A stretch of 64,000 bases of DNA from Octopus sinensis (taxonomy: Eukaryota), in NCBI RefSeq assembly GCF_006345805.1, contig NC_043021.1:27652001-27716000 (forward strand). Reading direction: 5' to 3'. The notes beneath the pieces are model-generated. The model saw only the letters and a list, made by a program, of their open reading frames with translations, searched no databases and was not told the DNA's origin. The position numbers and the translations under genes were made by a program. Of the stretch, positions 1-64,000 are shown piece after piece. Within the stretch, counting starts at the first letter, position 1; each line of letters starts with the position of its first letter.

Positions 1-104
1 GGGCTATAGTAGAAGGCACTTGCCCAAGGTGTCACGCAGTGGGATTGAACCCGGAACCATGTGGCTGGTTAGTAAGCTACTTACCACACAGCCACTCCTG
101 CGCC
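1..104 (-). mobile_element. tRNA-derived SINE family A, 5' head (cut by window edge)
   Basis: Reverse complement reads GGCGCAGGAGTGGCTGTGTGGTAAG (A box) ... GGGTTCAATCCC (B box) ... TTGGGCAAGTG. The same head recurs at 4244, 37422 and 42806. Confidence 0.85.
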
Positions 105-254
105 TATTGTTGAGTTTTACTGAATTCCATGGTAAGGTTAATATTGTTGATTATATATATATATATATATTTTTTATATATACACACATATACAGGGTGA
201 GCCAAAATTCACGTATCTTAACATTTTTATTTACATTATGTTATTATTGTTATT

Positions 255-715
255 GAGTGAGAGACCAGTGCATGCCGCATCAAAGTGAACTATACGAAGC
301 CCTGTATACCCACCATCAATACATATCTGGAAGGTTACACCAGGCACATGCATCACAACCATATGCGCCCGACATGTTGATCTCACATCAAGATTAACAG
401 CGCAGGGCCTTGCAGATGGGGATCAGTAAAATTTTTTTTCAGGTCGAGTAGCTCATGCCGCAAAAATCTCCCTGAACAAGGATGTTAAAACGAAACATCA
501 GAGGTTAGTTATCCAAACTCAAAAGAATTCCTCTCAACACGTGACTACGATGCTCCCCGACTACTTCTGCTCATGATCAGAGATGCACATATCAGCTCAA
601 CTGGTTAAGGTCAAGCAATTGACAAACAAATCTGTGGTATTGAGCAGAATATTTGCTGTATTCCTTCTTTTATACCAAGACAAAACGATCTACATGATAA
701 AACTTATTATTATTA
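255..715 (-). repeat. ~460-bp interspersed repeat with (TAA)n tail, copy 1
   Basis: Colinear similarity to 1209-1700 (e.g. ACACCAGGCACATGCATCACAACCATATG, CTACTTCTGCTC.TGATCAGAGATGCACATATC, AAATCTGTGGTATTGAGCAGAATATT). A (TTA)n run lies on the left, so the tail is on the minus strand. Confidence 0.75.
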
Positions 716-717
716 TT

Positions 718-947
718 AGTCAAGGCGAAGAGCGCGATTCGATTGTAAGATATTTTATTAGTCGAACGATATTTCAACAGTACGTCTGTCTTTGTCAAGT
801 CAAAATAAGAAGTGATAAAAATTCAATTTCTGTAATTTTGAATTTTTATCACTTCTTATTTTGAACTTGACAAAGACAGACGTACTGTTGAAATATCGTT
901 CGACTAATAAAATATCTTACAATCGAATCGCGCTCTTTGTTTTGACT
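718..947. repeat. near-perfect ~110-bp-arm hairpin (MITE-like or PLE-derived fold-back)
   Basis: 718-826 is the reverse complement of 838-947 with few differences. The loop is TTTCTGTAATT. Confidence 0.9.
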
Positions 948-979
948 GTTTACCTTTGTGAAGAGTTACGTCCAATCCT

Positions 980-1176
980 TTTTGGAATCTTCTTCTTCTT
1001 CTTCTTATTCTTCTTCTTCTTCTTCTTCTTTCTTCTTCTTCTTCTCTTCTTCTTCTTCTTCTTCTTCTTCTTCTTTTTCTTCTTCTTCTTCTCTTCTTCT
1101 TCCTCTTTTTTCTTCTTCTTCTTATTTTTCTTTCTCGCTTCTTCTTCTTCTTCTCTCCTCCTCCTCTTCTCCTCTC

Positions 1177-1209
<33 letters not shown>

Positions 1210-1210
1210 G
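980..1210. repeat. (TTC)n followed by (TTA)n microsatellite
   Basis: Direct reading of the sequence. Confidence 0.95.
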
Positions 1211-1700
1211 AGTGAGAGAGCAGTTACTGCCATCAAAGTGACACTGGGGTAAAATATACGAAGCCCAATATACCCATCATGACTACCGTCTGATAAAGTA
1301 CACCAGGCACATGCATCACAACCATATGTGCGCGACATGGTGATCTCATATCAAGATAAACAGCACATGACCTTGCAGGTGGGGCCCAGTTAGAATTTTC
1401 TTCAGGTTGAGTAGCCCATCCCGCTCAAACGGTCCCTGAATAAGGGTTGCTTAAGGATGTTGAAAGCACCACCCATGTTTCCAGAGGTGAACTATTCAAA
1501 TCCCAAAGAATCCCTCTCAACACATGGCTATGATGCTCCCCCACTACTTCTGCTCGTGATCAGAGATGCACATATCGTCAGCCACTAAGGGACATGCTCA
1601 ACTGGTTAATGTCAAACAACTGACAAGCAAATCTGTGGTATTGAGCAGAATATTGCTGTAGCCCATCTTTTATCACAAGACAAAGCAATGTACATGATAA
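1209..1700 (-). repeat. ~490-bp interspersed repeat with (TAA)n tail, copy 2
   Basis: Similar to 255-715 and preceded by (TTA)n. Confidence 0.75.
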
Positions 1701-1767
1701 CACTTCCAATCAGTTAAGATCAGAAGGCATAGAGAGAGCCACTGCTGGTACTGCATCAGGGCATTTA

Positions 1768-1835
<68 letters not shown>

Positions 1836-1837
1836 GT

Positions 1838-2230
1838 TAGACAAGACAAAGAGCGCAATGCGATTGCAATAGATATTTTATTTGTTGATGGATATTTCGA
1901 CAGCAAACCTATCTTTGTCGAGTTCAAAATAAAAAGTGATTGAATATTCCTCTTTTTCGTTTGTTTTTTTCTTTCCTTTTTTCTTGTTTTTCTCACTCAT
2001 TTTTGTGTCTTTCTTTTCGCCTGTTATAAAATTTGAACGTAAAAACTGATGATGTCATTCCATCCACGTTGGACGCTGGCTGCTCTCCTTAATTCTTTAG
2101 ACTTGAATTTTTATAATCTTGAATTTTTATCAATATTTGCTTTGAATTCAACAAAGACAGGCTTGCTGACGAAATATCGCTCAACCAATAAAGTATGTAT
2201 TGCAATCGCATCGAGATCTTCGTCTGGTCT
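1838..2230. mobile_element. diverged MITE-like element of the same family as the 718-947 hairpin, with a longer spacer
   Basis: The left arm (GACAAAGAGCGCAATGCGATTGCAATAGATATTTTATT...) and the inverted right arm (...AATAAAGTATGTATTGCAATCGCATCG) both resemble the 718-947 arms. Confidence 0.6.
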
Positions 2231-2512
2231 CTTTTCTTTTGTGAAGAACCCTTTTAAATTATTATTATTATCATCATCATCATCAATAATATTTATACGC
2301 TAATCTGTTTTTTGTACTTACCCAACGTGTGTGTCACGCATAAGAGAAAGAATTTTTTTCGCATAAATAAAGATTTTTTAACTAGGTCTACATGTTGCAT
2401 TACTACTTCTCAACACTCATGACTGCTGGGCCACCAAAGCAGCAGCGTTCTTAATGAGAAAATTTACCCACTTAAATTTGAGGCATGCGTCGACCAAGGA
2501 AGAGAGGAAGTG

Positions 2513-2567
<55 letters not shown>

Positions 2568-2644
2568 GAAGGAAGTGGCTGATAAATATTTGAATTCCTT
2601 TCTACGATTGAACAGAAACTGATCCCTGGCTATTAATGGTCCAA

Positions 2645-2681
<37 letters not shown>

Positions 2682-3757
2682 ACACACACACACACACACA
2701 TGTTTTAAGTCTTCTACCCATTTCAATTCGGCTATACACCAGATAGCATGTTAGACTGTTCCGAAATATAAATTTTGAATTTGTTTTAATTATAAAATTA
2801 CACCTCAGCTAAAAAGACATCTTTTGGTTTTGGAATACAACCTTTTCTTTCTCTTTCTATATCTTTTGTTGAGTTACAATTTTTCTGTTTTGGTCAGGAA
2901 TTTTCCAATTTCTTTTTTTGTATCAAGTAATGGACGAAAGCATTTAAAAAAATTAAAGTCATATAGCCGAACAAAATCAAAAATATTAACTCTTTTTTAG
3001 GTGGTACACACATATTCATATATATATATATATATATGAATGTGTGGTGGAAATAAGCGCAACTTTCTCCTTCTATATTTTTTTTGCTAGATTTTCTCTG
3101 TTTTGGTCAGGATTTTTCCAATTTCTTTTTCTTATATCAAACAACTGACGAAAACATTTAAAAAATAGAATTAAATTCGTAGAACCGAAGAAAATGAAAA
3201 ATGTTAATTCTATTTTTTCCCTTTACGTTTTACTTTGCCATTATATAATTAATTAGCGTATCCTATAAACAGTGTCCTTGCATCTTATGTGAGTATTTCA
3301 GAAATATTTCCCCCTCCTTTAAACAAATGCATTCGTACATGGTTTTCAATTGAAACACTCTGAAACGCTCTGGAGATTTATTGTGTTAATAACAGGTTTT
3401 AGAATATGGATAATCGCATGATAATATGGATAATCGCATGAGGGACTCAGCAGGAGAGCGTCAGCGTAGAAGGGGAGAACGGTTGCGCAAGAAACAGTTG
3501 GAGGAAATATGGAATCAAAATCGGGCGAAGATGAGAGGGAGGAGGAGCAAAATAAGCCAGGAGGAGAGGTAGCGGATCCGACGACAGAGGAGGGAACGGA
3601 ATGAGCAAAGGATAGAAGAAATGAGCCGGGACGAAAGAGAAGTGTGATTTGAAAAGAAGCGAGACAGAGATCAACAGAATCAGGTCTCTCTCGGGATACC
3701 AACAAATCACAAAATCATAACAGCCAGCAACACCAACAACCACCACCTCCAAGCCCG

Positions 3758-3811
<54 letters not shown>

Positions 3812-3822
3812 GTATATATATA

Positions 3823-3861
<39 letters not shown>

Positions 3862-3891
3862 TATAATATATTATAATAAATATATGTATTT

Positions 3892-4094
3892 ATGTTTGTT
3901 CCACCCACTATCGCTTGACAAACGATGTTGGTGTTTTTATGGCCCCCGTAACTTAGCGGTTCGGCCAAAAGACCGATAGAATAAGTACTAGGTTTGCACA
4001 CAAAGAATACGTCCTGAGGTCGATTGACTCCACTAAAGGCAGTGCACCAGCGTGGCCGCAATCAAATGACTGAAACAAGTAGAAGAATGAAAGA
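3892..4094 (+). mobile_element. SINE family A, 3' half
   Basis: GACCGATAGAATAAGTACTAGG ... CAAATGACTGAAACAAGTA is shared with the full copy at 4244-4620. Confidence 0.8.
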
Positions 4095-4100
4095 ATGTAT

Positions 4101-4163
<63 letters not shown>

Positions 4164-4243
4164 CATATATATACATATACATACACATATATATATATGT
4201 ATATAAAACATATATATATATATATATATATAAAACATATATA

Positions 4244-4620
4244 GGCGCAGGAGTGGTTGTGTGGTAAGTAGTTTGCTTACCAACCACATGGTACCTGGTT
4301 CAGTCCCACTGCATGGCATCTTCGGCAAGTGTCTTCTACTATAGCCTCGGGAGCCTCGGAAACTGAAAGGAGCCCGTCGTCTATATGTATATATGTGTGT
4401 GTATATGTTTGTGTGTCTGTGTTTGTCCCTTCAACATTACTTGATAACCGATGCTGGTGTGTTTACGTCCCCGTCACATAGCGGTTTGGCAAGAGTGACC
4501 GATAGAATAAGTACTAGGCTTCCAAAGAATAAGTCCTGGGGTTGATTTGCTCGACTAAAGGCGGTGCTCCAGCATGGCCGCAGTCAAATAACTGAAACAA
4601 TAAAAGAAAAAAGAATAAGA
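4244..4620 (+). mobile_element. SINE family A, near full length
   Basis: tRNA-like head with A and B boxes, internal (TG/TA) microsatellite, and 3' GACTGAAACAA plus an A-rich tail. Confidence 0.88.
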
Positions 4621-5013
4621 ATATATGATAGTGACCATTCCCTACTGTTAGGAATATTGTCAGAGCTCAGTCTAAACAACTGTAGGTCGAGGCCCACGTG
4701 ACTATCTTCTTTAGTACGGGGCCGCGGCTTTTTTCTCTCCTTTTCACAAATTCATTTTCTTCACTGATTCTCACTCAAACAAACAACGAAAGCTTGGAAA
4801 ATTAAAGCAGCTTTGATCTGCATTTATTTAATACATTTCTTTATTTCATTTTGATGTAGTTGATATCTCGTCTGCCTGTCATTTGGAACGTATCCTAATT
4901 AATTCGGAATTAATCAATTATGAATTTCTATAAACTTAGAAGAAAGAAAACATTTGAAAGGCATTCATTATATTTCTAACCGCTTTCAAACATGTTTGTA
5001 CTTGTTCATATAT

Positions 5014-5074
<61 letters not shown>

Positions 5075-5075
5075 C

Positions 5076-5100
<25 letters not shown>

Positions 5101-5107
<7 letters not shown>

Positions 5108-6768
5108 CAACAATTGAGGGCAAAATTAATTATTATTATCAATTTCACCAAGTGTTCAGTATGCAAAGGGACCATTCAAGGCGAATTCAAATTATTAACA
5201 TTATATAAAAGGGCTTAGTAAAATAATTACTTTGCCGCATACTGAACTCATTAGAAATAGCAGCTAAAAAACTTTTTTAAGGCTATTTCTAATACTTAAA
5301 GAAAATCTCTCTCATATATAGTGTTTGCATAATTTAACTCACAAAAGTTTGGGGGTAATGACATCGAAAAAATCAATGCTAAGTTATTCGAGAACGTACG
5401 TTTCAAGATTAGTCAAAACAACATTTCTATCATCGGCTCGGAAATTCCTTGGTTTGGATTTGGAAACACTGAAAAAAAGAACATACCCTCTCGAAGATCT
5501 GCTCCCAACTACAGTGTCAACAAATTCAAAATAAGCAAGCGAAGAATCTCTGTTCTCCCCTTTCCACCAGCGTGGGTTAAAATCATCAAACTCTATGCTT
5601 ATTTCGGTAAAGTCCGAAGCATAATCAGAGGGAGATTAATTATAATTTCAACAATTGAGGGCAAAATTAATTAATTATTAATCAATTTCACCAAGTTTCA
5701 GTATGCAAAGGGACCATTCAAGGCGAATTCAAATTATTACATTATATAAAAGGGCTTAGTAAAATAAATTACTTTGCCGCATACTGAACTCATTAGAAAT
5801 AGCAGCTAAAAAACTTTTTTAAGGCTATTTCTAATACTTAAAGAAAATCTCTCATATATAGTGTTTGCATAATTTACTCACAAAAGTTTGGGGGTAATGA
5901 CATCGAAAAATCAAATGCTAAGGTTATTCGAGAACGTACGTTTCAAGATTAAGTCAAAACACATTTCTATCATCGCTCGGAAATTCCTTGGTTTGGATTT
6001 GGAAACACTGAAAATAAGAACATACCCTCTCGAAGATCTGCTCCCAACTAACAGTGTCAACAAATTCAAAATAAGCAAGCGAAGAATCTCTGTTCTCCCC
6101 TTCCACCAGCGTGGGTTAAAATCATCAAACTCTATGCTTATTTCGGTAAAGTCCGAAGCATTAATCAGAGGGAGATTAATTATAATTTCAACAATTGAGG
6201 GCAAAATTAATTAATTATTAATCAATTCACCAAGTGGTTCAGTATGCAAAGGGACCATTCAAGTTGCATACTGAACACTTGGTGAAATTGATTAATAATT
6301 AATTAATTTTGCCCTCAATTGTTGAAATTATAATTAATCTCCCTCTGATTAATGCTTCGGACTTTACCGAAATAAGCATAGAGTTTGATGATTTTAACCC
6401 ACGCTGGTGGAAAGGGGAGAACAGAGATTCTTCGCTTGCTTATTTTGAATTTGTTGACACTGTTAGTTGGGAGCAGATCTTCGAGAGGGTATGTTCTTAT
6501 TTTCAGTGTTTCCAAATCCAAACCAAGGAATTTCCGAGCCGATGATAGAAATGTTGTTTTGACTAATCTTGAAACGTACGTTCTCGAATAACCTTAGCAT
6601 TTGATTTTTCGATGTCATTACCCCCACCTTTTGTGAGTTAAATTATGCAAACACTATATATGAGAGAGTTTTCTTTAAGTATTAGAAATAGCCTTAAAAA
6701 AGTTTTTAGCTGCTATTTCTAATGAGTTCATATGCGGCAAAGTAATTTATTTTACTAAGCCCTTTATA
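5101..6768. repeat. ~541-bp unit in tandem (2.15 copies) followed by an inverted copy; PLE terminal-repeat-like
   Basis: Unit starts ATAATTTCAACAATTGAGGGC at 5101, 5642 and 6182. From 6264 the sequence is the reverse complement of ~5750-6250. Confidence 0.9.
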
Positions 6769-6769
6769 A

Positions 6770-6796
6770 AATATATATATATATCTATATATATAT

Positions 6797-6828
<32 letters not shown>

Positions 6829-6875
6829 CATATATATGCATATATGTATCTAACTATGCATACATGCATATATAT

Positions 6876-6912
<37 letters not shown>

Positions 6913-6988
6913 GTATAGATATATATCTATACATGCATGTATATATATATATATATATTATGTAATAATGTATAGATATGTTTATATC

Positions 6989-7027
<39 letters not shown>

Positions 7028-7198
7028 AATATATAATATATATATATATAAATATATTTCATAAATATATATATATACATATGTATATATACATATTATC
7101 TATATGTATGTATCTGTATATATAATATAAATATAAAATTATATATATAAGTATATATATATATATTTGTATATATATATATATATATGTATAACATA

Positions 7199-7273
<75 letters not shown>

Positions 7274-7403
7274 TATGCATATATGTATCTAACTATGCAT
7301 ACATACATATATGTATAGATATGTGTGTAAACCTATATATACATGTAATATATTTTTGTATTTTTGCATATATTTAATATATATATATATATTAGTGTGT
7401 ATA

Positions 7404-7454
<51 letters not shown>

Positions 7455-7729
7455 AGATATATATATATATATATACATGCATGTATATATATATATATAT
7501 ATGTATGTCTATATATGTATAGATATGTTTATATCTATATGTGTATATATATTAAATATCTATATAATATATATATATATTACATATATAAATATATTTC
7601 ATAAATATATATATACATATGTATATATACATATTATCTATAGTATGTATCTGTATAATAATATAAATATAAAATTATATATATAAGTATATATATATAT
7701 TGTGTATATATATATATATATATATCTGT

Positions 7730-7787
<58 letters not shown>

Positions 7788-7956
7788 GATATATATATAT
7801 ATATATATACATATATATGCATATATGTATCTAACTATGCATACATACATATATGTATAGATATGTGTGTAAACCTAATATATATGTAATATAATTTTTT
7901 GTATTTTTGCATATATTTATATATATATATATATTAGTGTGTATATGCATATATAT

Positions 7957-8003
<47 letters not shown>

Positions 8004-8090
8004 ACACACACATGTATATGTATAAATGTATATGTATGTATATTATATATATGTATGTAATCTGGTATGTATGTATATTAGCTATGTGAA
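6770..8090. repeat. (TA)n-based complex minisatellite with higher-order duplication
   Basis: TATGCATATATGTATCTAACTATGCATACAT recurs near 6836, 7275 and 7816 within (TA)n. Confidence 0.8.
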
Positions 8091-8379
8091 AGCGGTTACT
8101 GGTTACCATGGCAATGAACTGTGTACACTTCGCCATCGTTATCTGCCCGTTGACATTGCAAACCTGTCATTCAGCTTCTTTACTGATATTGTTGCTTATT
8201 GTACACATATTGATATCAGTGAGCGTATATGCATAGGCATACACACATATATACAGAACAGTCGTATACACACGCACACAAGAAATTGTGAACATTATTA
8301 TAGACACAAGATAACATGAAAATATAAGTCTTCAATGACGCAGTTGAATGTGTGCATGTGCGCATATATATATATAATA

Positions 8380-8410
<31 letters not shown>

Positions 8411-8549
8411 CACAACACACACACACACATATATGTACTTATATATATTTTATATTATGTATATATACACACACATACACTCACATAAATATCTACACAC
8501 GCACATACACTCACACACACATATAATAACAATTAAGGGTGCTACAAAG

Positions 8550-8600
<51 letters not shown>

Positions 8601-9378
8601 AAGTCTATATATACACGTACCTATATACACATAGATACATACATAGACACACATACACACACAGAGACATATATATACATATATATATATATATACATAC
8701 ACATACATGCATATATATATATATATATATATATACGTACGTATAAATTTGTAGCTATATATATGTCCGTGTATATATGTATATGTAGCCAAGTTCTGGG
8801 AGATATTTGCCTGCGGGATGGTGGATGGTGCCGGGATGAACGCAGGACGGTTTAGAGATGAGAGAAGTACGAGGTAGTAATGGTAGACGAAAGGTTAATT
8901 TAAAAATAATATGTCGTTTTTTTCCATATATATATACGGATATATTTGTGTGTGGAGTTTCGTTATCTTATACGAATCATATTTTCGTTACGATGTATTT
9001 GTTTTAATGATTTTTAAATATTTAAGGGACTTGGGTGGAAATATTAGTTTTAATTCTTTATGACTGTATGTATTCAATAGAAAGATGTTTAACTTTTTTG
9101 TTCCCAAGTAACAGGCATTTTGCGCCGTTTGATTAATAAATTATTCAGTTTGTTTGCAGTGAGGTCGTTTTATTTGTGTTAAAAATTTGTTATAATTCGG
9201 AAGTTTTTATCTTATCTATATTATACTATATATTAGCTATTTATTTTATTATAATTCTTTAATTTCATTTTATTTTTAATGTGCAATTTATTCGGTTAAT
9301 TTATTTTCTATTATAAGACATATATTTAATAGATATTGCTTTTTCGCTTGCACATGGTTCGGTGACGTTTTTGGTATA

Positions 9379-10608
9379 TTAGGTTGTCAAGAAAGTTCTT
9401 GCGGTTTTTAACCTTTAAATTCAGAAGCAGATATGTCGACCCAAACAAAACTTTATAAATCGAAAGAAACACCATCGAAACCAACACACTTTTGCCAACG
9501 CTAAACAAGTCTATTTATGCCAGTAGCATAAAAACCCTGCGTTCTTGCTGGTGATGAAGTCATTGAATACATATTTGGCATCGTCTTGGTTTTTGAAGCA
9601 TTTCTCACAAAGGAAGTTGTCAAGATGCTTGAAAAAGGGGTAGTCGGAAGGTCAAAGGTGTAGTGTGTATGGCAGATGAGGCAGAATTTCGTAGCCCAAT
9701 TCGTTCAACTTCTGCAGGGTCAGTTGTGCGACGTGCGGCCGAGCGTTGTCGTGGAGAAGAATTGGTCCTTTTCTATTGGCCAATGCTGTCTGTTGTGGGA
9801 GTTTCTCATGCATTTCATCCATTTGCTGACAGTACTTCTCCGCCGTAATGGTTTCGCCTGGATCCAAAAAGCTGTGATGGATGAGACCTGCCGCAGACCA
9901 CCGAAGAGTCACCACGACCTTCTTTTGGTGCAATTGTAGCTTCGTTGGCGTCCATTCACTGAGCTGAGCGTTGCCGCTTGTCGTAAAGAATCCACTTTTC
10001 ATCGCAAGTCACAATCCGGTCGAGAAAAGGGTCATTCTTGTTGCGTAAAAAAGGTTGTCGTTCAATTCGTGCGGCACCTATTTCTCAAGTATTTTTGTTT
10101 TTCCAATCTCTTTCAAGTGGTTGGAAATTGTTGTATAAATTATTTCTAATTCAGAAGCAAGCTCTCGAACAGTTGTGTGTGGATTGGCTTTGACTAAGGC
10201 TCTTAGTTGATCGTTGTCAACATCTGCTGGCTGACCACTACGCTTATCATCTTCAAGACTCTCGTCACCGCTACGAAATTTCTTCAACCACCGTTGTGCT
10301 GTTCGTTCATTAGTGATTCCTGAGTCAAACGCATCGTTGATATCGCGAGCTGATTCAGCTGTTTTTCGGCCTAGCTTGAACTGGAATAAGAAAATTGTGC
10401 GAATTTGCTTTTTGTCCATGTTGTATTCAACGTTCCGGAAAAAATGGCCTAATTATTCAAAAAGAAAAAGCGTTACACGATTAGACAGAGTGAAAAACGG
10501 GCTTTACAATGATATATAAATTGAAAGTAATTTAACGAAAATTAATTTGAAAATACATAATTGAAAACCAAAATAAAAAATTCCGTAAGAACTTTCTTGA
10601 CAACCTAA
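9379..10608 (-). mobile_element. full-length mariner transposon (Hsmar1-like), transposase disrupted
   Basis: TIR TTAGGTTGTCAAGAAAGTTCTT at 9379 with an inverted copy ending at 10608, and TA on both flanks. ORFs 10078-10419 (MDKKQIRTIFLFQFKLGRK... HTH) and 9652-10002 (...WSAAGLIHHSFL...ILLHDNARPHV) resemble Hsmar1/SETMAR transposase. Confidence 0.95.
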
Positions 10609-10847
10609 TAGTTTCCTGATTGGAATATGTTATAGAATGTAAAACTGTATATCTATCAGTCTCTGTTCATTTATTAATCCCTATGGCCACAGTTCTAAAA
10701 TTGTTGTTGCTTCTATTGTTATTATCATGTTATCTCTGTCTGATTCCGTAGATTTTGCTCAATACCTATATTTCAATAGTTCTAGTTCTTCGTTCTCTAT
10801 TTTTTAAAAAAATCACGATGTTCTTTTTGGGTAAACATTTTGTTTAT

Positions 10848-11130
10848 ATTATAGAGTCCAGAACTTTCTCCCTGTGAATTTTGGTTGATTCCCAAGCTGA
10901 AAACGAACCTCAGGAACTGTCGTTTGAAGATGAAGTAGGTGTGAGAAGGGCCCTTCACACCTTCACTTTCGAAGACTTCAATGGGGCGTTCATGAAGTGT
11001 CAAGAGGCAATACGAAGTCCAGTGAAGTCTCAGAATCCTACGTTAAAGAAGATCAGAGTTTTTAACTTTACTGAAGTTAATAAATGTCTCTTCTGAAAAT
11101 GTCTACAAATATCTGAAATGCACCATGGAC
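10848..11130 (+). mobile_element. mariner transposase C-terminal relic
   Basis: Translates to SPELSPCEFWLIPKLK.NLR (YSPDL motif region), then RALHTFTFEDFNGAFMK. Confidence 0.7.
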
Positions 11131-11585
11131 ATGCATAATCACTTTAACTCTTTAACTTTTTTTCAGATTTAAAGCCACAATCATGCCGTGGCACTACCGT
11201 TGGCTGTGGTAAACCTTCATCATTTGAAACCTCATCTGATATGTGACATTTGGCAAATGAGGGAATTTGAGGCTGCTGCTCTCATCTGTGTTTCCTGCCG
11301 TAAGGTAGGCCCATCTGGAGCTCTTGACAGGAGGAGATCTAGTTTTGCTTTGAAGACATCTATATCTACACCACACACACACACACACACACGCATATAT
11401 ATATATATGCGTGTGTGTATGTGTCTATCAATGTACAAACGCACACACACAATACATGTTTCGTTTTCTTAGCCTGTATTAAGCAGGCTCTCTACTCGAC
11501 ATGACAAAAGGTTCGTCTTGCAATGCTCCTTCTTCAGTGAACTCGGCATATCAGCTTCATGATCACAGAGCTCAGTGCATATATA

Positions 11586-11637
<52 letters not shown>

Positions 11638-11749
11638 CAAAGCAATTAAGATTCAAGTCAATTCCAATGAATTTACTTGAATGTGGTACTTAACTTAGAT
11701 GGTGTTAACTATATGGTGTTAACCATACAGTAATGTGGGGTGATTATAA

Positions 11750-11883
11750 ACGAGAAAGAAGCAACAAGAATGGATTAGTTTTTAGTACAATTGTTTCATA
11801 CAAAGACAGGCTTGTAATAAAGCCTGTCTTTGTATGAAACAATTGTACTAAAAACTAATCCATTCTTGTTGCTTCTTTCTCGT
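11750..11883. repeat. perfect palindrome, 64-bp arms, 6-nt loop
   Basis: 11750-11813 is the exact reverse complement of 11820-11883. The loop is GTAATA. Confidence 0.95.
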
Positions 11884-11904
11884 ATATATATATTATATAT
11901 ATAT

Positions 11905-13130
11905 ATAAACCCAAATATACAGCATAAACCCAAATATACAGTTCACAATGGAATACAACCAAAAGGAGCTCCCGTTCTTGGATATACTAATTAAAAAAAT
12001 TAACCTTAAAATAGAAACAGACATTTTTTACAAAGCCACAGACGCCAAACAATACCTTCTTTTTAATTCATGCCACCCAAGACACACTAAAACAAACATC
12101 CCCTTCAACCTTGCAAGAAGGATATGCACAATAGTGTCAGAACAAAATACCAGGAACTTTAGACTGCAAGAACTCAAAAACACCCTAATTGACAGACATT
12201 ACCCAGCTCAACTCATAGAGGATGTGATCAGACGTGCAACAGAAATCAACATAGAAACTTTAAGAAAAGTTCAACACAACAACACACCTTTCCCGAAAAT
12301 ACTACCTTACATATCTACATACAACCCCAGAAACAAAGAAGCCTTCACCATCATCACCCAGAATTTACCAATACTTCATAAGGACCCCAAATTAAAGGAA
12401 ATTCTAAACATACACCAAATCATTAAAAGCTACAAACAACCTAAATCACTTAAAAAGATTCTCACAAAGGCAAAATTGTTTTCTGAAATTACGGATGCAA
12501 AAGTAAAAAAATGTGGTAGATCGAACTGTGCAATATGTCCAAACCTGCTAGAAGGATCAGAATTCCTCTTTAAAGGGACAGAAATTCAAGATCAAATCTA
12601 ACTTACTTGTGCCTCTGAAAACATAATTTATGTCATAAAATGCTCGGGCTGCCACCAAGACTACGTGGGATCCACGGGACTATCACTCAGACGTAGATGC
12701 ACACTGCATCGACAACAGTTTGCATTCCCAGAATACAGAATGATACCTTTTAGTGAGCACATTGAGAAATGCGCAAAGCAACTACTACCACAATTTTTAA
12801 TCTTTCCATTTTACCAATGTGCTATCGGATCATCAACACAAATTAGACTAAACAAGGAAACATTCTTCATTGAAAAGTACAAGCCCAGACTTAACCATTC
12901 TAACATACTGATACAGAGAAATTCACACCAAGGGAAAGGAAAAAAATTTAAGCGATTATCTCCCTTACACCGGAAGAAATCACTCATTACCTCCCCTTAT
13001 TTAGGTCTCTTTTAAACATAAACATAACGAAAACTCTGTTCAACATAAACATAACGTCGTAAGAAATTTGAAAAGCTAAACGCGAAACCGGTCTTTCTTC
13101 TAAACTATGTCATTGTAGAAAAAAATTTCT
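11905..13130 (+). mobile_element. 5'-truncated Penelope-like element (RT C-terminus plus GIY-YIG endonuclease), frameshifted
   Basis: INPNIQFTMEY..ELPFLDI...FYKATDAKQYLLFNSCHPRH, then CGRSNCAIC, then after a frameshift IIYVIKCSGCHQDYVGST..LRRR..LH...KETFFIEKYKPRLN. These match the PLE RT thumb, zinc linker and GIY-YIG. Confidence 0.9.
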
Positions 13131-13311
13131 AATATTCTTCAGACATACTGACTCAAATATATATTTTCTAACCTTTAAGCTTTCTGTAGTTTTTTCACTT
13201 TTTACTATTTTCTATATATTCAACCACGTGCTTTCACAAACCAACTATCTTATCTATCTATATATATATATACATATGTATATATGTATTATATACATAC
13301 ATACATACATG

Positions 13312-13344
<33 letters not shown>

Positions 13345-13347
<3 letters not shown>

Positions 13348-13778
13348 TCAGCAGTACAATTCTACCTGCAATGTTATATGGTAGTGAAACATGGGCTACC
13401 ACAAAGAGAGAAGAGCAAAGATTGGTAACGGCTCAAAGAGCCATGGAGAGGTCAATGCTTGGAATCTCGTTGAGAGGGCACATCAGTAGCGAGGTCATCA
13501 GAAAGAAGTTCGGCGTGAGGGATGTCATCGCAGAGTATACACGCAGCAAGTTTAGATGGGCTGGGCACGTCGCCCGGCTCTCCGATAATCGGTGGACCCG
13601 TGCGAGCGGAAACGACCACCTGGAAGGCCTCCACGACAGTGGAGTTACGATTTCAGGAGGACGATTGGGATCATGTGGATGAGAAAGGCGCGATCCAGGG
13701 AAGAGTGGACAGCGTGCTGTGACCAGCAGTGTCAAATGGACGCCCGACGGAGTGGTCGGTCAAGGTGATCAAGGTGAT
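13345..13778 (+). mobile_element. RTE-clade LINE 3' fragment
   Basis: ILPAMLYGSETWATTK...AQRAMERSMLGISL...WAGHVARLSDNRW is typical of the RTE C-terminus. It ends in a short AAGGTGAT repeat. Confidence 0.88.
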
Positions 13779-13846
13779 ATATATATGCACCACCTAAACG
13801 GCGGTGCATCAGCATGGCCGCAGCTCTGAGCTGGAACTAGAGAAAA

Positions 13847-13893
<47 letters not shown>

Positions 13894-13998
13894 TAGGCTC
13901 GAAACATTAAAGACTTTTTCATTTGTTGAGCGTTATACATCTGTTTGTTGTGTAGACCACCTGTCTTCGTCTTCTGTTTTTTTGTGAATTCACTCGAA

Positions 13999-14050
<52 letters not shown>

Positions 14051-14135
14051 CTATATATATAAAGAGAAAAACAACTAGTACAAAATCTCTGAGCGATAAA
14101 TATGTAGTAACAGTACTGTACTACAGTACTCTTTG

Positions 14136-14478
14136 CCAACACGATGTGGCAGTCCCACGCAGGACGATGTTACTACTTCGACCCAGGAAAATATCTTTTC
14201 CAACTGGCTACCGACATATTATCTGTGTCCGCATACTGTGAGCAAGGGAGTATATTGTTCCCTTTCTAGCCTTAGCGGTATCTGTAGGGTAATTATTTAT
14301 GGATTATTTATGGATCATTTTCCTTCCTTGGTACAGAACAATCACCGCTTTTCATCCTGTACCGAGGAAGGCAAATAACCGAGAAACCATTGGTCGATGG
14401 GTATCGCTGGAAAAGATGTTTTTCTTGGGTTAAAAAAGAAGTAACATCGTCCTGCGTAGGACTGCCACATTGTGATGG
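14136..14478. mobile_element. MITE with ~70-bp terminal inverted repeats
   Basis: 14136-14204 (CCAACACGATGTGGCAGTCCCACGCAGGACGATGTTACT...) is inverted at 14407-14478. An extra internal hairpin lies at ~14323-14372. Confidence 0.8.
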
Positions 14479-14551
14479 ATAGCAAATACACTTTACTATG
14501 TGTATATATGTTTACACACACACACACACATGTATATATAATATATATATA

Positions 14552-14606
<55 letters not shown>

Positions 14607-14620
14607 ATATATATATAATG

Positions 14621-14830
14621 CACGAGCTGGTGCTGAAAAGTTCCTGGTTTTGAGTAAAAGAAAATACAGGACAATCACTAAATTATGATTTTATTCAACA
14701 TAATCCCCTCTCAGAGTCGCACACTTATTGCAGACGTCTTTCAGTTCTTCTAAGCTCTGTAAAAGAACCGCGAAGGCTGCACCTCCAAACAAGCAATTCG
14801 CGATACCATTAAAGCCAAGACTTCTTCAGC
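14621..14830 (-). mobile_element. mariner terminal fragment
   Basis: CGAG....GCTGAAAAGTTCC TIR-like start followed by ATTCAACATAATCCCCTCTCAG...CACACTTATTGCAG, which resembles a mariner transposase 3' end. Confidence 0.5.
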
Positions 14831-15205
14831 AATCACTTTTATATATATACACACACATATATATATAAATGTATTCTATATACAAATATACATATATAAA
14901 GTGATAGATATGTATTTAGATATTGGCATGCACAAGACAGGTATGGATGTGCGTGTGCCTGTATATAGCCCGGATATAGTGCGTGTCTGTGTGTATATAG
15001 TCCGGATACTTATTGATCAGACCACGAACACACACACACACATGTATATATATATATATATATATCTCGCTTATTGTTTCACGTACAAATGCTTAGATCA
15101 AACGAACATAAAACATAGCCACCAAAAATATAAAATCACAAAAGAACCAAAGAAAAACTAGACTAACAAGGTATATGCGTATATTCTATACATACGTACA
15201 TACAT

Positions 15206-15253
<48 letters not shown>

Positions 15254-15419
15254 CGTGACGTATTTTTGCCATTTCAATATGGCTAACCCCTAAGGGTGGA
15301 TGCTACTGTAGTTTTTAGCCCCAGGAGGACACACTCCTCCAGCTGGCCATAGAAACACTATCTGTGTCCTGTCAGTATTTGCAAAGGGAAGTCATCCTTC
15401 CCGTCTTCAACTTATGATA

Positions 15420-15464
15420 CACACGGACTAGAGTTTCGAGGTATTGACCTCTCGTCAGCGTGTG
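15420..15464 (-). ncRNA. type I hammerhead ribozyme, copy 1
   Basis: Minus strand: CACACG CUGACGA GAGGU-CAAU-ACCUC GAAA C-UCUA-G UC^CGUGUG. The catalytic core is complete, stem I is 6 bp, stem II is 5 bp and the triplet is GUC. Confidence 0.88.
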
Positions 15465-15772
15465 ACAATCATAGTTGTCGCCGAGAATTAGATTTCCTTC
15501 ACAAATACTTATACTTTTTCCAGCGCCCACTGTCGCTGATATTGAAAAAGTGAAATCAAACAATGATAAATATCAAAGTGAGTTATATACAGTAGCGGTA
15601 ACACATCGTGACGTATTTTTGCCATTTCAATATGGCTAACCCCTAAGGGTGGATGCTACTGTAGTTTTTAGCCCCAGGAGGACACACTCCTCCAGCTGGC
15701 CATAGAAACACTATCTGTGTCCTGTCAGTATTTGCAAAGGGAAGTCATCCTTCCCGTCTTCAACTTATGATA

Positions 15773-15817
15773 CACACGGACTCGAGTTTCGAGGTATTGA
15801 CCTCTCGTCAGCGTGTG
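15773..15817 (-). ncRNA. type I hammerhead ribozyme, copy 2
   Basis: As copy 1 but with palindromic stem III ACUCGAGU. Confidence 0.92.
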
Positions 15818-16125
15818 ACAATCATAGTTGTCGCCGAGAATTAGATTTCCTTCACAAATACTTATACTTTTTCCAGCGCCCACTGTCGCTGATATTGAAA
15901 AAGTGAAATCAAACAATGATAAATATCAAAGTGAGTTATATACAGTAGCGGTAACACATCGTGACGTATTTTTGCCATTTCAATATGGCTAACCCCTAAG
16001 GGTGGATGCTACTGTAGTTTTTAGCCCCAGGAGGACACACTCCTCCAGCTGGCCATAGAAACACTATCTGTGTCCTGTCAGTATTTGCAAAGGGAAGTCA
16101 TCCTTCCCGTCTTCAACTTATGATA

Positions 16126-16170
16126 CACACGGACTAGAGTTTCGAGGTATTGACCTCTCGTCAGCGTGTG
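16126..16170 (-). ncRNA. type I hammerhead ribozyme, copy 3
   Basis: Identical to copy 1 (stem III ACUCUAGU). Confidence 0.88.
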
Positions 16171-16476
16171 ACAATCATAGTTGTCGCCGAGAATTAGATT
16201 TCCTTCACAATACTTATACTTTTTCCAGCGCCCACTGTCGCTGATATTGAAAAAGTGAAATCAAACAATGATAAATATCAAAGTGAGTTATACAGTAGTA
16301 GCGGTAACACATCGTGACGTTTTTTGCCATTTCAATATGGCTAACCCCTAAGGGTGGATGCTACTGTAGTTTTTAGCCCCAGGAGGACACACTCCTCCAG
16401 CTGGCCATAGAAACACTATCTGTGTCCTGTCAGTATTGCAAAGGGAAGTCATCCTTCCCGTCTTCAACTTATGATA

Positions 16477-16521
16477 CACACGGACTCGAGTTTCGAGGTA
16501 TTGACCTCTCGTCAGCGTGTG
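16477..16521 (-). ncRNA. type I hammerhead ribozyme, copy 4
   Basis: Identical to copy 2 (stem III ACUCGAGU). Confidence 0.92.
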
Positions 16522-16679
16522 ACAATCATAGTTGTCGCCGAGAATTAGATTTCCTTCACAAATACTTATACTTTTTCCAGCGCCCACTGTCGCTGATATT
16601 GAAAAAGTGAAATCAAACAATGATAAATATCAAAGTGAGTTATACACAGTAGCGGTAACACATCGTGACGTATTTTTGC

Positions 16680-17599
16680 GTATATATATATATATATATA
16701 CACATACATATATATATATATGCGTATATATATATATATGTGTGTATATATATATATATATACACATACACATATATATATATATACATATATATACACA
16801 TACGCACATATATATGTGTGTGTATGTGTGTATGTATATATATATATATAATATATACACCTATACATATGTATATGCATCCCTACATATACGTATATAT
16901 ATGTATATATTTGTATATGATGCATGTACACACACACACACACACACATATGAAACATGCTTCTATGAACTTTTTTATGATGCCATTGAACTGAATCTAA
17001 CGAATGACGATCCTCGGCGAAAGGGTTTTATCCCCCAGTGGTGGCTTCCCGTTTCTTTTGAAATGTTTATGCATTCGTTACGATATACATACACTGCGCA
17101 GGCATATACTTGTTCCGGATTGTACTTGGCTATGGATATATGTTTGTGTGTGTATATAAACATATATATAGATATATATATAGATATATATAGATATATA
17201 AATACACGCATTCATACATATGTATACATATATACATGGATGCATAGACATATATACATACATATATATGTACATATATACACATAGATATATATGTATA
17301 TATACATACACACACGCACATATAGGTACACACATTTATATATATATACATATACATACACATAAACGTATATATATATACATGGGTATGAATATATGTT
17401 TGTGTGTGTATATAAACATAAACATATATATATATATACACACAAACATATATATATATGTGTATATATATATATATATGTGTATATATATAGACACACA
17501 TATATACATGCATGCGTATATGTTTTATATATATATATATTTACATACATACATGCATATGTATACATATATACATGGATACATATACATTATATATAT

Positions 17600-17630
<31 letters not shown>

Positions 17631-17960
17631 ACATACATACATATAGATACATATGTATGTATACATACACAGACACACATATAGGTACACACCCACCCAT
17701 ACACAAACGCAAGCACACACACACACACACACACCACACACATATATATATACATACACACAAACGTGTATTTATATATATATATATATATAGTGAGAGA
17801 CACATGTCTATGTATATTTATATGCGTACATATGTATGTACTCCTGTGTACATATGCGTACAGATGAATATATTTATATTCATATATATATATATATACT
17901 TATATGCACATTCGACTATACATTCTCATATACACCTGTTCATATGTAATAGCCTATGTG
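16680..17960. repeat. (TA)n/(CA)n/(TACA)n microsatellite field
   Basis: Direct reading. It accounts for the YI/HT-rich pseudo-ORFs. Confidence 0.9.
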
Positions 17961-18419
17961 TATACACGCGCAAGTATTCCTAGCTACTGCGTTTTTTTAT
18001 TATTCCGTATTACTAAGTTCGTTTTTATGACTAAGTCACATGTGAATATCTGTTTGTATGCATTTCTACATGCATACACATGTACGTATCTCAGCGATAT
18101 TAGATACCTGATGACCATGCGACCATGTGATACGCTGATACGCTCCATCATCAGCAGTCAGCGTGAGTTTTGAGGTATTATTGGATTTGAGGGAAAGGTT
18201 TCTGAGAAGTAGCTTATCCGTTTGATTCTCGCTAATCGAATCTCACAAAAGGCTTTTAGAACCCACCTCAAAGAAAACACCAGCTACGTTTATCTCTGCA
18301 GTGTTCTTTAATCATTGTTGACAAATTTGAAGTCAAAGTAACATCTTTCATCAGTTCGCTGATTCAAGGATTTCAACTATGATGAACGGATACACTTTTT
18401 TTGCTGCCTTTGCGATTAC

Positions 18420-18558
18420 TACCTACTACCTACCTACCTACCTACCTACCTACCTACCTACCTACCTACCTACCTAACTAACTACCTAACTACATACATA
18501 CATACATACATACATACATACATACATACATACATAGATACATATATACATACATACA

Positions 18559-18592
<34 letters not shown>

Positions 18593-18648
18593 CATACAAC
18601 ATACATACATACATACTACATACATACATACATACATATATACATACA

Positions 18649-18682
<34 letters not shown>

Positions 18683-18730
18683 CACAACTACATACGTATA
18701 TAGAATTATACACACACACATACACATACA
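18420..18730. repeat. (CCTA)n and (TACA)n microsatellites
   Basis: Direct reading. Confidence 0.95.
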
Positions 18731-19114
18731 CACAAGCCTAGATCAATAAAATCTTATATTAAATCTACATACCATCTTTCGAATCCAAAGTATTAAATAT
18801 TAGCTTATTCCTTCCAACAAAGAATCTTAAAACTCTTCACATGTCCCCTAAAAATAACAAAATAAATAAATGGAATGACCAGCAATCTCTTCGAACTGCT
18901 TCGAATTACACTCTTTGTACGCCTACGTCATTGGTTGAAGGAGTTGCGCGCCAGACACACATTGATCAGTTGATATGAAACGTTAACACTCGACAGGATG
19001 ACGTGATCGTCACTGCTTCAACGCTCCTTTGATCTTATAAGCCTCTGCTTATTCGGGGCTGACTTGCGGACTAAACTGCAACAGCAATAACAACAACACC
19101 AACAACCGTTAATC

Positions 19115-19183
<69 letters not shown>

Positions 19184-19220
19184 TTACTACTACTACTACT
19201 ATTACCACTGCTGCTGCTGT

Positions 19221-19274
<54 letters not shown>

Positions 19275-19275
19275 C
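19115..19275. repeat. (CTA)n microsatellite
   Basis: Direct reading. Confidence 0.95.
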
Positions 19276-19924
19276 GTAATCCAGAAATCAGTAACCCGGA
19301 AAGTCTTTGAAACAAAAGGTTCAGGGAAATCGATGTATTTTGTAATATCAGACTATTATTCTACTTAATACACATTCATCTGGAAACTATGATGGAGCCA
19401 AATAAATCAATTAATATTTGATCGCTGTACAATACTAATGAATGCGTTGGTATTTGCAGCCAATTTCCAATCCTTTTCTCATTTCATGCATCAAACTTGT
19501 GTCGCAAAATTAATCTTAGATTTCAAGTGATTCCTAAATTGTTGGTGACGTAACGCTTATTTGTTTAATTGTCTCATTAAATCGTTTTCGTATCGGGTCT
19601 TTTGTTGCACTGTTACGCGAATGTATATATTAAACGTATCTCGTTAGAAAAAGACGTATATATATATATATATATATATACATACATATGCTATAAGATT
19701 ACGTGGTATGTGTTGTTAAGAGGCTTAGTTAAGTCTTAGTGAGTTAAGGCAGAAATAACCATGTTAAGTTGTAATATGTAGTTAAATGATTAAAAAAACT
19801 ACATATCTCGATGGACTTTGAACTTACAACACTAAGAACCGGAAGAAATGTCGTTAAATATTTTATCCGACGTGCTAAGGAATATGCCAGTTGATCCAAA
19901 GCAATAATTCTTTCTACTATAGAC

Positions 19925-22900
19925 ACATGTTCCGAATTTGGGGAGGGGTGCTGGTCAATTACATCGAACTCAATAATAGCTTATTTTATTGACCCCGAAA
20001 AGAGGGAAGGAAAAATGTCGGTTACGTGGTTATCTGAACTCAGAATGTAAATAGGGGGCAGAGATGTCGGCAAGCAATTTGTGCTGCATTTTAACGATTC
20101 AAGCAGCTCACCGAAACATTGACCCCAAATAATAATAGCATTAACTCTATGGATATCGTCGACATCGGCATTGACTTGTGTCTGAGAATTAAATCTACAG
20201 CGAGTGATTGAGCCCCTTCACCTTGATGGGTGTTTAGGGTACCGGTGCCTGGGGTAGCTGTTCAGGCCAATGGTGGTATAGAAGAGCAGGGGACATTTAT
20301 TGCAAGGGAGAGTTGGCGGGGAACAAGGAAGTGTGAGTCACTTTTGGCGTCGTCTTCGACATCTGATCTCTACCTTTTGACGTCTGTTTCTTCCCATCTA
20401 TACTGATATTACGAGCCATTAAAGCAACACATTTCAGTACAGGATCAGGAATGAGACGATTTGGCTTCTTAATCCTTGTGTTGCTATGCTAATCCAATTT
20501 ATAAAGTCATAAGTCCTGATAAATAGCAACAAATGCTTAATTTTTAAAGTTTAATAATAATACGGATTAGCTATATGTTGGATCTCTTATTTTAAAGATA
20601 ATCTCTGACTTAGAAATTTCACTTTACTACCGTGAATGTTTAATTATTCTTTCTCTTCCTTTACTCGGGCCCTAGAACTTATAAGGGGGTTTCCCCGGTT
20701 TTCATGGCGTATCAATGACCGAGATGACAAAATTCATTCTTGTCTGTTGTAGGATTCAAGGATAGCAGGCAATTATGAAAGGAAGGGTCTGTCGATTACA
20801 TTTACTCCAGTACTTGACTGATACTTTATTTTATCGAACCCAAAATGATGAAAGGCAAAGATGACCGACCATGACGGGATGTGAACTCAAATGTAAAGAG
20901 CTGGAAAGAATGCCAGCAAGCAGTATAACCCATGGGCTAAAAATCCTGCTATTTCGCTTGTCTCCTATTTTTAACAGCAATTCATATTATTTAATGATAT
21001 ATACTATAACAGAATTCAGATACACGTTCAAAGCGATACAGATCTAAACAGAGGTTAAAAGCAGTGTCAGGTATATCTGTTAGTTTAATCAAAAATTTTA
21101 ATCTCTTCATGAAATTATTAGATTAGGTTTGAAAGCATATTTCTCGAAGCTTCGTTGCATTATTTCATGCTTTGCCTGTATGCACTGTGTTATTATGTGA
21201 GAGCATAAAAAACTAGATTACATTTTTGAACGATACTTTGAATATCTACCTAACACTGTAAAGCAATTGATCTGTGGAAAAGAAGAATATGCAATCTTGT
21301 CTCTGTAGTCAAATATTGCAAATCGCTTTATCATCCTGTCCTTGCATCTCTCTATCACAACATCTATCATTTAACCCTGAAACGTTTTCAACTTTCTTTC
21401 TATCTGCTCATACATTATCATGTATATAGTGAAAACTATATCATCAGTACTCAGGATGGTTAACAATGATTTTCTCCTATATTGCTTCGGGTTTAACATT
21501 TTGTTTAACCAATACCGAATTCTGGAAGTTTCCAAAGTTACTCGAATCAATTGTATTTCTTTTGCAACACAGATCAATTATCAAGAGCCTAAAATACTGA
21601 TAAGAGCTTCTTGATCTCACATTATTTTTTTTCCTTCTCAATTTAAGATCGTATTGCCTCTTTACCTATTTTCTTTGTTTCTATGTTACGTATATAACCA
21701 TTATATATTTTGTTGTGGCAATCATTGTATAACATGGTCGTTCTATAAATCTTATATAATCGCTGTAAATTATCGCCGAAAACAGCACGGCATGACCGAA
21801 ATTACTGGCCTTGTGCCAAAACATGAAACCAATATTTGGTGCGTACAGACAATTGACAGGCAAAGTATTTACAACATTCATTAGAGCTCTTTACGTTCTC
21901 AGTTCGCATTCTCCCTGTATCATCTTGAATATTTACCGTTCTAGGGACAATAAAATAAGGTCTAGGGGGTTCCCTTTCTTCCTCTATTATAATTTCAATC
22001 TTGTCTTGGGATGTTTCCACAGAAGAAGTTACTGCAATGGGAAGTTAGCACTAAGATGGAGGCGGGAGACACCATTTCAGACAAAGTGCGACAAAGTGGG
22101 AAGTTACACTTTTATTAAAATTACTTTGAAGAATAAACTTATAAATGTATTTTTAAAAATGACTTCCCTATAAGGCACACCAAAAGTAGTGTTACTCATT
22201 TCTACACTATGTGGTTCTATGAAATACTGGTTTCAAATATTGGCACAAGGTCCGCAATTTCAAGAGAGGGGTTAAGTCAATTTCCTCGACTCTAGTACTG
22301 GTACGCATTTTATCGGCCCCACAGGATAAAAAGGTAAAGCTGACCTGAACAGAATTTGAACTTAGAACGTAAAGACGGGCGAAATGCCGCTAAGGATTTT
22401 GCCCGGTGGGCTAACGATTCTGCCAACTTCCCGTGTTGGTTCCATGAAAATAATAATTCTTTCTGTTACTGGTACAAGACCTGAAGTTTGGTGTGTGTGT
22501 TTAAGTGGGAGTGGGTCCATTACATCTACACCAGTGTTCAACTGGTACTTACTTTCTCGACCCCGAAAAGATGAACACCAAAGTTGAATTATACGGAATT
22601 TGAACTCGGAATGTAAAAACGGACGACTGACACTAAATGTGGTAACGATTCTGCCAGCTTTGATGGTTTTAAATCTTGGTACAGGATCAGCAGTTTTGAG
22701 TTAAGTCGATTATATTAATCCTAGGATTTTTACCGCCACTTTATTAATCCTGAAACGATAAAATGCGAATTTGATCTCGATCGTAAAGAACTGCAAGAAA
22801 TTCTCCTAACAGTTTTTGTTCGACGCGCTAAAATTTCAACCAGCTTGCCGCTTCGAAAGTATATTAATTAATTACTATTAAATTAATACCTGTTCCAATG

Positions 22901-23715
22901 TGATATCACTTTTGTAGATTGACGAAGATCGAACTGAGATCCACTGATTTATAGGAAAACTAATGTATTTGTGAGGTACATTAGTTTATCGAGATAAAAG
23001 AATGGAGGACAAAGAAGAGCTCACGGCTTCTTAAGATGATATTCGTTTCAAATTCTGGCCCAAGGCCAGCAAGTTCTAAGGAAGTGCTAAGTTGATTAAA
23101 TGGACCCTAGTAATCAGCTGGTACTTATTTTATCGACCTCGAAAGGATGAAAGGTAATGTCGATTGCGATGGAATTTGAACTTAGAATGTAAAGACGGAC
23201 GAAATACCGCTAAGCATTTTGTCCGGCGTGCTAACGATTCTCCCAGCTCACCGCCATAGAATTAATACTCTTTTACTTGTTTCAGTCATTTGACTGTGGC
23301 CATATATCGACGCCAACGTTTATTCTTTGTAAGCCTAGTACTTATTCTATCCGTCTCTTTTGCCGAACCGCTAAGCTACGGGGACGTAAATACACCAGGG
23401 GTGGATAAAATAACTTCCAGTTGAGCACAGGAGTCGATGTAATCGATTTGCTCACTCACCCGAAATTGCTGGCCTTGTGCCAAAATTTGATACCAATCTG
23501 ATAATTTATTATAATTCGATTCTCATCTTAGATGCCGTAAATGAATATGAAATCAACACCAACGCTTAATTAGTATTTTCATTTTATCGACGGAGAATGA
23601 TCACGTGAAATGTTGACATTAGCGTCATTTGAACACAGAACGTGGAAGATACATAGCTTCATTCCATATGGCATTTTGTTCGACGCGCTTAAGGTTTTGC
23701 TAATTCACCACCAAT
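19925..23715 (-). mobile_element. cluster of about 7-8 family B SINE copies (Nin/Deu-domain-like), mostly minus strand
   Basis: Repeated ACTTATTTTATCGACC.CGAAAGGATGAAAGG motif (reverse complement of CCTTTCATCCTTTCG.GGTCGATAAAATAAGT) near 19980, 20820, 22300, 22550, 22740, 23125 and 23580. The motif resembles the Deu/Nin SINE core. Boundaries are approximate. Confidence 0.75.
23266..23400 (-). mobile_element. SINE family A, 3' fragment
   Basis: TACTCTTTTACTTGTTTCAGTCATTTGACTG...GCCGAACCGCTAAG. Confidence 0.8.
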
Positions 23716-24451
23716 TTCATCGACTATACATTTCCACCAAAATTCTTGATCCTGTGTCTAAGACAGAAATCAATATCTTCTCTTTGAAATTCCTTTATTT
23801 GTATCATATCGTAACCCCAACTTTATTATCTGCAGCTACAGTAATATTTATGCAACCTTAATTAAAAACAAAAGGAAGCGAACGTAGCGATGTAGAGGCG
23901 AATATATATCCAATTAGGTGAACAACACTTCTCGTATACAAACAGTACTTAATTAGGTATCAGATAGAATGGGAACTATTTCAGTTGCTAAGGATACTGT
24001 ATGGGGGCGGGAGGTGAGGGGGGGGAGACGGAAGTTATTTGATTATTTTGTTCTTCAACTAGGATCGCCACTCACACAAGTCTATTGATTGCTAACCGGG
24101 CAACAATACCGAAGATTGTGGCTGTTTATCTGAATTGCTTCATTAATGTGTCCTATGTTTAAAGCGTTCCAGCTGTGACCATCCCAATTATTTTTTCCAT
24201 CTAAGACTATATCATCCGATATGTTACGTATACACACACACACACACTCACACACACACATACACACTCACACACACACACACATACACACACACTCTCT
24301 CTCACACACACACACTCACACACACATACACACACACGCATACACACACACACATACACACACTCACACACACACATACACACACACTCACACACACATA
24401 CACACACACTCCCTCTCACACACACACACTCACACACACACATATACACAC

Positions 24452-24497
<46 letters not shown>

Positions 24498-24552
24498 GAA
24501 ACATAGAAGTTGAACCAGTGTGGAATAAAATAACGTTAATAATTTATCGAAG

Positions 24553-25330
24553 ATAATGGTGAACCCACAGTTAAACCCTCATCTTGTCGATATATATCAG
24601 TGTCCATACTGAAGTTGGTAGTTTCTACACAGAAGATCAACATTTCCATCAAGTTTTTTATTGGTATACGAGTCCGTTCTTTTAGATGGGTGCCTGTCAC
24701 TAGTTTTTCATGAATCACCGATAGGGATTCACCGATAATAGCCAATATATACATGGAATACTTTGAGAATCTGGCTTCAGGATCAATACCACAAAAACCA
24801 ACCATATGGCTGCGATATGTTGATGACACCTTCATACTCTGGCCCCACCAGGAATATGTCCAAGTGTTGTTAGATCATGTGAAGTCAATAAGCCATCCAT
24901 ACAACGGAAAAAGAGAAAAAACAAACAGCCAGCATTCCTGGACGTATTAATAGCACACACCAAGTGATACAATACTTCACAAATATCTCCTTCGAGTAAA
25001 ACCACCAATAGAAGAGAATGTGACCAAGAACTGCATGTACTCCATCCCATGCAGTTGTGGTATATTATACAAAGGCGAAACATACCACCCAACAAAATAA
25101 GGGTAGAGGAACATCGCAAAGCTGTGACACGGGAAAATATTGATAAACCGGGTATAGCTGATCATGTATGGAAAAATGGAGACCAAAATAATAGAGAACA
25201 TCACTGGAAAATACGAAAACTAAAAGAAGCAGCACATATGCACAACAACCTCCAAAGCAGACCGAGTGCAGATATGAACAGCATATGGAAACCGGAATTA
25301 ATGACGGACAGGAGTATATTAGATTTATAA
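24553..25330 (+). mobile_element. Penelope-like element relic with 5' inversion
   Basis: Plus strand: SPIIANIYMEYFE...WLRYVDDTFILW and MYSIPCSCG.LYKGET...RVEEHRK...IADHVW (GIY-YIG). Minus strand 24553-24730: LMEMLIFCVETTNF...[14 protein letters not shown], the RT segment that normally lies just upstream. Confidence 0.85.
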
Positions 25331-25362
25331 GCCCCAAAATTCACTCCATAATTTCCCTCGGA

Positions 25363-25480
25363 CATATGACGTAGTGGTTTAGAGCGCGGGCTACTAACCC
25401 CAAGATTTCGAGTTCGATTCCAGGAAGTGATCTGAATGATAATAATAATAATAATAATAATAAAATCGAAAAATACCATA
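25363..25480 (+). mobile_element. short tRNA-derived SINE head with (TAA)n
   Basis: GTAGTGGTTTAGAGCG (A box) ... GAGTTCGATTCC (B box) followed by (TAA)n. There is no tRNA acceptor stem. Confidence 0.6.
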
Positions 25481-25613
25481 GAACTCATTCCATTTTTAAA
25501 ATTCGTTATCTCTATATTGAATCAATTTCGGGATTCACCCTATGGATTTTTCCCTCTTAAGTAGAGAATACGATAAGAAATAAATGAAATACTTACAAGC
25601 ACCCATGGAAAAA

Positions 25614-25708
25614 AGCAGAAGCAAGAGTCATGTGTACACATAAGAGTCATGTGTACACATAAGAGTCATGTGTACACATAAGCAGAAGCAAGAGTCATGT
25701 GTACACAT
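25614..25708. repeat. 19-bp minisatellite, 4 copies
   Basis: AAGAGTCATGTGTACACAT at 25623, 25642, 25661 and 25690. Confidence 0.9.
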
Positions 25709-26699
25709 GGTAATAAATTTATTTCTAATATAGGATAAATTTTTTGGAAAACAATTTCAGCAAAGTGGCCTTAAAGGTGAAAATTATAAACAATTATAAA
25801 CAAGAGCAAAAGAAAAAATATTTCTATGCCAATATGCTAAGAATAGATTTTAAATCGTCAATCACCACATTACAATATACATTCACTATGAATACACGTC
25901 GTGCTGAAATCGAAGAAGGCAAGCTAACAGAATTATTTTCAAAACTTTTTCAAAAGTTTTTTCAAAATTTTTTTCAAAATTTTTTCACAATTTTTTCAAA
26001 ATTCGTCATATATACATATATATTATATGTATGAAGGGCTTCTTTTTGAGTGTTTGTGTGTGTGTGTGTGTGTGTGTGTGCGTCCTGCACCGCTTGATAG
26101 TTGTGTCTGTGTTTACGTTCCTTTACAAAAATCAATGAAATATATAACAGGCTTACAAAACAAAACTAATGTCTATTCATTCAACTGAAGCATTATAAAT
26201 AAATAAATATAAATATGTATAAAAATATACGTAAATATGTATAAGCATAAATATATAATGCATATGACAGTTTAAAATTTTGAAGTAATTATTTAAAGCA
26301 TCTTACGTTCGTTTCACGGAAGAGTTGTCCCTACAATGAAATCCTATATTGATAAACATTTATAGACAACTCTTCTGCTCTTCAGAGATATAAAATTTGA
26401 ATTCTGTATAACATATCGAATGGTAGTTTTTTTTTTAAATTTGAAGTAAAACTATAAACTGGTGTTTGTTTGAAAGATCCATTAAAAATTAAAAATGACT
26501 GCTTTTGATGAGAGTCTTTAAATCCATATATACTTCCTTGGTTATTCTGCAATAATCCATCCATAATATTCATATGTAAAATCCATTATATTATCTTGTA
26601 TTCCAAATATAGTTCTTATAGTTAGTTTAGAAATGTAAAATGTGTATATACTTTACTATGAGAATCTTGAAATTCGTATATGTATTCCTGGTAATTCCT

Positions 26700-27560
26700 C
26701 TGTAGATTCTCATACTAAAGTATATACAAATTATACTAGCTCTGTCTAGTATGCTCCAAAGATTTTCAATTGGCTTCATTTTTGATCCCATTTTCAGTCA
26801 GCTATTGTTGACTCCTTTTCACTGTGTGGCATGAAACTCCATCTTCCATGAATAAAAACTTATCTTTCGTTATGTTATCCGTATGAATACATCGGAAGTA
26901 GACCATACTTAAGTATTTCGATGTATGTTTGCAGAGTTTATGGTTCCAACACATTCGATCAGCTCAGAACGACCATTGCTGGTGGCAGCTCTCCCCATAC
27001 CATTACACAGATACCAACATGTTTCACAGTTGGTTGGAGTCGTTTCAAATCAAATTCTTGATTGAGAAGCCTTCAGGTCAGAACACGTCCACTGTCTGAA
27101 AATAATGCAAATCTGGATTCGTCTGAAGAAACCACTCTATCACAAAATGAACTGGATTTTTCTGACATCTCCTTAGCCCATTTCTTTCTTTTCATGATGT
27201 TAATTGGTTGAAGGAGAGGCTTTCTTCTAGCTGCTCGTCCATAATACCCAAACTTCTAGCTGTTTTGCAATGTCAGAAACCTTCGAACGGGGTTCATTTT
27301 CCATAATTCTCTCCAAACAGCGAAGCTTCCTTTCCGAGGGCCCAGGTAGGCCGGGACGAGAATCTGTTGATTCTTTTCCTTGGCTTTTCAATTGCACTAT
27401 AATTCTATTATCAGTAACAAGAGGAATTTGAAGATTTTCGGCATTTTTTCGCTGGCTAAGACCAGCCACAGATACAACCAGCCAACAGATACAACAATAC
27501 AACCTTTTTGAAAATCTGATAGTCCTGCTGAATTTTTTGTGCGTGGCATGGTTACTATTC
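26700..27560 (-). mobile_element. Tc1-like transposase relic
   Basis: Minus-strand translation gives IMENEPRSKVSDIAKQL, RVVSSDESRFALF and LQPTVKHVGICVMVWG (Tc1 TVKHGGG.VMVWG), with many stops. Confidence 0.7.
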
Positions 27561-27694
27561 GCAAATATTTAATACAATGGCATCTGGAATGAAAAAGAAT
27601 AATTACATTGTAAATTCTATACCGCTGAAAACATATTAAGACGCTTAGATAAGAAATTTTGAAAACTAAATGTGTCTACTTCCTGCATGTCTGA

Positions 27695-27738
<44 letters not shown>

Positions 27739-27972
27739 TATATATATAATATATATATATATATTATATATATATATATATAGTTCGAAAGGGGTTAGGA
27801 GTCCATACAGAGAAAAATTAAGGTTAAAAAGTAAATAAAGTTCGAAAAGGCACAAAAGTATATTTCAGGATTGTTTAATATTTTTGTTAGAGTGACATAA
27901 AATATAAATATATACATCGAAACCGGTCATAATTTAAATTACTCACTGTAACATATATATTATATATATATA

Positions 27973-28015
<43 letters not shown>

Positions 28016-28185
28016 GAACAAAAGACAAAGACAGGTCTATAAACAACAAGCAGGTGTAATAGTTTAACGTTCGGGAAAATGAGAAACTATTTAACGTTTC
28101 GAGCCTACGCTCTTCAACTGAAAGGAACACGAAGAAATAAACAGAAGAAAAAAAAACAGGACGTTCAAAAAAATTTCATATATAT

Positions 28186-28231
<46 letters not shown>

Positions 28232-28284
28232 ATATACATGTCTATGTATATATATATGCAAACACATACACACACGTCTGTGTT

Positions 28285-28442
28285 TTTATTATCCGTGCTA
28301 CATTCAAATTCCTCCGCGGTCAACTTTGCTTTTCATCTTTTCCGAGTCGAAAAAAACAAGTACCAACTGAGCACTGGGGTCGACATTATCGACTGACTCT
28401 CCGCCAAACCGAAATTGCTGGACTTGAGCCAACATTTGAAAT
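28285..28442 (+). mobile_element. family B SINE fragment
   Basis: GGTCAACTTTGCTTTTCATCTTTTCCGAGTCG...AAGTACC...GAAATTGCTGG. Confidence 0.7.
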
Positions 28443-28823
28443 CTATATCAAGGAATGAGTGATCATCGCACAAATGAGCTGAAAATGCGTCTATGTATGG
28501 TCGCGACCTGCGTGTATACCTAAAACAATTTGCAAAACCGTCATACGTACTACCTGTTCATACGTCCCTATCATTGATGTCTACGACTTTATGGTACGCC
28601 CTTAATTACATTATCCCATGTGCCATTCCCAAGACTGGAATTCTAATGTGTTGAATTTCACGCAAAGTGGATTCCTTATGTGTATAAATATGCACTATAT
28701 CGTATGACTTAATATATAGTTTTCTTGACTAATTTTTTTTGCACGTTAGACCACTGGAAATGTAAATTTTGATTGAATATTTTAATTTTAATTAAATTCC
28801 ATTTCCCTTTGATATGATTAAAC

Positions 28824-28891
<68 letters not shown>

Positions 28892-28926
28892 ATATGTATA
28901 TGTATGTATATATATTATATATATAT

Positions 28927-28973
<47 letters not shown>

Positions 28974-29221
28974 GTATATATTTGTATGTATATATATATA
29001 TATAAACATCTATATATGTATATGTACATATATATATGCACAAACAAGTTACTATTACTTTATATTTTTATATCATGTATATACATATGTGTGTGTGTGT
29101 GCGTGTGCGCATGCGCGTGATGGTATGTATATGTATACACACATACATATATATATACGTACAAAATGGATACAGATAGTATAAATCTATCCATGCGTGT
29201 ATATATATATACATATATATG

Positions 29222-29259
<38 letters not shown>

Positions 29260-29271
29260 ATATATATATAT

Positions 29272-29303
<32 letters not shown>

Positions 29304-29351
29304 ATATATATATATATACATATATATGTTTAATATATATATATATATATA

Positions 29352-30261
29352 TAGCAACGAATTGCCTTACCACAGACCGAATTTAGAAATAGCAGTCAAA
29401 GAGTTATAGCTATTTCTTCTACTGAAAAGGGAGATCTCAGTAAAAAACACAGCAATTGGAAGGCAGACACAACAGGTAAGAGAGATGAATTGACGGCAAT
29501 CTATCATACAATTTTAAGTTATCTACGGACGCACGTTTCGAAATCAAGTTTTTAGGAAAGCATAAGAATTAAATGTTAAATAATTCTACCTTACCCAAAC
29601 TTCTTTTCTCTTCAGCGTAGAATACTATAATCATAAATGATTATATATTGAATTTTGAGATACTAGAAGGCACCAACTCAACTCAGTATCAGAGCGAGCT
29701 AGAATCCGCAACTAGTATCACCAAATTCAAAGTGTGAATGAAAGGATTGTGTCACCAGCTCCTTCCCACCCGCGTGTAGCCAAAACAAGATGCTATGGTC
29801 ATCTACTGAGATAAAATATGGTTATCCGTAATAATGAAGGGTGAAATTAATTAATTTGGAATAATTATCAATTACACCAAGTAGTCTTCGGCATGTAAAA
29901 GCCTCATTAACATTTAATTCTTATGCTTTCCTAAAAACTTGATTTCGAAACGTGCGTCCGTAGATAACTTAAAATTGTATGATAGATTGCCGTCAATTCA
30001 TTCTCTCTTACCTGTTTGTGTCTGCCTTCCAATTGCTGTGTTTTTTACTGAGATCTCCCTTTTTAGTAGAAGAAATAGCTATAACTCTTTGACTGCTATT
30101 TCTAAATTCGGTCTGTGGTAAGGCAATTCGTTGCTAAACCCTTTATTGCTTAGTATTACTTAAATTTTCCTCGAATGAGGCTTTTACATGCCGAAGACTA
30201 CTTGGTGTAATTGATAATTATTCCAAATTAATTAATTTCACCCTTCATTATTACGGATAAC
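29352..30261. repeat. two interlocking inverted repeats (PLE terminal-repeat-like)
   Basis: 29352-29579 is inverted at 29907-30136, and 29821-29908 is inverted at 30174-30261. (TA)n flanks both ends. Confidence 0.85.
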
Positions 30262-30317
<56 letters not shown>

Positions 30318-30574
30318 TACACACACATCTGTGTGCATGCGTATGTGTGTGTGTAGGTGTGTGTGAATCCATAAAAATTAGTAAGAGTCTTTAAAATAAC
30401 CCGTTTTATTCATAGCATTGTTATTTACAAGTATAATTAATTAAAAATTGTGAAGGAAAATAATTTTTATCCAATTTTTTTCCGTCACTTTAAAATATAA
30501 ATTTCTTTTCCTTCTCCTTTACAAAATGCGTCATTTCATTTCATTTTATTTGATCTCATTTTAAAGTAGAGCGT

Positions 30575-30706
30575 AAAGCTGAGTGGACTGGAGCAACATA
30601 AAAAGAAATGTTTTATTCAAGAACACAATGTGTCACCCAGTCCAGGAATCGAAACCACAATCTTACGATCAAGAGTCTAACACCCTAACCATTAAGCCAT
30701 GGGGCT
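30575..30706 (-). mobile_element. tRNA-derived SINE family C, 5' part
   Basis: Shares GGACTGGAGCAAC...CAAGAACACAA...GAATCGAAACC...CTAACCA with 44270-44530 (+) and 56735-57058 (-). Confidence 0.7.
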
Positions 30707-31384
30707 TTTACTTCTCACCCAGGTGACCCAGTCGGGGTTGATCACTTCCTGGCTACTGCTCGCTTAACTTTAACCATAGCGGCACAGACCCTTTCAGGGC
30801 TGGCACCTTCTGATCCACAGCCACCTTGGGAAATATATGCTACCTCCACCACCAACCTGATAGCCTTCTTCCTATTGAGCACTATGAGGCCAAGCATATT
30901 GTAAGCTCTCTAGAGGGGCAGGCCTACAAACCCTCAGCATCCCACCTCAATGGGATCATGCTTTGCTCACCCCCTATTTCTTGGCTAGAAATCATGTTGA
31001 ATCGATATTATCTTCTCATTTCTAAAATAGTTCTTAGGCTGATAGATTCGATGGAAGTCATGAGTAAATCATTAACGTTATTTCTTCTTTATGTCCTCTT
31101 GGTCATTCGAAGTCCCACTTCAAAATTTGGCTAAGAAGCCGTCAACATGCGGTTTTGCTCTAATATACTCCAGTTGATCACCCATATATATATATTTTTC
31201 ACATCTCGCCACCTTCGCAGCTATGTTACTTTTTTTTTGTTTTCAACACTGTACTTTCCAAGATGCTCGTTAATCAGAGTGAGTAAAGCGCGAACAGATC
31301 TGCACTCACTTCATTTCATGCATTATCTGATGTCGTCCCAGCATTCATTCGGAGTGAATGATTAACGATATTTCTTTTGGCAAA

Positions 31385-31593
31385 GTGGTGATCTGGCAGA
31401 ATCGCTAGCACGCCGGACAAAATGCTTAGCGGTATTTCGTCCGTCTTTTCATTCTGAGTCCAAATTACGCCGAGGTCGACTTTGCCTTTCATCCTTTTGG
31501 GATCGACAAAATAAATACCAGCTAAGCACTGGAGTCAATGCAATACTTACTCACTTTCCCGAAATTGCTGGCCTTGTGCCAAAATTTGAAATC
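31385..31593 (+). mobile_element. family B SINE, near full length (Nin/Deu-like core)
   Basis: GTGGTGATCTGGCAGAATCG ... GAGTCCAAATT ... GAGGTCGACTTTGCCTTTCATCCTTTTGGGATCGACAAAATAAATACCAG ... GCTGGCCTTGTGCCAAAATTTGAA. Confidence 0.82.
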
Positions 31594-33169
31594 GTAATTT
31601 CCTGTGGCACTTTATGTTCTCAGGCCATATCATGCCGAGATTAATTTTGCCTTTCAACCTTTCGTTGGCCAATAAAATAAAGTACCATTTCAGTAGCGGG
31701 GTCGATGCTATCCACGAAGTCCTTTGCCTAGGAGTTGCTAGCTTTGTATTTATATTAATCGCCATTAACAAAAAAAGGGAAAGGCCCCAAGTATTTTTCA
31801 TAGTAGGACGGCGGAATACTTAATTAAGTGAAATTATTTTTTTTACTTATATACGTAAATCCGAGAAATCCTATAGTTTTTAGAAAGAAGAATTATTTGA
31901 ACACCAATTTTCTTTTATATAGCATCATTGTTTGCATCGTGTACAGTTGGGATCAGGAAAGAATTCTTACATATTTATTCTTAAAACGTGTGGGTTAGGG
32001 TCAGACGCGAAATATGCTAATCGCTGTTAGTGTACGTGAAAGGACAAGAACTCTCTTTCATGACTGTAATGTGCTTCAAGAATTCTGCTCATTGGCGCAG
32101 GATACTTTGGGACACCAGTTTCGACATATTGTATCTCGGCTGTCAGAATTACCCCGATTCTTTGTGTCTAACCAAACTGCCGGCCTTCGTTTATACTTTC
32201 AGCAAACAAAATCTTTGCTGATTGGTGCTTATTTTATTTATCATATCATTAATAGGAAAAAAAAAAAGGTGGGCGCTGTGCCGATTAAAAACCGAGTGGA
32301 CAGCTTGCCATGTTTAATAAAATTAAGATTTCTTTTAATTGCTACAATTCTGAGAAACCAGAAGAATTCTACAGAAACACTTAATTGTTTGTGTTGCTGT
32401 TTATGTAGAGAGGACAGAATATTTTAGTAATAATTGTGATAAACATTTCTTGTTTGAATTCGGGAACCACCGAAGAGAGTCAACTCAGAAGAATTCTGAG
32501 CAGAAGCAGCATCAAATACTGGTTTTAAACCATGACCTATAAGTACACTCGACTACTTTGCTACTAAATCAGTCATTTTGGTATTAAAGATATGATTTTA
32601 ATGATGTGTAAACCAGATTAAACACTTATCACTAATCAAGTGTTCACCTGTCGCAGGTAGAGATCAAAGCCACATGATAAGGAGTAAATTAATTTGATCA
32701 GCAAATTAATTAGTATCTAATCGGATAGATTGAATGAAATAGTTAATTTGTCATGATTACTCATGAAACTTGTCTATATAATTGCTAAAATTTCTAATTA
32801 ACAATGACGTCATTAATATTCTTAATTACATATTAGCGAGTTTGGTAAAGCGTTTGATTCGCAGGATCATCATTTGAGTATTGGTAAAACGCCTTGCGGT
32901 AACTGTTTCCGGCCCTGGCGTCATGAGTTCATACCTTGCTGAAGTTGACTTTTTCCTACATCTTTCTTCTTCTTCTTCTTCTTCTTCTTCTTCTTCTTCT
33001 TCTTCTTCTTCTTTTTCTTCTTCTTCTGCTAATTATGTTTTCCATCATTATCATCATCATCATAGTCGTCATCATCATGTTGCTCAACTATTCTCAGGTA
33101 TTGAAAGGGAAGCAATAGGCTTCTTGTTTTTTACATTCACCTCACCGGGGATGAGGTCATATTTTGCTT

Positions 33170-33645
33170 TGGCGCTATAACGATTCTGCCAGCTTGCCGC
33201 ATTCTGAAGTCCTTGAAATAAATACCAGTAACATATATTGATTTCAAATTTTTGGCACAAAGTCAGAAAATTCGGGGATGAGGTATCGATTACATCGACG
33301 CCCGTTCTGATCTGGTACTTCTTTTATCGACTTCAAAACGATGAAAGGCAGTCAGCGTGGGCGGAAGTCGAACTCGGAACGTGAAGACGGATGAAATGTT
33401 GCTAAGCATTTTGTCCAGATCCACGCCTCACATATATTGCCAATAACATATATTGTTGCCGGAATCGTTTTTAGGCCGGCCAAATTCTCAGTAGCATTTC
33501 CACTTGGAATTCCACCGAGGTCGACTTTGCCTTTCGTTCTTTTGAGATCGATAAAATAAGTAGCAGTTGACCATTGGGGTCGATTTAATGGACTTACCCT
33601 CTTCTGCGAGATTGCTAGCCTTGAGCTAAAATTTAAAATCAATAT
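33170..33645. mobile_element. family B SINE copies in opposite orientations
   Basis: The core motif is on the minus strand at ~33320-33350 and on the plus strand at ~33515-33565. Confidence 0.7.
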
Positions 33646-34555
33646 TGATAGCGATGAAAATATTGACGTTGCACCAAAGAAGCCAAAATGTGTGTCCATG
33701 CAACAAACAAGCTAATTGTATTTTGTTCTTATCCTATCAACACTGCAGCCTTACATTTAGGACAAGTTCTCTCAGCTATCAACAACGTAGATCATCTTGT
33801 TTTACGTAATAATATGTAATATGTAGTGTCTGAGAAATATTTTAAGAAATCTCTTCATTTTGGCCGAATGCTGCTGACAGTGGCACATTTGCTCCAAAGT
33901 CTTGTAGTCTTCGCTTTAGTTAAAGAATCAGCAAATATGGTAGATTCCACACAACCATCTCTGGTTCTTGATTGCATTTAGCGGGCATCATTCTATAACA
34001 AATATGACATTCAGGCCTGGACTCCTGTCTGAAGAAAATTTCCTCCTTCTCGCATCAATAATGGAGGTTAACTTCTTAAGATTATATCCTCGTTTGTTCT
34101 GTTCGACCCCAGAATCAACAACAGATGAAAGTTTAAAGCCAACGCTGGGATCCCTAAGTGCCTGTTTGACCTACTTCAAATAAAAGCAAAATTTCCTTAA
34201 CCACCTCTGCTATTATCGTAATAAGTAAAGCAAAAGTAAAAAACACATTATGCAATGTAATCCTAGATACACTGTGCATAATAACATGAATTAGATTACT
34301 ACTTTCGGAACATCCTTAATCACAGACCTACTGGATCAATATTTAACAGGGGCTAAGAGACCAAAAAAATTTAAAAATAACACAACATTTACGGGAACAA
34401 GTCACCCTGACGTACAACAAAGTTAAAAGCACCATTCTGAAAGTGCCATCAATACTGAACAAAATTGTCGTATGCAAGATTCATCAACAGTTCCCTAACT
34501 TGAGAAAAAAAACAAACATTATCGATAATGTAATATAATCGCTGTCTTTCTTCTC

Positions 34556-34604
<49 letters not shown>

Positions 34605-34618
34605 ATATATATATATAG

Positions 34619-34661
<43 letters not shown>

Positions 34662-35184
34662 GGAAGATTATTTTTTGGCATAATTTTTCTTTTATGGCTG
34701 TCTTTGACAATTAGAGTCCACAAGGAACAACGTTTACAAATATATGGTCTATGATGCAAGACGAATAAGATTTCGAAGAGGAGCCTTAAGTGTTTCTAAG
34801 ATGTCAGAATATTTATTTAATAAGAAAAACGAAAAAAATGAAACACAAACGTAGTTTAATGATAAAAGCTCAGTGATACTTGCCCCGGCAATAAACGTTG
34901 TCAAATAAGTTCTGCTACATTACACTCTTGTTTGAAATAAATGAAGAGATGAAAAACTATTAACTTCAAAATGGTGGATGTTATATTTTTGTGGTCACTA
35001 ATTTGGTGGTACAAAAGAATTGGAACAATTAATTTGCGACATTACTCTGTAATGGCGAATAAATACATAGTATGTGTTTGTGTCTGTGGTTTGTGTTTGT
35101 ATCTACGGATAGCTTTGTGTATGTACGTATATATATGTGTCGTTGCGTAAATATATATCTTCATATATATATATATGTATGTAT

Positions 35185-35216
<32 letters not shown>

Positions 35217-35352
35217 CTGTGTGTGTGTGTGCATAATATATATCTTCATATATATATATAAATATATGTATATATATATTGACGTATACATAGATGTTTA
35301 TATGTGGAATGTATATGCATATATTATGTCTGTATTCACTCCCCACTCTCTC

Positions 35353-35389
<37 letters not shown>

Positions 35390-35478
35390 CACATATATAC
35401 ATACATATACGTATACAAGCGCTTATATTTATGTACACACGCATGTATACATACTATAATATATATATATATATAATA

Positions 35479-35526
<48 letters not shown>

Positions 35527-35935
35527 AATATATTATATATATAATGTGCAACTGCATACGTATATATGTTTGAAATGACGTATAACGGTTAATTAATTCT
35601 ATGTTTTGTTTTCGCTTTCTCTGGCATCAGCCAAGGGGTTGTGTCCATGTCGAAATAACTTATAGATTCAAATAGAAGCATAATAAAATATTAATTAAAT
35701 AGTTATTTCTTTTGAAATTTAATATGTAATTTTCTTAAGAAGTTAATGTAGTTTGATGTAGAAATTACTAATGTTTCATGGTATTCACATACGTTTTCTT
35801 CCCAACAAAAGTACACACACACATTCGCACAGACTCACGCACAACCACACTCACAGAATCAAACACAGACATATATCTGATTACGTACGTTTGTATGCAT
35901 ATAGACATTATAGATAACTTTATGTGTGTATATGT

Positions 35936-35972
<37 letters not shown>

Positions 35973-36011
35973 TATATATTTGTATTGTACATATACACAC
36001 ATAAAGTTATA

Positions 36012-36090
36012 TACTCTTTCTTTTACTTGTTTCAGTCATTTGACTGCGGCCATGCTGGAGCACCGCCGGGACTTATTCTTTGTAAGCCCA
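36012..36090 (-). mobile_element. SINE family A, 3' part (split by RTE insertion)
   Basis: Continues at 37056. TTGTAAGCCCA is duplicated on both sides of the LINE. Confidence 0.85.
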
Positions 36091-37055
36091 TCATCATCAT
36101 CATTGTTCGACAGTGGTCGAGACAATGGAATTTACCATGCTACGCCAGACTTCACGGTCCATCATGGCATTACGGAGGTCCTGTTGCTGGATGTCTGTAT
36201 CCCTGGAGATTACATCAGGGTAGGAGAGTGTGCGCCCTCTGGTATTGCGAGTAGATGGCTTCCAGAGGAGAAGAGTAGAAATTACTTCTTTTTCAGCTCT
36301 ACAACAATGTCCAGCAAACTGGACTCTCCTACCTTTCACAAGAGATGACACAGGTGGTAGTTTCCCATATATTTGCATTTTGGTTGGATGGCGCTTCCAC
36401 GAGATGGCGCTTCCACGAGAGATTTTGAGCTCTCATAAGGAGGCGAGTGTAGGTTCCATCCAACCGCCTCTCAAGCTTCTTTGATAACGTCCAGGTTTCT
36501 GAGCCATATAGTAGGATTGGTTCGACTGTGGCTTTGAAGATTTCAAGTTTGAAGTCTCCACTTAGATTTGATGACCAGATCATATGCATGTCATTACAGT
36601 CTGACCAGGCCATACCCTTTCTAGTTAGAAAGTCTTTTCCAGATGATGATATGTATGACCCAAGATATTTGTAATCAGAAACCATATTTAAGGGCGCATT
36701 GTTGAGAGTATGGATGATGCAATCACTGTTGGACAGGCACTTGTTTATGTATTCAGTTTTGGCCTCATTGAGGTAAAGACCTACACAATTTGAGGCTTGT
36801 TCAAGAGATTGTAAAAGAGACTGGGCATTGGAGAGAGAATCACTGATAAGAGCGATGTCGTCAGCAAAGTCGGTGTCTGTCAAGTACTCAGCTGGGTGTC
36901 TGGAACTTCTTCTTGGTTTTATTTCAAAGCCCTTGCCAGAGATGGTATCAACTGACATACGTAGCACATAATCAACAACAATGATGAAAAGAAATGGGGC
37001 GAGTGTGTCTCCCTGCAGTATTCCGGCTCTGATTGAGAAAGATGATGTTGTACTG
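36091..37055 (-). mobile_element. 5'-truncated RTE-X-like LINE with (TGA)n tail and 11-bp TSD
   Basis: GILQGDTLAPFLFIIVVDYVLR, TDFADDIAL, YKYLGSYI, LLYGSETWTL and RRVQFAGHC motifs. A 16-bp duplication near 36388-36419 shifts the frame. The TSD TTGTAAGCCCA is at 36080-36090 and 37056-37066. Confidence 0.92.
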
Positions 37056-37184
37056 TTGTAAGCCCAGTACTTATTCTATCGGTCTCTTTTGCCGAATCGC
37101 TAAGTGACGGGGACGTAAACACACCAGCATCGGTTGTCAAGCAATGCTATGGGGATAAACGCAGACACACAAACACACACACAC

Positions 37185-37220
<36 letters not shown>

Positions 37221-37422
37221 TATATATAATATATATATTATATATAATATATATATATATATATAACACATATACGACAGGCTTCTTTCAGTTTCCGTCT
37301 ACCAAATCCACTTACAAGGCATTGGTCGGCCCGGGGCTATAGCAGAAGACACTTGCCCAAGATGCCACGCGGAAACATGTGGATGGTAAGCAAGCTACTT
37401 ACCACACAGCCACTCCTGCGCC
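37056..37422 (-). mobile_element. SINE family A, 5' part (split by RTE insertion)
   Basis: Head ...CCACACAGCCACTCCTGCGCC ends at 37422. Confidence 0.85.
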
Positions 37423-37677
37423 TATATATATAAATTCTATAATTATAAACATAATTATAATTAGGATTCAACAAAAATTTGCTTCACCACATTTAGAAAT
37501 TTAGAAATAGCAGTTAAATACTATTCCGCTACCATAAGATATCTCCCAGACAGTAATAGTCTCAACTCACGCAGGTAAAGAGAGAAAATAACGAATCCAC
37601 TCGGCTTTTATTAACTATATACGCGTTTCTGGGTTAAAGAGATGTAAAATCATATTTTTACTCACTTATTCCCATCG

Positions 37678-37718
<41 letters not shown>

Positions 37719-37719
<1 letters not shown>

Positions 37720-37860
37720 CAAGCGGACCCTCAGAAGTGGTAAGTATCCAAGCGAGGTGTATACAGCAGGAAAAACCGGAGGCCACGGATATATTGATTA
37801 ACGATGTCCTTGGCCTGATATTTCCGCTTGGATATTTGCCACTTCTGATGTTCTGCTCGC
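37719..37860. mobile_element. small MITE (~142 bp) with ~36-bp TIRs and TA flanks
   Basis: TCAGAAGTGGTAAGTATCCAAGCG (37731-37754) is inverted at 37825-37848. Weaker symmetry extends to TA dinucleotides at 37717 and 37861. Confidence 0.6.
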
Positions 37861-38280
37861 TAAGAAACATATCTAGATCGGATCTCATATATTCTTATAT
37901 ACTTCATTCCGTAACCCTTGTATTCTTTTTCGCATTCGCACACCCGGCAACCCTGGTCGCCCATCGTAAAATAAAAAAGAACTTTTTTCAGTTTACATAT
38001 TTCGATACGAAACAATTTCAAAACCTTCATCTCAATAAACCAATATTGACCCTGAAAGCTGTTTTAGTGCTTGAAGCTAACTTTCTCCCTATACCTTGAT
38101 CCCTGGATCTTACATTGATATGTATGTATGTATGTATGTATGTATATAGATATATTTACACATACACACACGCGTATATATACACACATATATGTATATA
38201 TACATGTGAAAATGGATACATATGTAAATAGGCATACACACCTGTAAGTACATATAAATATATATATATATATATATATG

Positions 38281-38323
<43 letters not shown>

Positions 38324-38516
38324 GTAATATATATATATATATATTATATATATATATATATATATACGTAAATATAAGAGAGCGACCACTATGTGGTCTA
38401 CTCTAGCACTAAAAATAGATCCGTTGAGCTTCAGCCACATAAAAAATGTTTCCGATGAATATTAGCACAACTACTGGCGCAGACAGGGCAAATAAACATA
38501 ACAAAAATTTAAATTA

Positions 38517-38607
38517 GTTCGGGACAATTGTTTCGCTATTAATAAATTAATAAATTATGTAATTTTACTCACATAATATACCTTTATTTGTAGCTCCTCG
38601 GCCGAAC
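38517..38607 (-). ncRNA. variant type I hammerhead-like motif with extended stem II
   Basis: Minus strand: GUUCGG CCGAGGA GCUA-[~52 nt]-UAGC GAAA C-AAUU-G UC^CCGAAC. The only core deviation is U4 to C. Confidence 0.6.
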
Positions 38608-39376
38608 CCATTCAGAATACAATTAACTCGACCGCACGCTATACTTCACCACCACTCAAACGCACGTGCAGTCCAGCCAATTGCATTCGTTGCTATAGTT
38701 TAAGTACCCCTGTCTTAGCCCGCCAACACTCACGGAAACAGATACTACATCCAAAATTAAATGTAGCATAGTTACAATACGTATAAAATGTATGAAAATC
38801 CGGGTTTTATATGCACGAAGCCGCTTGGTGTTGAATGGATGTACTATTAAATTAGTATACAAATTTCTCACCCTCATTAGTTGATTATATATATATATGT
38901 ATGTATATATATATATACGTGCACACTCATAAACACACACGCACGCGCTCCCCCCCCCACATACAACATATATATTACCTAACGGAATCAGCGTTCTACG
39001 GGGAGCATGCGATCAGCGGATGTTATTACTGTCGCTTGATTTCCGTTGTCCATTGAAGTTAAACTGTAGTTTGAGGTAACATAATCAATTATATTGGAGG
39101 CCACGCAGTAGTGCGAGCCTAACATGATCGATAATCATATAAGAGGTCTCAGTGGAGATCCTACCAATAGAAACTTTTGACAGGGTCGATCAATGTCTTG
39201 TTTCGTTTCAGGTTTAATGACTTTGGAATAGAATAGAATATTGGACGCAAATTACACACAGAGTAACACGTATTTACATACATATGCATACGGACACAAA
39301 TCTACAACCAGTGGCGAACTCATATAAATATATGTACATATGTATGTGTATAAATATGTCCATATGTGTATGTGTG

Positions 39377-39416
<40 letters not shown>

Positions 39417-39789
39417 GGTCCCGGGTTGATTCGGGGTTAACCACAGTAAATAAGGTACTCAATACATAGCAGAGTAAAATTAATTTATTATATAGAAGGA
39501 GCTTCTACAGGACTAGAACTGTTTCATTCAAGAGAAATCTTCAGGAAGCTAGTTAACAAGAATTGTATTGGCATTTATACATTTAGGCAGGTTTAACGGG
39601 GTGTTGGTGGGGGACTTTTTTGGGGGTAGGCATAGCGCAAAATATCATACTTGGGGGAGTGGTCAAGGAGTCAGTGTTAAATTAGATAGAAGAATAAATA
39701 AAAAAATAAAAAAATAAAAAAATAAAAAAATATAAAAAAATAAAAAAACCTATATATAAAAAAAACCTATATATAAAAAAAAGGGGGAA

Positions 39790-40626
39790 TAGAGTTTTAG
39801 GTAAATAAGGAGATTCTCACTGATACCTATGCACACATGTATACATACATACACACACATACAAACATATATACATATACATACACAGATACATACACAC
39901 ACATATATATACATATATATACACTTACACATACACATACATATACATATCTACACATACACATATATGTATACATACACACACTCACATGCATACACGT
40001 ATACACACATGTATATATACACACACGACCTCACATACATATACGCACAGAAAAATATATATACACATACACACACATACTCACATACACGCATACACAC
40101 ACATATCCACACACACACATGCACACACAGCACACTAGTCCCTATATACACATATATACACATACACACACATATACACACACATACATACATATACATA
40201 CATGTATATATATACATATGTGTACCTATGCAAACCTACACATACACACATATATATACACATACAAATACAGACCCATTCCCTAATTTTAATTTTATTA
40301 TCTTCGTTTATTACTTTTGTTATCTTTGGCCGCTTGGTCACAAACATCTTGGCTATGACAGCCAGTCCATTTATCTGTCTACTGGAAAACAAGCACTCAT
40401 TCACTCACGCACACTCTTTAGCACGTACTCTCACTCATTCGTACACTCATACACGTACACGCACGCACGCGTTATATTCATACATACATCCATCTACATA
40501 CATTCACGTATATACACATACGTACGCGTACCTACAGATTTATGTCTACACTCTTAGAAGGCTAGTCTATATATATACACCAATAAATATAAATACACAC
40601 ACATACATATACACCTACATACAAAT

Positions 40627-40667
<41 letters not shown>

Positions 40668-41337
40668 CATATATATATATACACATATATACACATACAC
40701 ACATATACACACACATACGCATACACACACATATACATATATATACACTACACGCACATACACATGTACATGCGTACCCATACACACACACACACACACG
40801 CGCATCCATATATACACATAAGTACACACATGCGTAAAAGTATACATATATCTATGCTTACACATACACACACACACACGTGCCTCCTTATATTTATACT
40901 TACATGCATACTCAAAAAATAAGTAAATAGTAAAATATATATACGCGCAGTTATTCGTACATGCATACTCAAAAAATAAATAATAAATATTAAGTATATG
41001 TACGTGCAGTTACCTATTATATAGACGGATACATACATACAAACTTACACACTATATATTTATATATATATATATATATATATACATATACATACATATA
41101 TACACATACACATACACATACATATATACATACATATATATATACACACACACACATACACATACATATATACATATATATACATACTTACACACATGTA
41201 CATATAAATACACACATAGATAACTCTACGTACCTACATATGCATAAACACACGAGCGTACGCGCATATGTACATATACACATACACATACACACGCATA
41301 TATATACATACATACATACACATACACACATGTGAAT

Positions 41338-41370
<33 letters not shown>

Positions 41371-41385
41371 CACATACATACACAT

Positions 41386-41431
<46 letters not shown>

Positions 41432-41701
41432 ATATATATATATACATATACACACATATACACATATATCTACACACACACACACATACATACACACATA
41501 CATACACATATACATACATATACACACACATATACACATATACATATACATATACACATACACACACATATATACATGTGTGCAAACATACATACATTCT
41601 CATACAAGCAGACACACTTACATTTACATATATACACACACTTACACACATATATACATACACATATACATACATACATACATACATACGTATATGCATA
41701 C

Positions 41702-41736
<35 letters not shown>

Positions 41737-41832
41737 CATACATACATACACATACACATACCGATACATATATATACACACATATACATATACACATGCA
41801 CATACCTATATCTCTACATACTCGCATATACG

Positions 41833-41890
<58 letters not shown>

Positions 41891-42270
41891 TACATATACA
41901 CACATACATATACCTATATACATGTATATATACACACACACACATATATACACATCTACATATATATATATATACATATATATATATGCATATATTTATA
42001 TAATGAGAGACACCTACAGACGCTAACGCAGATAGGAATAATATTATTTACACAGACTTACTGCCGCACAAATACGAGCCTCAAGGGACGTATTTGTGTC
42101 CATTACATAAACATGCTCGCACACACGTTCATACTGAGAGGCAAATATATATGTGTATGTATGTATGTAACCCTATGTGTGTATGTGTGTGTGTATGTTT
42201 GAGTATGCGTGTGTATACTTATACATATATGTATGTACGTATATATATATATATATATATACATATATAT
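39790..42270. repeat. long (CA)n/(TA)n/(TACA)n compound microsatellite field
   Basis: Direct reading. All long ORFs here are HT/YI repeats. Confidence 0.9.
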
Positions 42271-42410
42271 ATAATAAAAAATTAATAAAAATCTGTAATT
42301 GTAAAACCATCCAGATTACTGAGTACCTTATTTCTACTAATATATAATACCTGTACATCACCTCCAAACCTTCTAATATAAATATAGATGTATATATATA
42401 CATATATATA

Positions 42411-42804
42411 TACTCTTTTACTCTTTACTCTTTTACTTGTTTCAGTCATTTGACTGCGGCCATGCTGGAGCACCACCTTTAATCGAGCCCGGGACTTAAT
42501 CTTTGTAAGCCCAGTACATATTCTATCGGTCTCTTTTGCCGAACCGCTATGTGACGGGGACATAAACACACCAGCATCAGTTGTCAAGCAATGCTACGGG
42601 GACAAACACAGATACACAAACACACATATATATACATATATACATATATACGACGGGCTTCTTTCAGTTTCCGTCTACCAAATCCACTCACAAGGCTTTG
42701 GTCGGCTCGAGGCTATAATAGAAGACACGGGGTGCCGCGCAGTGGGACTGAACCCGGAACCATGTGGTTGGTAAACAAGCTACTTACACACAGCTACTCC
42801 TGCG

Positions 42805-42806
<2 letters not shown>
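42411..42806 (-). mobile_element. SINE family A, full length
   Basis: The 3' tail, body and tRNA-like head are all present. Confidence 0.9.
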
Positions 42807-42853
<47 letters not shown>

Positions 42854-42854
42854 T

Positions 42855-42956
<102 letters not shown>

Positions 42957-43741
42957 TATATATACATATATATATAGAGAGAGAGAGAGAAAGAGAGAGA
43001 GAGACAGAGAGACCTTTCAGCGCAGACGTAAACGTAGGTGGACATAGCTAGTCATAAAAACAAATACGCACACCTACACGCAATTAAATACATCCATACT
43101 TATATTGTACGAACACATACAGATCCCTACATGGCCGCACACATGTAATCCCACATGTGCTTCGACGTAGGCAGACGTTCATTCTATAGTATCAACCTCA
43201 GGTATATTAATAGATGTGGACGTAACCACAAGCAAACACAACCGTGCGTACCAGCAGATACACACACTCACACACACACATGGACACACTTATGCAGTTA
43301 CGCACATGCATACACACATAAACACATCCCAACAGACTCGAATGTTTATTCACGGCTAGAAGCACGTAGATATGTATAGGGGACACTAATGCCCACAACT
43401 CCTACACACGGGCCTTGTAAGAAATAGAACTCCCTGATACATACATACATACACCCATACACACACACACACACAAGCATGGATGTAAGCGCACACACGC
43501 ACACACACATACACACTGACACACACACACAACCATACACATGCACGCATATACACATGAAGAAATACATGCGGCTCTGTACGTTAATAGTGAGGCGCCC
43601 AGTCAAACACGATTGCATGCTTACAGGTGTATAGATGTAAGCCCCCCCCCCACAAACTGGGTCACTGAGAAAGGTTTTGCAGTATTGTTTCCAATCCTTT
43701 ATGGCCAGCGTTCAAATCCAGACGGTTGTTATATATGTGTA

Positions 43742-44251
43742 CATTAATCCCTCATCATATCTCGGTTCACCTATCACGTACTCAGTACACTGCGGTTCGC
43801 CTATCGCGCACTCAGTACATCACGGATTTTTCTGGCGAATATATGTAAATTTATATCGCGGATCCCTCAGAATATCGCGGGTTTCTGCAGCAGATAGGTA
43901 TTTATATTCCTTTAGATTTTAATTATTTCTGTGGTAAAAATTAATAAATTGATAAATAAAAATACAGTACAGAACTGCACTGCATAACACGTTAATTAAA
44001 ATATATTAATAAAGAAAATACGTAGGGTACCGTAGATGAGTAAACACAGAATTGCACGTACTGTACGGAAAACGAAACTTGGGAGGCGAGTGAGGGGGGG
44101 GGGTGTTGTTTTGCATTCATAATAAAATAAATACAAATTATAAAAATGGGGGGAAATATATATACAGTAGAGAACTGTTTCTACTTCGGGGATTTTCACG
44201 TATCGGGGGAGATTTTGAAATGTAACGCCCGCGATAGTTGAGGAATTACTG
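43742..44251. mobile_element. Tigger/pogo-like non-autonomous DNA transposon
   Basis: The left end TA-CATTAATCCCTCA and the right-end reverse complement TA-CAGTAATTCCTCAACTATCGCGG resemble pogo/Tigger TIRs with a TA target. Confidence 0.65.
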
Positions 44252-44269
44252 TATTTGTGCACATGAAGT

Positions 44270-44530
44270 TGCCTAGATCTGTGGTTAGGTTATTCGACTC
44301 ACGATCTGAAGGTGGTGATTTCGATTCCTAGCGGTGCTTTGAGTTCTTGTGCAGGACGCTTTATTTCACGTTGCTCCAGTCCGGTCAGCTGGAAAAAATA
44401 AGTTGTATCTGTAATTGAAAGAGCCAGCCTCATCCCATTCTGTGTGACGCTGAACCTTGTAGAGAACTACGTTAAGTGCACGTATGTCTGTGGTGTACTC
44501 AGCCACTTCAACGTCAATTTCGCAAGCACA
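44270..44530 (+). mobile_element. SINE family C
   Basis: TGTGGTTAGG...GATTTCGATTCC head followed by TTTATTTCACGTTGCTCCAGTC. Confidence 0.7.
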
Positions 44531-44659
44531 CACCGTCGTCGTTTACGAGAGAGTGTCAGCTTGTTGTGTTTTTACGGTTATACCGAGATTTCGAATTTTA
44601 TTTAGTAAATAAAATAATTTGCTGGGCGAAATTCTCATCAGTAACCGCGCCATAACATT

Positions 44660-44860
44660 ACTCTTTACTCTTTTACTCTTTTACTTGTTTCAGTCATTAG
44701 ACTGTGGCCATGCTGGAGCAAATCGACCCCAGGACTTATTCTTTGTAAGCCTTGTACATATTCTATCGACTCTTTTTCCCGCACCTCTAAGTTACGGGGA
44801 CATAAACACACCACCATCGGTTGTCAAGCGATGTTGGTGGACAAACACAGACACACAAAC
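44660..44860 (-). mobile_element. SINE family A, 3' half
   Basis: TACTCTTTTACTTGTTTCAGTCATT...GGGACATAAACACACC. Confidence 0.8.
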
Positions 44861-44867
44861 ATATACA

Positions 44868-44930
<63 letters not shown>

Positions 44931-45237
44931 ATATATACGACGTTAGAAAACCGATTATAGCGGCGACTCCATCTAAGAATATCTGAAGAAGGAATTTTAT
45001 TCCGAAATATCATATCAGACTATGGATCGCTAAATTACAACAGGTACATAGCCCATTGTCTATATTATAGTGCATTGTTGTACCATTCAAAACTTTTTAT
45101 TCTTTATAAACTATGCACAATGCTTCAAACAAACTACAATACTCTCCTAAGTTTATATTGTGAAACACTGGAAAACCTATTCGTATTTTATTAACATCAA
45201 TCTTAATAAATGTACTAAGCATTCGTAAAACGTGCTA

Positions 45238-45308
<71 letters not shown>

Positions 45309-46434
45309 TTTGAATATGGTACTTAAGTTAAAGGCACCAGAATTTAGTATATATATACGTATGTGTGTATGGGTGTGAGTGTGTTGGTGTCTGTGTGTAT
45401 ATGTGTGTATATATGTATATTTACATTAGTGTGAAAAACCTGTATTTTAGTGAATGATGTCATTCGATCAAGATTGCCAGGTATTCTTGACTGAAATGTA
45501 ATAGTGTCTTCTCTCCTTTCCTACAAAATATATAATCTCCACAACATTCGTTTTCCTGCCGTTGGCATCAAGACTGAATCTGAAGGAAACTTCAGCACCG
45601 TAGAGAAGAGACAATTCTCAATAAAATATATGGAAAACAGTTTCGACAATCTCCTTGACTTCCCCATAGATGCACACCAGACAATTTTGGAACGTAATAT
45701 TCAGTAGAGAGGTTTCCGAAACGCTTCTATACACAATAAATACAATGAATGTGAATACAATCGATATAAGCAGAATACCTTACATTGTTTCGAGGATTTC
45801 AAGGCAATTTTAGCGTCTTCTAAAAGAGTTAAAGTACGAGATAAGATTGAATTTTGATACGAGAAATTTCTTTTGATCCCAAACACTTTGCGAAGCATTA
45901 CGTTATATGCTATTTATGAATCTCTTCGAATATCTTTCTTGTGTAATACTCAAGAGGTATTAGTTAGATTAGGCACACTGAACAACTCAAGTGTAGAATA
46001 GATACATTGCGCTTAAATCTTGTGACTAGATAGTTTCTCTTTACGAATGCCTTTGATAAGAGGATGGGAAGAAATACGTTTCGAATGACGTCATCGCGTT
46101 GGTAATCTGGGTGAAAAGTTACATCGATGAAGAAGGCGACGAAGCACAATGAGAACTGCATATAATTTGTAGTAACGCAAGAACAAAGAAAAATAATAAG
46201 AAAGAAAAGAACAAAAATGCAATTCCCAATTGCAGAGAAGGAAACTTTTGTTAAAGATGATTGTTTACGCAGTTTCTTAGAGGCGCCGAATCTAAAAGAT
46301 GATGTTTGTTACATTGCGACAAAATACGCTTTGATCATTTATTTCTGCCGTTTGCTTTCAACTTGTGTTGATGAGTCTTCATGTGATAACCAAGATAAAA
46401 CGAACACATGTTTTGCCAATTCTTAACAATACGT

Positions 46435-46469
<35 letters not shown>

Positions 46470-46498
46470 TTATGTATGTATATATGTATGTATGTATG

Positions 46499-46560
<62 letters not shown>

Positions 46561-48039
46561 TATATGTATGTATGTATGTATGTATATTACCATGGTAGCA
46601 AATAAATGTTGTCCCTAAACAACTAGGTTTCATAGAATTGACATTGTGATTGTCACGAACAACAACAGCGAAAGCAAAAAAAAAATAATATAAGTGGGGT
46701 AACGGCTATAAAACCTCCATATTTTATATAATACGTTCCTTTCCCTCCATATTGGAAAGGGTAATAAAGCTTCGTTTGTTTCCTTTGAGAGTCTTATGCT
46801 TGTTGAACATAAATATAACCAGCATCTACTTTCTTGTAATGTTAATATTTCTTTTATGAAACATGAATTAATAAACCAAATATGCTGGGGTAATAAAGTT
46901 TCCTTTTTATAAAGGTTCACAGTTCATACCGTGACATTATTAAAGCAAGAAATAATAACAAAAACTGAAAAACATAAAAATGAAAATAAATAATAGATTA
47001 AAAAAAAGTAATATGAACAATTTGGTTCCCAAAACCCGTAATTGAACAACTGATATCAAACAATTTTGAACCAGGCAAGAATGCACAGATGTAATATATG
47101 CATTTTTCAGATTTATCAAAAGTTATGGTTAATGTTACAAAGACATTTCTATTTCTTTATTATTAGATATTTGCGCCACCGCATATCAATAATATTTCAT
47201 TCCGTATAGTAGGCTTTCCTTCTTCGTAAGTAATTAATTAACAACATTTGCCTACTTTTCATTTTCTTCCAATGTCAACAGGGATTAAATCTTACACACA
47301 GAAATCTATCAACGGTAACAATATACGGTAACCCGGAGCAATATTGTATAAATTTCCCAGTAAAAGATATGTTTTGTTCTTTTGTCAACACAATAAGAAA
47401 AGAACGTATTTCGTTGTATTAACTTTATATTGATATTACAAGTATTACAAGAAAACCGATTGGATCTAAAGAATAAATAACGAAGAGCGTCGGAATAACA
47501 CATCAAATCAAATAACTAATATAGCTGTGTGGTTAAGACGCTAGCTTTGTAACACAATGATTACTGGTTCGATATCACACACTTGCACTTTAGGTGAGTG
47601 TCTCCCACTTTAAAATACTTTGTGTTATAAAATACGATGTGAGTAAAATTCGGCAGACGGAGAATACGTTGAAATCTCGTCATACATATATACATACATA
47701 CATAGATACTTAGATACATACATACATACAAATGACGCACACACACATACACACACACACATATATATATATGCATATATATATATATGCATATATGTAT
47801 GCGTATATACAAAATGTGTGCCTGTCGGCGTGTGCATGCGTGTTTATACTCAATTGTGTATATGTGCATATATATATGTGTGTGTGTGTGTGTGTGCGTG
47901 TATGTATATATATATTTACATGTATGTTTATATCTACATGAATGAATACACATACATACAAACACACATATATTCCGTGTCAAATGAGGTCGAATATAAT
48001 TTTATAAATATAGTAGATATAATTTTAGCGGCTATAATA

Positions 48040-49720
48040 GAGTACAGAGGCAATCTTGGAACCGGTCTGTGAGGAAAGATTCATTCGACATAACAATGAA
48101 GTCCAGCGATTCAGCGCAAGTAACGGATATAGTTGGAATATACTTATCATCACAGATAGGATCTTGGTTCCCGAACTTAGGTGGAAGGGGATTATATAGA
48201 GACAATGATCTATTTACACTACAAGAAAGTAGTAAAGTAACAAAAACTGTTTGAATACGCACCACGGATGGAAATAGAAATAAATTCAGCCTCAACGATG
48301 GAAAGTTCGAACCATTCCATACCCGAAATGAAAACATAAAATATGTAAGCCGCGGATCTAACCATCTGGAACTTATACCGTGAAGCCTCCAGAGAAGTGT
48401 GTCTAACAGAATATCCAGACTATCCGTGAGCGAACAGATATTCAACATGCACGCTGAATATTACAACTCAGCACTAGCTACGGCAGGTTATAAGGATAGA
48501 ATTGTATATGTACAGAATAGGACAGAGAAGGCTCAATACCCAAAGAGTGTTATTTATATTAGAGGTAATCCTGTAAATAACCACAGAATACCAGACCCTA
48601 AAAAAAACAACATTAAAAATAATAGTGACGAATATTGAAAAATAGAACCACAACACCTAGAAGGATAAATATCAAATAGAACCAAGGAATCAGCTGGCAA
48701 GGGTAAAAAAAGGGATTGATAAATGTAGCCAGAAATAGTAAACAGATAGTAGAAACATAAAACGAAACATCGTAACAAACCGAATAAGTCTATTAAAAGA
48801 GATCGAAAAATAATTGATGAAATTATTTGGGTTAACCCAATTTTCAATTCGCAAATCAAATTCAAGATAGATTAGGAATTCTTCTCAGCTTTAGATAGGC
48901 ACTGCCCAAAAATCTTCCGAATATCATAGAATCATCAGCAGGCATAATGCGAAAATAGCATATGCGACTTCTCAGTCTAGAAGGCTACATACACAAACTA
49001 CATAACATGAAACTGAATAGGACAAAACCAGAGGGAGCTTAGGTAAAAAACGCAGATGAAAACAAAATAGACAACAATGGAATGATTGCAAGCAGGAATA
49101 ATAAAAGCTCACCCATAACAAAAACGGGTCCAAATAGGGACATACAATTGACAGTGCAATCCATACTTAAGAAATATGAGAACAATATTAGAAGAGGAAG
49201 ATCAAATGTGACCACCAATAATAACTTCGCTTACAGAACCGGAAAATATTATATATGTAACATCAAAGGAAAAATGAATGCCAGTATAACAACTGCTTGA
49301 TAAAGAATGTAGTTCGGAAATGTGAAATGAAGATGGGCACAAAAAAATATGTGTACATCGATGGTACCGGAGATACCATGAAAAATACTCGGCGCAACCA
49401 TCTTACGTCCTTTTCCAATGTAAACAAAAGGCGGCACTCCACATCATTATCTATCTGGAAGCTCAAACATAATGGAAAGGAGCACTCGATGAACTGGTCT
49501 ATAACACCCCACCAAAAAACAAAACGCCACACCATACAACAGAACATCGTGGGTATTCAACTTATGCCCAGATGTAAAACTGGAGATGATCACATCCAGA
49601 GAAAACATAATAGACATTCCGAAGTAATTATATCATGTAAGCGTAAAAGCAAAGCATCATTCAAAGAATTCGAAAAGAACATTATAAAACAGGAAAACAT
49701 TAAGCGCCATTAACATATAA
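48040..49720 (+). mobile_element. degenerate Penelope-like element, Naiad-like RT and GIY-YIG
   Basis: Fragments FDITMKSSDSAQVTDIVGIYL, GLYRDNDL, RISRLSVSEQIFNMHAEYYNSALATAGY, IIWVNPIFN and C..NNCLIKNVV.KC...YVYI.GT....K.TRRNHLTSF...STSLS.WKLK....NWSI resemble Naiad-clade PLE proteins. There are many stops and frameshifts. Confidence 0.7.
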
Positions 49721-50340
49721 TGAAACAGGAGAAGATACAAACCAACTAGCAAAAGTAACCATTGTGTGCATATGCTATATGCTATACCATAGTACAACTA
49801 AAATGAATTAAAAGGGCATTTTAAAGGAACATCATTCCTCAAGTCAGAAAATGAACTTCAACAACAGAATAGCTGTACTTCCTCGCACTACTGCATCTGA
49901 ATTCATTAAGGAGGCGTCTGCTGTGATTAAGATCAAGCAATCAATTATACTATCCACCCGCCATCTGCATAAAAAGTATCAAAACGAAACTAATATCACC
50001 TTTATCAACATCATTTCTTTCTCTCTTTGTTTGTTATTATTTTTATTGTATTTGTGTAACGCCCGTTTTTTTCTGTCCTTGTTTTTGTATACATTCGCTG
50101 CTTTCTTCCAAGGAATCTAATGCTCTTAGTTTAGTTTTTCCTTGGAACTGGCCAGATTGCAGCAATCTCAAGTATAATCAGCCCAAATTGCGAAGATAAT
50201 CTGTTACTTGACTGACGAAAGAAAACTTCGAATGACTCGTCCTTGGTTTCTTTGTATCGTCTGTTTGGATATTTGTTGTCCCACTTTTGTACCACCTAAC
50301 TGTCCGGATGTTTTGCGTTTTTGTCCCATTTTGTATTTTA

Positions 50341-50432
<92 letters not shown>

Positions 50433-50460
50433 ATGGAGCGGCGTACGTACACTTTGGTCT

Positions 50461-50503
<43 letters not shown>

Positions 50504-50734
50504 TTGTGTGTGAGTGTGTGTGTGTATGTGTGCGTGCGTGTGTGTTTGTGTTGTGTGTGTGTCTTGTTACGTGTATTAGTGGAAATATATTTCTCTCTGA
50601 TGAGACACAGCTTTGTCGAAATACCGGCTGTCCCACAATCCATTGGGCTAATGAAGCGACTATATTATGACCAAATATTTGCCGTGAAAGAAAATTTGTT
50701 CCTCAGTTACAACGGAATACAGCAGCGATTATCA

Positions 50735-51953
50735 TATTAGTCTTTTTCTACATAGGAACCACTCAGTCACACATTTCTCCCATCGTTTGATGCAACTCTG
50801 GAGACCGTTTTTGTAGAAGACCCCAGCTTGGTCCTCCAACCACGACATGACTTCAGAAATCAAGGCTGCATCATCTGGGAAACGCTTTCCTTTCAAAAAC
50901 AACTTCACGGCTAGGAAGAGGTGAAAATCAGAGGGTGCAAGGTCAGGAGAGTAGGGGGAGGGGGGAGGAGTTCATAGCCGCACGCCTGTGCTTCTGATCT
51001 GGCGACACACGAGTTGTAGACCGGAGCGTTGTTCTGCAGGAGGAGGATGCCTTTGCTGATCTTGCCCCGCCTCTTGATTTTGATAGCTTCTCTTAATTTC
51101 CTCAAAAGTGAAGCATAACAGGCTCCTATAATTGTGGTACCCTTTGCCAGGAAATCTGTCATCACTACTCCGTTCTGGTCCCAGAAGACTGTGAGCATGA
51201 CCTTGCCAGTGGAGGGCTGCACCCTTGCCTTCTTTGGAGGAGGTGAGTCACGGAGCTTCCACTGCATTGACTGGGCTTTGGTCTCTGGATCATAGTGATG
51301 GACCCAGGTTTAATCCCGTGTAATCAGTCTTTTGAAAAATTTTGACTCATCTTCTTGGCACATCTCCAAATTCATCCTCGAGCACTCAACGCGTTCTTGC
51401 TTCTGGAAAGGTGTGAGCAACCTGGGAATCCATCTGGCAGACACCTTTTGCATATGCAAATGGTCATGAATGATAATTTCCACAGACCCGGTACTAAACT
51501 TGACCTCATGGGCTATTTGCCGAATAGTTATGCGTCGATCTTCCAAAATGGCAGCCTCAACTTGACGGGCAGATGCCTCATCAATGGCAGAAGGGGGGCG
51601 ACCAGATCTGGGAGCTGTTTCCACAGAGTTCCAACCATGTTTGAATTCACGATGCCAGCGTTTTACAAGGTCATATGATGGGGCATCATCACCATAAGTT
51701 ACTTTCATTTCATCAAAAGTCTCCCGTGGTGTGCGTCCTTTCAAATACAAAAACCGCATCACTGCTCGACACTCAACAGGCTCCATTTCACCCTTGACTC
51801 AGTTCAAACACCCTTATATCAGAAACCACAATTAGTTCAGAGCTGTAATTTGCCACCTAATCTATAGAGATATAAATAATTGCACATGTAAATTTTCAGC
51901 TAGATCAAACAACTGCAAGTGGGTCAGAGGCATTACTTATTGAACGCCCCTCG
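50735..51953 (-). mobile_element. mariner transposon (irritans-like), frameshifted, one TIR visible
   Basis: ORF 51310-51786 (HTH, KVSARWIPRLLT), ORF 50911-51267 (GKVMLTVFWD..., LLQNNAP), then RWEKCV. The TIR TA-CGAGGGGCGTTCAATAAGT is at 51953 on the minus strand. Confidence 0.92.
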
Positions 51954-52909
51954 TATATACATATTACAGGGAAACCACTTTGTGGACACCCTTAGGCTAG
52001 AAATAGATCCGCTATGGTCTTCCCACTAAGAAATGTTCTCAAGAGAAATTTAGCAAAACAACCAAAACGTAATCATCAAAACAAAAGAAAAAGCAATAAA
52101 AATATGGATTATTCACATACATGTTTCACTATTAACATATTACGTAACTTTACTTACATAAATGTCCGTAGATCATCGGTGCGACCGTCCAGATTAATAT
52201 AATTTGCAAGACTGCATACTAGGACACTGCATATATGGGAAACTCTTATCGAAGGGTATTGTTTTACATGGTGCTTAATGTGACTTAATGTGTATGAATT
52301 CGTTAAATGATTCACATTAAGAGGTTGTTAAAATCTTATAAACATACGCAATGCAAAACTACATTGCTCTAAGATACCACGGTGCTTCGTTATTTTCTTT
52401 TGGAATCGCAAAATACATCTTTTAAACAGCACGCAATACAGACGGGTGTCATAAATGTGAAATAATGACACCAGCATAGCATATATTTCATACAAGTCGA
52501 AAGTAGAGGATGCCATTTGCAGATGTTATTCCAATACATCCAACTTGATAATAATTCATTTTATACAGCTATTTCGCACTAATCTACCGAGTATGTGTAC
52601 GCCTGTTTGTGAGAAGGAAGAGCAGTTTGTTTCCACAGCGGTTCACAATCGTTGATAAATTTATTTCCATACAAAATTGTTTTCATACTATCTGTAGAAG
52701 CAGTTGTAAATTTCTCTTTATGGAGAGAGTCAGTATTAGAATGTAATTTTTCGACAACATGGGGACATTCTAAATGGAGAGAATAGCGATGATATTTCAT
52801 GAGAATCAACCTTGGATTGCTTAATTTCTTAAACGTGGGCATAAAATTTTGCACACCACAAAGATTGTTGCTATATCCGCTAGAGTCACAAAACACCATT
52901 TTTAATATT

Positions 52910-53450
52910 GGTTTCAAATTTCGGCAGAAGGTTAGAAATTTCTAGCGATGCGGGCAAATCGATTATATCTACCCCAGCGTTCGACTGGTATTTATTTCAT
53001 CGACCCCGAAAGGACGACAGGCAATGTTAGCGTCACGGTAAGAATTTTGCCACCTCGCCGCCTTATGCGATAATTAATATTCAAAAAGGTGAAAGCAGTG
53101 AGCTAGCAAAATCACTGGCCCACTTGGCATAACGCTTAGCGGTACTTCGTCCGTTTGTATATTCGGAGTTTAAATTTCCCCGAGGTCGAATTTGTCTTGG
53201 GGAATTTCAGTGTCAAGGAAATAAGTAGGAGTTAAGTGATCGATGTATTCGGCTAATTCTCTCTTCAAAATTCCAGGCTTTGTACCTCTAGAAGAAAGGA
53301 ATATTAGTTTTAAATTTTGGCATAAGGCCAGCAATTTCAGTGGTAAGTGGTAAGTCGATTACACCGACCCCAAAAGAATAAAGGTAAAAACCGACATCAG
53401 CAGAATTTGAACTCAGAACGTAGAGACGTATTAAATGCCACAAAGAATCT
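52910..53450. mobile_element. three family B SINE pieces (-,+,-)
   Basis: Core motifs at ~52990, ~53185 and ~53365. Confidence 0.7.
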
Positions 53451-53489
53451 TTTGTGAACCGAAATGCGCTTTTAATTCTTTCTTGATTG

Positions 53490-53860
53490 CACCATGCTTT
53501 ACCCTTTTGGCCTAAATCATCTTCCCATCATCGTGGAGGCCTTCTGTTTGGCTTTTCCCGACATCTTGGATACTACTCTGCAACTGCACGCGCTCATCTG
53601 TTGTCTGCTAACCTTGCTATATGCCCGCTCCGTGCCTTCGCTATTCTGCAATCACCTCCTTCACTCCATTCCGTTCTCCAGTTCACTATTTTCGGCTCTG
53701 CTTTTGCAATGGTATTTGTAGCCTGCACCTTTCCATGGCCCTTTGCGTTGTAGGCAATCGACATTCTTTCCCTCTTCGTCGTATCCCACGTCTCACTTAC
53801 GTATAAGAGTGCACGGTGGACGATGCTATTGAAGGGATTGACACGTAGGGTCCTTTCTAG
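53490..53860 (-). mobile_element. RTE-clade LINE 3' relic
   Basis: Minus strand: ALLYVSETWDTTK ... GHIARLADNR*ARAVAE*YPR ... RPPR*WEDD. It is the same type as 13345-13778. Confidence 0.8.
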
Positions 53861-54554
53861 CTTTTGTCACTGTGTATATTCGCTTTCATTTGCAGATTTT
53901 ACTCCAGAATTCATTCCTTCAACGCCTAGCAGATGATCTAACATGTCAACATTACCATAACACAGTAAACACCAATCACTGTAATTCTGTGCTTATTGTT
54001 TTCCCAATATCTGAAGCAATTCTTCCTTTATTTGCATAAAGTCAATACTGACTCTTTGAATTCTATTTTCTTGTCTTAAATTTAATGTAAATAAACCGTA
54101 TCACTTGGGCCAGATTGCTCACAAAGCGCTAAATCAGGCGTGGAAAGTCAAACAGAATAGCATAAATATTTGTTTCTACAAATGGCTGATGAGTAATAAT
54201 ACCGCAGAACTAAAGCCGTGAGATTGAACATTTCAAATTAAATTTCGTGTGAAAAATAAGATATTAATGTTTGCTCCTTTATAAACGATATAAATGCTGT
54301 CACTCATTATGTTATTATATTTATTAATTACTGCAAAAGAGAGATGAAGTTTCCAGGCTGTTTGTTTGAAGTTATGTCCTAGGCAGAAGCAGAAAAGGAA
54401 AGATTGTAAGAAGCTAAATGCTGTATACACTACAGCAGTACATCACTTCAGTTATATATGCTTTGACGAATAGGATTCCCTAGGCCTTCAGTGATGTCTT
54501 GTTCAAGATTAATATGGAGCGACGCCTTTTATAGAAAGAGCTAATATTGGTTTA

Positions 54555-54762
54555 CCATTTTGGCATAAGGCCATCAATTTCGAGGAAGATTGTAAGTTGA
54601 TTAGATCGACCCCAGTAGTCAACTGGTACTTATTTTATCGACTCCGAATGGATAAAAGGCAAAATCGACCTCGGTGTAATTTGAAATCAGAACGTAGGAA
54701 TCGACGAAATGCCGCCAAACATTTTTCCCGGCGTTCTAATGATTCTGCGAGCCTCGCCGCCT
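54555..54762 (-). mobile_element. family B SINE
   Basis: CTGGTACTTATTTTATCGACTCCGAATGGATAAAAGGCAAAATCGACCTCGG. Confidence 0.8.
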
Positions 54763-55739
54763 TCAGAGGAATTAATGCCAATTACCTGTATAGTCGATAC
54801 ATATATACATTCATACATACAAACATTGTTCAGGCTTTCACAGGCTAAAGATTGGGCTAAAACTAGCAAATAGCGCTACTGTTGAGGACTGCAGGCTCCC
54901 GTTTTTCTAATTTGAATTACTTTAATAAATTGGGACAACAATCAGTTATTAAATTTTATTTGCAAATTGATATTAATGATAGTTTAAATCAATTAGTAAA
55001 ATTTATAGACAAATTAAATGAAGTCTAATTTGCTGCATTCTTAAATATTTTAAATAATATTTTGCTATGAATACACAACCACGGAAAACAAACCGAAGTA
55101 TTATAATTAATATGAAATTAAAATAACTTAATACGATATTTTACCAGAGCCGTTCATAATAGTAATGCATGCATTACGAAAAACTACTAATGTGGAATTC
55201 TACGACCTTTTACTTTCTATTGGAATTTATTGCATTATCGATCATTTATTGCTGATTACATCATACAATGGCTGCTAGAGTACCAATACCAATTACATTA
55301 GATGTTCTTAACAAATTCTTCAAGCGGTTATTTAAACATGTGCGTTAATATCTTTAAATATTTTCTTTGTAAATTCAATGTAATATTTCAATATTGTTTA
55401 AAATTCATTGAAACTCAAGTATTTTACTAATTATAAATAATCAATAAATTGTATTGATATTGTGTTATGCTATAGAAGGACTGGAATCCAGGATTTGAAA
55501 CATTGGTGAATGCACATGTGCTGCTGAGAGCAAGGTGAAGCCTGCTGTCAACAGTGGCTCGGAATGAGTTTCGCGTATGGCGCTCTTGCAGCTATTTGTT
55601 ATTGATGTATTGGGTTGTCAGGTAAATGCATTGGTTTTTGTTTTCCATTTATTTTAATCCTTATTTTTTCATATAAAAAAAACAAAACAAATTTAACAAG
55701 CCAGTTAATAATATACTCTTCTTCATTGTTCATGACATT

Positions 55740-56260
55740 TTCTCGAAGTTCCACTCGCTTGTCAATTACCAGACAGTAGAAATGACCCAGTCTTCACCCG
55801 AAGAATACATCAGTTCACGTTTTCAGCTCTACATTTTTGTTGAACGAAATGTTTCACAGTTGGAGAGCGATCGATAAAGATAATAATCTAAAGTTGTGTG
55901 TATTGCTGTGTTGAAGTAGTGCACAAAATATTTGGACCGAGATTCGGGACCTTACACATCGAGTGAACGTGACAAGTCACGATATCATGAACACATTACA
56001 CCTGCTGGGCCAATTTCCTAGTTGATTGGCGCGAATCCTCGTGAAGGGCTCATTCAATCGTTCCTCATTGAAGTGAACAACTTGACCGGGGCGCAGAGTC
56101 TTTGGGTTCAAATTTCTGCTGCTTGAAGAGTGAAAACTATTTCTGTGCAGTTGTTTCAGTAATTATGTCTTCTGTATGCTCATCACAAATGTCTCAAAAC
56201 GGCTTTGACATCTTTGGAAACTTGATTGAAAGCAAAGAGAATCAGGTGTCAAAAATGCTG
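55740..56260 (-). mobile_element. mariner transposase relic (N-terminal half)
   Basis: Minus strand: RPGQVVHFNEERLNEPLHEDSRQSTRKLAQ..HDIVTCHVHSM resembles the second mariner HTH. It is heavily decayed. Confidence 0.55.
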
Positions 56261-56734
56261 ATTGCTTCCTAATATTACTCCATTGTCAAATATCTGAAAA
56301 TTAGTAAATTGATTCAAATTTCAAACATCGATAAACAAAAGTTGTAGAGAAAGAACTGAGTTACAAAATTTCCATAAAATAATATGATAAAAATATTTTC
56401 AAAATCATTCGATAAAAGTAGACGAGTTTACCTGACAAACCAATTTTTATACCAACGCTAAAACGCTATCAAACCCATAGGGAAACATCAGATTATTTTC
56501 CATTTTATTCATCTTTATTTAAGATAGTGTGGATTGAAATATATTTAGTTGCTATTTCCTGCTCGGTAAACGTTTACATTTAGGCTTCTTCGTAGAATAA
56601 AGGGAAGTGGAAGTTATTGGAAGTAGTCCAATAACGGAGCTCTGAACTATTGCTTTTAATAATTCTTAATTATTCCAAAATTATGTCCATTTATACAATA
56701 ACTAATTAGGTAAAATAAAAATGGCAAAGAGCCC

Positions 56735-57058
56735 CTTCGTTAATGAAAGACCACGGGATTGTGCCTAGAAAGTTGTCCTCTGAGACTTGGAAAATTCGTT
56801 TATAGAAGACCAGTGGTCGTCCATGTATACCAGCTTTGGCCCTCCACGCAACCGGTGTCATCCAACGGGATGGCATAAGCAAAGGCCGATACAGCTCGGT
56901 ACCAATGACGTCACAACTCGTTTCTACAGCAGAGTGAACTGGAGCAACGTGAAGTAAAGTGTCTTTCTCAAGAATACAACACAGTCCGACCCGGTAATCG
57001 AAATCACTACCTCATGATTGTGATGCCGATGCTCTAACCACTGAGGCATGGCCCTTCA
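56735..57058 (-). mobile_element. SINE family C
   Basis: GAGTGAACTGGAGCAACGTGAAGTAAAGTGTC...GTAATCGAAATC...CTCTAACCACTGAGGCA. Confidence 0.75.
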
Positions 57059-57212
57059 CGAATAACTTGGTAATATACAATATTTTCTCCAAACAATTTC
57101 TGGTTAACAGAACCACAAGGTTTACATTGAGTGGGAGAAATATAACACGATTACAATAAAGTTTTACGTTAAAAGTATGCAACAGCGAAATAGGAATTAG
57201 TCATAAGGATTC

Positions 57213-57300
<88 letters not shown>
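57213..57300. repeat. (CTAT)22 microsatellite
   Basis: Perfect tetranucleotide run directly abutting the LINE 5' end. Confidence 0.95.
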
Positions 57301-57579
57301 GGACGTGCTGTCACTTCGGCTCCGAAGGTAATCGTTTATTTTGACTATTTATAGCCCATATTTTGTGTACATTTTTACAAATAAGGTGTGTAAGGCACCC
57401 AACTTTCGTTTGAGTTTCCAAGGGAGGAATTCGCCCCTAGGGGCAGTTTCAACCCTATTTAATTTTTGTAATTTCTTTCTAGACATTTTGAAAATGTCGA
57501 GAAATTGTATTGTAGAACGATGTTCGCGTTCCTTTATCGACCAGCTTTCTCCTAGTCTGGAAACGCTAGGAGAAAAAAA

Positions 57580-59716
57580 GAATTTATGCGCGCAAAGTAA
57601 AATCACCAATGACTTTGCAATGAACGCTGCAACCACTTGTAGTAACAGCCCTGTCACCAACACCACCACTAGCAAGAACAACAAAGAGACTACTGCTGTT
57701 ACCACCACCGCCTTCACCACCACCACCACCACCGCCGCCACATCATCCACTACCTCAACTATCAACAACAACAACAATAACAATGACAACAAAAATAAAA
57801 ATTGCACCACCATTTCGACATCTGCTGCCACGGCTGTCTCTTCTGCCACTGACACCACCACCAACAACAAAAACAACAATAACAACAACAACAATTCCGT
57901 TTAGACCTGTTTTACTCCAACAACAAGAACTGAAGGGAATAAACAAAAGACTGTGACCACCAAACAAATTGACAAAAGCTGCTTGAATACAGGGATAAAC
58001 CATGCAAGTAATTTTCCACCCCTTCCTACTTGCACAATCAAACCAAACACACCGATTTTACCAACTGCAGCCAACAACAACATCACCACCATCAACAACA
58101 ATAACAAAACAACAACAAATTTCGCCGAGGCGATAAAAGAAAAAAAGACAACAGTATATTTTACTGCACAACAAATAAAAGACACGAACATTTTAATAAC
58201 GGAAGTAGATGGTATAGTAAAAATAAACATACCACAAGAAATATTAGAAGATGAAAAAAAAAAGAACAATTATTTATAAAATAATTCATAAGAAAACAAA
58301 AAGTCCAGAGAAGGCTAACACAAGCAAAATAGAAAAATGCTTGAAACCCATCTGGAACTACAAAGAGTATGTGACCTGGTGGAACAAGTTCGCACACATA
58401 CAAGTGGTCTTCCACACTGAAGAGTTAGCAAGACGTTTCTCAACGCTAACTCTTCATTCAGATGAACTGACATTAATACCAAGCTACCGTGGACAGAAAG
58501 TGACTAAGATCACTTTAAACAATGTCCCAAAAATAGCTAACAATCTATGGCTAGTAAAGGCCTTATGTGTGAAAATGGAAGTTTTCACAATTTTACAAAC
58601 CACGGTCACGGAGCATAAAAACTGGGTGGGAAAAAAAGTAGAATTTCTACTACATATAAACCAAGAGGACATAAAGAAAATACCCACCCAGATATGTGTA
58701 TCAGAAGACCACAAGTTGTATGTGGTCGTCGATGGCAGAAGACCACGTTGCTACATATGCGGCAGTGAGCAACACCTAAAAAAAGATTGCAAATCTGCCG
58801 CAAGAAAACAACAGCAACAACAACAGCAGCCGGAAAAAACAAATAAACCAGCTGTACTACCCACACCACGTTTTGCACGAACAGGACTAATCACAGAAAA
58901 TCAACAAAAAACAAACCTCACCAACCAAACAACCACACCAACTGCACCAAGAACAGAAGCAACACCACCAACAACAACAACCAAGAATAAACCAACTCCC
59001 AAACCAAGGACATCTGCCAAAAAGACACTCATCGAAAATGAAGAAACAATTACTACTCCAAATCCCCACAAAATTGACACCCCAAACAACACAACAATAC
59101 CTATAATCACTCAAACACAAAATACCCACACCCCACCTCCAAAACCGCATACACCACAACCTAACGCTCACCAACCAACACCAACAACAAAATCAACACA
59201 GTCTACAATAGACCCCAATATTTTCCCTCTTCCAAGCTCTGATTCTTCTGATTTTTCATTAGACGAAGAAGACACAGAAGATTGGAAAATAGCCACAGGG
59301 GGGAGAAGAAAAAGGGGAAAAAAAGAAAAGAAAAGATAACAAACAAAGCAGGAAGATTCACCACTCCCGAAACAAAAACATCCACAGAAAACAAACACAT
59401 CAACACAAACACACCATCATCAAGCCCCCCAACATTGTTGACAGCCATAAACACAAACAACCACGACCTAATGGAACACATTAGGTCAAACACCAACATA
59501 ACTGAAAACGATATAAAAACAAGTAACCACCCACGCACAACACCACCACAACACATTAAAATAATACACGTAACACAGAACACATACAGCACCCTGAAAT
59601 CTCTTTACCCTGATGCAGTAGGGAAATTTCAAAAGTATTCATCAAAGAAACTATACAAAACCCTCATAGAAGAAGACTGTGAGGGGAAAGACAAAGGACT
59701 TTCGAACAACAAGTAA
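57580..59716 (+). pseudogene. Tx1 ORF1 (gag-like, CCHC zinc knuckle), frameshifted
   Basis: RPRCYICGSEQHLKKDC lies in ORF 58251-59339. Thr/Asn/Pro-rich low-complexity flanks are in adjacent frames. The start position is uncertain. Confidence 0.75.
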
Positions 59717-59784
59717 CCTTTTCTCTCCCTCTTTCCTTTTTTGCACTTTCTTTTCGTGTGTAAAACACGATTTTTTATCGGAAC

Positions 59785-62700
59785 ATGCTCAGAATAGGCA
59801 GTATAAATGTACGTGGCTTGGGGTCGCCTTGGAAACAAGGCTACCTGTTAAATGACATCAAGTCACTAAATCTGAATATCATAGCCATCAGTGAGACCAG
59901 ACTCCACAGCTTGCGGGCACTCCAGCACAGTTTCGGTACACATTTCAACATTTATTTTTCTCCGTGTCTACCGAGAATGGGCGGAGGTTGCACCGCGGTG
60001 CTTCTCCGGAAGAGTCTGGATCTCAAAGTAAGAGTAATTTTCCTAGACCCGGAGGGTAGGCTGGTCGTTTTGGATGTCGATGGCAGCAATGAGTGTGCTT
60101 TTCGACTGATAGCAGTTTATGCTCCGTCCTTAACGGGCCGACCAGATTTCTTTCGACGTCTAGAGTCCTTCATGGGAACTTCTCATCCTTTATTTTTAGT
60201 GGGGGATTGGAATGCCACCCTGGACACGCATCTAGACTACGTGGGCAGAGATAGCAATAGAAGGGGATGCAAATGCCTCAAAGACCTGCTCAGACGTTTC
60301 CAACTGTCTGACAGGTACCGACTGGACCACCCGAATGTGCCAATGTGGACATGGAGTAACCGCATCGGGTCGTCCAGATCATACTTAGAGTATTTTGTAG
60401 GACAATAGATAAAAATAGTGTAGGTTGTCCACAATTTCATATAGTCAGTTACACAGATCACAATTTTGTGACTTGTACAATTGACTTAGATAAGACACAT
60501 AGGCAGGGTCCTGGTTACTAGAAACTGAACGTGTCTTTTACAGCACGACAGGTTTACAGGGACCGGATCAGCACATTAGTTAAGAGAGCTTTGACGGGTA
60601 CCATCATCAACAACAGATGGTGGTATGCCCTAAAAAAAGCAATTAAAGCAGAATCAGTCAGATACAGTAAAGCCCTAGCATTAGACCAAAATAGAATAGA
60701 GGGAGAATTAGTTAAGGTTTTAGAAGAGGCACTTAGAACTGGCATCGCGTCCAACGTGCTGGCGGCGAGATTGGCCCTCGACAAACACCTCAACGCCAAA
60801 CACGAGGGATGCGTTGTCAGAGCTAGGATGCGTGCTCTGAGGAACGAAGGAGTTGGAGCCGCCCAAGAGGCCCGAGTGGTGGAGACGCAACGAGGCAACA
60901 GAGCCACCATCAAGTCTCTTATAGATGAACAGGGTCGCGAATTGCTCGAGCCTAAAAGATGTGTGGGGCTTTTCAACAACACTTCACCCAACTGTTTGGG
61001 ACAAGTAGTGAGTCAGAACGCAGAGTGAACTTTAGTGCCTACCTGCATGCCTTGCCACGACTCTCAGCAAGAGAGGTGGAGTCTTGTGAAAGGCCTATCA
61101 CAGCTGCGGACGTACAGGATGCTATGGTAGGCTGCGCGAGAGACAAGTCACCAGGCTTGGATGGTCTGCCCTACGAACTTTATTTTCATATGCCAGACTT
61201 GTTTGGAGGCGTCTTGGCAGCTGTCTACTGCAACTGGCAGCAGAACGGGAGTATTCCTGCTTTTGTAAAGCGAGGAGCAATGGCACTGATTAAGAAAGAC
61301 CCAAACAAGGGGGACGTCATAGATAATTTAAGGCCCATCACTCTGCTCAACGCAGATTTGAAAATTTTGGCCAAGGTGTTAGCCGAGAGGTTGGCGCTTG
61401 TCATCAAGAAACTAATCGACAAGGCGCAAGCATGCGCCGTGCTGGGTAGAAGTATTCATGACAACCTTCATCTGATGCGCTGCATCATAGATAGGGTAGT
61501 TAAGAATCCTGGCATGGGTGGGGCGCTGATCAATTTGGATCAATCAAAAGCTTTCGATAGGGTAGACTATCACTACTTGGAGGCTGTCCTCAAAGCGGCT
61601 GGTTTCGGTCCAGTTTTCCGCGGTTGGATCGCTGCCTTATACAGCGGCATCCGCTCAGTAGTTCGCGTAAATGGTCATCTATCCAGACCTTTTAACATCA
61701 TGCGTTCGGTTCGTCAGGGATGCCCCCTCTCATCGCTGCTGTATGTATTGACTCTTGAGCCACTACTGCGGAAACTGGCGACGCTGAGGGGCATCCCACG
61801 AGAGCTGGGATGCGGGAGGAGCGTGTCTGCATACGCGGATGACGTCACCGTCATAGTGTCGAGCTACGAGCACATCGAGCTTGTCAGCGAGACACTGAAA
61901 GAATACGAAGCGGTAACGGGAGCAAAAATTAACCGGGAAGTGGGCTTGCGGCTCGGCACCTGGAGAAGCAGGCCCATGCCGTCCAACAGCGTCTCCATCG
62001 TGGGACGCTGGACGGACGGACCGGTTAAATTGCTCGGGGTCTGGTTCGGTCCGGACCTCCAAATGGAGAAGAACTGGGGCGAGATAACGACTAGGGTGGC
62101 TACTCTCACCCAGAAATGGGCTGAGAGAAAGCTATCCCTAAAAGGTCAGGCGGAGGTGGCGAACGCGTACATCGCATCCGTCATCGAGCATCGTGCCTTG
62201 TCCCGACCCTACCATCACCAAACTGGAACGCATACTCTTCCGCTTCTTGTGGAAGGGCAACGTTCCGATGGTTAGGCGATCCATTTGCTGCCAACACCCG
62301 CTAAATGGAGGGCTGGGCATGCCGTGGTTGATGATGCGCAGACATGCGCTGAGACTGCGACATCTCCGGCGCTTCATAGACAACGGTGAACAGGTGTGGT
62401 CGCCTTTTGTGCGGCGCGCTTTTCCGCAGCTCGTCTCCTTGGACGAACTACAGTCATGGATCAAGCAGAGACCGAGGCTAGGCGAATGGCACCGCGAGTG
62501 TCGCGTTGCTCTCAAGCAACTCTGCCGTCCGGGATCGAACTTGTGCGACTCCATCACAACAAAGGCATTCTATAGAGGATTAGTGGAGGGGAGGTGCGAC
62601 GACGAACTCGGGCAGAGTCTGGGCGTCGACGAGGAACACCTGACCCGCCTGTTCAGGACAACTTTCGGGCCAGGACCTATGAACAATCACCAAAGATCCC

Positions 62701-63184
62701 TGGCCAGCAGTGCTATCGAGAAGCATTACCTGTTCGGGATAAGCTCTACAGACACGGTTCCAGACACACTGGACCGACTTGCCCCAGATGCGGTCAGAGC
62801 GACGAAACCGTTCTGCACGCACTCGTGCAATGTCCAACCATTTCAGACCTGTGGGCTTATGCCGAACGGCTGCTGTCACGTGTGGGACGAATCCGCCTAT
62901 CAGCCGAGTCTATCGTGAGAGTTGCTCCGCCTCCTTCCCTCAACCGGAAAGGCAAGGCAGTTTTCATCGTACTGGTGGCCATGGTGAAAGAATGTGTGTG
63001 GTGGACCCGAGCGAAAGGATTAGAGACAAACACTTACCTCTCTGGCCAATCGCTCATCAACTTGAAAAGGAAGGTGAGAATGGAGAGGGAAGTTTTGTCT
63101 CGCGAAAGATTAAAAAAAAGATGGGTGAATGTTGCAAAGATGATGCGTGCGAGTGACGAAACCATTTTGAGCATGATCCTGTAG
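59785..63184 (+). pseudogene. Tx1 ORF2 (APE endonuclease, reverse transcriptase, zinc finger), disrupted
   Basis: SINVRGL, ISETRL, GDWNA, KSPGLDGLPYE, RPITLLNAD.KILAK, DQSKAFDRV, RQGCPLS, AYADDV and CPRCGQSDETVLHALVQC. There are at least four frameshifts and a TAG in the GY(W)KLN motif near 60518. Confidence 0.92.
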
Positions 63185-63520
63185 ATCGTAAAAAAGAAAG
63201 AAAGAGAGCATTCTGATCTCATGTGGTTATTTCCTCCCTGACTGAGGTTCCCGTGGTCTTTTCTGTAGGCTTTTCTTCCCACGGATGAACCCAATCTTGT
63301 TTTATCTTGTTTTATCAATGTTTTTATCATTATTTCTGTGATACACGATTTCTTTTCTTTTTTTTCTCCTCTCGATCCCTTTTGATCGCAATCTTAGATT
63401 AATTTTCTTTTTTTCCACCCTCGAAAAGAAAAGCTCTGCATTTGTATTTGTCCCCTCTGTATTCAGCCCTGTGTGGCTAATAAAAGAAAGTTATCTGTCT
63501 GTCTGTCTATCTATCTATCT

Positions 63521-64000
63521 CGATCGATAGTGTTCATTGTTGAATCGGCTCGAAGGTCAATCGCCTTTTTTTATTGTTTTTTGAAAAAGTTTCGTTTCAA
63601 ATTTTCACGCACGGAGTGTGTAAGACACCCAGCTTTCGCCTGGGTGTGTTTTCCGGAGCGGATTTTGCCCCTAGGGGCAATTTCAGCCTTGATTAGATAT
63701 CAAAATTTTTGCTTCCATAGCTTGTTTTCACGTAATCTCGCCGAAGCGTTCCTCATAACACATAGACGCTGTTCTCTCTCTCTCTGTTGCATCCATTTGT
63801 TTACGTCTTACATTTTCGGAGTTTTTCAATTTTTCAAACGCCCAACTTTCGTTTGAGTGCTTTTTAAATGTAGAATTCGCCCCTAGGGGCATTTCCATTA
63901 ATTGATTTTTTATTTCTTGATAAAAAATGTCGAGAAATTTTATCGTAGAACAGTATTCTGCGATTTTTTCCAAGGAAGATTTTCCTGCTTTGGAAAAGAC
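63521..64000 (+). mobile_element. 5' UTR of a second, related Tx1-like element (runs off window)
   Basis: TCGGCTCGAAGGTCAATCG, CCCAACTTTCGTTTGAG, AATTCGCCCCTAGGGGCA and AAAATGTCGAGAAATT.TAT.GTAGAAC match 57301-57530. Confidence 0.75.

Follow-up and report, generated by a model that had tools for sequence, protein, structure and literature searches.

A probable non-LTR retrozyme with canonical type I hammerhead ribozymes in the genome of Octopus sinensis

The window analysed here is a 64-kb stretch (64,000 nucleotides) of Octopus sinensis contig NC_043021.1, and it contains a tandem array at 15252-16679 composed of four full 353-bp units and an 18-nt partial unit. The ribozyme-bearing (sense) strand of the array and of all its units is the minus strand. 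Read in the sense direction, the array begins with the partial unit (16662-16679), a terminal redundancy that blastn aligned with 100% identity to unit positions 1-18. The first full unit is unit 4 (16311-16661, 351 bp), followed by unit 3 (15958-16310), unit 2 (15605-15957), and finally unit 1 (15252-15604), each of 353 bp. Tandem Repeats Finder (TRF) reported a period of 353 and 4.1 copies (4.05 units) with 98% matches, 0% indels, and a score of 2791. The layout is purely head-to-tail with no LTRs, and the GC content of the unit is 42.5%.

The array is non-coding and has no credible ORF. Its longest ORFs encode 63 aa (from a TTG start) and 90 aa. No homologue of the former was found in a word-index homology search of 5.8 billion protein clusters, and the latter gave 0 matches in an exhaustive phmmer search of 1.84 billion representatives. 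Exact lookups of two further unit ORFs, of 38 aa and 54 aa, found nothing on record, and when Logan and ENA were searched via the unit ORFs, no contig with the unit came up. Within the 64-kb window, blastn detected no second copy; a 32-nt segment at 14199-14230 that matches the unit at 78% was set aside as chance level (E = 0.22). A tRNA- or SINE-like origin of the unit was rejected: ARAGORN found no tRNA in 14000-18000, and searches for A-box and B-box sequences returned no matches.

Pairwise identity among the four units is 98.3-99.7%, and only 7 alignment columns are variable; units 3 and 4 also differ in homopolymer length. This near-identity suggests either recent insertion or recent homogenisation. 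One of the variable sites falls in helix III of the ribozyme described below, where the variants alternate along the array: units 1 and 3 carry CUCUAG and units 2 and 4 carry CUCGAG. At a second site, units 1 and 2 share one state and units 3 and 4 the other, so that all four two-site combinations are represented. The presence of all four calls for recombination, gene conversion, or a dimer having been duplicated as DNA.

Microsatellite sequence borders the array on both sides. An (AT)14 tract lies on the left (15226-15253) and an imperfect (TA)n tract on the right (16681-16918), both seen by TRF and in the junction sequences; these tracts are the putative insertion target. Of all positions in the window, only 1.7% are flanked by (TA)n on either side, as the array is. 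Placement inside (TA)n is suggestive of an insertion event, and Penelope-like elements (PLEs) are reported to favour microsatellite targets (PMC8557442). A search for an enclosing element or a target-site duplication found neither, only microsatellite repeats around the array; a target-site duplication would be unreadable because the target is itself a microsatellite.

Each unit contains a type I hammerhead motif on the minus strand. The motif occupies 16477-16521 in unit 4, where cleavage is predicted after C17 at 16483/16482, and recurs at 16126-16170 in unit 3 (predicted cut 16132/16131), 15773-15817 in unit 2 (15779/15778), and 15420-15464 in unit 1 (15426/15425). All four units retain the core nucleotides C3 U4 G5 A6 C7 G8 A9, the G10.1-C11.1 pair, G12 A13 A14, the A15.1-U16.1 pair, and C17. 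Helix I (CACACG/CGUGUG) has 6 bp, and the open ends at this helix define type I topology. Helix II is formed by GAGGU/ACCUC and may be read either as 5 bp closed by CAAU or as 4 bp closed by UCAAUA. Helix III comprises only the 2 bp of AC/GU and a 4-nt loop. In units 2 and 4, helix III and its UCGA loop together form the palindrome ACUCGAGU, while the corresponding ACUCUAGU of units 1 and 3 is an imperfect palindrome.

The ribozyme domain extends beyond this motif. In unit 2, the extended domain (15767-15825, minus strand) has the 6-bp helix I, a UGU/U internal loop, and then a 5-bp AUGAU/AUCAU helix. The same arrangement occurs in every unit and appears in the minimum free energy (MFE) folds of both a 68-nt segment and the circular monomer. 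Loop 2, read as UCAAUA, resembles the Rfam consensus CAAAUA, and the UGU/U internal loop follows helix I. The hammerheads of mussel retrozymes lack most of the conserved loop 1/loop 2 nucleotides involved in the tertiary contact (PMC7229834).

In each of the four units, the Rfam model Hammerhead_1 (RF00163) aligned to the motif over its full length (positions 1-45 of 45); E values were 1e-5 to 1e-4 in a 1.5-kb search. The model consensus shares the zero-loop palindromic helix III with the motif and resembles it in loop 2. Scores were 32.2 bits for units 2 and 4 and 29.2 bits for units 1 and 3. As these fall short of the gathering score (34), the 64-kb window yields nothing under default Rfam annotation; targeted scans of the array region were needed to score the hammerheads. 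A permissive Rfam scan of the whole window was swamped by microRNA false positives on TA and CA microsatellites. A descriptor combining helices and core gave four matches in the 64-kb window, one in each unit and all inside the array. The same descriptor returned 0 matches in 300 dinucleotide shuffles of the window and 0 in 3000 shuffles of the unit. A further descriptor-level hammerhead look-alike at about 44575-44647 (minus strand) was rejected: it has a 30-nt AT-rich loop 2 and no match to a hammerhead model at E <= 1.

These results bear out most of what the initial annotation had read from the DNA. TRF, the unit boundaries, and the ORF searches uphold its description of four tandem units of about 353 nt with an 18-nt redundancy, embedded in (TA)n and without a credible ORF. 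The minus-strand motif it wrote out, CACACG-CUGACGA-GAGGU(CAAU)ACCUC-GAA-ACUC[U/G]AGUC^CGUGUG, is found in four of four units, and its statement that every canonical core nucleotide is present agrees with both the sequence and the covariance-model alignment. The cleavage positions it predicted (15425/26, 15778/79, 16131/32, and 16482/83) follow directly from the sequence, and the local hairpins it listed (GGGAAG/CTTCCC, GGAG/CTCC, GACAA/TTGTC, and ACCC/GGGT) can be read there as well. The Infernal-type comparison it proposed gave the full-length RF00163 alignments in all four units, though under the gathering score.

One element of the initial annotation requires correction, namely the description of these ribozymes as minimal type I hammerheads. 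The minimal motifs are variants of PLEs and Terminons (PMC4209133, PMC7229834, PMC7761336); they have a helix II of 7-8 bp, a helix I of 4-5 bp, and an unpaired nucleotide between A9 and G10.1, and they lack helix III and loop 3 (PMC4209133). The canonical motif, which occurs in retrozymes and in the classical animal satellites, combines a 6-bp helix I with a helix II of about 4 bp (PMC4209133). Its helix III has 1-2 bp and a palindromic loop of 2-4 nt, and it is active as a dimer in tandem repeats (PMC4209133; PMC7761336). In the octopus array, helix II has 4-5 bp, helix I has 6 bp plus the extension, A9 directly precedes G10.1, and helix III and its loop are present. Judged by these helix lengths, the absence of the bulge, and the presence of helix III, the array ribozyme is a canonical metazoan type I hammerhead, a class that works as a dimer, and not the minimal variant.

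Folding predictions are in keeping with dimeric action. With a helix III of only 2 bp closed by a 4-nt loop, a single ribozyme is expected to be weak, and the palindrome ACUCGAGU would favour the pairing of two. When two CUCGAG-variant ribozymes were cofolded, the predicted MFE structure, at -33.9 kcal/mol, was exactly a double hammerhead whose helix III has 8 bp; two separate monomers reach -29.0 kcal/mol. The double hammerhead is predicted at -27.9 kcal/mol for a mixed CUCGAG/CUCUAG pair and at -24.5 kcal/mol for a pair of CUCUAG ribozymes, and in neither case is it the MFE structure. CUCUAG in units 1 and 3 places mismatches in the dimer helix III, and half of the ribozymes may therefore be impaired. 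The hammerhead region on its own is predicted to prefer a non-catalytic rod (-14.5 kcal/mol) over the catalytic fold (-8.7 kcal/mol). This agrees with a proposal for viroid-type hammerhead RNAs, in which the monomeric circle would avoid self-cleavage (PMC4209133). As a circle, the monomer has an MFE of -112.4 kcal/mol compared with -83.7 +/- 5.0 kcal/mol for 200 dinucleotide shuffles (z = -5.7), and the plus-strand circle gives z = -4.3. The monomer RNA is thus predicted to be an unusually stable, highly self-paired circle.

Outside the array, a 5'-truncated PLE fragment lies on the plus strand at 11948-13015. It comprises the C-terminal HTH_animal region of the reverse transcriptase (RT), a CxxC linker, and a GIY-YIG nuclease. 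An in-frame stop is present at 12599-12601, and we judge the fragment to be dead. Its assignment is based on homologues, which carry PF26215, PF01541, and PF00078, and on pairwise alignment, in which the nuclease piece matches residues 265-340 of P0006 (E = 8e-22); Pfam did not directly recognise the two ORF pieces. A second copy of the fragment, with 92% DNA identity, is found in a Logan contig from a public sequencing run (L001). PLEs, a candidate class of autonomous partner, are present in the same genome. The PLE ORF lies on the strand opposite the ribozymes and 2.2 kb from the array. Between them are microsatellites and an unrelated LINE fragment (13284-13682). The best named homologues of LINE RT sequence are from Argonauta hians (67% identity) and Acanthosepion pharaonis (49%), as expected of a cephalopod and probably octopod genome; an exact lookup of the LINE ORF returned no record.

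Comparisons of the array with PLE sequences gave no matches but say little about a PLE origin, since the loci compared are fragments that may lack terminal repeats. The unit has no similarity to the 3' region of the PLE, to L001, or to four PLE loci from related assemblies (L002, L004, L005, and L006). With the same caveat, no hammerhead was found in L001, L002, or L004-L006 with the descriptor, including a relaxed minimal-hammerhead version, nor in L001, L002, L004, or L006 with Rfam (E <= 0.5). Elsewhere, searches for the hammerhead DNA pattern gave 0 matches in viral contigs. The one match in metagenome contigs (L003) was rejected as an unrelated GC-rich bacterial or phage contig with a hammerhead of its own.

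We consider the array likely to be a genomic non-LTR retrozyme, one of a class of small, non-coding retroelements, with its canonical type I hammerheads on the minus strand. Animal non-LTR retrozymes are 170-400 nt long with a GC content below 45-50%, and the mussel repeats measure 350-390 bp (PMC7229834); the 353-bp unit and its GC content both fall inside the published ranges. Li et al. (2026) recognise retrozymes by two or more successive units bearing a complete hammerhead and a hammerhead MFE below -5 kcal/mol (10.64898/2026.07.22.740005). The array has four consecutive units and a hammerhead MFE of -14.5 kcal/mol. The initial annotation had arrived at the same class, and its reading agrees with every sequence-level feature that could be tested: size, one hammerhead per unit, lack of coding capacity, GC content, lack of LTRs, the circle fold, and a nearby PLE.

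The life cycle proposed for such elements can be mapped onto this locus. Minus-strand transcription of the array, probably by read-through, would yield a multimeric RNA, in which two ribozymes could pair via helix III to form a double hammerhead; the motif is present and its activity is presumed. The resulting monomer may be circularised by a host tRNA-type ligase of the RtcB class, as for other members of the family. The circle is predicted to adopt a compact and branched fold that holds the hammerhead in an alternative, inactive pairing. It could then be copied for more than one round by a reverse transcriptase, most plausibly that of a PLE, and the multimeric cDNA would be inserted at a (TA)n microsatellite. 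The distance from the two array ends to the nearest predicted cleavage sites is 197 nt and 174 nt, and the template was therefore not a cleaved linear monomer. In a published model, reverse transcription of a circular template yields cDNAs longer than one unit (PMC7761336), and the offset of the array ends fits this model. Copying of a circle over multiple rounds followed by insertion would explain an array of 4.05 units with ends off the cleavage site. Rolling-circle copying from just one circle would not be expected to give the alternating U/G pattern in helix III. The pattern is explained better by a dimer duplicated at the level of DNA, or by a template that was dimeric or heterogeneous.

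The same pattern bears on the alternative that survives best, an immobile satellite or minisatellite in which a hammerhead-bearing sequence was amplified locally at the DNA level. The ribozyme would then be a passenger relic, and neither circular RNA nor present-day retrotransposition would be involved. The seed could have been, for instance, a solo retrozyme monomer or the terminal repeat of an old PLE, and the route unequal crossing-over or replication slippage. Alternation of CUCUAG and CUCGAG, together with the second site and the four combinations, points to exchange or duplication of DNA. Li et al. (2026) indeed propose that local amplification by unequal crossover follows insertion (10.64898/2026.07.22.740005). 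Restriction of the array to a single locus in the 64-kb window and the weakened dimer helix in half of the ribozymes also agree with this proposal. Against it, the catalytic core nucleotides and all helices are kept in four of four ribozymes, and units that are 98-100% identical have had little time for decay. The circular monomer is also far more structured than its shuffles (z = -5.7), and the position of the array inside (TA)n argues for an insertion event. Moreover, the proposal is about the growth of the array, and the element could be a retrozyme all the same. On balance, we regard an immobile satellite as unlikely.

A more ambitious version of the retrozyme interpretation would take the array as evidence of a very young, currently active cephalopod family. 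Here the CUCGAG ribozymes and their mismatched CUCUAG neighbours would bias formation of the double hammerhead toward every second unit. Processing would release largely 706-nt dimers rather than 353-nt monomers, and the 4.05-unit insertion in (TA)n would directly record how a PLE RT/GIY-YIG enzyme had reverse-transcribed such a circle in rolling-circle fashion. Taken jointly, these propositions strike us as improbable.

It is very unlikely that the array is instead the terminal repeat (pseudo-LTR) region of a coding PLE and not an independent, non-autonomous element. Such a relationship is suggested by the PLE fragment at 11948-13015, with its RT C-terminus and GIY-YIG domain, only 2.2 kb away. 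Type I hammerheads are found in PLE pseudo-LTRs, and 5'-truncated copies in inverted orientation occur beside PLEs (PMC4209133, PMC8557442); in the view of Li et al. (2026), retrozymes stem from such pseudo-LTRs (10.64898/2026.07.22.740005). However, the PLE ORF is on the opposite strand, and the LINE fragment and microsatellites intervene. The unit resembles neither the PLE 3' region nor L001, L002, and L004-L006, and no hammerhead was detected in these five fragments by the descriptor or, in L001, L002, L004, and L006, by Rfam. The array ribozyme also lacks the hallmarks of the minimal motif (a long helix II, a bulge before 10.1, and an absent helix III), and four full head-to-tail units with no ORF between them are not a pseudo-LTR arrangement.

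Despite Rfam scores under the gathering threshold and the one further descriptor-level look-alike at about 44575-44647 (minus strand), there is next to no likelihood that we are dealing with a chance hammerhead-like motif in an ordinary minisatellite, or with a piece of some viroid-like or deltavirus-like circular RNA that became integrated. The shuffling controls, with 0 descriptor matches in either the 300 windows or the 3000 units, effectively refute this reading. The array motifs align with the covariance model over its full length, and they match a hammerhead model at E <= 1 while the 44.6-kb look-alike does not. Deltavirus-like agents are larger and encode an antigen, whereas the unit is 353 nt with no ORF.

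Among known systems, the probable octopus retrozyme is closest to the metazoan non-LTR retrozymes described by Cervera and de la Peña (2020; PMC7229834), in particular the families of Mytilus galloprovincialis (350-390 bp) and of the axolotl (331/353-nt circles). Shared features are repeats a few hundred bp long and arranged head to tail, a single type I hammerhead in each unit, the absence of ORFs and LTRs, low GC content, a compact self-paired circular monomer (here predicted), and PLEs in the same genome. The families are species-specific, and cephalopods are not among the taxa named in that study. Expression, circularity, and copy number have been shown for the coral, mussel, and axolotl retrozymes (PMC7229834), whereas the octopus array is known from the sequence of one locus.

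The array ribozymes also resemble the classical satellite hammerheads that are the seeds behind RF00163, namely those of newt satellite 2, Schistosoma Sm-alpha, and the cave cricket pDo500. All share type I topology, a 6-bp helix I, a helix II of roughly 4 bp closed by an A-rich loop, and a palindromic helix III so short that the double-hammerhead dimer is required (Forster et al., 1988, as cited in PMC4209133 and PMC7761336). In contrast to these seeds, the helix I and helix II sequences of the array differ enough to bring its scores to 29-32 bits, under 34. Sm-alpha is furthermore a SINE-like element, while the array has no tRNA-like part.

Two other groups of hammerhead-bearing elements are more distant. 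The minimal hammerheads of PLEs and Terminons (Cervera and de la Peña, 2014, PMC4209133; Lünse et al., 2017, as cited in PMC7761336) are likewise type I, belong to the dimer-dependent class, and are associated with microsatellite-targeting retroelements; they flank an RT-EN ORF, which the array hammerheads do not. Like the array, plant LTR retrozymes are non-coding and non-autonomous, and they have hammerhead-processed circular RNA intermediates of the kind we infer for the array (PMC4918200). The plant elements are 600-1000 nt long with type III hammerheads in their LTRs, a PBS, and a PPT, and are mobilised by Ty3/Gypsy (PMC4918200). In contrast, the octopus element has type I hammerheads and is a pure tandem array without LTRs.

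With respect to novelty, the initial annotation had suggested that the family was undescribed in cephalopods, a claim that stands in part. Type I hammerheads are on record in the giant squid genome, where 235 Hammerhead_1 loci were listed, but these were not analysed as retrozymes (PMC6962438). What is new is the taxon only, as the class has not been explicitly described in an octopus-like genome. The class, the ribozyme type, and the proposed life cycle have already been described, and our analysis adds a taxon, not a new principle. Since the array ribozymes fall just under the Rfam gathering threshold, similar families have probably been overlooked in counts made at that threshold, such as the 235 of the giant squid. 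The clean, near-identical four-unit locus has readable junctions and could be used for studies of insertion, including the microsatellite target, the offset of the ends, and the link to PLEs. If the array is expressed, it would extend ribozyme-made circular RNAs to the cephalopods, whose RNA biology draws wide interest.

The array at 15252–16679 was resolved as a head-to-tail repeat with a period of 353 bp (4.1 copies, 98% matches, 0 indels, score 2791; Tandem Repeats Finder). Anchoring on the unit start gave four units on the minus strand, u1 (15252–15604), u2 (15605–15957), u3 (15958–16310) and u4 (16311–16661), followed by an 18-nt partial unit (16662–16679) with 100% identity to the first 18 nt of the unit. 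Pairwise unit identity is 98.3–99.7%, with seven variable alignment columns, three of which are one-base deletions inside same-base runs and possibly assembly noise. Tandem Repeats Finder and the sequence place an (AT)14 microsatellite on the left (15226–15253) and a long imperfect (TA)n tract on the right (16681–16918). The longest ORFs of the array, one of 63 aa with a TTG start and one of 90 aa, had no homologues when 5.8 billion protein clusters were searched by word index and 1.84 billion representatives exhaustively with phmmer. The initial annotation had described this layout, the absence of a credible ORF and the (TA)n setting, and it was right in every detail that the repeat and ORF searches could check. 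Further unit copies, sought for covariation and copy number by ORF-based and hammerhead-pattern searches of sequence collections, were not retrieved. On the sense strand of u1 and u2, TATATAA precedes the hammerhead by about 120 nt (15583–15589 and 15936–15942, minus), changed to UGUAUAA in u3 and u4; it may be an internal promoter element of TATA type or a mere slippage-prone TA stretch.

All four units carry, on the minus strand, the motif CACACG CUGACGA GAGGU-CAAU-ACCUC GAA AC-UC[U/G]A-GU C^ CGUGUG. The hammerhead core is complete (C3 U4 G5 A6 C7 G8 A9, G10.1-C11.1, G12 A13 A14, A15.1-U16.1, C17). Our reading of the sequence predicts cleavage at 15425/26, 15778/79, 16131/32 and 16482/83, reproducing the motif and the four positions first proposed. 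At gathering thresholds, Rfam gave no matches in the window. The type I hammerhead model search that the initial annotation had suggested aligned all four units over the full length of Hammerhead_1 (RF00163, model positions 1–45/45) in a permissive scan, at 32.2 bits in u2 and u4 and 29.2 bits in u1 and u3, all under the gathering score of 34 (E = 1e-5 to 1e-4 in a 1.5-kb search). The RF00163 consensus depicts helix III as four pairs without a loop, a palindrome pairable only between two molecules, and the array motif shares this property; loop 2 is also similar (CAAAUA in the consensus, UCAAUA in the array). As an independent null, a core-plus-helices descriptor was compared with dinucleotide-preserving shuffles. 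It matched four times in the real window, always inside the array, and gave no matches in 300 shuffled 64-kb windows or 3000 shuffled units; the motif is thus not a chance occurrence.

Other candidates surfaced during these searches. Looser descriptor settings found a look-alike at ~44575–44647 (minus), CGGUUA-CUGAUGA-(6-bp stem, 30-nt AT-rich loop)-GAA-AUCUCGGUA-UAACCG, which we rejected as most likely a chance match, having no match to an Rfam hammerhead model at E ≤ 1. The TA/CA microsatellites (e.g. 6116–6397, 16680–17900, 39800–42200) gave well over 100 sub-threshold Rfam "microRNA" matches with small E-values (mir-297, mir-1277, mir-3149, MIR7533 and others); these are low-complexity artefacts that hide the genuine hammerhead matches in a permissive whole-window scan. 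A hammerhead-like motif, CUGAUGA-GAGGUGUAUACCUC-GAAAC..., also lies between two ORFs of a metagenome contig (Ga0307928_10182679, 579–650), an unrelated GC-rich bacterial or phage sequence picked up only through the likeness of its stem II to that of the array.

Two kinds of type I hammerhead have been distinguished in metazoans. The canonical motif has a 6-bp helix I, a 4-bp helix II and a helix III of 1–2 bp with a 2–4 nt palindromic loop; on its own it is inactive, but it works as a dimer within tandem repeats (Cervera & de la Pena 2014, PMC4209133). The minimal hammerhead of Penelope-like elements (PLEs) has a helix II of 7–8 bp, a helix I of 4–5 bp and an unpaired nucleotide before 10.1, and is without helix III (PMC4209133). 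In the array, helix I comprises 6 bp followed by a UGU/U internal loop and a 5-bp AUGAU/AUCAU extension, helix II has 4–5 bp, the bulge is absent, and helix III has 2 bp and a 4-nt loop that jointly form the palindrome ACUCGAGU. The make-up of all three helices thus resembles the canonical motif, whereas it differs from the PLE motif in its shorter helix II, longer helix I, missing bulge and present helix III. By its predicted helices, the array ribozyme is a canonical satellite/retrozyme-type hammerhead, and the label "minimal" given to it at first is incorrect (PMC4209133). The initial annotation had likewise attributed minimal hammerheads to retrozymes; in the literature, it is the canonical type I motif that is ascribed to non-LTR retrozymes, and the minimal motif is the one ascribed to PLEs and Terminons (Cervera & de la Pena 2020, PMC7229834; review PMC7761336). 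The canonical type therefore strengthens the retrozyme reading.

Predicted folding separates the two helix III/loop 3 variants, CUCUAG (u1, u3) and CUCGAG (u2, u4). For two CUCGAG copies, the predicted optimum is a double hammerhead with an 8-bp intermolecular helix III at -33.9 kcal/mol, compared with -29.0 kcal/mol for two separate monomers. The double hammerhead is not the predicted optimum for a mixed pair (-27.9 kcal/mol) or for two CUCUAG copies (-24.5 kcal/mol). Because it is energetically costlier and off-optimum for CUCUAG pairs, u1 and u3 may be poorer substrates. For the 45-nt hammerhead region alone, a non-catalytic rod (-14.5 kcal/mol) is predicted to be more stable than the catalytic fold (-8.7 kcal/mol). 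A similar behavior has been proposed for viroid-type hammerhead RNAs, in which multimers would favor cleavage and the completed monomeric circle would escape it (PMC4209133). Folded as a circle from cleavage site to cleavage site, the 353-nt monomer has an MFE of -112.4 kcal/mol versus -83.7 ± 5.0 kcal/mol for dinucleotide shuffles (z = -5.7; complementary strand, z = -4.3), matching the "highly self-paired" circles of non-LTR retrozymes (PMC7229834).

Animal non-LTR retrozymes have units of 170–400 nt, with mussel repeats of 350–390 bp (PMC7229834), a range that fits the 353-bp unit. The array is also like them in its consecutive type I hammerheads, its lack of coding capacity and LTRs, its GC content (42.5%), its stable predicted circle and its co-occurrence with a PLE (PMC7229834). 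Every sequence-level feature of the class was found, with scores short of the Rfam gathering value, and the array falls within the operational retrozyme definition of Li et al. 2026 (10.64898/2026.07.22.740005). The retrozyme interpretation put forward initially thus stands in its sequence-level features (PMC7229834) but not in its "minimal" ribozyme. We consider it highly probable that this is a retrozyme-type hammerhead array, and moderately likely that it is processed into circular RNA in vivo.

The repeat could instead be the terminal repeat of a PLE, a possibility raised in the initial annotation. A 5'-truncated PLE fragment (11948–13015, plus), identified from homologues and alignment, retains the RT C-terminal HTH_animal region, a CxxC linker and a GIY-YIG nuclease. 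Its ORFs (11948–12601 and 12665–13015) are in one frame split by an in-frame stop (12599–12601), and their homologues carry PF26215 (HTH_animal), PF01541 (GIY-YIG) and PF00078 (RVT_1). Alignment of the second ORF with a homologous protein (P0006) falls at the nuclease end of that protein (E = 8e-22), and a copy in Logan run SRR9105617 (contig L001) shows 92% DNA and 97% protein identity. The fragment lies on the strand opposite the ribozymes, 2.2 kb from the array, with microsatellites and an unrelated LINE fragment (RT C-terminal, 13284–13682, plus) between them. It has no sequence in common with the unit, and its 3' region yielded no hammerhead. Given its strand, distance, intervening elements and unrelated sequence, the array does not represent the terminal repeat of a PLE at this locus. 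The fragment does demonstrate that the autonomous element class proposed to mobilize retrozymes is present in this genome.

The surrounding window (GC about 35.5%) is eukaryotic and rich in (TA)n and (CA)n tracts, with transposon debris throughout. A largely intact LINE (58251–63184, plus; zf-CCHC, APE and RT domains) comprises ORF1 with a CCHC zinc knuckle (58251–59339), an APE endonuclease (59785–60408), an RT (60959–62275) and more C-terminal ORFs in shifted frames. It coincides with the GC maximum of the window (about 48–50%), and the best named homologues of its RT belong to Argonauta hians, at 67% identity, and to Acanthosepion pharaonis, at 49%. These homologues mark the host as a cephalopod, in all likelihood an octopod. 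Mariner/Tc1-type transposase fragments with an HTH_48 Mos1 domain occur at 9652–10419 (minus, with partial DDE) and 51310–51786 (minus), and another non-LTR RT C-terminal fragment at 36329–36967 (minus).

Both array junctions lie in (TA)n, found on both sides at only 1.7% of window positions. PLEs are reported to insert preferentially into microsatellites, and into (TA)n in the case of the Naiad clade (PMC8557442). No target-site duplication is readable at the junctions, the target being a microsatellite. In sense orientation, the array starts 197 nt upstream of the first predicted cleavage site and ends 174 nt past the last, which would rule out a cleaved linear monomer as the template. In the published model, circular RNA is reverse transcribed into cDNAs longer than one unit (PMC7761336), and this process would yield a 4.05-unit array with an arbitrary permutation point, as that model predicts. 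The same array would also result from an uncleaved multimeric transcript or from amplification at the DNA level. The loop 3 U/G variant alternates between neighboring units (plus strand A/C at 15430, 15783, 16136 and 16487), and a second variable site (15588, 15941, 16293 and 16645) separates u1 and u2 from u3 and u4, so that all four allele combinations occur across the four units. Simple copying of one circle cannot account for this pattern, which implies recombination, some duplication or gene conversion at the DNA level, or a template that was heterogeneous or dimeric.

In full-text literature searches, no description of retrozymes or of hammerhead repeats came up for octopus or any other cephalopod. 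For the giant squid, the genome paper lists 235 Hammerhead_1 loci from Rfam annotation (PMC6962438), and such repeats are reported "from molluscs to arthropods" (PMC7229834). The most useful features of this locus are the clean (TA)n junctions, the array ends offset from the cleavage site and the natural helix III variant pair; the family's score, just short of the Rfam threshold, is also useful. The array is a known kind of element in a new host group, and its presence in a mollusc is what specialists would anticipate.
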